Positions 1 through 64,000 of a stretch of 64,000 nt of DNA are shown piece after piece. A program made the translations under genes and the position numbers. Under the pieces are notes generated by a model. It searched no databases, was not told the DNA's origin, and was given only the letters and a program-made list of their open reading frames with translations. Source of the DNA: Mobula hypostoma (Eukaryota); assembly GCF_963921235.1 (NCBI RefSeq), contig NC_086097.1, positions 171,804,001 through 171,868,000 of the forward strand, in the 5' to 3' direction. Numbering within the stretch: the first letter of the stretch is position 1; every line of letters begins with the position of its first letter.

Positions 1-1503
1 AGAATCTCTTATCATTTCTTACAGGTCTTTTCACTTTCTTGTTAGCTTCAGTATACGATAGTTGAAGTTTCTCCTTGATTCATGTTGACTTCGCACTTAA
101 CACTTTCTTCTTAATTTTCTGTCTTTTGTCTAAGGTAGTCCATGTTTCCTGCTGTATCCATTCTTTGTTGTTCTTTGCAGCTCTGTAACCTACACAAGCC
201 CCACTAATCTCCTTGAAGATTCAGGTAATTCATTTCCACATTATTTCAATTCTACCTACTGACACATCCTCATCAAGGTTCTGCAAGGCCCAGGATGTGT
301 TCTTCAGCTGAATGGTGAAGACAGATCTCACACTGGTGTCCTTCAGCTTTTCAACATCAAATCATCTTCGTACATGTGTTCTTGTCCCAGTGCTTCTCAA
401 CTTGAGTTTCATAACTGCTACAACAATGTGGTGATCACTTCCTGTACTTGTTCTCCTCTTCTTTCACCCTTACACCCTACAAGAATCGTCTCTGTGTACC
501 ATTGATCATTATATGGTCAAACTGGTTCTTGTCACATCCATTGGGTGAGCATCATGTCAGCTTGTGGATTTGATAGTGTGGAAAGCGTGTCCCTCCTATG
601 ACCAGATTTTTCAATGCACAGAATTCCACCGGTCTTTCACCATTGTTATTCATCGCTCCACATCCATGTGTGCCCATGACCCAAGTGAAGTAGGAGTTGT
701 TACTTCCCACTTTGGGGTTTAGATCTCCCATGACGATGATTATGTCCTGGTATGGTGTTACCTCCAATTGCAGCTGTTTGTGGAAAATGTCCTTTTCTTC
801 AAGGTCATTATTGTTAGTTTGAGCATAGCACTGGATCACAGTCACACTCACTTGCTTCCCTTTCACTCTGACTCTCATCTGCCTACTATTGATTGGTTTC
901 CACTCCAGCAAGCACTTCTCAATGTCTTTCTTCAAAATGACAGCTAATCCACCATGATGCTGACCATCTTCCCTTCCTGAGTATAAAACTGTTTCACCAG
1001 TTGCTGCCTTTAGTCTGCCAGATCCTGTCCATCTGCTTTCACTGATGCCAGTATACAGTATGTAGGTTGTAACGACACATTTCTGCAATTATTTGTGCTT
1101 GTTGGACATGGTTCATACATTCCAAAAAACAACTTTGGTCTTAATCTTAGCAGTGTTCATGGCTTCCTTCCTCGTGCCAGTAGCTTCCTCTCGATTTTCA
1201 CTACTGTCAATCATGCAAGTCCCAGGAAGAAGCTCTGGAATACCATCACACACAGATAAAGGATTCTTCATTGTTGTTCCTATGACAATTTTTTTGAAAA
1301 TCAGAGTTCTTAGCCCAGAGCTGAACCCCTGTACCTGGAGGAGTGGTGGACCACTCTTAGTCTGGCATCTACCCTTGTTTTGCATAGGTGACCCTACAAA
1401 GAGCTAAAACACAAGGCACTGACTCTGGCCAACATAGCTCTCTGGGTCATCGAAGCACACAAGCCTTCAAACCCTATGACAAGGCTGTGGTCCTCTTGGA
1501 GGA
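1..1503 (-). mobile_element. RTE-clade LINE, 5' half (5' UTR plus APE endonuclease), running off the window start
   Basis: ORF 552-1088 has RTE endonuclease motifs (ESRWTGSG, VLYSGRED..H.GG.AVIL, VIQCYA.T, MGDLN.KVG, NNNGER..EFC, LVIGGT.FPH..IHKLT). Upstream VVFWNV is the EN start. The 5' head resembles BovB/Expander-type RTE 5' UTRs. Confidence 0.9.
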
Positions 1504-1792
1504 CAGCCTCAGATTAGATGGATGTCTATTTAGAATTGAGATAGGAAGGAACTTCTTTAGCCAGAGGGTGGTAAATCTGAGATATTCATTGCAACGGATG
1601 CAGAGGAGGCCATGTCATGGAGTATATTTAAAGCAGAAGTTATAGGTTCTTGGTTGGTCAGGTTGCCAAAGATTATGGGGAGAAAGCAGGAGAATGGAGT
1701 TAAGAGGGACAATAAATCAATCCTGATGGAATGGCGGAGCAGTGTTGATTTGCCAAGTGGCCTGATTCTGCTTCTATGTCTTACAGTCTTAT
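1504..1792 (+). mobile_element. CR1-clade LINE 3' end
   Basis: Encodes FR.E..RNFFSQRVVNL, the CR1 ORF2 C-terminus, followed by the GGCCT..TTCTGCT.CTAT.TCTTA tail shared with other copies in the window. Confidence 0.8.
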
Positions 1793-2397
1793 ACAGGAAT
1801 TATATTACAAATGTATATGTAGGAGCATGTGATTGTTATATTTGCAAGAATGTTATAGTGAGTATAAATAAAAATTAAATAAACTGTTGGTAAATTGGTT
1901 TATTTTTAAGACGTACTGAGATACAGTGAAAAACTTTGTTTTGCAACCTGTTCATACAGATCATATTATCACATCAGTACATCAAAGCAGTAAAAGGAAA
2001 AGCAATAACGGAATACAGAATGAAGTGTTACAGCTATAGAGAAATTGTAACACAGGCGACAATAAGGTGCAAGGGCCATGGCGAGGATCCAACTTATCAT
2101 ACATGTAGGGATGGCATCGTCTCTGACGGGTATATTTAGAACCAGGACTCACTGCCTCAAAGTAATGTCTCATCCATTTCAAGCCAGAGATGAATTGAGA
2201 TTTCTTCCTTTATAGGGCAGTGAAAATTTGCTGTATCCCTCTATCCTAAGTGACATGTATGTTCATCAGAGACAGATTTAAGGGACTCGAGTGGTATATG
2301 ATTGTAGGACAGTGGTGCTGAGGGAAAAGTTTGGTCATGGCCTTATTAAATTATAGAGCATGCAAGAGAGCTTGAACAGTCCATCCAGAATATCATT

Positions 2398-2912
2398 AGG
2401 TATAGGAGCAGAATTAGGCCATTTGGTCCGTCAATTCTGCTTCATCATTCTGTACTGTACTTTTCTATGATTCTTTTCGATTTCATGGCTGATTTCTTTC
2501 AAACACATTCACCTGCCTTCTCCTCATAACCTTCAACCCCCTTACCAATCAATAACTATCAAACTCTGCTTGAAGTATACCTAATGATTTGGCCTCCACT
2601 GCCCTCTGTGGAAACAGATTTCACAGATTCACCACCCTCTGGCTGAAGAAATTCCTCCATATCTCAGTTCTAAAGAGGCATCCCTTTAATCTGAGGCTGT
2701 GCCCTCAGATCATAGACTCTCCTACTAATATAAACATCCAACCCATGTCCACTCCGTCCAGCATATTTCGATGAGCTCCCTCATCGTCCTTTTGAACTCC
2801 ATCAAGTACAGGCCCAGAGATATCAAACACTTCACATATATTGAGTTTTTTGTTCCTAGGATTATCCATGTGAAGCTTCTCCGGAACCACTCCAGTGCTA
2901 GCACATCTTTAC
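2398..2912 (-). mobile_element. CR1-clade LINE 3' end
   Basis: Reverse-complement match to the CR1 3' ends at 18300-18810 and 54800-55325. Confidence 0.8.
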
Positions 2913-5900
2913 TTAGATTTCTATTTCAATGCTTCGATGTACAGTACTGTGTAAGAAATTTCAGGCTGAGTCTTGTATGTTCTATTTTCCAGAGAAGGAT
3001 TTTCCCCGGTTACATGTCAGTTGTGTCAGTAAGTGCAGTATTAAATTTTCATGAAACTTTCTTGTAAATGATATTCCTTGGTTTTTCTTTGTCTTATCAA
3101 GAACTGCTTTCTAAATTTGTGTGAACTGAGCATTGTTTCATATACTTTATTTACATGTCATGGCTTTTGTGTGGAATTCTCATTCAAAATTAAATTAAGA
3201 TGAGTATGTGGAGAGGAACTGAAGTGAACTGTCAGGCTGAACTGTCAAATATACCAAAGACAGCGTAGTACTACTTATTCAACTAATTAATGCATTGCAA
3301 GCCATTTGCAGCAGAAAGATTATTGACCTGCACTTGGTATTTAAAGGTAATTACAAACGCCCAGGAATTTAGTAATAATAACTTAATTAAATTAGTCACG
3401 AAAAATAGCTAATCTCCTGGTTCAATAGTTTCCTTGCCAACTTTGCTGGGCAACCAGAGCCCAGTCTCCACCCCCTCAAATGGTGTAACTACATTTCTGT
3501 AATTTGGATGGCCTCCAACAATGGCACAGCATGTACAGCCACAGTTTCACAGCTCCAGGGACACTGGTTCAATACTGATCTCCAGTGCTGTGACTGGATG
3601 GGATTCTTCCCACATCCCAAATGGTAGGCTAATTGAACATTGCAACTTGTGCCAAGTGTGTGGCTGAATGTGAGGACCTAGAAGGAATTAATGGGAATGT
3701 TAGGAGACAGACTGGACATGAAATACCAAAGGGGAACTGGAGGATGGTATTCATCTCTAAGAGGGGATAAGGTCACAGCTAATCTATGGCAAAACACCAT
3801 ACTGTCACTTTGCTCTACATCTCTTAATTCTAGCTTTTGGAAATCTATTAACCTCAGGTTTAAATTCAACAATTATCCAAGGATAGGATGCCAAATACAG
3901 AAGAGAATGTGGGGCAGAGCTGTTTTACACTGCGAGGAACTGTAGTCCAGAGTTTAGACACAGAATCTACAGATGCTGAAAATCCGAAACTAAAACACAA
4001 CATGCTCAGAGCCACAGCTGTTCAGGCAATGTCTGTGGAGAGGGAAACAGAGTCAATTAGCCTCATTAACCAGATAACTTCATTGATAACTTGTTCCCAA
4101 GATAAATCTAACCATATCCTTTCAGAATATTCCCCTTGCCTTACCCCTTTCCTTTCCTCTCTTCAACATTAAACTATAGTTTCTTCTTTTTCAGTTTGAT
4201 TAAGGATCTTTGCTCCAAAACATTAACACTCCATAGATGCTGATTAACCTACTGAGTGTTTCCAAAAATTTCTGAAAACTAAGTGGATTCTTTTTGATTT
4301 ACTTAAAATATTCTCAATGTTCTTGAATATTTTTATTCTATAAATTTTGAAGAAGTTGCATGATTTTAACAGGTTCCCAGATATATTACAATTGCAAATG
4401 CAAGAGATGTCCACAAAGATTCATACTGCCTGCTTTGACAGGCATAAGAGACAAGATGGGGGACAGGCACAAGACAGTTGTGAGTGGAGATGGCTGCCTG
4501 CATTAAAACAGACCCTACAGTGCACTTGTTCATTTCGGTCTCCGAGAGGTAGACTGCATTAGATGTAGAACAAACATTAAAGGCCCATGCTGGTGACTTT
4601 AAAGCAACAGAACTCATTGCATAATGGTGAGTAACTTGGGCTGGAACAAGAGCAAGTCTGAATCAATTTATTTTCACACATGGCTGACAGTTCTGCTGCA
4701 GTCAGCTAGCCTTCAGACAACACAACTTGAATTTATATTCCACCATTAACATAAAGATGCCCTAATGTGCTTTAAAACATAGCAATAAATGATCAAGCAG
4801 ATGCTGCGCAATGTAAGAAAGGACTGAGGAGATGACAAAATACTTTGTCTCAGTAATGACAGTCTTAGCTAGAAAAGAGAAAAATCTGGAAAAGTTATGG
4901 CTAAAGGCTAAATGATAGGAGTTGTTATAATTGTTAAAGAGTTGAAGATGGACTGAAACTAAAGTAATTAAAAACAGCTCCAATTGTAGGGCCTTCGGCA
5001 AACTCAGGAGAGAGGATTCTACCTCATTATAGCCTTGAACCTTATTGTCTGCCTTCACTGCATTTTCTCTGTAACTAACATTTTACTCTACATTGTGTCA
5101 TTGTTTACTACCTCAATGCACTGTTGTAATGAAATAATCTTTATGCAAATCGAAGTACCTTGGTACAGTACATGTGACAGTAATAAGCCAATTTGCCAAC
5201 TTACCAATATGAAACCACACCCTCAAGGTGTAGTTGGAGTGAAGACCATCAAGGCACTTCATAGGAAGCAGGATATTCTTATTGACATGGGATCAGCATA
5301 AATAGGAGCAGTAGTCACAAGTCCCTGTTCAGTCAGATCACAACCAATGTGTTCTTACTTTAACTTCACTTTCCTGCCCATTCCTCATCACGGGTGACTA
5401 CTTTCAGGATAAAAACTTGTCTCAGCCTCTGAAGAAGGGAATTTCAAAGATTCATCAGCTTTTGAGAGAATAAATTTCTGTGCAGTGTACTCAATGAACT
5501 GTTGCCACCTTAAGTACATAGAACATAGAATATACAGCACAATATGAGTCTCTTGGCCCATCATGTTGCACCAGCCTTTTAATCTACTCCACAATCTAGC
5601 TCACCATTCGCTCCTACACAGTCCGTCACCCTCCATTTTTCTTTGATCCATGTGCTTATCCAAGAGTCTCTTAAATGTCCCTAAAGTATCTGCCTCTATC
5701 ACCACCCAAGCAGGGCATTCCAGACACATACCACTCTCTGTGTAAAACAGACTTCTCCCCTAAACTTTCTGCCACTCATCATAAAATGATACTATCTGGA
5801 ATTACCCACTGCTTCCCTGGGAAAAAGGCACTGGCTGTCCACTCTATCTATGCCTTTTATGATATTATACATGTTATAAATTTGATATGATATTATATCA

Positions 5901-6589
5901 AGTTGCCTCTCATCTTCCCCCATTCCAAAGAGGAAAACCCCAGCTTGCTCAGCTTTTCCTCATAAGACATGTTCTCTAATTATGTTCCTACTTCTTACAT
6001 GTTTTCAAAGTAGTCAACCCTTTCGGAGGTAAGGAAGAAAATTTATACAGGTAGAATGAGACATGATGTGAAGACAGCAAAGGCTAGATAGTCTGAATGG
6101 TCTTTAGACTCACAAGAACAGAGAAACAGTTCCCCTGTTGAATTAATAAACAAATGTCAACCTCATTAGGTTGATTAATGCAGGTTTTCAGACAATTCTG
6201 TTTCTCCTCATTAAAATCATTCTGCCTTCCTGTAGAAAAGTTCAAGTCTTGTTTCTGTTGTTTCTTTGTTCATGCAGCAGATTTCAAAGTATGTAGCCCT
6301 GTGGGTAAGGCCAGGCATTAAAGATACTTGTGAAAAAAAAAGTCCTGGATCAATATTGGATTGAACTATCAGAAGCAACTGTGATCCATAACTGCTTCTT
6401 GAAGATTGGTTGAATTATGTCAACATTTTGTAAAGTAGTTCAACATCCAGCAGCAATGACATCACAATTTCTATCCTATTGCAGAAACCCAGAAGAACTA
6501 CAAACTAGGTATTTTTCAGACAAAAGAGACTACAGATGCCAAAATCTGGAACGAAATATAGAGCTCTGGAAGAACTCTGTTGGTTAAAG

Positions 6590-7320
6590 CTCAAAGTTCA
6601 AAATAAATTTATTATAAAAGTACATGTATGTCACTATATATAAACCCTGAGATTCATTTTCTTGTATGCATACTCAATAAATCTACAGAATAATAGATTC
6701 TATAGAATAATAACAGAATCAATGAAAGACTGCTCAACTTGGTGTTCAACCAGTGTGCAGAAGACAACAAACTATGCAAATACAAAAGAAGGAAATAATA
6801 ATAATAAATAAATAAACAATAAATATTGAGAACGAGATGAAGAGTCTTTAAAAGTCCATAGCTTGTGCGAACATTTCAATGATGGGACAAATGAAGTTGA
6901 ATAAAGTTATCCCCTTTGATTCAAGAGCCTAATGGCTGAGGGATAATAACTGTTCCTGAACTTGGTGATGTGAGTCCTGAGGCTCCTGTAACTTCCCCCT
7001 GATGGCAGCAGTGAGAAGAGGGTATGCCCTTGTGGTGTGGGTCCCTGATGACCGATGCTGCTTCCTGCGACAGCATTTCACGTTGATGTGGTCAATGGTG
7101 CGGTGAGCTTTACCTGTGATAGACTGGACCATATCAACTATTTTTATAGGATTTTCCACTCAGGGGCATTGGTGTTTCCATACCAGGCTGTGATGCAGCC
7201 AGTCGATATATAGTCAATTTCCCTCGGGGTCAATAAAGTATGACTACTCTCCATTGCACATCTATAGAAATTTGTCAAATTTTTAGGTGTCAGGCTGAAT
7301 CTCTGCAAATTCTTAAGGAA
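6590..7320 (-). mobile_element. Rex-Babar/L2-type LINE 3' fragment
   Basis: Antisense similarity to the RT C-terminus and 3' UTR of the 26960-28956 family; AT-rich 3' UTR. Confidence 0.6.
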
Positions 7321-7760
7321 ATAAAGATGATATTAGGCATGTTGGACCACGTGGGGAGGACTGGAATAGAGGCTGAAACTGGGGAGGGTGAAGGGGATGG
7401 GAAAAGAAGCAAACTAGAGGGACAGGTAAGCGTTTGTGGGGATACGGGTTACCTCACATCGGAAATGTATTCAGGATAAATTAATGAAGTATATTTAGGT
7501 TCAGGTACATTATAGATTATTTGCTTTCTTGGAAGAAGTAACCTAATGCTTGCCATGACAATACTCTTCACAAAGATACGTTGATGTGGATGATCATGAA
7601 TCATATCATCACATTACAGGAATTTGTAAATGATAGGAGAAAGACTGAATAAGTATCATTTTCAAAAGATTCTGCTCAGGGTCATGCGAGAAGAAAAGCA
7701 GCAGAAGGTCATGGTGCAAGGCAGTGGTGGAATGTCAGAAGGGAGGACACTGGTGCAGTG

Positions 7761-8236
7761 CGTAACGATCTGACACGAGTGTGCAGTTATGCCCCAAGTG
7801 CAGAGGGAGAGACGCTGAAGCAGATGAGCAGTTCACTGAATTTTAATAAGAACTGTGCAGCACAAAAGAAAAAGCAATAAACTTTAGGCCAAAAGGGCTG
7901 TTAACTAAAAATCTCAAACTGAAAGCTAACATCAACAATGAGGCTTGGAAGCAGTAACTTAATGCTAAATAAATTCCGCTCCTTTACTGTGTCAATATAA
8001 ATGGTGTCTTCTTTCCCGGAACAAGGACAAAGGTAAGGAGTGAATGTTCACAGCGAATGTTCACGTTGCTGTTCTTTTGGTCAACAAGACATAAATGAGA
8101 GGAAGGGAGTTAAATACAACCACAATGAAATGCTAATTGGCTGAAATGTGCATACTCACGAGCATGATTGCCGACTCTGTTCAGCAGCCTGCCTGCGAGG
8201 GCACCCAGACACTGTGTCAGAGTCTGTGGTTTGTCA
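7761..8236 (-). repeat. 3' LTR of the Gypsy element
   Basis: Aligns with 13000-13465 (CTGACAC.AGTGT.CAGTTA.GCCCCAAGTGCAGAGGGAGAG...) and lies next to the PPT. Confidence 0.85.
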
Positions 8237-11200
8237 GGGCCCCCCTCCCTACGCGCAGTTCTTGAGGTGCTAGAGGCCTGTGCTCACTAGAAGTCCTGGA
8301 TAAGAAGCTTATCCAGGATGTCATGGGCCAGAACCCAAAAGCATTCCTCAGGGACATATCCCTCCCAATCCATGAGATACTGGACTGCTCTGCACCCAGC
8401 AAGATGTCAGAAGGCATCACACGTAATAGACCTGAGACCCTCCAACAAGTGGTGAGGGTGTGGCTGGAGCAAGAGGGGAGGAAACCATGGGCTTGAGCTC
8501 GTAAACATGGAACATTGGGTGAACTTCATCAATGAATGTAAGTACAGACTCTGTTGCTAGCTTTCTCTACTACAAATGGTTCCATGTAGCATGGGGCCAG
8601 CTTGCGGCTGTCAACTTTCGAAAGAAGATCTCTAGACATTAGCCAGACTTTCTCCCCTGGCTTGAGTGGCCTCACATATCAGCAGAGCTGATCAGCCTGC
8701 TAGACATATTGTTTCTGAGTGCAGAGCAGAGAAGCTCTGGGCTTCATCTGCAGTTGTAGTTTTGGACCAACTGTTCAGAAGCAGGAACTCCAGTCTTTGG
8801 TCTGGGAAGAGCAATGGCTAGGATCCCTTCTGGCATTCAAAGGAGGATATAACAGTGGAGGATAACTGGAAATCATTGTGGCTAATATCTGCACAAACTA
8901 GTTGGAAAATCCAGGTCATGGGGTTGGAATAGACAAGGCAGCACATGGTTGTCTCCAGCTCCTGATTCACTTTCTCAGTCTGACCATTAGATTGGGGGTG
9001 GAAACCAGACAAAAGGCTGGCTGTGGCTCACAAAAGAGAACAGAAAGCTTTCCAAAACCAGGATATGAGCTGTGCTCCTCCATCAGACACTGTGTCCTCA
9101 GGGAAACCATGCAGCCTGAACGTGTGCTAAACCATGAGGTTGGAAATCTCATGAGCCGATGGAAGTTTATGGAGAGCAATGAAGTGGGCATCTTTGGAGA
9201 CCAGTCCACAACACCAGAATGGTAATGTTTCCATCTGACGAGTGCAGACCAGAAATGAAATCCACCAAGAGGTGAAACCAAGGGTGGTGAGACACAGGCA
9301 GCAGGCAGAGCAGACCTGAAGGGTGCTGACGTGATGTTTTGTTCTGGGCTCAAGTGGAACAGGCAGAGATAAAGTCATGGACATCTTGGAATATAGACAG
9401 CCACCAAAATTGGCTTTTTATAAATCGAAGGGTCCACTGAGTTCCCAGATAGCCAACTAGACGGGAAGAGTAACCAGACTCCAACACCCTGGGGTGCACA
9501 GTGGCAGGGATTAACAGCTGTTTCAGAGGCCCCCCCCCCCCACCTGGGTCTGGATCTGACTGTGCGCAGCCCTTACCAATGCCCATTTTTCCCATGTCTC
9601 CAGAGCTACAATGCATGAGTGTGGAAGGATGGGCTCTGAATTGGAGTTGTCTTCAGAGGTGTCAAACTGGCAGGAGGGAGCATCAACCTTGGTATTCTTG
9701 CTGACAGAATGGTAGGTGAGAGTGAAATTAAACCGGGTGAAGAAGAGAAGCCAACAAGCTTAATGGAGTTGAGCTTTTTGGTGTCCTGAATCTAAGAGAG
9801 GTTCTTGTGATCTGTCCATACCAGAAAAGCATGCTCTGCCCCCTCTAACCAGTGTCAGCATACTTCCAGGCATCCTTAACAGTTTTTAGTTCCCAAAATT
9901 GTAGTTTCACTCAGCAGGAGTCAAGCATGGGGTAAAAAAGCACAGTAATGCAGCTGATTCTCCACAGAGGAGCACTGGAGAGTACAGCTCCAACCTTTAA
10001 TCTGATGCATCAACCTCAATGATGAATGGATGGGATGGGCCTGGATGTTCGATTCTAGGGCACTGGTGAAATATCACTTTAATTCTGAGAACGTTTGGTC
10101 TGCTTCAGTTGTCCAGAGGAATTCTGCAGAGGTCTTCCTGGTGAGTGCATCATGGGAGGTACAATGGAACTGAAGTTTGATGAAGCAGCGATAAAGATTT
10201 GCAAACCCCATGAAGCAACTCACCTGTTTGATCACTTGATGACTGCATGAACTTTACATGGGTCTATTTGATTTCTGGAAGGGGTGAGGATATAGTCCAA
10301 GAATAACACCTGCTCTTTGTGGAACTCACACTTCTCTGGCTTGGCACAAAGTTTGTTCTCGAGGAGCTATATGAGAACCCTCTGGACATGCTGGCTGTTT
10401 TCCTGTTGAGAGTGGGAATAGATAACAATGTCATCCAAATATACAAAAACTAACTGATTCAACATGCCCTAGAGCACATTGTTAACCAAGGCTTGAAAAA
10501 TAGCAGGGCATTGGCTAGACCTAAAGGCATCACGACGTGCTCAGAATGGCCAGTGGAGATGTTGAATGCTGTCTTCCACTCATCTCCTTCTCGGATAAGA
10601 ACCAGGATGTAAGCATTGCGCAGATCTTTCTTGGAAAATATCATTGCTCCCTGGAGATGTCCAAACATAGAGGTAAGCAGGGGAAGAACGTAGTGGTTTT
10701 TCACTGTAATGTGATTGAGGGGCCGATAATCAATTCAGGGGCAGAGCTTGTCATGCTATTTGCTCAAATAAGAAACCCACCCATGCTGGGGGAGGTTGAC
10801 AGACGAATAAGTCCCTAAGGCCAATGCCTCCTTGATGTATTCTTCCATGGCTACTGTTTAAGGACGAAAGAGGAAAAATCCAGCCCTGCGGAAGACTAGT
10901 ACTGGGTAAGAGGTCAAAGGCACAGTTATGGGGCCAATGTGGAGGCAGGAACGTGGCCTTCTTACCGAAGACCTCAAGAATACCAGCATATTCAGCTGGA
11001 GCTTCAGGAACATGCACAGTAGCAGTTCACACAGGAGGGCATATGCTGACAGGGGCTTAAGCTGGACCCAGACAAGTAGACAGGTATGATGGTCCCCACT
11101 CTCAGAGTGTATTTAGGGACCAATCAATCCTTGGGTTGTGTTGACATTGCCGGGGAAGACAAAGCACCAGCAGCAATTTAGGTGAATCAACACGACAGAA

Positions 11201-11997
11201 GGAAAGCTATCCCCTATGCTGAACGAGTTCTGTGGAAAGGTGGATCTTGCCAGTGCCCAGAGGCCAACTATCCAGAGTCTTGACATCAATACTCTCTCTC
11301 AATTGTTGAGTCTCTCCATCTATGAGCCAGAGAGATATCCATGAGCTGCCCTAGAATCAATAAATGTCTAAAGCTCTTAGTTCTGGAACCACCATGACAA
11401 CGAAGCTGGGAGCATTACACAATTAAGGGAAGATGCTTGCAGGGATACTCAACACATCAGAATTCCCCTTCCTGTTGGCGGGTATCGTCTTTTACTGGGC
11501 ACCTGGGGACATGATGCTTGGAAGTGTCCTAGATTGCTACAGAAGAGGCAGGAATCTGTTCCCTGCAACAATTTTGTTCCTCCTGAAATAGGTGCATGCA
11601 CCCCACCTGCACAGTCTTCTCTGCAGATTGTGTACTGGCTGATGAGGAAGAGGGGGAAGACAGAAGGTGATCTAAAGAGTAGGAAGCTCGGGGCATTCTG
11701 TCTCTGTGCTACTCAGTTGCCCGGATGTCACTTTCAAATGGCCAAATTTAGCAGGTCATCCAGGCTGTCCTGCTCATCCAGCACTACGATCTCATTCTAA
11801 GCCACTCCACTCAGCCCAGACTTGAAAGCAGTGATGAGGTGTCTCTTGTTCCACCCTGTCTCAACCTCAACTGTGCAGAACTTTACTGTGTGTTCCCTCA
11901 CTGCACCTCTTCCTTGGCACAGGTCGAGCAGTTGGTGGGTTGCTTCCTGACCCCATACTGGAAGATTAAACACTCTTTTGAAATTAACCACAAATTG

Positions 11998-12349
11998 GGA
12001 TATAAACACCTACAATGGTTGTTACATAGGCTTACATACAACATTTTGGACCAGAAGAAATGGTCCAGAAGAGATATATGGAAATTATTATTAATCCACT
12101 ATTATTACTATTTTTCTTAACAACTAATATCATTACTTAGCCTAATAGATTAGAATTTCAACTGCACATAATTATCTATTTAAGTGTCTAATTTCTTTTT
12201 ATATCATCTTAATGTGTACTTAGGAATGTATAAATAATTATAGTTTTATACATATATATAAAAAAAATGGAAAAGCTTAAACATGTGAAAAAAGTTCATG
12301 ATACTTGTGAGTTCCTTATCCAAATAAAAATAAAAAATTTTTAAAAAAA
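11998..12349 (+). mobile_element. 5'-truncated L1-type insertion inside Gypsy gag
   Basis: 18-bp TSD GAAATTAACCACAAATTG at 11980-11997 and 12350-12367, with AATAAA and an A-rich tail; interrupts gag. Confidence 0.8.
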
Positions 12350-12999
12350 GAAATTAACCACAAATTGTTTGAAGAACTCAGGTGCATGGGAACCTTGTTC
12401 TCATACAGCATTGACAGGCTGAGTGGGGATCCATCAAAGAGATTCACCATGTATGCCAGTTTACGCACATGATTACCAAACTTGCTTGGTTGGGCTTGGA
12501 AAGTCAGCTCACACTGCGCAATAAAGTTGTTGCAGCCATCATGATAACCATCATCTGCCTGGTGGAACAATACTCGCTTCTGATCCGGAAACTGCTCAGG
12601 GAAACAGGGCATTAGTGACTGAGGCTGATGAGACTACTGCAGAGGAAGATGTTGGGCATGCTAAGCATGGGATTGTCTTGGATGAAGGCTGTTGCTGCTG
12701 AATTGCATCAACAGGAGTGGTTATAGCTGCCACCTGATTCTGGCTGTCACTAGTGAGTCACTGTTTATCATGTTCGGACTGGGCCTGCCACTCTGAAAGT
12801 AACTGTTGCACTGCACAGGCCATTGACTTCATTGATTTCAACTTTCCCACCACCTGACCCATGATCTTTGGTTTTGACTGGGCTTGCTGCTCTACGAGTA
12901 GTTGTTGCACCCAGCCTCTACTGACTTCAGCTTCTCTCCGACTTACCCAATGAAAATCAGGGCCGAGATTGCCACTTGCTCCATTTTAGTGGTTGATTC

Positions 13000-13465
13000 T
13001 TCCTGACACAAGTGTACAGTTAGGCCCCAAGTGCAGAGGGAGAGTCAATGAAGTGGGTGAACAGTCTCTGAACTTTAATAAGAACTGTGCAGAACAATAG
13101 GAAAAACGATAAATACTAGACCAACAAGACCATTAACTAAAACTCTCAAGCTGAAAGCTAGCACAGATACTGCAGCTCAGAAGCAGTAAATTAATACTAA
13201 ATAAATTCTGCTCCTTTACAGCACCAATCTAAATGGTAGACTTCTTTCCTGGGACAAGAACAAAGGTAAGTCGGGAGTGTTCACGTCGCCGTGCTTTTGG
13301 TTTAGAATCAACAAGACTGAATATAGAGAAAGGAAGTTATTATACAACAACAATGAAACACTAATCGGCTGAAACAAGCATACCCACAAGCATGATTGCT
13401 GACACCGTTCAGCAGCCAGCTCATGAGTGAGCTCAGTCTCCGCTGCAGAGTGCAGGGTTGTGTCA
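13000..13465 (-). repeat. 5' LTR of the Gypsy element
   Basis: Diverged direct repeat of 7761-8236; inner boundary is unclear. Confidence 0.85.
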
Positions 13466-14304
13466 TGTTTACAACAAAGGACATAGGTAACAATCACTCA
13501 CATGACCCTTGTGATCTGCCCTGCCATTCAATAATATCAGTTGATGCTTTAACTAAAATCTGCTCTTACATCTTTGCCTTGATTCCTTAACTGTCTAAAA
13601 CCCTACTGATCTAAGTCTTAAATAATCAATGCATAAGCATTTACTCATGGGGTACAAAATGTAAATGATATATTATAATGTGAATCAGCCAAGTGTGCAC
13701 CATTTCCCAGATGTGAGTCCCTGCTATGCCTCCAACTATTCTGCTCCAGACTATCCAGCACCACCTGGGTACTAATGCTAAATTTGTTGAAAATGTTTGC
13801 GCAATGTAATAGCAGAAGTTGAGAAGTGGAAGTATGAGGCTGATGGAAAGATCTACAATGTAATAATGGTGGAGTACAATAGAACACTTGGTCAATATGA
13901 ATATCTGGTAGAAGCAAAGGGTGTTGGGAATTGCAAAGGTGGAGTACCACGGGAGGGATGTTGGACAGCTGGCAGAGAAGAGCCAGGGGCAGGGGGGTGG
14001 TGCGGGTGCAGACTGACCTAGCCCAGAGACAGTTGGCAAGATCACCGGATTCCAACCAATTGGTTTATTGATCATCTCTGTTGCTTCATGCTCCATCCCA
14101 TTTCTCTTCCACTATTCCCAGACATGATTCCCCTCTCTTTGTCTCCTTCCCATTCTCAGTCCTCAATAGAGACCCATATCAGAATCAGGACTATCATTAC
14201 TCACGTATGTCATGAAATTTGATTTTTTTTTGCAGCAGTACAGTGCAGTATATAAAATTACTAGAGTACTGCACAAAAGTATTAGGCAGCCTAACTATAT
14301 GTCT

Positions 14305-15796
14305 ATAAACAAATTTCTACAAATTGATCTAAATTTATTACAATTATTAAACACAAAATAATTGATAGTGTAATTACTCACACACTTCAAGTCAGTATTT
14401 AGTAGATGCACCCTTGGCAGAAATTGCAGCCTTGAGTCTGTGTGCATAAATCTTTATCTGCATTGCAGATCTGGACGCTACCATTTTTCCCCATTCCTCT
14501 TTACAAAACTACTCATGTTCTGTCAGATTGCATAGGGATCATGAGAGCCACAAATCCAGCCACAAATTCTCAGTTAGATTGAGGTCTGGACTCTGATTTG
14601 GCCACTCCAGGACATTAACTTTGTTGTTTTTAAACCATTCTTGTGTAGCTTTGGCTTTAGGCTTGGGTTTATTGTCTTGCTGGAAAACAAATCTTCTCCC
14701 AAGTTGCAGTTGTCTTGCAAACTGCTTCAGGTTTTCTGCCAGAATTTCCCTGCATTCATTTTACCCTCTGTCTTCACAAGCCTTCCAGGGTCTGCTGCAG
14801 TGAAGCATCCTGTCAGTGATGCAGCCACCACTATGCTTCACTATAGGGAATATGTGCTTTTGATGATGTGCAGTGTTTGGCTTATGCCAAACATAGCGTT
14901 TAGTCTGATGGCCAAGTAGCTCATATTTTGGTTTCATCAGATCATAGAACCTTTTACCAGTTCACTTCAGAGTCTCCCACATGACTTCTGGAAAACTCTA
15001 GCCAAGATTTCATGTGAGTTTTTTCAACAGTGGCCTTTTTTTGCCACTCTCCCATAAAGCTGAGACTGGTGAAGCACTTGGGTGACAGTTATTCTAAACA
15101 AAGTCTCTTCCATCTTAACCACTGAAGACTGTAATTCCTTTAGAATTGTCAGAGGCCTCCCTCACTTGTCCCCTTCTTGCATGGTCAGTCAGTTTTTGAG
15201 AACGGCCCGCTCTAGGCAGATTTACAACTGTGCCATATTCTTTCCATTTCTTGATGATATTCGGTGACCTGGAAATTTTCTTGTATCCATTTCCTGACTT
15301 GTGCTTTTCAATCAATTTTAACCAATTTCCCCCGGGATCAATAAAGTATGACTATGACTATGAATAACCTTCTTACGGAGTTGTTTGGTGTGTTCTTTTG
15401 TCTTCATGGTGTAGTTTTTGCCAGATGCTGACTCACCAGCAGCTGGACCTTCCAGATACAGGTGTATTTTTACCATAATCAATTGAAACACCTTGACTGC
15501 ACACGGTGACTTCCAGTTAACTAATCACGTGACTTCTAAAACTAATTGGCTGCACTCATGATGATTGGGTGTGTCTTATTAAAGGGGCCAAATACTTATG
15601 CAATTAATTATTTTGTGTTTTATATTTGTGATCAATTTAGATCACTTTGTAGAGATCTGTTTTCACTTTGACACGAAAGAATCTTTTTCTATTGATCAGT
15701 GTCAAAAAAAGCCAAATTAAATCCATTGTGATTCAGTGTTGTAAAACAATGAAAATGAAAACTTCCAAGGGGGCTGAGTACTTTTTATAAGCACTG
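14305..15796 (-). mobile_element. Tc1-family DNA transposon, decayed, one end truncated
   Basis: Minus-strand transposase remnants ([34 protein letters not shown]). The + strand ends CACTG followed by TA at 15797-15798. Confidence 0.85.
15312..15362 (+). mobile_element. Extremely 5'-truncated Rex1 tail inserted in Tc1
   Basis: ACCAATTTCCCCCGGGATCAATAAAGTATGACTATGACTATG matches the 3' end of the Rex1 copy (24141-24182). Confidence 0.75.
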
Positions 15797-16189
15797 TATC
15801 CATATATATATGCTAAGACTTTTGCAAGGTACTGTATTTTTAGATATCGAGGCAAACACAGTACACGTATCAGTTCCACCATCAAAGACATCTTCATGAA
15901 ATGGTGTCTAAGAAGATTATATCAATCATGTAGGACTCTCACCATCAGGTACATGCCCTCTTCTTGTCACTACTATCAAGAAGGAGGAGCAAGAACCTGA
16001 GGATCAAAACTCGATTATTCAGAAACAGGTTCTACATTTCTGCCATCAGATTTCTGAATGGTTCTTGAACCCCTGAGCTCACAATACCTCATTATTCTTT
16101 ACTATGGACTATTTACTTATTTTTGTAACGTAATTTTACATTTTTGCACTGTACTGCTGATGCAAAAGAACAAATTTCATATCATATAT

Positions 16190-18810
16190 AGGGGATGAGA
16201 ACCAGAGCGCCAGAACAGGTAGTGGAGAGGTTGTGGAGGCAGATGTTGGTAAGACCTCAGACAAAGTTAGGAGTCAACAGGTTGAGGATGGTGCGACTAG
16301 CGTCATGAGCTGGGTATACTTCAATGCAAGAAGTATCATAGGAAAGTCAGATGATTGTGCTGAAGAGGTAGATGGCTTGCAGAGGCAATCTGTAGTGAGG
16401 AGAGGTTGCTGATAAGACAAAATTGCAGTCAACAGGATTATTTGCAATGTAAAAAGTGGACAAATCGAAATGGGTGAATTCAGAACTGAAGGTGTTATAT
16501 TTGAATGTGCGCAGTGTATAGAATAAGGTAGAAGAACTTGTAGCACAGTTACAGATTGGCATGTATGATGTTGTAGGCATCACTGAATCCTGGCTGAAAG
16601 AAGATTATAGCTGGGAGCTTATTGTCCAAGGATACACATTGTATCAAAAGGACAGACATGAAGGCAGAAGGGGCGGCTTTGCTCGGTTGGTAAAAAAAGA
16701 AATCAAGTCATTAGAAAGAGGTGACATAGTTTTGTAAGGTGTTGAATCATTGTGGATAGAGCTAAGGAACTGCAAAGATGAAAAGATCTTGAAAAGAGTT
16801 GTATACAGAACCACAAACACTAGTAAGGATGCAAATTACAATGGGAGATAGAAAATCCATGCCAAAAGGGCAGTGTTACAATATTTCTAGAGTATTTCAA
16901 TATGCAGGTAAATTGGGAAAATAAGGTTGGTGCTGGATTACAGGAGGGAGAATTTCTAGAGTGCTATGAATTGGCTTTTAAGAACAGCTCGTGGTCGAGC
17001 CCACCTGGGGATTAGCTATTCTGGTCAGATGTATCAGTATTACAGTGGAGTAAAGGAAATTACAGAGACATGAGAGAGAAATTGGCGATAATTAATTGGA
17101 AGAGAACACTAGCAGGGAGGATAGCAGAGTAGCAATGGCTGGAATTTCCAGAAGTAATTCAGAAGGCACGGGATATATACATCCCAAAGAGGAAGAAGTA
17201 TTCTGCAGGCAAAACATCACCACTGTTGCTAACAAGAGAGGTCAAAGCCACCATAAAAGTAAAAGAGAGAGCATATAATAGAGCAAAAATTAATGGGAAG
17301 TTAAAGGATTAGGAAGCTTTTAAAAACCAGTAGAAGATAACTAAAAAGTCAATAAGAAGGTAAAGATTGAATAAGAAAGTAAGCTAGCCAATAATATTAA
17401 AGAGGATTCCAAAAGTTTCTTCAGATACATAAAGTATAAAAGAGAGGCGAGAGTGGATATCAGATCGCTGGCGAGGTTGAAATGGGGGAGCCAGGAAACG
17501 GCAGATGAACTGCATAACTATTTTGTAAAGTTTTCACTGTGTAAGTCACTATTACCATGGTGGAAGTTCCAGGAGTCAGGGGTCATAAAGTATGTGAAGT
17601 TACCTTATTAGAGAGAAGGTTTTTGGGAAACTGAAAAGTCTGAAAATAGATAAGTCATCAGGACCAGATAGCGTACAGGGTTCTGAAAGAATTAACTGAA
17701 GAGATTGTGGAGATATTAGTAATGATCTTTCAAGAATCACTTGATTCTGGAATGGTTCCAGAAGACTGGAAAATTGCAAATGTCACTCCACTCTTCAAGA
17801 AGGCAGAGAGGAGGAAGAAAGGAAACTATAGGCTAGTTAGTCTGACTTCAGTGGTTGGGAAGATGTTGGAGTTGGTTATTAAGGATACTTGGAGGCACAT
17901 GATAAAGTAGGTTGTAATCAGCATGGTTCCTCAATGGAAAACCTTGCCTGGCAAATCTGTTGAAGTTTTTTGAGAAGTAACAAGCAGGATAGACAAGGGA
18001 GAATTAGTTGATGTTTTGCACTTAGTTTTTCAGAAAGCCTTTGATGAGGCGCCACGCATGAGGTACAAAGGAACTTGGGAGTCCTTGTGCAGGATTCCCT
18101 AAAGGTTAACTCACAGGCTGAATGTGTGATGAGGAAGGTACTGTAAATGTGATGTTAGCATTCATTTCAAGAGGACTAGTAAATAACAGCAAGGATGTAA
18201 TGTTAAGACTTTTTAAAGCACTGATGAGGCTTCATTTGGAGTATTGTGAACAGTTTTGGGCCCCTTACCTTTGAAAGGATATGCTGAAACTGGGGAGGGT
18301 TCAAAGGAGGTTCAGGAAATTGATTCCAGGATTGAACAGCTTGTCAAATGAAGAGCATTTGACGGCTCTGGGCCTGTATTCATTTGAATTCGGAAGAATG
18401 AGAGGGTGACCTCATTGAAGCCGATTGAATGGTGAAAAGACTTGATAGAGTGGATGTGGAGAGGATGTTTCTTTGAGTGGGAGAGTCGAGGACCAGAAGA
18501 CATAACCTCAGAATGGAGGGGCATCCTTTTAGAATGGAGATAAGGAGGAATTTCTTTAGCCAGAGAATGCTGAATCTGTGGAATTCTTTGCCACAAGCAG
18601 CTGTGGAGGCCAAGTCTTTATGTATATTTAAGGCAGAGGTTGATAGATTCTTGATTGGTCAAGGCATGAAGAGATACGGGGGGGGGTGGGGGTGATGGCA
18701 GGCGACTGGGGCTGAGGGGAATATTGGATCAGCCATGATGAAATGGTGCAGCAGACTGGATGGGCCAAATGACCTAATTTTGCTTCTAATATCCAACAGT
18801 CCTATAAGTC
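16190..18810 (+). mobile_element. CR1-clade LINE ORF2 (EN-RT), decayed and internally deleted
   Basis: Motifs YDVVGITESWL, IFQESLDSGMVPEDWKIANVTPLFKK, NYRLVSLTSVVGK and RRNFFSQR, plus the CR1 3' tail. Confidence 0.9.
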
Positions 18811-19779
18811 AGTGATAATAAATCTAATTCTGAGTCTGACACAGAAAAATGACAATGTGGTAAAAGTTCAGCCATGCTATTATTGAATGGCAGAAGAGGC
18901 ATGAGGTTTATTCCTGCTTTGATTTCCTCTTCTGTTCTCAGCATGTAAAATACCCCATTGTTCATTAATGTCGTTCTCCACTTCTTCTAAGTATCTTTGC
19001 CTCTTCTTTACTCTTTCTTCCCAATGAGGACCTAGGAAGAACAAATCAGCATATCAGTACCACAAAATTCATAAATTCATCCATAAATAATAACACCATC
19101 AATCATAATGGCACACCATAGGACAGAGCATTTCAGCTACAGCCCCTATCACAAGATGGATGATTGATGGTGCAGCTTTTTGAGTTTTTTTTAATAATTA
19201 AAAACATGCTGGGTTTTGATTACCTCTGAATGAATATTACTAAATTGTTTGAACCCCCAGCAAAGGACGCGAGGCTGAAACAGAACAGATCTCACAACAC
19301 TGCAGGAGTTTCAATTATTTTAAAATGTATATGAGGTGGACCTGATTTATGCTCGATTAGAGGTTTTGATAACGATTTCCCATCCTACCCATACAGTGCT
19401 TGTTGGTCTTACTCCCTTTTAAGTTTTCTTGATCCACTTCCCCTCCTTCAATGCCTTTTTGGAGACATACTGTTTGAATTTTAATGCAAAGTTTAATATG
19501 CAAACAGTGTCTGTGAAGATAAAGAAAATGAGCATGGAATTACCTTGTTAAACCCCATTTATATGCAAGTAGAACTCAGTTTAACAATGCAGCTTTAAAT
19601 GCAGCTGGGATAAATCAAGATCCTCTTTACTTGCACTCAAATTAAAAGATAAATAAATTGGTTAGAACATAGCCTCTTACTGATTTAAGAACTGTCCAAG
19701 CAATTGAGGTTCTCATTTAATACTTAGCCTATTTATTTGCTCAACTTAAATAGGAGGTCATGTTGTATCTAGTGGTTCT

Positions 19780-20260
19780 GGCAGTGATATGGCCCTCCTT
19801 GTAAGCTCCTTCCTTCACAGCTGGAATCTCACTCTACTGCAAACTGCCCTTGAGGTAGTTGTGGTGCAGATGAGATGATCATTAACCTGTTGTGTTAACC
19901 TCTTTGACTGCGTGCTTGCCAAGAAGGTCTGGAAATTGATTCAGTGTTCCCTGTTGAGGTACACTCTGAGCAGTTCTTTGTCATCTGTGGCTATTCCCAG
20001 CGATCCATAATGAGACAAACATCAGCGGTCGCTGGAAGACCATCAACTCGGTGCAAGATGCATTTTGGTCAGCTTGAAACATGTCAGTCTTGCAGTGAGA
20101 AGAAGATGTCTGCCAGCTGGTGTTTTCCAGGGTGCAGGACCGCGTACAGAAGATCAATGCAGCCAACTCAAAGGCCCAGTGGGAAAAGGACATATTGAGG
20201 TCTTGTTGACTCTCAGATCCTCATGGATGCATTGTTTAAAGAAGAACTGTGTTAGAGAAC
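19780..20260 (+). mobile_element. Tx1/L1-clade LINE ORF2 C-terminal remnant
   Basis: Degenerate CCHC region (CP..SCGADE...LFDCV.AKKVW) followed by WKTINSV.DAFWSA. Confidence 0.6.
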
Positions 20261-22402
20261 GCGTTGGGTTGATGGTTGCATCATGGTCTGCCCCCGCAGT
20301 TCCGGAGAGTAAGAGCATAAAAGGCTGAAGAGAGTAGCAGACTCAACACAATACATCATTGGCACATCCCTATCCACCATCGAAAGAATCTACATGAGGT
20401 GCTGCCTCATCTATCATCAAAACCTCCCACCGTCCAGGTCCTGGCATCTTCCCCAGACACCATCAGGCAGGAAGTTCAGAAGCCTGAAGTTCCGCACAAG
20501 CAGGATCAAGAACAGTTACTTTCCTTCCACCATTCAATCCTTGAACCAGCCTGTACAACCCTAATCATAACCTCAGTCTGGCAACTCTGCATTTTGATCA
20601 CATTGCACTACAATATTTAGTTCTAAAGTGCTGGGGTTTTTTGCACTTTTTTTAATAAATTATGTTTAATTTATGTTTTTCTTGTGAATGCTGTGCCTCT
20701 AATACAATTTTCCTGTGATGTATTTGTTTATAATTTTATTGATACAAAGTTTTTATTACAACTGTGCATACATGCACTTGTGCAAATGGGAATAAACTCA
20801 ACTTTGATTTAGACATTAAATGTAAAGAAAGATGGGTATTGTCTGCATTTAATGTCTATATATTATGAGTAAAATAGATTTTTGAAATATTCTGTGCCAC
20901 TGTCAATAAAAGAAAATTTCCTGTATGCCTTCTGGTGGTTGTGTGAAAAAGCCTTCAAATTACTGAACCACTCTTCTCTAATTTTAATCTTATGACATCT
21001 GCTCATTCACCTTGCTGTAAGCATTAAAATCTCCTCCCATGTCTAGTTTACTTTATGATTAAGTCAATTATAATTTGCCTTTGGACTACACCAAGGGTTT
21101 TAAACTCTGATAATTATTTAGAAACCTGCAACTAAGGAGCAGGCCATTTGCTCCATCTGTATTATTGCTTCGTACTTACTTCATTCACCTGTTCCTCTCT
21201 CCATGGAAGCTGCCCAATCCAATGAGTATTTTATAGCACTCCCTGCTTTTGTTTCAGACTTTCAACATCAGTGGTATTTTGATTTTTGTCTACTTCATCC
21301 AACCCATTCAATGTCACTCTCTAAAGTGAGCATTTGATTTTGCGGAAGTTGTTTAATTAGCAGAGAGTGAATATTACTTCATGCTCCAGATTTAATTAGT
21401 TTGCTGTACTTTGTGGCATACATTATCTCTTAGGATAATTACAGTGCATTATTTTCCTCTCTAACTAGTGTGATGATGACCGATAAATATTTATATGGAA
21501 GTTTAGATTTAAAAATTATAAAACTGTAGATGGCAGATACTCACACTTTGCCGGGATGAAATTCTTAAAGAGCAGAGTGCACAGCCTAAGGGTGAAAGGG
21601 GAAAAGTTAAAAGGAGATATATGGGGCACGTTTCTTTACACAAACGGTATTAGTTGCCTGGAATTTTCTGCCAGGGGAGGTGATGGAAGCAAATATGATG
21701 GTGATATTAAAGAGGCATTCCGAGAGCCATGTGAATAGGCAGGGAGAGGAGCGATATGGATCACGTGCAGGCAGATAGAATTAGTTTCATCTGACATCCT
21801 GGTCAATGCAGACATTGTGAGCTGCAGGGCTTGTTCTTTTACCATACTGTGCTAAGTTCTATAAAACTACAATTACATACACTCTGATGTTCGCAATGCG
21901 TAAAACAGCAATGCAGAACCTGCTCCTTTATCTCTCATGCAGAGGAACGCTAGAAGCTGCAGAGAGTAATGGACTCAGCCCAATACAACATGGGAACATC
22001 TCTCCCCACCATCAAATGTATCGACATGAGGCACTACCTGAACAAAGCAACATTCATCCACAAAGATCCCCACCATCTGGTCCGTGCCATCTTCTCACAG
22101 CTAACACCAGGCAGGAGGTACAGAAGCCTGAAGTCCCACCGAACCAGGTTCACAAACAACTACTTCCCTTCAACCATGTGGTTCCTGAACAAACCTAATC
22201 ACTAACTCAGTACAGCAACAGTACGACCAATTTGACTGCTTTGCACTACGATAGTCTTTGTTTGTTTGTGTTCTAATCATGTTCATTCTTGTAAAAAAAT
22301 TCTGCATAATTTATTCCTTCCTTCTGAATAATGCCTGGGATGCAGCTACAAGTAAGTTTTCCATTGAACATACATATATGACAATAAACCCGACTGTGAA
22401 CT

Positions 22403-24046
22403 TTGACTTTTCTTCTCCTCCCGCCATCCAGGGACAGTGTGGACAGGGCAAATGAACTTAACCTGTTCCTTAACAGATTTGACAGTGTGGCCCCTGTCCA
22501 TCCCGCACATGAGCCATCTGTTGTTGGCCCCAAACCAACACATATTCCACTCTCCCCTCCTACCCCTCCTCACAGTCCCCCACCCTGCTCTCATGACTAT
22601 ACCCCTTCCCCACACGAAACGACCACGGTGGGCTTCACAGCTCTACAGGTGAGAAGACAGCTGAAACGTCTCAACCCAAGCAAGGCTGCAGGACCAGATG
22701 GTGTCAGTACCAGGGTATTCAAAGCCTGTGCCCCTCAGCTATGTGGAGTACTTCGCCATGTATTCAACCTGAGCCTGAGGCTCCAGAGGGTTCCCGTATT
22801 GTGGAAGACGTCCTGCCTCGTCCCTGTGCCGAAGACACCGCGCCCCAGCGGCCTCAATGACTACAGACCGGTGGCATTGACCTCCCACATCATGAAGACC
22901 CTGGAGAGACTTGTTCTGGAGCTACTCCGGCCTATGGTCAGGCCACACTTAGATCCCCTCCAGTTCGCCTACCAACCCCGACTAGGAGTTGAGGATGCCA
23001 TCGTCTTCCTGCTGAACCGTGTCTACGCCCACCTGGACAAGCCAGCGAGCACTGTGAGGGTCATGTTTTTTGACTTCTCCAGTGCGTTCAACACCATCCA
23101 CCCTGCTCTGCTGGGGGAGAAGCTGACAGCGATGCAGGTGGATGCTCCCCTGGTATCATGGATTCTTGATTACCTGTCTGGTAGACCACAGTACGTGTGC
23201 TTGCAACACTGTGTGTCCGACAGAGTGATCAGCAGCACTGGGGCTCCACAAGGAACTGTCTTGTCTCCCTTTCTCTTCACCATATACACCTCAGACTTCA
23301 ACTACTACACAGAGTCTTGTCATCTTCAGAAGTTTTTGGATGACTCTGCCATAGTGGGATGCATCAGCAAGGGAGATGAGGCTGAGTACAGGGCTACGGC
23401 AGGAAACTTTGTCACATGGTGTGAGCAGAATTATCTGCAGCTTAATATGAAAAAGACTAAGGAGCTGGTGGTAGACCTGAGGAGAGCTAAGGTACCGGTG
23501 ACCCCTGTTTCCATCCAGGGGGTCAGTGTGGACATGGTGGAGGATTACAAATACCTGGGGATACGAATTGACAATAAACTGGACAGGTCAAAGAACACTC
23601 AGGCTGTCTACAAGAAGGGTCAGAGCCGTCTCTATTTCCTGAGGAGACTGAGGTCCTTTAACATCTGCCGGACCATGCTGAGGATGTTCTACGAGTCTGT
23701 GGTGGCCAGTGCTATCATGTTTGCTGTTGTGTGCTGGGGCAGCAGGCTGAGGGTAGCAGACACGAACAGAATCAACAAACTCATTCGTAAAGCCAGTGAT
23801 GTTGTGGGGATGGAACTGGACTCTTTCACGGTGGTGTCTGAAAAGAGGATGCTGTCTTAGTTGCATGCCATCTTGGACAATGTCTCCCATCCACTACATA
23901 ATGTACTGGGTGGGCACAGGAGTACATTCAGCCAGAGACTCATTCCATCGAGATGCAGCACAGAGCATCATAGGAAGTCAATCCTGCCTGTGGCCATCAA
24001 ACTTTACAACTCCTCCCTTGGAGGGTCAGACAACCTGAGCCAATAG
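22403..24046 (+). pseudogene. Rex1 reverse transcriptase ORF, 5'-truncated, one premature stop
   Basis: ORFs 22403-23860 and 23861-24046 are in the same frame and contain RT domains 1-7. Confidence 0.85.
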
Positions 24047-24182
24047 GCTGGTCCTGGATTTATTTCCTAATTCACATATTACTATTTAACTATTTATGGT
24101 TCTATTACTATTTATTATTTATGGAGCAACTGTAATGAAAACCAATTTCCCCCGGGATTAATAAAGAATGACTATGACTATA
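22430..24182 (+). mobile_element. Rex1 (Rex-Babar) LINE, 5'-truncated, near-intact RT
   Basis: 485-aa ORF with KAAGPDG, NDYRPVALTS, FAYQPRLGVEDAI, FFDFSSAFNTI, GAPQGTVLSP and KFLDD. One TAG at 23858-23860, after which the frame continues to 24046. 3' tail is (ATGACT)n. Confidence 0.92.
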
Positions 24183-24189
24183 ACCAAAC

Positions 24190-24590
24190 TTTCCTTCTAT
24201 TTGATGAAGAATTTACTTGCACTTCTTTCAATTTAACCTCCTGCATCCGGTGTTCACAGTGTGGTCTCCCCTTCACTGCAGTAACCAAACACAGATCAGA
24301 CCCTAGGCATCTAGCTTCCTGTTGCATTACTCCTCTATTGCACCTCTGCCTATGATTTTCTTGAATTTGATTTCTTGCACTGTTACAATGAAACCCAGTG
24401 TAAGCACAATGAGCAGCAGATCATTGTTTGACCATGGACATTGCAGCCACCAGTCTTTCTTATTTGTGTTAGAACCAATGCTGCAACGTCACTCTGTAAC
24501 ATTAATTGGTTTTTTCTCTCTCCACAAGTGCTGCCTGACCTGCTGAGTACTTATCTCTTTTAGTTCCGATTTCCAGCAACTGCTGTGTTT
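24190..24590 (+). mobile_element. Penelope-like element 3' remnant (GIY-YIG region)
   Basis: FTCTS.N...CIRCSQCGL motif, and the terminal TGCTGCCTGACCTGCTGAGT motif shared with other PLE ends. Confidence 0.55.
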
Positions 24591-24689
24591 TAGGTATTTC
24601 ATGGTTTCATAGTTGACTGGAAGGAGCTGAAACTGAAAGTTGGGAAGCATTTAAGCCTGAAATAGTGAGAGTTGAAGGTCTATGTGCTC

Positions 24690-26650
24690 CCGCAAGGGTG
24701 AATGGAACTAACAGCAAATCCAGGGAATACTGGAAGTCAAGGCATACTGATAGTTGTGTAAAGAAAAAAGTGCAAGCTAATGCAAGTACAGAACTGAATC
24801 AGGGGATGCTCTCTGGAGTATAGAAAGTATATGGTAATTAGGGAGGCAACTTAAAATTGAACAAAGCGCATAAAGTCCTGATGATTCGAGGCCTGGCGGT
24901 ATCTTACTTCAAGAAGGACAATAAGGATTAACCAGTATAGCCAGTTAGTCTTACATCAGTGGTAGGGAAGTTATTTAAGCATGGTAACATTTTTGATGGA
25001 CAGGAATAATCCACACTTGGGGAAGTGAGGATCAGTCAGTATAACTGTAGGAAGATTGATTAGTAAGTATGTACAGAACACATCACAAAAGTTGTCAATG
25101 TTGCCGCAAAGTGAGCAAGAAGTTAAATGAAGACATCAATCATTGGTAACTTGCACAGAGTAAGTGAAGATAATGGGAAATTTCGGCATATACAGGAGGG
25201 TGAGGAGATAATCGATCAGAGTTACAGGGAAGTAGTCACCCCGAAGTTGCAGGAGGCGAGTATTGGGTGACTGTCAGGAGAAATGGAAATGTGAATAGGC
25301 AGTTAGCGCAGACCACCCCTGTGGCCATTCCCCTCAAAAAGAAGTATACAGTTTTGGATACTGTTGTGGGGGATGACCTCCCAGGGGAATGCCACAGAGA
25401 CTAGGTTACTGGCACTAAGCATGGGTCCATGGGTGGAGAAGGTAAAGAAGGAGAAGAGAGGAGCGATACTGTTAGGGTATTCAATAGTCAGGGGAACAGA
25501 CAGGAGATTCTGTGGACGTGAATGGGAAACCCAAATGGTATGTTGCCTCCCAGGTGCCAGGGTCAGGACATCTTTGAGCATTTTAGAGGGAGAGAGAGCA
25601 ACCAGATGGCTTGGTAAATATCGGTACCAATGACATAAGAAGGAAAAGCAATGAGGTCCTGAAGAGAGAATTTAGAGAACTAGGTAGAAAGCTGAGAAGC
25701 AAGCCCACCAGGATAGTAATTTCTGGATTGCTGCCTGTGCCACGTGCTAGTGAGGGTAGAAACAAGAAGACCTAGCAGATAAATGCGTGGCTGAGAAGCT
25801 GGTGCAGGGATGGGACTTCAGGCTCTTAGATCATTGGGATCTCTTCTGGGGGAGATATGACCTGTACAAAAGGGACAGGTTGCACCTGAACCAGGGGAGT
25901 CCAATATTCTTGTAGGGAGGTTTGTTAGGGAGGGTTTAAACTAATCTGGCAAGGGATTTAAACCAGAATGAAGGGACTCTGGATGGGAACGGATGGTAAA
26001 AAAGCAAAGATAGTGTGCAGTCAGACTGTCAGGAAGGACAGGTAGATGATAGGACAAAATTGCAGCCATTAGGGATGCAAGATCAAAAAGGGTAGCAAAT
26101 ACGGCACTCAAAGTGTTATACCTCAATGCATGGAGTATAAGAAATAGTTTGATGATCTTGTTACAGTATTGCAGATTGTCAGGCATGATGCTGTGGCCAT
26201 CACTGAATCATGGCTGAAGAATGGTTGTAATTGGGAGCTGAATGTCCAGGGTTATACATTATATCAGAGAGGAAGGAAGGCAAGCAGAAGGGGTGGCATG
26301 GCTCTGCTGGTAAAGAATGGCATCAAATCAATGGAAAGATGTGACATAGGATCGGAAGATGTTGAATCCTTGTGGATTGAGTTAAGAAGCTTCAATGGTA
26401 AAAGGACCCTGATGGCTGTTATATCCTGAACTCCCAACAGTAGCTGGGATGTGGACCACAGATTACAACAGGAAGTAGAAAAGGTGTGTCAAAAGGACAA
26501 TGTTATGATAAACATAGGACTGCGGAGACCATGTCATTGTCTACATTGAAAGTGGATGTTGATTTAAATCAGTCATGATCAAATGGTAGAGCAGACTGGA
26601 TGAACTCAATGACTTAATTCTGCCACTGTATCTTATATCTTATGGTCTTT
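24690..26650 (+). mobile_element. CR1 LINE: ORF1 SGNH-esterase region, start of ORF2 endonuclease, 3' tail
   Basis: G.SIVRG (GDS block), CCLPGARV, IGTNDI and D.LHLN, then DAVAITESWL...GGMALLVK of the endonuclease. Confidence 0.8.
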
Positions 26651-26959
26651 GGTCTTGAATAAGGACCTTGAATATCCAGTACATGTCTTCTTCTTATTAC
26701 TACCATGGGGAAGAAGTACATGAGCCTTAAGATCCACACTCATCGGAAATAGCTTCTTCCACTCTGCCATCAGTACATTAACTGGTGAGCACCACCCACT
26801 ATCTCATTACCTTTTTTTCACTATTCATTTATTTTTTTTTTGTAATTTAAATTAATTTTATGTCTTTTTTTGCACTGCTGCAGCAAAACTACAAAATTTA
26901 CATAATCTAAGTCAGAAATAATAAATCTGATTCTGACTCAGGACTAGGTCAATGGTTAA

Positions 26960-28956
26960 TGTGGATGAATAGTCTTTTGTGCTCACAAAGACTTACTGTA
27001 CATTCCCAAACCAAAAGCTGTAGATGAACCAGGAGGTACATCGCCTGCTGAAGGCTAGATCTGTGGTATTCAAGTCTGGCAACCCAGGCCTGTATCAGAA
27101 AAACCAGGCTGATTTCTGGAGGGCTATTTCAAGTGCAAAGAGACAATTTCAAATGAGGTTGGAGGCGACATTGGAAGCACGGCAACTCTGGCAGGGTTTG
27201 TAGGTCATTACTTCCTGCAAAGCGAAACCCAGTAGCATGAATGGCAGCAATGCTTCACTCCCAGGTGAACTCAATGCTTCTATGCCCGCTTTGAAAGGGA
27301 GAATACAACTACCGCTGTGAAGATTCCTGTTGCACCTGATGACCCTGTGATCTCTGTCTCAGAGGCCGACGTTAGGTTGCCTTTAAAGAGAGTGAACCCT
27401 CACAAGGTGGAAGGTCCAGATGGAGAACCTAGTAAGGCTCTGAAAACCTGTGTCAATCAACTAGTGGGAGTATTTAAGGACATTTTCAACCTCTCACTGC
27501 TACAGGCGGAAGCTCCTACTTGCTTCAAAAGGCAACAATTATACCAGTGCCGAAGAAGAATAATGTGAGCTGCCTAAATAACTATTGCCTGGCAGCACTC
27601 ACATCAACAGTGATTAAATGCTTTGAGAAGTTGGTCATGACTAGACTGAACTCCTGCCTCAGCAAGGACCTGGACCCACTGCAATTTGCCTATGACCACA
27701 ATAGGTCAATGGCAGACGCAATTTCAATGGTTCTCCACACGGCTTTAAACCACCTGGACAACACAAACACCTATGTCAGGATGCTGCTCATCGACTATAG
27801 CTCGGCATTTAATACCATTGTTCCCACAATCCTGATGGAGAAGTTGCAGAACCTGGGCCTCTGTACCTCCCTCTGCAACTGGATCCTTGACTTCCTAATC
27901 GGAAGACTACAATCTGTGCGGATTGGTGATAACGTATCCTCCTCGCAGACGATCAATACTGGCGCATCTCAGGGATATGCACTTAGCCCACTGCTTTACT
28001 CTCTATATACACATGACTGCGTGGGTAGGCATAGATCAATCACCATCTATAAATTTGCTGATGATACAACTATTATTGGCAGAATCTCAGGTGGTGATAA
28101 GAGGGTATACAGGAATGAGATGTGCCAACTAGTGGAGTGGTGCTACAGCAACAACCTGGCACTCAACGTCAGTAAGACAAAAGAGCTGATTGTGGACTTC
28201 AGGAAGGGTAAGACAAAGGAACACATACCAATCCTCAGAGAGGGATCAGAAGTGGAGATGTTCCTGGGTGTCAAGATTTCTGAGGATCTAACCTGGTTCC
28301 AACATATAGATGTAGTTATAAAGAAAGCAAGACAGCGGCTATACTTCATTAGGAGTTTGAAGAGATTTTGTATGTCAACAAATACACTTAAAAACTTCTA
28401 TAGTTGTACCATGGAGAGCATTCTGACAGGCTGCATCACTGTCTGGTATGGAGGGGCTACTGCACAGGACCAGAAGAAGCTGCAGAGGGTTGTAAATTTA
28501 GTCAGCTCCATCTTGGGTACTAGCCTACAAAGTACTGAAGACATCTTCAGGGAGCGGTGTCTCAGAAAGGCAGCGTCCATTATTAAGGACCTCCAGCACC
28601 CAAGGTATGCCCTTTTCTCACTGCTATTATCAGGTCAGAGGTACAGAGGCTTGAAGGCACACACTCAGTGATTCAGGAACAGCTTCTTCCCCTCTTCCAT
28701 CCGATTCTTAAATGGACGTTGAACCCTTGGACACCACCTCCTGTTTCTTTATTAATATATAATATTTCTGAGTTTTGCACATTTTTGATCTATTCAATAT
28801 ACGTATGCTGTAATTGATTTACTTATTTTTTTATTATTATAATATTTGGTTTATTAATTTTTTTCCTCTCTTCTATATTATGTTTTGCATTGAACTGCTG
28901 CTGCTAATTTAACAAATTTCACCTCACATGCCAGTGATAATAAACCTGATTCTGAT
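26960..28956 (+). mobile_element. Rex-Babar/L2-type LINE, 5'-truncated, with RT
   Basis: 383-aa ORF 27520-28671 ([43 protein letters not shown]). AT-rich 3' UTR ending AATAAACCTGATTCTGAT. Confidence 0.88.
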
Positions 28957-30424
28957 AGAAAATTGGTATTGGGAGCTCTTTTATTACTTGACACTATATG
29001 GTGCAAGAATTTATTAATCTTGTATCGGAAAGGTGACTTATGGAGATGTGAGTGCCAGCTGATTCCCACTAGATATCCAGTCACATAGAATACTGAAATG
29101 TGTGCTGATAATCCCACAGTAATCTTCGACAGATTTCTTAAAAGGCAACTTGAATTAATGACAGTGTGTAACTTGAGGCTGTATTGGTGTTATCTTCATT
29201 AGCTTCCTGCAAAACAGTTCATAATTATAAAGACATAGGTTGCTCTGTCCAAAGCAAACACTGCTTTAGGAGCTGGATGTGATTACCAAGGGAATTTCAG
29301 TAGTAGGGCAAATCTGCTGCAAGCATAAAAATTGTCATTTCTCCTATCCCACTGACATAATTGTGACTTTTACAAATTATTTGAATAAATATTTGAAAGT
29401 TTTTTAAAAAGTACAATCTCAAGAAAGAACTTGGAAATGGAACAATGGCAAAGAAACGTCATCATCTTGTAGAGAAACAAGCCCTTTGGCCCATTATGTT
29501 GATACTGATCTTCTATGCTGAATCTATTTACCAGGACAGCCTTCTATGCCTTGGCAATTCAGGTGCTTCACCAGATATCTTTTCCCTCTACCACCCAATT
29601 AGAAAGGTTACTTCAACTATCTTCTGAGTAAGAAGTTCTTCCTTAGATCCCTCTTGTCCTCTTATTCCTTCAACTAATTCTATGTCCTCTGCCACAGGGA
29701 AATGTTTCCTACTATTTAACCTATCTAAGTCCCTCATAATTTTGGGTACTTCAATCTAGGCTCCTTGTGCTCACCCTCCTCGACTCCAAGGAAAAGAAAC
29801 CCAGCCCATCCAGTTCTCGGAAGTGTAACACTCCATGACACGGGTGCATCTCTTCTGCACCCTTCCCTGTGTAATGATGTCCTTCCTGTGATGTGGTGAC
29901 CAGAACTACACACAGTTTGCTAGCTGTGGTGAAATCAGTGTTTAACAAAATCATGCCAGGACTTCCAGCTCTTGTATTCTATGTAGCAGCTAATGAAGTC
30001 TGACATATCATTAACCTGATATATCTGTGCTTCTCTTTTTTGGATCCTTTTCCCTCTGTTCCTCAGTACTCTTTAAGGCCTCATCATTCATTGCGTAGTT
30101 ATAAGACTATTGAGTGGTTCCCTAGAACAAGAAGATAAACTCTTGACCTCACAATCTACCTCATTATGATCTTGCATTTAATGTCACCTGCACAGCATTT
30201 TCTCTGCAGCTCTTACACTATAACCTGCACCTGTTATTGTTTTACCTTGTACTACTTCAATGTACTGGGTAATGGCTTGATCTGTATGAACAATATGAAA
30301 GAAAAGCTTTTTCCTATACCTTGGTACAAATGACAATAGTAAATCAATTCCATTTTCTTTACTAGTCCTCCTAAAGTACATCACCTCATACTTACCAAGA
30401 TAACTTTTCATCTTAGACTGTAAC

Positions 30425-31650
30425 ACTATAAGACATTCGAGCAGAATTAGGCCATTTTGCCCATCGAGTGTGCTCTACCATTCAATCATGGCTGATCCTT
30501 TTTTCCCTTCCTCAATCCCATTCCCCAGCCTTCCTCCCATAATCTTTGACACCAGGTCCAATCAAGAACCTATCAATCTCTGCCTTAAATACACCCAACG
30601 ACCTACCTCCTCAGCTGCCTGTGTTAAGAAATTCCACAAATTCACCACCCTCTGGCTAAAGACATTTCTCTGCCTCTCTGTTTGCTTTCATATTTCATCT
30701 TTTCTCTTCTAATGATTCCTTTAGTTGCTCTTGGTAGGTTTTTAAAAGCTTTCCAATCCTCTGTCTTCCCACTAATTTTTGCCCTGTTGTAAGCCCTCTC
30801 TTTTGTTTTTACATTGGTTTTGACATCCCTTGTCAGCCACAGTTGTACTATTGTGCCATTTGAGTATTTCTTCATTTTTGGAGTACGTATGTCCTGCACT
30901 GTCCTCATTTTCCCCAGAAACTCATGCCATTTCTTCTCTGCTGTCATCCCTGCCAGCAACTCCTTCTAATTTACTTTGGCTCTCCTGTGGTAACCATTTC
31001 CTGGTAAGGGTGCTTGGAAATTACAATGGACATTTACAAAATGGAGAAGATAACAGCATCTGTTAATCATAAGTTGGAACAATTTGATTCATACTGGGAA
31101 AAATGGTTTAACTACATAACACCTCACAGGCCTGATTTTATTCTCACAAGTCAATGAATACGTTGTAAAAAAAAGATCACTCCCTACGTTGAACATATTT
31201 TTTTTGATTCTTCTTTCTTTCCTCTCCTTTCTATAGGTGTATACCTCAGATAAATATTATGTGGAGATTTGTGACAAATATGACTATATGATATATATGT
31301 ACAGTATCTGAATTACATCTTATGGAAATGTTTGTTTGATGATGAACTTCAATAAAAAATAAATTACAAAAAAAAACTAATTTACTTTGGCCAATTCCTC
31401 TCTTATACCACTGTAATTTCCTTTACTTCACTGAAATACTGCTCCACCAGACTTTACTTTCTCCCCATCAACTTTCAAGTTGAACTCATTCATATTGTGA
31501 ACACTGCCTCCTAAGGGCTCTTATACCCTAAACTCCCTAATCACCTCTGGTTCATTACATAACACCCAATCCAGTATAGCTGATCCCCTAGTAGGTTCAA
31601 TGACAAGCTGCTCTAAAAAGCCATCTGGTAGGCATTCAACAAACTCACTC
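30425..31650 (-). mobile_element. Internally deleted CR1 LINE, host of an L1 insertion
   Basis: CR1 3' end at 30425-30670 joined to the EN-RT linker (WLTRDVK...KERAYNRAKISGK.EDW.AFKN). Confidence 0.8.
30981..31376 (+). mobile_element. 5'-truncated L1 with a short inverted 5' segment
   Basis: 15-bp TSD CTAATTTACTTTGGC at 30966-30980 and 31377-31391. 31017-31157 encodes EITMDIYKMEKITASVNHKLEQFDSYWEKWFNYITPHRPDFILTSQ*, an L1 ORF2 end. AATAAA plus poly(A). Confidence 0.88.
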
Positions 31651-32250
31651 TGCCACTGTACAGGGTACTGGTGAGGCTGCACCCGGAGTACTGTGTGCAG
31701 TTCTGGTCTCCTTACTTGAGGAAGGATATACTGGCTTTGGAGGCAGTGCAGAGTAGGTTCACCAGGTTGATTCCAGAGATGAGGGGGCTAGACTATATGA
31801 GGAAAGATTGAGTCACATGGGACTGTACTCACTGAAATTCAGAAGAATGAGAGGAGATTTTATAAAAACATATAAAATAATGAAAGGGATAGATAAGATA
31901 GAGGCAGGAAAGTTGTTTCCACTGGTAGGTGAGACTAGAACTAGGGGACATAGCCTCAAGATTTGGGGGAGTAGATTTAGGATGGAGATGAGGAGCAACT
32001 GCTTTTCCCAGAGAGTGATGAATCTCTAGAATTCTCTGCCTAATGAAACAGTGGAGGCTACATTAGTAAATATATTGAAGACAAGGTTGAATGGATTTTT
32101 GCATAGCAGGGGAATTAAGGGTTATGGGGGAAAAGGCAGAAAGGTGGAGATGAATCCATGGATAGATCAGCCATGATCTAATTGAATGGCGGAGCAGGCT
32201 CAACGGGCCAGATGGCCTACTCCTACTCCTGCTCCTGTTTCTTAGGTTGT
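31651..32250 (+). mobile_element. CR1 LINE 3' end
   Basis: LYRVLVR.H.EYCVQFWSP, RRMRGD.I.TYKI and FSQRV.NL, plus the CR1 tail. Confidence 0.88.
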
Positions 32251-32793
32251 TATGTATATGCTCTCTCATGAGACCCATTACCAACCTGATTTTCCCACTG
32301 GACCTGCATGCTAAAATCTCCCATGACATTGTTCTTGCAGTTTTGTGCATTGGAGCCTCCATACCAGGCTGTGATGTAACCAGTCAGAATGCTCTCCGTG
32401 CATTCATGTATAAAAGAAGCGTAAGAAACATTAAGCATGGCCTATCTCTCCAGATTTTCAAACATCCAACCTTGTTAAGTAATTGTTACTATGGAAAAGT
32501 GCAGAGAAGTTTTATGAGAATGATGCCAGAACTCGAAGCTCTGAGTTCTAGGGTGAGATTAGGCAGGCTAGGACATCATTCCTTGGAACATAGGAAACTC
32601 TGTGGTGACCTTATAGGGGTGTAAAACAAATTTGAGGGGCACAATAGAGTGAAGACACAGTCCTTTTCTCAAAGATAGCAAATCCAAAACTACAGTTCTA
32701 AATGCAATAGATTGGTCAGTTTGAGGTTATAAGTCTGGGAGAGGCAGATGAACCAAGAAATAATGGCATTGATAATAGTTTTATTATATCTAT

Positions 32794-33356
32794 GGGGTAT
32801 ATGGGGTGTCAGGGAGGGTTAGCACCTCTGGTGGGGGAACATGTCGCGTCCTTTTCAGGGCGGTTAGTCCCCCTTTAGTCCCCACCTGGCACTCAGATCT
32901 CACCTGTGGCTCCCCGTAGCTGTTTGCATGCGACAGCGGCCACACCCCGGGCAACGGCTTCGACAAGCCGGCTAAACCAGGTGAGGGTAGCCGACGGGTC
33001 TCAAACCCTCTGTGAGATAGGGAATTGTCTATCCCAACATGTGAAGACAGACTCCAGCGGATTGAGCGGACGAGACCAATGGAAGGTCCAACGGTCAAGA
33101 AGGCGGTCTCTGCAAGCGTTGTGGAACGTGTAGAGCAGGACAAGACACAGAAGACGTCCTGGTCATCCACTGCGCCTAGTCCTATCTCCAGCCGTCTAGA
33201 CTCTGTCTTGCCACTGGACCCAGATGGGAATTGGGAAGAGAGAGTGAGGCTGATGCTGCACAACTCTCCCTCACTTAAATCCAAATCACGCGCTAGTCTC
33301 GACACCATCATTATGGTGTTGAGGTCCTCATCGACGTCGACGATGGACGAACAACG
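32794..33356 (+). mobile_element. Short non-autonomous non-LTR retroelement headed by an HDV-like ribozyme (probably RTE-derived)
   Basis: Perfect 10-bp TSD TTATATCTAT at 32784-32793 and 33357-33366. CpG-rich compared with the flanks. No tRNA A/B boxes. Ends in stem-loops followed by GAACAAC. Confidence 0.85.
32803..32985 (+). ncRNA. HDV-like (double-pseudoknot) self-cleaving ribozyme
   Basis: P1 GGGGUGU 32803-09 / ACACCCC 32942-48. P2 CUCACCUG 32899-906 / CAGGUGAG 32978-85. P3 GGC 32908-10 / GCC 32939-41. L3 begins UCCCCG. P1.1 CC 32912-13 / GG 32949-50, then GCAA. P4 CGGCUU-CGAC-AAGCCG 32955-70. J4/2 GCUAA, with C32972 equivalent to catalytic C75. Confidence 0.85.
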
Positions 33357-34157
33357 TTATATCTATAGTGAATCTGGTCACTCCTTCATTGTTTGCTAAT
33401 TTGGGTGATTTTGATTTGGGCAGCCTGCAGGTAATGAACACTGTGCTGAACTGAAATATGCCTTTTGATTTTGAGTTTTTTATCCTGTGTTTCTGCTCTT
33501 TTTTTTACATTACCATTTGAGTAACTTGCATTTTTCTTGTTTTTTTGTTTCGTGGCTGTCTTGTGGGAAGATGAATCTCAGGGTTGTATACTGCATATAT
33601 ACTTTGATAATAAATGTACTTCCAATCTTTGAATCCTTGAATAGGGAAAGGCCTAGAGGGATAGGGGCCAAAAGTGAGCAAGTGGGACTAGCTTTGTGGA
33701 CACCATGGTCAGCGTGGATGAGTTATTCTGAAGGGCTGTTTTGTAGTGGATAACTCAATGGCTCTATGACTCTTATTGTACAAGGAGAGAACCAAGTAAG
33801 ATAATTGTACACCCTTTGGGCACATCTCCGAAACCCTCAAATTTCTAGAAGGAGCAGAGCATCGGCAAATGCCACCTCCAATTATCCTCTGCGTGTCTCA
33901 GAAGTATTCTCACTGTCACTGATACAGAAAGGTCCTGTTTCAATGTTGTATTACTTTGTGATTGTAATATTACATATTATAAAATAATATATTTTTAAAA
34001 TTTTTAATATCTATTTGAAGAGTCTTTAAATGGCCCTGACTTTCAGTTCAATGACCATGTCAATGATAGGACGTTCTGAAGCTTTTCCTCACTGTATAAT
34101 GGGTTTCCTACCAGATGTGGCAGGTTAGTTTGTCAGAGATTCAGCATGGAAACAGTG

Positions 34158-34335
34158 CAACACTCACAACACACTGGAGGAACTCAGCAGGTCGGGCAGC
34201 ATCTGTGGAAACGAACAGTCAACATTTCAGGACGGAACCTTTCATCAGGAGGTTCCGGCCCGAAACGTTGACTGTTCGTTTCCACGGATGCTGCCCGACC
34301 TGCTGAGTTCCTCCAGCATGTTGTGAGTGTTGTTT
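34158..34335. repeat. Penelope-derived palindrome (~83-bp arms) carrying a minimal hammerhead core
   Basis: 34158-34240 and 34250-34332 are reverse complements with about 6 mismatches. Minus strand 34216-34250 reads CUGAUGA-AAGG-UUCCGU-CCU-GAAA-UGUU-GACUG. Confidence 0.8.
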
Positions 34336-36589
34336 TGACCCCAGCATCTGCAGAGTGTTTTGTGTTTATGAAAACAGTGCACCTTGGGAGCTGAGTCCAG
34401 ACAGCCGGTCGGGTCCCAAACTAACCAGCCCATTATCTTGGAAATCACAGCGCCAGATTCTGCTCAATGCCAAAATGATCATTATTTCATTCACAGCTTA
34501 TTATCAAATGAAGCAGCACTTTGGGCTATGGAGAAAGAGTTCAAACACTCAAGCAAGGTGACTAGCTATGGGATTAGCTTAGGTGGGGATTTCGGTCGGC
34601 ATGGACAAGTGGAACTGAGGGCTTGTTTTTATGATGTGTGATTCTATAGGGTTGGTAAGTTGCAAATAACACTCATGCCATACAATTGCAAGGCATTCAC
34701 TATCTACAAGATAAAAATCTAACCACTTAGCCTTGACTGGTGACCAAACATCCTGCTTGAGAATCTCAATGGGTTGAGCAGTCTCTGTGGAGTTGTTAAC
34801 ATTTCAGGTTGAAGCCCTGCATCAGGCCTGAGAGTGGCGAGGAATCACAACACTCCATTTTACATGACTTGGGTAACCCAAACCATCCATAATTGCTCCC
34901 GAAATGAGCAACAATAAAAGCTGATTCAGATTTTGGTGTTGATTTATTATTGCCACGTGCCTAGAGATACAGTGAAAAGCTTTTGTTTGTCTGCCATCTA
35001 GACAGATCATTCCATGCATAAGTACATTGAAGAAAACAATGCAGAATGCAATGCAGCCACCAACCTACTGGAGGAACTCAGTGAGTCAAGCAGCATCTGT
35101 GGGGTGACGGGGGAAGGAATTGCCAATGTTTCAGGTCAAAATCCTGCATCAGGGCTGGGAGTAGAGAGAGAGAAGATGGCCAGATTAAAGAGAAGAGAGG
35201 AGAGTGCTGATATAGGAGACCAAGATGATTGCTGAATTAAAGAGGGGAGAAAGATGATGTGCCAGTTAGTGGAGGGGAGGGAGTGGAGTTAGGAAAGAGT
35301 AACAAGTGGATGTTGGATGAGGTAAATAAAGAAAAAACTGAGAAGCAGATGGAATAAAGTGGGAGGGGAGGAGTGTGAAGGTTAGAGAGAGCTGCTGGAG
35401 GGAGGTAAGCAGGGTCGGTCACAAAGGGATCACAGTTCTGAACTCTTGTGTATAAAAGGTGATAATGGGGACAATTATGAGATAGGTCAATCACTGACTC
35501 TTTCAGTAGGAACAGCCTAAGCTCCTCCTTTGTCTCATTACTGCATCCATGATTACAAGAGTAAGTCAGCAGTTGGATATACTGCGGAAAGTAACTCGCC
35601 TCCTGAATATACCAAAGTCTTTCCACCATCAACCAAACACCTCCAAAGTATGGTGGAAATTTACATCCTTTAACACTCCAGAGCCTTGACTACACCAATT
35701 GACTGGCACCCCATCCAACTTCTAAGCAGATACTCACTCCACCACAAGCAAATAGTGACAGTAGTGTACATCAGCTGCAAAATGCACTGCAGTTACTTAT
35801 TATTCCTTGAAGGATAAACAAGTTGATGCCTTGGGCCAAGAATCTTCATCAAGATTGATAAAGGATCTCATCCTAAAACATCATGGTTTATTCCCTTTGA
35901 TAGATGGTGCCTGAACTTGAGGGTTTCTCTAGCATTTTGCAAGTATTGTTCAAGATTTCCAGGATCTGCAGAATCTCCTGTGTCCGTTCGCTCTTTCAAT
36001 GCTGCCAGCACCTCACAGTCTGGAAAGTCAAAGGCAATTGGCCGAGAATCATCACCACCAACAAGTTCTCTAAGTCATACACTTTCTTAAGCACCTCTAC
36101 TTCCACAGAAGATTGAGGAAATTCACCAGTGACCCTCATCAATCTTTACAGATGTACCATAGAAAGCATCCCATTCAGATACATCACAGCTTGGTACAGC
36201 AAATACTCTGCTCAAGATCACACGACACTGAACTTGTGAATGCAGCCCAATCCATCTCAAGAACCAGCCTTCCCTCCATGGACTCCGTCTACACTTCGTG
36301 CTGCCTCAGGAGAACAGCCAACATAATCAAAGAACATCCCAACTCAGCCATCCCAGTCACTCTCTCTTCTCTACCCTGCTGTTGGGCAGAAGATATAAAA
36401 GCTTGGGAACACACACCACCAGGCTCAAGAACATCTTCTGCCTCAATGTATTAAGACACTTCAGTGGACTGTTGTACATTGAAGATGAAAGTTGGGTCTC
36501 TCAGTCTACCTCGTTTGACCCTTGCATTTTATTTGTAGTACTGTACTTTCTCTAACTACATATTCTGGATTCTGTTTCTTCTTGTATTT

Positions 36590-37060
36590 TGCAGAGAAAA
36601 TTTACAAAGGTGTTGAAATAATTTGAGGACTTGAGTTATAGGGAAAGGTTGAATAGGTTAGTACATTGTTCATTAGAATGTAGAAGACTGAGGAGACATT
36701 TGATTGAGGTAGACAAAATTACGAGGGGTATAGATTGGGTAAATGAAAGCAGGCTTTTCCCACTGAGGTTGGGTGAGATTACAACCAGAGATCGGCGGAT
36801 AAGGGTGAAAGGTGAAATATTTAATGGGAACATGAGAGGGAACTCCTTCACTCAGAGGATGGTGAGAGTGTGGAAACTGGTGAATGCGGGTTCAATTTCA
36901 GCATGTTTTTTAGAGAAATTTGGATAGGTACTTGGATGGGAAGTGTATGTAAGGGCCATAGTCTGCATGTAGTTCAATGTAACTAGACAGATTAATGGGT
37001 CAACATGGACTAGATGGGCCAAAGGGCCTGTTTCTGTGCTGTAGTGTGCTATGACTCGAT
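36590..37060 (+). mobile_element. CR1 LINE 3' end
   Basis: LSYRERLNRL...SLECRRLR..LIEV.KI and FTQR.VRVW, plus the GGGCC.AAGGGCCTGTTTCTGTGCTGTA tail. Confidence 0.8.
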
Positions 37061-38737
37061 GACACTACTGTATCTCAATATACTTACATATGGAGTGGTC
37101 TGCCTGGATGACATGTAAACAAAGGTTTTTCACAATGTCTTCCTACATGTGACAATAATAAATTCTCAATTGCCAATGGATATATACTCAATGCTGCCTG
37201 TGAGGAATTTGTACGTTCTCCCCGTGATCATGTGGGTTTGTTTCCTGCAGGGGCTCCGGTTTCCTGTTACACTCCAAAGACACATCAGTCGGAAGGTAAA
37301 TTAATCATTGCAAATTGTCCCAAGATTAGGATAGCATTAAATTGGTGGGTTGCTGTGCAACGTGACTCGAAGGGTTGCTGGGGCCTATTCCACGCTGTAT
37401 TTCACTGGTCCAATACTGCTTGGTCTAAATCCTGGAATTCCTTCTCCAACAGCATGTAAACTCACCCGAATTACAATAGTTGTAAAAGATAGCACATCAC
37501 CACCTTCTCAAGGGCAACCAAGTCTGGGCCATAACTGCAGTCCTCGCTTGTAACACCCACATCGTGTAACTGAACATGGAGAAAAATGTGCTGGTCAAAC
37601 CTTATTGCAGACTAGAAATTAGCAGGTGTAATAAATCTACAGCAACACTCTTGTGGTTTGCATTGAGCAATTACTGCAGACTTACTGCCAAAACAGACTT
37701 GAATAAATGGTTCAATTGTATGTCACAGTGGAGCACCCTTGGGTCTCATTGTCCATTTAGGAAGAGAGTTAAAAACAAATTAAAAATTGCCCCAAATGGT
37801 ATGTTCTCCACAGCCAAAAGGAATACTCAAATGAGCTAAATTAACTGTGTTAAAGCAGCAGTAAGGTCACAGCTACATCAAGTTCTGATCAGTATGTTAC
37901 AGGAAGGAAATGATAGAATGAGAGAGGATTCAAAAGGAGGTTTATAATGTAAATGAATAACATTGTATTTTAAGGTTGGAGAAGTATAGGTGTGAGGAAA
38001 GGTGATATGTTATCCTTCAATGAGAGAAAGCTGCGGGACTTTTGACTGTGGCTGCAAAATTAAAAGTAGTCTAGATATACTGACTAGGAAACTCCTACAC
38101 ATCTAAACAGAGAGATAATTAGCTTGAGTCAAAGATTTAAAATACACGAGGAAGGACTAGGGTTGAAAATATTATTTTTAATTTAATGAGTGATGGGGAT
38201 CTGGAGCCCACAGTCTGAAAGTGAAGTGGATCTGGTTTCCTCTCCACATCAAAGAATCTGGATAAACAGTCGAAGAGCTATTGTCAGCAGGCTACCAAAC
38301 AAGAATAGGGAAATGTTATTAATCCTGACAGAACTTCATGTTAGCAAGAAAATGAGGTAGTGAATAATATCATTCTGTTAATAAGAGTTTGTGGAACGTC
38401 AGGAGTATAATCTCTACTCATGCTTCACTCAAATTATTGATTATTGCTGTCAATAAAGAGTTTGTTAGCAAAAGAAATGAAGAGCTCCCAGCAATTACAT
38501 TGTGACAGTAAGTATGAGTCCCCTTACAGTTAGAGACAGAGAAATTCTAATGCAGGTAATGGCACAAAGATAAATAAATATTCTGCATCCATTTTCATGG
38601 TTGAAGATACATCAAATACACCTAAAATTAGTGGAGAGTCAAGAGTCTAAAGACACTTTCTAAAATATGTGCCATTAATCACCTTTTAATGCTGATGAGT
38701 ACTTGAAAAAAATTTAAATAGAAACAATATCATCCAT

Positions 38738-39212
38738 TGCTGGAGGAACTCAGCGGGTCAGGCAGAATCCATGGGAATGAACAAATAATCAACATTTCAA
38801 GCCAAGACCCTTCTTCAGCACTGGAAAGGAAGGGGAAAGACACCAGAATAAAAAGGTGGGGGGAGAGGAAGGAGGATCGCTAGAAGGTGCAGCCAGACGG
38901 GTGGGAAAGGTAAAGAGCTGGAGAGGAAGGAATCTGATAGGAGAGGAGATTGGCCAATAGGAGAAAGGGCACCAGCGGAGGTGACAGACAGGTGAGAAAA
39001 TATAAGAGGTGAGAGTGGGGAATAGAAGAAAAAGGGAGGGGGAGGAATTTTTTTATTGGAAGGAGAGATAAATATTCATGCCATTAGGTTAGAGGATACC
39101 CAGTCAGAATATAAGCGTTGCTCTTCCATCCTGAGGGTGGCCTCATCGTGGCACAAGAGGAGGCCATGGACTGACATGTTGGAACAGAAATGGGAATTGG
39201 AATTAAAATGTT
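38738..39212 (-). mobile_element. Penelope-like element 3' end with degenerate hammerhead
   Basis: Minus-strand HFNSNSH..NMSVHGLLLCHDEATLRMEEQ, the PLE GIY-YIG C-terminus, then a pyrimidine-rich tract and CUGAAGA-AGGG...GAAAUGUU at ~38788-38823. Confidence 0.75.
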
Positions 39213-39589
39213 ATCCATTTACTGTTTTTGCACAAGTTCTTGACTCTGGTCAAATAAATGCAATAGCTGACCTAACACTTGTTCTCCCCAGAGTGAATTT
39301 AAAGCAGCGAAGTAAGGTATCAGAGTCTTACAGCCTGTAAAGAAGCCATTCAGCCCATCGAGTCAATGTCGACCATTAAGCACCCATTAATTCTACACCA
39401 GTCACATTTTATTTTCCTCCCATTCTGAGCAGTTGCCCTCAGATTATACTACTCAACCACACACAGTAGTGACTAACCTAATGACCCACATGCCTTTGGG
39501 ATGTGGGACAGTCATCGAAAGGGAAGGATATAACACTGAGACCATTGTGTCTATCAAGCACCTTTTGTTTGTACTTTATTCTTACCCTC

Positions 39590-39850
39590 ACCCATGTTTT
39601 TCTCCCCCAGTCCCATCAGTTTGACCCCAGGTTCTACAACTTGTCTATGGTTTAGGAGCAATTTACACCAGTCAGCCATCCAACATACCAGCACATCTTT
39701 GTGACGTGTGAGGAAAGTGGAGCATCGAGAGGAAGCCCATGTGGTCACAGGCAGAACATGCAAACTCCACACAAATAGCAGTGGAAATCAGGACCAAGCT
39801 AGAGTGAAGGGAACCATGAGGCAGTGGCTCTACTGGTTGAGACATTGTGG
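39590..39850 (-). mobile_element. V-SINE (HE1-like), decayed
   Basis: Antisense V-domain (GTGGAGTTTGCATGTTCT...ATGGGCTTCCTCTCGATGCTCCACTTTCCTCAC). Confidence 0.7.
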
Positions 39851-40254
39851 CTTCAGAGGGCAGCTAAGAATCCACCACATTGTTGTGTGTCGGGAATCAC
39901 ATGCAGGCCAGACCAGGTGAGGTTTGTGGATCTCCTCCCTGCAAGAGTCTGTCCGTCCAACAAATGACATTGCTTTGTCCTGGCCACCATTTAGATCTTG
40001 CCATGTTTGGATTCAAACTCAAATCCCCATAAGTTTGCCCAGGATTATTAATGCAGTGATACAACCATTATGCCATTGCCTCCTCAATATTAATTCATCA
40101 TTTAGTTGTGTTCATCCGCTTCCCAGGGCTGGTGACCTTATCCATTCAAAAGGGGTGATTGCTCAGATATCAGCCCAGGTAGGCACTGGTGGATGGATGT
40201 GAGTCACATCACACTCTCTGTCCAGTGGTTCACTGGTCTATCAACGATAAAGTT

Positions 40255-41180
40255 AAAGTGCAGTTAAGTCAAAGTCAAAGTATGTATACTTTATACAACC
40301 TTGAGTTTCGTCTTCTCAAAGTTAATGAAACCCAATAAACCCAGAAACCAAGGAAACTCAATAGAACCCAAAACAAAAGGAGATCGTCAAACACCCAACA
40401 TGCAGAGAGGAAAAACAAGCCATACAAACAATAAAAGTAAGCAACTGATATTCAGAACTGAAGTTCACAAAAGTGAGTCCACACTGTGATAGTTGCAGGC
40501 CATAGACACGGTTCAGTGCAGAGATGAGTACACCTCAAGGAGCAGCGAGCTAAAGTTCAGTGCAAAGTTGAGTAAAACGCACAGAACAGCAATTTGAACT
40601 GGCCCATCCCTTACCTCTGTCTCCGGTACCCTGTATTTTTCAATCTAGTGCGAAGCTTAAATTGTCCTGACCTTGCTCCCAGACCCTATCGTTTCAATAC
40701 ACTCTTGGGCTGGTGCCCTGCTATCTCGATTCAGCCCATACCCAACTTTTCCAATTCAGCTCAGCACATAAATCGATCCAGCCTCGGATTTTCTTTGCTC
40801 TTGGGTGTGGGTCCGGACCCCACCGCTTGACTCTGCATCACCTCGCTCTCCTCCCCTCGGTTCTGCTGAATCAAATTGCCTCCAAATCCACACCAACCAA
40901 ACATCGGGTCATTCCCGCTCTACCACCTTGATTCAGCCCATACACACCATACCCCATACATCCTGCACCTTTGAGACTTCAGTTCCCACTGCAAACATGC
41001 CAGGTCATACAGGCAGTTCAAAAGCTCAATTCCGACAGGGAAGTTACCGTCTATCATTTGCAGTGATCGTTTAGCAGAAGAAGTGTAATTAATGATGTTT
41101 TTATGTAGCTATTTTCTTTCTTTTATTTGCCACTAGCAAGCAATCACTGAGCACCACCAGCACCATCCTAAATCAGTGGT
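40255..41180 (-). mobile_element. Non-autonomous LINE-tailed element
   Basis: (GACTTT)n-like tail at 40255-40280 and an AGGATGGTGC head near 41170 on the minus strand; no ORF. Confidence 0.45.
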
Positions 41181-41754
41181 GAGATGTGCTAGCATCTCCG
41201 ACCTTCAGCACACAGCCCCGCTCTGCACTCCTCTGAAGTGTGAAGAGCTAACACCTTGCTAATTCAAGGATTTGCCCAGGTATTTCTTCAATGCTGTAGG
41301 AATACCTCCTTTTACAAACTTCCTCAGGCAATGTGGTCCTGATCCAAGCCATCTGCTGGTTAAAAAATTACTACCTCAGATCCCCACCACACTACCAATC
41401 CCTTCCTTTAAATCTTTGCCCTCTTGTTTTAAATGCCTGCACTATGGATTAAGGTTTCTTACTACCTGTGCAATCCATGTCCCTTGTAAGTATGTACGCA
41501 TCTATCAGTTCCTCTGTTAGCCGCCGAGTAAAACAAGCCCAGTCTTTCCAGTCTCTGCTCATTTCCTTTCTCCTTCAGATGATCTTAATTCTTTAGAATT
41601 TCTCAGAGGGCTGTGGAAGAAAACACTGAACATTTCTAAAAGGCAGGTAGATTCCTAATAAAAAACTGGGGGTGATGTGATGGTGATGGGTTTGCTGTCC
41701 ATGAAGTTCTGAACGCAAACAAAGATTATAAGCCCTATTTGATATAGATAGTTA

Positions 41755-42640
41755 CAAGTGCCCTCACTAAAGAGAAACTTTACACCAGCCAACCCCTCTT
41801 CAAAGGCTAGATCACTTCCCTAGTTATCCTCCACAGCGAGTTCAGCTACCAATATCCACTATTTGAGCAATGGGTCCTCTCTCACTACAAGGGAAGAAAT
41901 CCTTTCTGCTAACAAAGTAGCTTAAACACAGTTCATTTATTTTTCATAATGCATGTTTAAATTTAGATAAAATTAAAAATTTAAACATACACAGTTCATT
42001 TAAAACTCACAGAGAACTTCTATCTTATAAGAGACTTGCAGTTTACAAACATTTTCTAAACACAAAGGATTTCCAAACAAAGTACAATTCCTATAAGCTT
42101 GTAACATGGGAGAGCAGGTTCGAGGGTCCAATGAATGAAACAGGAGACACAAATTTAAAAATGGGTGTGTGAGGTATTGATTTAACAAAATCAGGCATCT
42201 AGCTAAACAAGTATTCGACTCAGCTACCCAAAACCACTACACCGTACATTCAGTTACCCTTTAAACGAATAGATACTCTGCTAAACTCCCCTGATTTATA
42301 AAACCCAAGAAGTAACATGCTACAAACAGATACTTAACTAAACAAACCGCAAAGGGCCCATCTATGTCTTCAATGCTCTGTCTCAGCGGTTCTTCAGGAC
42401 TGGTCACAAATTCAGCCTGAAGTCGGGCCCCCTGGGTGGCAGGAAAGAAAGAGAGTGAACCCTCTGTAGGTGCCATATTTATACACCCAGGGTCCCCGAA
42501 TCTGGAGGTGGGCTCTATTGTGCCCAAAAGCCAACCAATGGGTAAAGAGCATCACAAACTTTAAATGAAGCAGTCTGCACAATGGAAGCAGCGTTCAAAC
42601 GGAATAAACTACGATGCCAGAGCACAAAGCTCAAAAGACA
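41755..42640 (-). mobile_element. Possible solo LTR
   Basis: CCAAT element (~42536), minus-strand TATAAAT (~42477-42483) and AATAAA (~41937) in LTR order; termini not resolved. Confidence 0.35.
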
Positions 42641-42953
42641 AAAAACAAGTTGCAGAAAAATAGGTCATCCATCACCGAAGTCAAAGGCAGAGGAATGGAT
42701 TCTAGTCACCCCATCTTTCTGTCTTTCTTGCTGTCATCCCTTAAACATTCCTGACAAGCCTGACTGCTCTACAATATATATACTGTTATTTTTTTGCTAC
42801 TTGGTGTCTTTGCACACTTGTGATATTTTTCAGATACCTTTGCTGTAAAATTCATACAGATGGTCTAAAAATGTCTGGGAACAAAGATCCTAGACATCTA
42901 AAATTAATGTTGTGAGGCCGATTGTCTGAGTAAACAAATCTCCCAACTATTGG

Positions 42954-44343
42954 TAGGTTGACCACCACAAATCCGGAATGATTGGGACCTGTAGACCGCT
43001 GGATTCGTGATTTTACAGAATCACTAGGTTTAAATAAATAAACACCTCACCCTACCTTTAAGGTACCCTGTAAATAGTGCAAGTTGGGTAATGAAGGAAA
43101 AATGAACTACAAATGAAAATCAAGTGAAATTTATTGAAGTACAGTACAGGCAAAATACCTTACAATGTATCTGTATTTACTTACATCAGAAGATTGGCTA
43201 TTGCCAGTTCCAAAGTAAAGAGTTGGATTGTACAACTAAACAAAATGACATGTCTGAAAGTGGGGGTCACCAGGATTGTCTTGTGTTTCATCTTAGATGA
43301 TTGGATCTCCATGACCTGATAAAGTTGTCACAGCACTTTCAAGAACTGATGTCAGTTACAATCCATCCTTTTTTGTTGGCGCAGTAAATTACTGGAAACC
43401 ACTTCGTACCTTTGAAAGCCCTGGGACATAATCTTTTGTCAATGACTAACGACTTACATCTGTGGGCTCTTGTAGCATTAGAGCAGCCCAACACAGTGAT
43501 ACGATCTTTTGATGCTTTACAACCTGTTGATGATTCTGCATCATCTGGTGACAGTGTGGGTCTTCGAGTACAAGGCCAACTTAAGGCAGATTTGTCCGCA
43601 TTGTAGACATGCTCAAGATTTAAATTTTCATCAGAAAATGACTTAGCAAACTCATCAACAAACACAGCAGCTGCTTCCTTGTCTATTGATCATTTTTCAC
43701 CACACACTGCATGAAATTTTATGCCATGTTACTGCTTAAAATGCTGAAGCCACCCTTCACTGTAATCACACTCACAATCCTTCATTAAATAATTTCACTT
43801 GCTCCTTCACCATCGCTTTTGACAGTTCTACACCTTTGCAGATGCAGAGTTTAAAACATTTTATGAGAACTTTATCTAGTTGTGAACATCTTCCATCTTT
43901 TATTGTTTTCCTTATGCTCATCTGTTTTCTGATTCGCTGTCAGAAAAGAACTGAAGTAACTTAATTTGTTTCTTTATATCATAAACTGTTATACAGGTCA
44001 CATATTATTTTCATGGACACACCACTGTTGAGTATTTGCAGAACTTCCACCTTATCTTGTTTTAATAACGTATTGTGTTTGCGCTTTACACCACAAGAAA
44101 CACTTGCTTTATTCACTGAAGACATGAGTGGGGCTAGATAAGCACAGGCTATAAAAATAAATGCAGAGTAACACAGGGGAATGACTTGCTTCTTTTAAAG
44201 ACCATACCAACAGCCGATTCTGCTAATGGTGGCGATAGATTGGTGCGGTGACACAGGAAATTTGGAATTAGGCTGGTGAAAATGATGTCCAAACCAGTGG
44301 TGGAATCAGATTACTGATTGCCAGATTTGATGTGGTTGACCTG
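42954..44343 (-). mobile_element. Tigger/pogo (CENP-B/Jerky-like) DNA transposon, decayed
   Basis: ORF 43339-43665 (VYNADKSAL.W, SKDRITVLGCSNA, PRAFKG, PVIY.ANKKGW). Imperfect TIRs of CAGGTC.ACCAC..CAAATC.GG type at both ends. Confidence 0.85.
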
Positions 44344-46401
44344 TACTAAGTGATAGTATCATTTTGATCTGCAAACTTCCTTGAGCTAAATAACTTAGCC
44401 AGTGTTATCTGGTTTGATGCAAGCTGATTAACACAACCCCGTTGTCTTACACTTAGTAGCCAGCCCCATCCTGTGGGCCAGCAGCCTGTTTGAAAAGCTG
44501 TCCTTTTAACTTGAGACAGGTTATTGCTAGCAATTTGCTTTAGGACCTGAAGACTGGTTCTTGTTTATGACAAGAAGCTGAGCAAGGAATGTTGGTTGGG
44601 AGTTTAACTTACTCAAAAACAACTCCTTAAATCCTGGAAGAGCCAGTTGCTGTGTTAGAAAGCTGAGTTTGGCAAAAAGCCCCCTGGTCGCTGGACAATG
44701 AATATCCATCACAGTGAAAGATTGCTAGAATCAGAATCAAATTGGAATCTGATTTATTATCACTGACTTAGGTTATCTGAAATATTTTGTGGAGACAGTA
44801 CGGTTAAACAACATCTATAAATTACAAAACAATGTATTAAGTATTGCAAAAGAAAAGGAATAATGAGGTAGTGCTCATGGGTTCATAGACAAATATAGAT
44901 CTTATAGTGGAAGGGATAAAGCTGTTTTTGAACCATTGTATGTAGGCATCAGCCTCCTGTACTTCCTCCTTGCTGGTAGGAATGAGAAGTGGGAATGTCC
45001 TGGGTGGTGAGGGTCTTTAATGATGGATGCTGCTTTCTTGAGACACCACTTCTTGAAGATATCATCGATGGTAAAACTAATCCGTATCTCTTGTTTGCTT
45101 TAATATCCAGAAATATATTGATCTCTGTTTTGAAAATAGTCAGTAGCAAAGCCTTCACAACTCCCTTGGCAACTCGTAAATTGGTATATTATTATCACAT
45201 GTTCTGAAGTGCAGTAAAAAATCTTTGTTTTGCATGCCATCCATACAGATCATTCCAAAGCATAAATACATTGTGGGGGTGCAAAGGGAAAAGCAATAAC
45301 AGTATGCAGAATATAGAGTTACAGTCACTGTTAGAGAGACAGTGCAGTGCTGGTAGACTATAAAGTATAAAAGCCACAATGAGGTCAATTGGGAGATCAA
45401 GAGCTCATCTTTATTGTAAAAGAGATTCATTCAATAGCCTTAAAACAGTGGGATGGAATCTGGCCATACGTGATTTCAGGCTTTTGTATGCCAGATGGGA
45501 GAGGGGAGAAGAGAGAATGTCCGGGTTGGGAGGTATTTCTGAATACGTTGGCTGCTTTTGCTGTGAAGGGAGTGGAGGATGAGGAATTCAAAATTTATGG
45601 ACAAAAACTGGGGATGTGTGCTGTTTATTCAAAGGTCTGAGACAGATGCAATGGACCAGATGGTCTGTGTGATGTAAGGTTTTATGGAGCAGAAATCTGA
45701 GGTCTGATATGCATTAAGTATGCTTCAAAGATTTCTTCTGAAACTTGGCTACTACTTAAACGTCGATCACATATTATGGCCGTGGGAGAATGCCAATTGT
45801 GAGACCGCCATCAGAGGTGTTCTGGAGAATATGGGCAAGTTCATCCTGAACTGAATGCACTGAAGGGTGCTATTATTTGTGGTACTTTGACTCGTAGAGT
45901 CATATGGCACGGAAATTGGCCTTACAGCCCAATAAGCCCAAGCCATCAAGGACTTGTTTGCACTAATCCCATATTAGCCCTATTTGATCCTCTGCACATT
46001 CCCATTGATCCTGCCCACACGAGGGGCAGCTCACAAAGGGAAAGACATCCCTGTCTTTGGACTATGGGAAGAAATCGTATCACCCACACGGTCACAGGCA
46101 GAACATGCAAACTCCACACTGACAGCCTCTCTATGTGGTATCAGAAAAGAAAACCAAAATGTGTTGTTTATAGTCTGAGAATAAAATCATCGTGCTTCTA
46201 TCTCATTATGAATTATCCCTTTCATCTCACTGCAAGATTTTGAAGCTTATTTAAAACCAGCAGAATTGCTATCAGAGAATGGTTTCAGCACAGGAAAGGC
46301 AATTTGATCTACTGATCCTGTACTAGTTCAATGTAAGCTTGACCAAAGCCCCAAACTCAGCAAACTCTTTCCTTTCTGATACACACCCAGTTTGTTATTG
46401 A

Positions 46402-46557
46402 GCAACGCACACAAAAAGCTGGAGGAACTCAGCAGGAAAAGAGTCTCGGTTCGAAACGTGGACTGTTTACTTTTTTCCGTAGATGCAGCCTGGCCTGCTG
46501 AGTTCCTCCAGCTTTTTGTGTGTGTTGCTTGGATTTCCAGCATCTGCAGGTTTTCTC
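46402..46557. repeat. Penelope-derived palindrome, internally deleted
   Basis: GCAACGCACACAAAAAGCTGGAGGAACTCAGCAGG is the inverted repeat of CCTGCTGAGTTCCTCCAGCTTTTTGTGTGTGTTGC; retains CGAAACGT of the hammerhead. Confidence 0.75.
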
Positions 46558-48124
46558 CAGTTTGCTTTGGAAACTGTGTCTACTGCTTACAGGGTGGTAC
46601 AATTCAAATTCTCCCTATTCATAATTTTTTATAAATCTGTTTCCTCACACCACTTTGGATTCTTTTCCCATTCATTCTGCATCCTTTTGCAAAACAGTAA
46701 CAGTTTCTCTCTCTCTAATCGTAGAACACAGAACAGTACAGCATAGGATCAGGTCCTTTGGCCCAAGATGTTAATTAAGCCAATGACGCCTAATTAAACT
46801 AATCCCTTCAGCCTGCACATTGTCCATTTCTCTTCATTCTCTGCATATTCATGTACCCGTCTAAGAGCCTCTTTGTCACATCTGTTTCCACATCCACCCT
46901 GTGTAAAATCTTGACCTGCACATCCCTGTATTTTTCCCTCTCACCTTACTTACATGACCTCTGTTATTAGACAACTGTTATTCAATAAAAACTTCTCTAT
47001 TACATCTCTTTGCTAAATCCTTTGATCCTTGGGGAACAACCACATTTTCTCTACTAGTTTATCTGTAGAACTGAAATCCCTCATCTATGGAACCATTTTG
47101 GATCCTTGACAAAATCTTACTGACAGTATCAAGAAATGGACACAATATTCAGGGTTGTGTTAGAACCAAGGCTCCTCAAGAATTCTTTGTTCATGTAGTT
47201 CGTGGACTGTGAGCTTGGGCCCTTTTGCATTCAATGTAGAACAGAGAAGGTTGCCAAAAATTCTTAGAGGCTCATCATGACTTCATTACTCTTGCATTTT
47301 AGTGGTTGCCAGGAAATGAAGCTTGGGCAATTTCTCTGTGTAAGGGTTACAGAACTATTGGATATGAGGACCAGTGGGACTGTTGATGACGTTATATCAA
47401 GGTTTATGGGATTAGGTCAGGAAAGTGACACTGAGATAAAAGATCAGACACCAGTCCCTTCCCTTCCTCAGGAGGCTCAGGAAATTCAGCATGTCCATGA
47501 TGACTCTCACCAACTTGCACTGATGCACCAGAGAAAACATCCTATCCAGATGTATCGCTACTTGGTATGCCTGACACTGCAAGAAACTGTGGAGATTAGT
47601 GAACACATTCCAGTCCATCACACAAACCAGACTCTCCTCCATTGACTCCATCTAAACTTCCCACTGATTGAGGAAATAAGCCAGTGTAATCAAGAACCCC
47701 TCCCACACCAGTCTTCTCCCTTCTCCCCTCTTCCTTCAAACAGAAGATATGAATATTGAGACTATGTACCCACCAAGTCAAGGACAGTTTCTAACCCATG
47801 TCATCAGGCCTTTGAACAGACTTCTCATGTACTAAAGATGAAATCCTGGTTTCCTAATCTACCCTTCATGGTCCTAGCACCTCATTTGTCTCCCTGCACT
47901 GCACTCTTTCTGTTGCTGTAACATTATATCCTGCTTTCTGTTTTGCTTTTATAACACTGATGCACGTATATATGAAATGATCTGTCTAGGTGGCAATGTC
48001 AACAAAAACTTTTCACTGTATCTTGATATTATTGCAATAATAAACCAATAACATGACCAATACCCTTCAGAATGGTGGAGCAATAAAGAGGATCTGAATA
48101 GCCTTCTTACATTTCTATTTCTTA

Positions 48125-48825
48125 GGAAAACCCCTTTTACTGGGCATCCCTAGAAATGCGGCTCACTAGCCCCGGCTAACAGCCTCTGAATTCTGCAGCA
48201 AGAATCTTCCTTTCTCAGGCTTTGTACATCTAGGGTGTATATGACATTGGTCCTGCCAAATCCGTAGGGTTGAGATGTCCCTCCCACACAAACCCCGGTT
48301 TGTGTGAATGCTGTGTGATTTACATGCCAGTCAGCATGAAATAACAGATCACAAACTGCATACAATATAAAGTATATTTTTGAGCGTTAACTTAACCAAA
48401 CAGTGAGTAAAGAAAAGAAAGTAAAAAACAATAGGGGCCCATTATAATTAAACAGTCAAATGTGCACAGTTTGGAGCTCAAATCTTCCAAAAGCCACATT
48501 CACAGATCTTTAGTAGACCTCCCAGCGGGTCTCCATTGAATCATATTTTCCCACCAGATCGAATCCTATGACCGGTTCTCTCCAGCGTTTTCGCTCTTCA
48601 TCTCCTGCCAAGCAAAGAGCAAGACCCTCACCACACCTCTCCCCCCAGCGCTCTCTGGAACTTTCTCCTAGTTCCACTATCCTAATTGGACGACACACAT
48701 TCCTAAGCATCCCTTATCTTCAGTGGTAACCCAAACAGGCTGAAAGTTGAACCGACTGCTCTTACAGAACTGCTAAAATGAAATACCTGCAGCAAAGCAG
48801 TAAAAATGGGAACCAGGGTGTTACA
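48125..48825 (-). mobile_element. Probable solo LTR
   Basis: Ends TGTTACA at ~48825, interrupts a CR1-type tail, is non-coding; left end uncertain. Confidence 0.45.
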
Positions 48826-49569
48826 TTTATGTTCTTGTGATCTATTTAATGGTGGTTTCCCTTATATGAAATGTGTTCTTGCTGTAGGTCTGGTTACAGG
48901 AGCTGCTTTAAGACAGCTGGAAGTAGAAACCAAAATAGACCACTCGACTCCTCATGCCTGCTCCATTATTCAATAAGACAATCTTTCACCTCGGTGCTGA
49001 TAACCTCATATTCCTTGATCTCCTTAATCAATTCATTAAAAATTCCAACCATCTGCAACATGCCATCTTCCAAAACCAGTCTGAAGAACAGAAACAACAT
49101 CCATCCTGCTGTTATCAGACAATTGCACAGTCCCCCGGAACAATAAAACAGATCCTGACACTCCCCAACTTTGTCATGTCCTTGCACCTTATTGCCTGCC
49201 TGTACTGCACGTTCTCTGTAAATGTCACACATTATTTTGCATTCTGCTATTGTTTTCTCCTGTATACCTCAATGTACCGATGTAATGAAATGATCTGTCT
49301 GGATGGCATGTCAAACAAAGTCTTTCACCATATCTCGCTGCATAAGACAATAATAAATCAATTTACCTGTTTGCCATTGGACAGGACGTACAGAAGCCTG
49401 AAGTCCCATACCATCAGAACTGTTACCTCCCTCAACTATTCAGTTCTTGAACTAACTGGCACAAACCACTACCTCAGTAAAGCAACACTATGACCACTTT
49501 AAACTGACCACTTCTCACTTCAACTAACTTTATAAAAATTCTAATTGTATTTTTTCTTGTTGAAATGTT

Positions 49570-51100
49570 GAGAACCTCTCGCTTTGGCAGTCTGAGGTGC
49601 CCACCTGCTTCAAGTAGGCTTCAATTATTCCAATGCCTTAGAAGAACACGGCTTCAATGACTCAGTACCGGTGATGTCCACTGTGATGAAGTGCTTTGAG
49701 AGGCTGGTGATGAAACATATGAAATCCTGCCTGGGAAGTGACTTGGATCCGCTCCAATTTTCCTGCCGTCGCAACACGTTCACTGCAGATGTCATTTCCT
49801 TGTCCCTTCACTCAACCCTGGAACATTTGGACTGCAAAGTTGCATACATCAGGATGCTTTTCATCAACTATGGCTCAGCATTCAATACTATCATACACCC
49901 TCTAAATTAATCAATAATCTTCAAGTCCTTGTCTCTAATACCTCGTTGTGCAATTGGATCCTCGACTTCCACACTTGCAGACACCAGTCAGTTTGGATTT
50001 GCACAGCCTCTATCAGCACAAGTGCACCACAAGGCTGTGTCCCTAGGTGCTTAGCTCCCTGCTCTACTCGCCTTACACTCATGGCTAAGAGGCGAAGCAC
50101 AGTTCCAATGCCATATTCAAGTCTGCTGACAACACCACCGTCTCTGGCCGAATCAAAGGTGGTAATGAATCAGCATATAGGATGGACATTGTAAATTCTA
50201 TAGCTATGTGATGGAGAATATATTGACTGCCCGCATCACAACTTGGTATGGAAACAGCAATGCTCTTGAATGAGAACTCCTACAAAAGGTAGTCCACCGT
50301 GGGTAAGGCCCTCCCTACCGTTAAGAACATCCACACGGAGAACTGTGCCGGAAAATAGCATCCATCATCAATGACCTCCATCTCATCTCGCGGCTGCCAA
50401 CAGGGAGAAGGTACAGGAGCCTCAGGAACCACACCACCAGGTTCAGGAACAGTTACTACCCCTCAGCAATCAGGCTGTTGAACCAGAGGGGTAAATTCAC
50501 TCAACTTTACTTACCCCATCATTGAACTGTTCGCACAACCTATGGACTCAACTTCAAGGACTCTTCCTATCAGGTTCTAGATATCTGTTGCTTCTTTATT
50601 TATTATTAATTATTATAATTATTACTTTTTCTTTTGTATTTGTTGCCTTTTGAATATTGGTTGTTTGCCCATCCTGTTGGATGAGGTCTTTCATTGATTC
50701 TATTGTGTTTCTTGAATTTACTGTGAATGCCTACAAGAAAGCCAATCTCGGGCCGGCTGGTGGCGCAATGACATCAGCGCCAGACTCTGGAACGGAGGTT
50801 CCTGGGTTCGAACCCAGTCGGGGCCGCTCCCGAGTACGCTTTCCATCCATGCCGGGTTGAGTGTCGAGATCACAACTCGACCTCGTAAAGTAAAAAAGGA
50901 AAAATACTGCGAAATGTCTGCGTGAGGAGTGGTGCGTCACACAGTCTCTCTCTCTCTCTCGCTCCGTGCCTTGTAAAGGTATAAAAAAGACATTGTCCTG
51001 TCAACATCGCACACACACGCATGCACACGCCAAAAAAAAGTGCATCTCAGGGTTGCATATGGTGACATATATGTACTTTGATAATAAATTTATTTTGAAC
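49570..51100 (+). mobile_element. Rex-Babar/L2-type LINE remnant, interrupted by a SINE
   Basis: MKCFERLVM, LDPLQF, RMLFINY.SAFNTII, CNWILDF and APQGCV. Confidence 0.8.
50750..51039 (+). mobile_element. tRNA-derived SINE with poly(A) tail
   Basis: A-box TGGCGCAATGA at 50761-50771 and B-box GGTTCGAACCC at 50805-50815. A8 tail. Imperfect TSD (AAAGCCAATCTC / AAAGTGCATCTC). Confidence 0.85.
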
Positions 51101-51920
51101 CTTGCTTTGGAATTTGCATACTGTTTGTTTATGTTTTTCTTTTGAATGCTGTGTCTCTAATGCTACATACCCATGATGTTGATGCAAGTAGGTTTTTCAT
51201 TGCACCTGTGCATATATGTACTTTGACATTCATATCTGCAAAAATACTTTGAACACTGTTCCAGGAGCTGTTGCATTACCCTGAAACAAAGGATCTTTTA
51301 TTGACAGCACTGTGGCAGTTGGAAGAGCCTCTATCTCAGAACTCCAGAGTCACGGGATAGATGCTATCTGTGTAGAGTTTGCATGCCTTGTTTTCGCAAG
51401 GTGCTCCAGTTTCCTCCGATATCCAAAAATATGCAGCATGGTAGATAAATTGACTGCTGTAAATTTCCCCTGGTGTGTAGGTGAGCAGAGGGATCCAGGG
51501 GGAGAGGGGGAGTTGCTGGGAATCTAGAGAGAATGAAATGGGTCGGGCTGGGGTCAGTGTAAATGGGTGATTGATGGTCAGAATGCACTCAGTGTCCAAA
51601 GGGCCTGTTCCCATTCTGTGTCTCCCTATGACTTGCTAACTGTTCGAACTTCCATAAAAAGAAGAAAATCTGCAAAAGCTGCTGATTGTGTGGGGCTAAT
51701 AGCACTGCTGAAATCTGATTTTACTTTTCTCTGTAGGAGTGGTTGCTTAGTTAGCAGAGAGCAGCGGGTGAGGGCTCTGCATTCAGTGATGCTGCACCTC
51801 CCTCTAGTGGTTGTTTGTAACACAGCAGCAAAGATACAGAAGCTGAGGTGCAGGGATCAGGAACAGAAAACTCAGCTCACCCGAGGTTTTTTCACAGAAC
51901 TTCAATTCATCAGACACATA

Positions 51921-53526
<1,606 letters not shown>

Positions 53527-53528
53527 TA

Positions 53529-55325
53529 TATAAAGGGTAAAAGAGAGTTGAAGGTAGATATAGGACTAATAGAAAATGTCGCTGGAGATATCGTAATGAG
53601 AGACACAGATGGCAGAGGAACTGAATGTGTATTTTGCATCAGTCTTCTCAGTGGAAGACATCTGCAGTATACCGGACATTCAAGAGTGTCAGGAAAGTGA
53701 AGTACTGTATGTGCAGTCAAAATTAGGACTGAGAAGGTGCTCAGGAAGCTTAATGTTCTGAGGATGGATGAATCTCCTGGACCTGATGGAATCAGGTTCT
53801 GAAAGAAGTAGCTGGAGAGATTACGGAGGTATTAACAATGATCTTTCAAGAATCAATAGGTTCTGGCATTGTACCAGATGACTAGAAAATTGCAAATGTT
53901 AATCCACTATTTAAGAAGGGCGGGAGGCAGCAAAAAGAAAACTATAGACCTGTTAGCCTGACGTCAGTGGTTGGGAAGTTGTTGGAATCGATTGTTAGGG
54001 ATGAGATTATGGAATACCTGGAAGCACATGACAAGATAGGTCAAAGCCAGCATGGTTTCCTGAAAGGAAAATCCTGCTTGACAAACCTACTGCAATTTTT
54101 TGAGGAAATTACAAGCAGGGAAGACAAAGATGCAGTAGATATGGTGTACAGAAGGTCTTTGACAAGGTGCCACACATGAGGCTGCTTAGCAAGATAAGGG
54201 CCTGTAGAATTACAGGGAAGTTACTAGCATGGGTGGAGCATTGGCTGATCGGCAGAAAACAGAGAGTGGGAATAAAGGGATCCTATTCTGGCTGGTTGCT
54301 GATTACCAGTAGAGTTCCACAGGGGTCAGTGTTGGGACTGCTGCTTTTTACGATGTATGTCAATGATTTGGACTATGGATTAATGGATTTGTGGCTATAT
54401 TTGCCAATGATACAAAGATAGGTGGAGGACTGCGTAGTGTTGAGGAAACAGAGAGCCTGCAGAGAGACTTAGTTTAAGGGAATGGGCAAAGAAATGGCAA
54501 ATGGAATACAATGTTGGAAAGTGTATCGTCATGCACTCTGGTGGAAGAAATAAACAAGCAGACTATTATTTAGATGGGGAAAGAATTCAAAATGCAGAGA
54601 TGCAAAGAGACTTGGGAGTCCTTATGCAGGATACCCTAAAGGTTAACCTCCAGGTTGAGTCGGTGGTGAAGAAGGCAAATTAAATTTTGGCATTCATTTC
54701 CAGAGGTATAGAATATAAGAGCAGGGGTGTGATGTTGAGGCCTAAAAGGCACTAGTGAGACCACACTTGGGGTATTGTGTGCAGTTTTGTGTTCCTTATT
54801 TTAGAAAGGATATATTGACATTGGAGAGGGTTCAGAGAAGATTCATGAGAATGATTCCAGGAATGAAAAGTTATCGTGTGAGGAACATCTGACAGCTCTT
54901 GGGCTGTATTCCCTGGAGTTCAGGAGAATGAGGGGGAATCTCATAGAAACATTCTGAATGTTAAAAGGCCTGAACAGATTAGTTATGGCAAAGTAATTTC
55001 CCATGGTAGGGGATTCTAGGACAAGAGAACATGACTTCAGGATTGAAGGACATCCATTTAGAACAGAGATGCAGAGAAATGATTTTAGTCAGAAGGTGGT
55101 AGATCTATGGAATTTGTTGCCACAAGTGGCTGTGGAAGCCAAGTCATTGGGTGCATTTAAGACAGAGATTGATAGGTTCTTGATTAGCCACAGCATCAAA
55201 GGGTATGGGGAGAAGGCAGGGGAGTGGGGATAACTAGAAGAATTGGATCAGCCCATGATTGAATGGCAGAACATACTCGATGGGCCAAATGGCCTATTTC
55301 TGCTCCTATATCTTACAGTCTTATG
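53529..55325 (+). mobile_element. CR1 LINE RT and 3' end
   Basis: NYRPVSLTSVVGKLLESI, QHGFLKGKSCLTNLLQFF and VPQGSVLG, plus the CR1 tail. Confidence 0.92.
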
Positions 55326-56280
55326 ACTGTGTGACTACGTACAGTTCCACTTCTGTTTTTAAGTCTGCTGACAACACTGCTGGTTTTGGTCGAATCCAAC
55401 ATGGTGTTGAATTGGCATACAGGAGGGAAATTGAAAACATGGTTAAATAGTGTCACAATAACAACCTATAGCTCGACATCAGCAAAATTACAGAGCTGAT
55501 TATTGACTACAGGAAGAAAAGCTGGAGGTCTATGAGATAGTCCTTATTAGAGGATCGGAGGAAGAGAGGGTCAGTAATTTTAAATTCCTTGGCATTATTA
55601 TATCAGAAGATCTGGCCTGGGACCAGCACATAAGCGCCATTACAAAGAAGACACAACAGTGCCTCAACTTGAGTAGAAGTTTGCGCAGATGCAGCAGGCC
55701 ACCTAAGACTTTGAAAAGCTTCTATAGATGCACACTGGAGAATATGCTGACTGATGCATTATGGCCTAATATAGAAACATCAATATCCAGGAATGGAAAC
55801 ATCTACATACTTTGGTGAATACGGCCCAGACCATCACAGGCAAAGCCACGAAGCACATTTACAAAGCGCACCACCACAAGAAAGCAGCATCCTTCGTCAA
55901 GGGCTCCCATCACCCCGGCCATCTCACAGCCACCATCATGCAGGAGGTACAGGAGCCTTAGATTCCACTCCACTTGGTTCAGGAACAGTTATTACCCTAC
56001 AACCATCCTGGCTGGCTCCATACACTTCACACACCGGGGCTCAGAAATGATTCCACAACCTACAAACTTAATTTCAAGGACTCATGTTCTCGGTTTTATT
56101 TATTTATTTGTTTATGTTTAATTGCACAATCTGTCTTCTATTGCACATTGTTTGTCTGTCAGTCTGTGTTTATACATAATTTTTCATAAGTTATATTATA
56201 TTTGTTTCCCTTTCAATGCCTGCAAAATAGCAGGTAGAATATGGGTAACACAGTGTACAGTACTTTGTTAATAAATTTAC
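55325..56280 (+). mobile_element. Rex-Babar/L2-type LINE 3' remnant
   Basis: FKSADNT (degenerate FADDT), ELIIDYRK and FKFLGI.ISEDL.W. Confidence 0.7.
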
Positions 56281-56568
56281 CTTCACTATTACGTTTGACA
56301 CTCTCTATCACGCTGATTAGTATAATGGTGCTCAGACCAAAACTCGGGCCTGAAGTCTACATAACGGAATTTACAAACGTATATTTGGCTGAAAATAACT
56401 GAGAAACTACAATTAAAAATGTGACCCAAAAGAGATTACAGATGCTGGAGGTCTGACGAACACACACAAAATGCTGGAAGAAGTCAGCAGGCCAGGTGGC
56501 ACCTATGGAGGGAAATGAACAGTTGATATTTCGGGCCGAGACCCTTCATTTGGACTAAACAAAGATAC

Positions 56569-56851
56569 GGGGCAGCACGGTAGTATAGTGGCTAGCACAG
56601 CGCTTTACAGTACAGGTGATCCAGGTTCAATTCCCACTGCTGTCTGTAAGGAGTCTATACGTTCTCCCTGTGACTACGTGGGTTTCCTCTGGGTGCTCCG
56701 GTTTCCTCCCACGGTCCAAAGATGTACCGGTTAGTAGGTTAATTGGTGTTTGTAAATTGTCCTGTGATTAGGCTCAGATTAAAAAAGGGGATTGCTGGGT
56801 GGCATGGGTCAAAAGGCCAGAAGGACCTATTCCATACTGTATCTCAATAAA
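56569..56851 (+). mobile_element. V-SINE (HE1-like tRNA SINE) inserted into a Penelope palindrome (56430-56968)
   Basis: A-box TAGTATAGTGG at 56581, B-box GGTTCAATTCC at 56624, V-domain GTGGGTTTCCTCTGGGTGCTCCGGTTTCCTCCCAC, and a CR1-like 3' tail. Confidence 0.88.
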
Positions 56852-57395
56852 TTATCTCCGCTCAGTCTTTCAATCCAGATTAAGGGAATTGACTTGAAAT
56901 GATAATTGACTAATTCCCTCCAAAGATTCCGTCTCACCAGTAGAGTTTCTCCAGCTCTTCGTGTGTTTAATGGGAATAAACAGGCATTTTCTCAAGCTAT
57001 CAGGCTTTAGCTGTTGATGTACTGCAGAACATGGAGCCTAGGGTCCAGTATTCAGTGATGAAATTCAACGTTGTATTTAGACAGCCAGTAGTCCATAGAA
57101 AGAGTATTTGAAATTTAAGACCTTAGATCTGATGCAAAACTCATGGTCTATCAGACAACATTGCCCTCTTACATTCTTCTGTCACCTGGACTATTTAAAA
57201 CAGGCTTCACAAACCATTGGAAAGATACTACCAATACTGCTTGCAAAATCCTGCACCTTTACTGGAAGTGTCAGCAATCCAATGTCAGTGAAGTGTTCCA
57301 GGCTGACATCCCTTAATTTAACACATTCAGCAATGTTGGGAGACTAAACGATATACATTAGAACCCTAAAGCAGAGAATCTAATTTCAGATCTGG

Positions 57396-57603
57396 CAGGG
57401 GTCCCGAACCTTTTTTGCCCGCGGACCAGTTTAATATTGACGGTATTCTTGCTGACCAGCCAACAGGTGGGGGGTGTTCAATTTCAACAGTGCGTGACAG
57501 GGAATGAGGAGGTGTAGCTGACTCATATCATTTCATATCGCCAAATCATATCATTTCCTCACAGCCCGGTACCAGTCCACGGCCTGGAGGTTGGGGACCA
57601 CTG
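57396..57603. mobile_element. hAT-Charlie-type MITE
   Basis: TIRs CAGGGGTCCCGAACC and GGTTGGGGACCACTG; no clean 8-bp TSD. Confidence 0.75.
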
Positions 57604-58329
57604 TGTTAGGGGAAGAATTTTCAGGCTAGAAATTCAAGAATGTACTCAAAGCTTCCTGGAAGGACTCAGAGTAAGGAGTAGAACATTTGGAATTCAGAGG
57701 AGAAGAGATTTCTTCACTCAGGGAGTGTTGGATCTTGGGAGAGGAACCAAAGGAGAGATGATGGACATGTGGTGCTGGAGGCAGATACAAACAGAGGCAT
57801 TTAATTGGTTCTAAGACAGTCACAGGCATGTACAGGGAATGGAGGGATATGGACGTTTTGGTAGGCAGAAAATATTAGTTTAATTAGGCATTTATTTACT
57901 AATATAATTAGTTTAGCACAACATTATGGGCTAGAGGGCCTATTCCTGTGTTATACTGTTCTGTTCTAATTACTTCCAGCACATCTTTGAGATGAGAGGC
58001 AATCCAGACTACCTGGAGGAAACCCAAGGTCACAAGGACATTGAGTAAGTTTCTCAAAATGACATTGGAGGTTATGATTAAACCCAACATTCTGCATGGA
58101 ATTTACCGAGCACAGACTAGAGTGCCATTGATCTGCCTTGAAACATTGGGAGTGTGTGAGGGTAGTACATTAGAGAGGACATGCTCATTTTGAAGAGTTG
58201 TCAGATTAGTTCCTCCAAAACAAGAGGAAGACACCAAAGGGTTACATTATGAAATTGCATAAGTTAGGGTTGTATCCCCTGGAACTTTCAGAGCAATGGA
58301 TGATTTGATTGGTGTTTGCAAGAAATGGA

Positions 58330-58950
58330 GGGAGGAGAAGATGGCAGCACGACACAGCGCGCGTGGCCGTTCCGAATGAATATCGCATGTGTTAACTAGG
58401 GGGCCGTGAACAATCCCGATTTGATGGAGACAGCCATGAGAAGCACGGAGGAACACCTGGAGTAACTTCTGAAATGCCCGCTTCGCTGCCGCTGCTACGG
58501 TGTGATCAAGAATCTCTGGAGGGAAGGCCCCAAATCCTCGGGGTCGAAGTGCTCGGCAGAGATGGTGCTCGGTGCTCGGTGTCGGAGAGCTGGTCAGAGG
58601 CCCGGAGTTTTTCGGACGGACTTGGAGTCGGACTGTGGTCGGATGCTTCCGGGATGCTGCACGGGCAAGTTGGCGGCGCTGGAGGTTTACCGTCTGCGTG
58701 AGATGATGGGACTTTCGACAGATTTTGAGACTTTTACCGTGCCATGGTCTGTTCTTATCAAATTACGATATTGCTTTGCACTGTTGTAACTATATGTTAT
58801 AATTATGTGGTTTTTGATAGTTTTTAAGTCGGTTTGTCATGTGTTTCTGTGATATCATTCTGGAAAAAACATTGTATTATTTCTTAATGCATGCATTACT
58901 AAATGACAACAAAAGAGGACGGTGTGTCCTCATAATCTAATCTAATCTAA
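58330..58950 (+). mobile_element. CpG-rich non-autonomous retroelement with LINE-type tail
   Basis: AAGATGGC head, 3' stem-loop GAGGAC-GGTGT-GTCCTC and (TAATC)n tail; no ORF. Confidence 0.7.
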
Positions 58951-59639
58951 AAGTTAAACGGGGAAGCAAAAGGATAAATAAAACTCATTGATCTGAAACA
59001 TTGAATTTGTTTCTCTTTCCATAGGTGTTGTCTGACCTGCTGTGTTTACCTGACATTTTTCCTGATTTTTTTATGGGGGAAAATACTCCAGTAGATGGGG
59101 TGTCTGGGACTGGGGGCAGAGACAAAATATTATCTCAGGCTTAAATATGTGTCTAAAATTCACTTCTGCATATGGCAATTGGTGCCAAGTAATTGTTAAT
59201 TTTGGTTCTGAATTGATGAATTTCTTCTCCCCAACAGTATCAAGAGACATTGGTAAATGGTAGAAAAATAGACACAAGAAAATAGGAGCAGGAGTTGGCC
59301 ACTCGACCATTCAAGCCCCCCCCCCCATTGAATATATCACTGTTCCCAGACTTCAACTCCAATTCTGGAATTGGAGGGTGCCTCCATTGCCCTCAGTTCC
59401 CTGATCTTCCAAAACATATCCCCTATCTTTAAGTACCTCCATTGATCTAACTTCCATAACCTAGTGATGAGAGAATTCCAGAAATTCCTTGCAACAGGAG
59501 AAGAAATTCCTATACATCTCACTTTTAAGTGACTATCTCCCAATCTTACAACTATGTTCCTTCAATCAATACTCTCTTGCTTCTAGAAACAGCACAACAT
59601 CTACCCTGTCATATCCCCTTATGCTCTTTTATGTATGTT

Positions 59640-60370
59640 GGGAAATTATTTTATTATTATTACATGTACTGAGGTACAGTAAAAACTCTGTTTAACATGA
59701 CATCCATACCGACCATTTCATCACATCAGTATATCGAAGTAGTATAATAACAGAATGCAATACAGGACGCAGAATAAAGTGTTATAGTTACAGAGAAAGT
59801 GTAGTGCAGGTAGACAATAAGGTGTAAGACTATGACAAGGTATATTGTGAGGTCAAGAGTCCATCTTATTGTACAAGATATCCATTCACTAGCATAATAA
59901 AAGATGCCCTTGAACCTGGTAGTATGCAATATCAGGCTTTTGCATCAGAGAAGAGAGAATAGCCAGCATAGGAGAGTCCTTTTATTATGTTGGCTGCTTT
60001 ACTGAGCCAAAGTCCATGCAGGGGAGGCTGATTTTTATAATGCACTGAGCGGTGGACACAGCTCTCCGCAGCTTCTTGCATTCACAGGCAGAGAAGTTGC
60101 TGTACCGAGCCACGATGCATCTGGCTATGATGCTTTCTAGGGTGCACCCATTTCTAGGGGTCATTCCAAGTTTCTTTAGCCTCCTGAGGAAGCAAAGGTA
60201 CTGGGTGCACTTTCTTGGTTGTGGCGTCTGCGTGGATGGATTAGAAAAAACTGTTGGTGATGTTCACTCCTGGGAACGTGAACTCTCACCCACTCAACCC
60301 CAGCTCCATTGATATAAAAAGGACACCACTTCTGGTAGTCAATGACCAGTTCTTCCATTTTGCTAACGCA
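59640..60370 (-). mobile_element. Rex-Babar/L2-type LINE 3' remnant, inserted in a CR1 3' end (59270-60600)
   Basis: Minus-strand ELVIDYQK..PFYINGAGVE.V, plus the same 3' UTR family as 1885-2100 and 45175-45570. Confidence 0.65.
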
Positions 60371-61084
60371 GTGTCAATAACCCCATGACAACATTGGAGC
60401 CATCTTATTATGCATGAATAAGATCACCCCTCATTCCTCTAAATTCCAAAGACTACAGATCCAATTTATTTGATTGTTCATGATAGGACAGCTGTCTTAT
60501 CCCAAACATTAACCTAGTAAATCTATTTCATGAACAAAGAGTCCACAACTGTGCCATGTGTGGAATCTCTAATACCCTGTACAATTGTAATAGTATTTCC
60601 TCCATTCATAAATTTCAATACCCCTACATTTAGAACACCTCAGGCAATGATCTTATTGGATGCTAGAATAGAATCAAGAGTTGAATGACCTTCTCCTTTC
60701 CCGATATTGCAATGATCCTGTGTCCTCCCTTTTAACTTCATTACACCCTTATTAATTAGAGCATATACTATAAACTTCTCCTAACTATGGCATATCCTGT
60801 CTTATTTTATTTTAATTTATCCAATATTTTAGTGCTATTTAGGCCCCTGCCATGCCTCGTTTTCTTCTGATAAACTGTCCTATTCACTGTTAAATTATCA
60901 TGTCAACCCATTCGTGTTCTTGTAACTTAAATCTGTGCATTCATTTAGAACACAAGATGCATTCAACTCACTCAGTTTAATTAGAAGCTGTCTGTCACAC
61001 TAGATTATCTGTAATCCTCCTTGTCTGATTCATGTAAAGCAGGAAACCATTGTCTCAATGTATCCTGGGTTGAGCAGAATATAA

Positions 61085-61445
61085 GGATGGGTCTTCTTTC
61101 CCTTGAGGCTATGTTGTCATTCAATTCCTGGTCCACAATTTAACTCTATCCTACCAGACTCTATCAACTGCTGCCTATGTTTCCTCCACCTATCATTTCC
61201 CAGTTTCTGGCACTATTTCCATTCTCCCCTTCTCTATCTGCCTGTCACCTGGATGCACCTATCACCTGCCACCGCTTGCTCTATTTCTTTAGACTGACTC
61301 CCCTCTATCCTACATTTCAGATGAAGGGTCTCAACCTGAGTCAACAACCGTGCTTTTCTGTCCATAGATAGTGCCTAACCAGTTGAGTTCCTTCTGTGTT
61401 TTATGTGCTGTTCCACATCCAGCATCTGCAGTGTCTTTTGTCTCC
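61085..61445 (+). mobile_element. Penelope-like element 3' end, decayed
   Basis: Pyrimidine-rich tract, GATGAAGGGTCTC hammerhead remnant and CCAGCATCTGCAG terminus, as in other PLE copies. Confidence 0.6.
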
Positions 61446-62378
61446 ACTTAACCGCATCTTCCTATCTTGCCTTTGTGATTTTAATAAATTAAGTTAAGAA
61501 AACTCAGAGTCCTTTCTCCTTCCTTCCCACCCTCTTCAATTTGAAACTCTCTTGTTTCTTATCTTCTTTTGAAAGTCTTCCACTTGAAACGTGAATTCTC
61601 TCTCTCTCTCTCTCCCCCCTTACACAAATTTGGCCTATATCCACCTAAACTTTTCCTATCCATCAAAGTGCCCGAATGCCTTTTAAGTGTCATGATTGTG
61701 TCCCCCTCCCCACTCACCCGAAAACAATCTCTGCCCCTTTCTCTGCTTCTTTAACTATCATAAAAGTTTTTACCGCTTTTGGTGGCAACTCATTTCATCT
61801 ATTCCTCTTCCCCTGTGTGAAAGTGTTACCTCTCATGTTTTTTTATATCTTTATTTTCTCACTTTAATCCATTTTTGGACTCCTCTACTCTGGGCTTTTC
61901 ACTGTAATTATACCCCTCATGAGTTTATATACCTAACGATGCCCCTCATCCCACTTACGTTCCAAAGGAAGACACTGCAGCCTATTCAATCTCTCCTAAC
62001 ACCAAAGCCTTACATTCCCCTTAACAGCCCTGTTAATCTTCTGTCCTTCCTCTCTGGTTTATGACATCCTTCCTACAGAAGGGTTACGAGAATTACACAC
62101 CATACTCTAAACATGGCTTTACCAACATCTTGTACAACTGTAACACAGCAGGTCAATTCTTGGACTCAATATTCTTAGATCCCCTCATCCACCCGCCTCC
62201 TTCTCCTCTCTTTAACAATCTAGTCTTCATTTTCTATCTCTTATTCTGTTTTTGATTTGACCCAAAATCACAATTTTCTTCCTCATCATTTTCCTGTTTC
62301 TTCCGATCTCACTGATTAAGGTGTCAGACGTTGCTGTGGGCCACAGATGCCCACAGTGCCCTTGCCGAATTACAGTCA

Positions 62379-63347
62379 GGCTACGTCCACACTACGCCAG
62401 ATAATTTTGAAAACGAAGCTTTTTCTCTTCGTTTTGACCCTCTGTCCACCCTAAAACGGTGTTTTCATCCCTCGAAAATGGAGATTTTCAGAAACGGTCT
62501 CCAGAGTGAATAAATCTGAAAACGCCTAATATCCGTTGCAGTGTGTACGGGGTAACCGGAGCTTTTTAAAACCGCTGTCACGACGTGCCGGAACAAATGG
62601 CGGCAGCGTGGCATTTCACTGTTTTCTTATTATTATTACTACTTTATTGTCGCCAAACGATTGATACTAGAGCGTACAATCATCACAGCGATATTTAATT
62701 CTGCGCTTCGCAGAACCTAACAATACCAGAACAGACGGCAACGAGACTGAAGCCAGAAGAGTTAGAAATGTACTCACCAAATACTTTGACCCATAGCTTA
62801 CTGAATAAATAAGTATACTCACTTTGCCCTGTTTTCTGTCCTTGCTTGTGTGAAGGTGGTTTACCTATTTATGCCAGTCCTTCTCTGACAATAGATGTGT
62901 AACAGCCTAATGTAACATTGTATGGAAATACAAGATAACACTGGTGTAGACATGTTTTATACATTTAACAAGGTGCTTTATTCATGCAACAGAGTTAGTC
63001 AGTTTTTCAATGTTCGTCGTCAGCCGGGTTTACCGTCTGTGAACTCCCTGTCGGTTGCCTCCATATGCTCCAGTATTTGTTCTTTTTAGTTTTAAGTCCT
63101 CCTGCGCGAGAGCCAAGACCAATTCCTTTTATGTTTTTCTACTCTGTAACTGGACAAACTAACACTAAGTATAGTTTCCTCTTCGCTTGTTTTCTGTGTG
63201 TCCTGCGCGTGCCCAGTAGAGGAGATCCGCCCAAATATCCCTGTTAGTGTGGACAGAGATATTTTGAAAAACGCTTAGTGTGTACGCCTGTCGTTTTTAC
63301 TCGAAACCGGCATTTTCAGAATGATCCAGCGTAGTGTGGACGTAGCC
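62379..63347. mobile_element. PIF/Harbinger-type non-autonomous DNA transposon
   Basis: TIRs GGCTACGTCCACACTACGC and GCGTAGTGTGGACGTAGCC, 3-bp TSD TCA (62376-78 and 63348-50), subterminal GAAAACG repeats. Confidence 0.88.
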
Positions 63348-63431
63348 TCAGTTTACTCTTCCTGCAGCAAAGTGGAAACAGCCCTCTAAACTGAGGGATT
63401 GGAGGGCAAACCCAACAAGCAGGTCCTGCTG

Positions 63432-63960
63432 CTCAATTCAATTCAAGTTTAATTGCCATTCCAATTTACATGAATACCTATGATCAGCCAAACGAGACAG
63501 CATTACTACAGGCTCAAAGTGCTAAAACACATTAACAACCCCCAAACCCACCTACTGGCCCTGACGCCCATTAAGCAAATCCGTGGGCTTGAGACCGAGT
63601 CCTCGCCCCAACACTGGACTTCCACTAAGCGAATCCATGGCTTTGAGGCCCGGTCTTTGCATAACAAGCGCATACAGAATATTAGTAAAAACACACCCTC
63701 AGTATGTATACAGTCTAGACCTCTCAGAGCATTTGAAATCTTCAGTCAACCACAGCTGCGCTTCTCTGCCCCCAGTAGAGTACACCAGCTTGGACACCTT
63801 TCCCCCGGTGGCTGAAAAACAAGCAACCCTGCAGCTTGAGGCCTGAGTCCATAGAGTGCACCAAAATAAATCCGCAATTGGCCACAACATAGCTTCAGAG
63901 ATCTTCTTCCATCAAGTGAAACCCCGGGAGGCAGTGCTAACTCTGTTCTGGATGCCACAC
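63432..63960 (-). mobile_element. Non-autonomous LINE-tailed element
   Basis: (CAATT)n tail at 63433-63445 and internal GC-rich repeated GAGGCC/GAGACC motifs; no ORF. Confidence 0.4.
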
Positions 63961-64000
63961 CACACTGCCCCCAATGAAGAGTAATGGCCTCGTTCTCTCA

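Follow-up and report, generated by a model that had tools for sequence, protein, structure and literature searches.

The window analysed here, a 64,000-nt stretch of Mobula hypostoma DNA, carries at 32794–33356 (+) a 563-nt mini-element bracketed by identical 10-mers (32784–32793 and 33357–33366). Its CpG observed/expected ratio is 0.70, against 0.27 for the whole window, a regular-expression search finds neither a Pol III A box nor a B box within it, and its two longest stop-to-stop frames (188 and 127 amino acids) have no Pfam match reaching cut-off. The first-pass annotation of this DNA had described a CpG-rich insertion with a 10-bp target-site duplication (TSD), no Pol III boxes and no credible open reading frame (ORF), and is borne out on all of these points. 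With no A or B box, a SINE in the Pol III sense is ruled out. No second copy of the element lies within the 64-kb window. Its parts are as follows.

32784–32793 (+): left target-site duplication, 10 bp
32794–33356 (+): whole mini-element, a bipartite non-autonomous RTE of the young subfamily (A at nt 6, ATTA junction variant)
32794–33314 (+): 5′ module, nt 1–521 of the autonomous RTE; predicted ribozyme and proximal 5′UTR, 88–94% identity to LINE copies
32794–32800 (+): outer P1, 5′ strand; proposed G1 is G32794, putative cut site at the 5′ junction; A32799–C32943 mismatch in this copy
32803–32813 (+): inner duplicate of the P1 strand, G1 of the first-pass annotation; 32804–32813 pairs with 32885–32894, closing the J1/2 domain
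32885–32894 (+): J1/2 closing helix, 3′ strand, 10 bp
32899–32910 (+): P2 5′ strand (32899–32907) and P3 5′ strand (32908–32910)
32911–32938 (+): L3, U-C-C-C-C-G-U followed by an inserted hairpin (32919–32937); P1.1 from C32912 and C32913
32939–32950 (+): P3 3′ strand (32939–32941), P1 3′ strand (32942–32948) and G-G of P1.1 (32949–32950)
32955–32970 (+): P4 hairpin, 6 bp; 3 pairs changed on both sides across families
32971–32985 (+): J4/2 with putative catalytic C32972; P2 3′ strand (32976–32985) with C32977 bulged
33298–33323 (+): junction hairpin; 33298–33308 (end of the 5′ module) pairs with 33313–33323 (start of the 3′ part)
33313–33355 (+): 3′ part, the last ~43 nt of the RTE; terminal stem-loop (33324–33348) and short AAC repeats
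33357–33366 (+): right target-site duplication, 10 bp

The family and its partner LINE

A first-look search of the genome returned 4538 candidates, and the 40 that were scored are full length with 95–97% identity. Exact matches number 797 for a 37-nt core and 929 for the deletion junction, with 0 for the reversed controls, in agreement with the high copy number that had been anticipated; we put the family at about 1000 or more copies of this mini-element (hereafter mini). Because the top-match set (L001–L030) is biased towards full-length, window-like copies, counts were taken from position-ordered pattern samples, which require an exact core. The loci read per pattern search were 30 of 797, 30 of 232, 20 of 76, 30 of 224, 30 of 234 and 30 of 30. 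Two duplicates (L046 and L051) and a LINE (L048) were left out of the 27-copy count of 5′ starts, and L035, L037, L039, L043 and L044 were additionally left out of the 22-mini TSD count and the comparison of module variants; duplicate chimeras (see below) were removed before variants and subfamilies were counted among them. TSDs flank 20 of 30 top-match minis and 15 of 22 position-ordered ones; the controls gave 11 of 300 for the former and, with mismatched flank pairs, 6 of 300 for the latter. These position-ordered TSDs and the fixed junction show that the element was amplified as a unit. Minis diverge by 2.2–3.0% from their own majority, the subfamily with A at nt 6 (A6), to which this copy belongs, being less diverged (1.7% versus 2.4%). 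One locus (L035:774–1910) holds a head-to-tail pair of minis, the first of which ends at nt 522, beside the duplex described below.

One of the 30 position-ordered core matches (L048) continues into an RTE-type ORF, and both ends of the mini are present 4044–4099 nt apart in 11 of the 20 long loci read. Nucleotides 1–521 and 520–562 of the mini match the two ends of ~4.09-kb LINE copies, one of which (L095) has a 1109-codon APE+RT frame with PF03372 and PF00078 above cut-off. The LINE ends in short AAC/CAC tandem repeats, and motifs in its 3′ 200 nt recur in the same order in MAR4_MD, RTE-1_PSi and RTE-3_AMi, with motifs also found in WALLSI (supplement of PMC5786205). Judged by its APE+RT ORF, tandem-repeat end and UTR motifs, the partner is a 4.1-kb RTE-clade LINE of the same genome, and the alignments show the mini to be made up of the first 521 nt and the last ~43 nt of this LINE. 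The sharing of both termini with an autonomous RTE upholds the earlier description of the element as an internally deleted RTE derivative.

The LINE has some features of its own. A ~250-nt structured leader lies between an (ATC)n linker and the ORF (L095:4440–4680 (−), L229, L111, L112, L115 and L118); 26 of its 64 predicted pairs show two-sided change, and it is absent from the mini. No Met occurs among the first ~140 codons of the L095 ORF, and the leader is possibly an internal translation start. The linker, just 3′ of the duplex strand, varies from ~2 to 8 units (L091–L110), and in L096 and L102 it starts with mini-type letters, as if LINE bodies had also been joined to mini-type modules.

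Two older sister families, B and C, were found through 232 pattern matches (L129–L158 read); like the family of this element (family A), they show an L3 hairpin and a doubled P1 strand, and they also have minis of their own. In a subgroup of family C (L138, L139, L143, L144, L149 and L155), the first ~380 nt are joined to a different RTE-like 3′ half. Part of the element occurs in 20 of 24 sequencing-run rows, with 7 organisms at a share of at least 0.43 (contigs); near-identical words of it occur in runs from seven organisms, and run X20 holds only a diverged relative. Two rows tentatively labelled RNA, each with a small share, did not count towards the evidence. A metagenome scan gave 18 loci, of which 4 match the 5′UTR and 2 the ribozyme region, L112 being without a 5′ end.

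The ribozyme fold and its predicted cleavage site

The first ~190 nt of the element can be drawn as P1, P2, P3, P1.1 and P4 in nested double-pseudoknot order, with the core signatures U32911 CC..G32916, GGGCAAC (32949–32955) and G32971-C32972-U-A-A; all helices and signatures lie at the positions where they had first been annotated. The conserved HDV core positions (U20, C21, C22, G25, the catalytic C75 and A78) are all matched here, and the putative catalytic C is a C in 78 of 79 letters from sets unselected on that position. A custom HDV-like descriptor, written after the element was seen, permitting a long L3 and accepting either P1 strand, gave a single match when both strands of the 64-kb window were scanned and 0 in 1000 dinucleotide shuffles of the element. 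Rfam returned no ribozyme match on the element even at E 10, and none that was significant on the 5′ kilobase of the LINE, probably because of the extra 19-nt hairpin in L3 and the ~100-nt J1/2. HDV-like ribozymes usually have an L3 of ~7–8 nt. Here L3 measures 28 nt, including the conserved hairpin at 32919–32937, so that we term the ribozyme a variant.

Covariation was scored over 10 related rows, where 7 of 42 pairs show two-sided change, mostly in P4, a score reached by 0 of 500 shuffles. Compensatory pairs number three in P4, one in P2 and one in outer P1 (in the metagenome relative L119), with none in P3, P1.1 or the L3 hairpin, which itself shows no two-sided change. On this modelling, the 5′ end is an HDV-like ribozyme of variant form (long L3, doubled P1 strand) with predicted self-cleavage. 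A ribozyme with an L3 hairpin and a duplicated cut-site strand also offers a ready test of a build that Rfam misses.

The 5′ strand of P1 occurs twice, 9 nt apart (32794–32800 and 32803–32809), and cleavage had been placed at U32802/G32803, with 5′ ends expected to cluster at G32803. Instead, of 27 position-ordered copies 20 have their 5′ start at nt 1–3 and just 2 at nt 9–10; starts at nt 1–3 are also seen in 13 of 20 LINE loci and, in the sister families, in 12 of 14 copies of C and 6 of 16 of B. The minimum free energy structure engages the inner strand elsewhere, pairing 32804–32813 with 32885–32894 in a 10-bp helix that families A and C retain and that is for the most part preserved in B. 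In L119, P1 position 6 and its partner have both changed, and the outer strand alone pairs. Three observations make G32794, the first base of the element, the most likely G1 in place of G32803: the starts of the copies, the engagement of the inner strand in the J1/2 helix and the covariation of L119 with the outer strand. Pairing across the 10 rows amounts to 96.6% for outer P1, which has one compensatory pair, and to 85.7% for inner P1, which lacks such pairs, and sums of helix energies without pseudoknot terms put the outer model ahead by 8.5 kcal/mol for this copy and 11.8 kcal/mol for L002.

That G1 is nonetheless G32803, with the 9 extra nucleotides restored at integration or retained from uncleaved RNA, strikes us as very improbable. 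In all three families (A, B and C) the seven base pairs of inner P1 are perfect (L119 is the only discriminating sequence), the inner drawing is formally possible by the descriptor, and L053 carries the 9-nt unit three times (1335–1365), so the unit can be duplicated at integration. The young subfamily of this copy, moreover, has an A–C mismatch in outer P1 (21 of 29 top matches, 3 of 20 position-ordered ones), which makes the inner strand the stronger P1 by 3.5 kcal/mol in this copy alone. However, the 9 nt are fixed in the LINE, the mini, the chimeras and two sister families, the inner strand is part of a conserved helix, few position-ordered copies begin beyond these nucleotides, and L119 pairs the outer strand and not the inner one.

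A second alternative grants the fold but takes the ribozyme to be inactive in this subfamily, its RNA coming from an internal Pol II promoter in the 5′ module or from read-through with 5′ ends otherwise set. For some ribozymes, those of R2 among them, failure to cleave in vitro has been linked with P1 mismatches (PMC3774820), an L3 insert of 19 nt is unusual, and Pol II transcription is assumed for bipartite LINEs in PMC5786205. Yet about a quarter of R2 ribozymes have 1–2 mismatches at the top of P1 (PMC3774820), the ribozyme core of this copy (32899–32985) is identical to its subfamily majority, and the A6 subfamily, for all its mismatch, is the less diverged of the two and spread with 5′ ends that are precise. 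We hold inactivity to be improbable and keep to a ribozyme predicted to cut at G32794.

The junction duplex and the SINE chimeras

The deletion junction of the mini coincides with an 11-bp hairpin (33298–33323); in the LINE, its two strands are separated by ~3.5 kb. Over the whole UTR, the family A duplex is not significant, being matched or beaten by 17, 3 and 36 of 50 shuffles; in an interval chosen after the fact, fewer than 5% of shuffles reach it in only 5 of 10 copies. A family C LINE (L229), ~71% identical in its 5′ part, has at the same position, nt 503–518, 16 nt of unrelated sequence that pair with the 3′ end of this LINE itself, a duplex reached by 1 of 50 shuffles over the whole UTR and by 0 of 500 in the interval predicted from family A. 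Pairings across the two families are no better than shuffles (449 and 185 of 500), and L118 has no duplex (269 of 500 shuffles). By eye, RTE-3_AMi, RTE-1_PSi and MAR4_MD have 8–10 complementary nucleotides at the same place, with compensating letters, in the alignments supplied with PMC5786205. All 30 exact family C tails were read, giving 26 of LINE type and four minis with four different junctions beside the duplex, and family A contributed one further independent mini (L279). The duplex is absent from several minis of families B and C, and would thus be dispensable once the ends are joined. Taken together, these observations suggest that the duplex probably guides a recurrent jump site of the reverse transcriptase (RT).

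Two of the 30 core matches consist of the 5′ module followed by a tRNA-like head, a body and the tail of this RTE. An exact chimera-junction pattern matched 76 loci with 21 junction types and 0–6 added nucleotides, mostly A. With a query made of the SINE alone, the module lies upstream in the best 20 of 20 matches read (self included). The 30 position-ordered SINE heads divide into 27 with other tails, none of which carries the module (0 of 27), and three with this tail, all of which do (3 of 3); 30 position-ordered tails comprise 13 LINE ends, 16 SINEs, again all with the module (16 of 16), and one mini. The tail, head and SINE-only samples partly overlap. The label tRNA-headed refers to A- and B-box-like motifs seen by eye, and ARAGORN found no tRNA in six SINE loci. 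One tRNA-like head and body is common to SINEs with at least four different 3′ tails (L199–L228). Insertion of a SINE into an existing mini is ruled out for the chimeras, as no second tail follows and the TSDs, which span the whole composite in 7 of 16, flank it as a unit.

The 51 distinct chimeras include two SINE subfamilies that are told apart by 12 near-fixed sites over 181 nt; the 516-nt module has no such site. Module variants seen in the chimeras are also present in the pool of LINE copies, and we found no non-CpG variant peculiar to the chimeras. A varied SINE part set against a uniform module argues that the two are not co-inherited. Junctions are of 23 types in 26 copies of subfamily S1, and one type accounts for 11 of 25 copies of S2; the mini has two junction variants (48 of 60 loci, 929 exact matches).

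A tentative reading of these data, to which we give slightly less than even odds, is that the RTE lineage uses a two-part RNA, in which a ~520-nt ribozyme-headed module pairs with the 3′ tail, is supplied in trans and is perhaps needed to finish integration. RT would copy the tail-bearing RNA and then jump onto the module just 3′ of the duplex, and the mini would be the frozen, cis form of the same jump. Alternatively, the chimeras could be maintained in cis, the composite RNA being cut at the 5′ end of the tRNA-like head while its halves stay duplexed and are re-joined by RT in each generation. RNase P, for example, cuts tRNA-like folds. Re-joining in cis would account for the variety of junctions as well as for the lack of free SINEs bearing this tail, and SINE subfamily is to some extent linked with module positions 14 and 496 (p 0.004–0.02, uncorrected). 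We nevertheless think it rather unlikely, because the variants at positions 14 and 496 are common to the LINE pool, the chimeras have no non-CpG variant of their own, and the near-fixed differences between SINE subfamilies stop short of the module.

The junctions might also have slipped within an A/CAT-rich tract during the spread of a few composite masters, the duplex being incidental. The LINE linker at the same place is indeed a variable-length (ATC)n tract, divergence of at least 5% blurs junctions, and a single junction type recurs in 11 of 25 copies of S2. We find this improbable: the mini, with the same flanking letters, keeps its two junction variants against 21 types in 76 chimeras and 23 in 26 S1 copies, and uniform versus varied junctions separate single from recurring jumps by the criterion of PMC3414825, on which the variety seen here is a sign of recurring jumps.

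If the duplex does mark a recurrent RT jump site, as we favour, it would explain both the repeated minis of RTEs and the piece of 5′UTR found on RTE-mobilised SINEs. The same reading bears on gene-insertion tools built on RTE-1_MD, whose templates carry both UTRs (PMC13708176).

Proposed mobilisation and relation to known elements

We interpret the element as a young copy of a bipartite, ORF-less RTE derivative that is released by its ribozyme at G32794 and mobilised in trans by target-primed reverse transcription (TPRT), a reading to which we assign a probability of roughly 0.8. Copies in transcribed regions would be cut from read-through RNA by the ribozyme at their first G (32794), and the APE-RT protein of the LINE would copy the mini RNA by TPRT, starting at the 3′ stem-loop and the AAC repeats. 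With less confidence, we propose that the 5′ module may pair through its end with the 3′ end of the full LINE RNA and hold the two ends together, and that RT would then tend to jump just 3′ of the duplex, giving rise to repeated minis and attaching the module to tail-bearing RNAs of tRNA-headed SINEs. The R2 protein binds both UTRs of its element (PMC6765202), and by analogy the RTE module may have an equivalent role. The first-pass annotation was thus right in taking the element as real and as an RTE derivative, and its cut site moves by 9 nt to the first base.

Bipartite, ORF-absent non-autonomous RTEs have been described as MAR4_MD, RTESINE1/2, WALLSI3 and RTE-N2_Lch (PMC5786205). The present element is of the MAR4_MD type, a 5′UTR joined to a short RTE 3′ end, and MAR4_MD itself measures ~552 nt. 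The same paper suggests ribozymes at the 5′ ends of bipartite RTEs and states that such derivatives arise in few clades 'for unknown reasons'; its main text does not mention pairing between the two parts. To that account the present analysis adds the ribozyme fold, with a putative cut site at nt 1, as well as the partner LINE and the junction duplex.

A close functional parallel is with the SIDEs of R2 (R2Dwi_SIDE, 529 bp), which are likewise non-coding and combine a 5′ HDV-like ribozyme with the 3′ end of their partner; they are released from a co-transcript, with cleavage shown in vitro (PMC3414825, PMC3774820). R2, however, is an rDNA-specific RLE element with few copies, whereas the present element is of the dispersed APE type of RTE, with TSDs of ~10 bp and thousands of candidates. 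The authors of PMC3414825 favoured DNA recombination for the origin of SIDEs; our data point to RT jumps for the minis described here. Because of these SIDE parallels and the motifs common to Repbase RTEs, the architecture of the element is already known, and we class it as a bipartite non-autonomous RTE that, by analogy, would work like an R2 SIDE.

HDV-like ribozymes occur in RTE, R4, L1Tc and baggins (cited in PMC3774820, PMC5786205 and PMC6765202), and the RTE ribozyme is described by citing papers as cleaving at the exact 5′ junction of its element (PMC3774820). The fold proposed here has the same nested double pseudoknot and, as far as these are described in the citing papers, differs from them in its 19-nt L3 hairpin, its doubled P1 5′ strand and the lack of an Rfam match. 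The chimeras resemble those of U6 and LINEs, in which RT recurrently switches between two RNAs and leaves varied junctions inside one TSD, switches that also occur with RTE-like LINEs and SINEs (PMC4476161). In the U6/LINE case, a host snRNA is added at the 5′ side from time to time; the acceptor in our chimeras is the 5′ module of the LINE at a fixed internal point, and the module is present in every sampled SINE copy with this tail.

The proposal of an undescribed ribozyme-SINE family is not supported, the kind being known from bipartite RTEs and SIDEs and the Pol III boxes missing. In the literature searched, which included neither Repbase nor patents nor subscription journals, we found no account of the family or of its L3 hairpin, duplex and chimeras; the family may have been named elsewhere. 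As a bipartite RTE derivative the element merely adds an example, and it is the build of its ribozyme and, above all, the duplex and the detachable-module pattern that go further.

Several other frames in the window resemble, by eye, parts of mobile elements: an RTE-type endonuclease (552–1088 (−)), two RT fragments (22400–23860 (+) and 27478–28671 (+)) and a Tc1-like transposase (52480–52929 (−)), the last with an inverted pair at 51918–53529. Two long near-perfect palindromes, at 34158–34332 and 46401–46529, are probably MITE-like.
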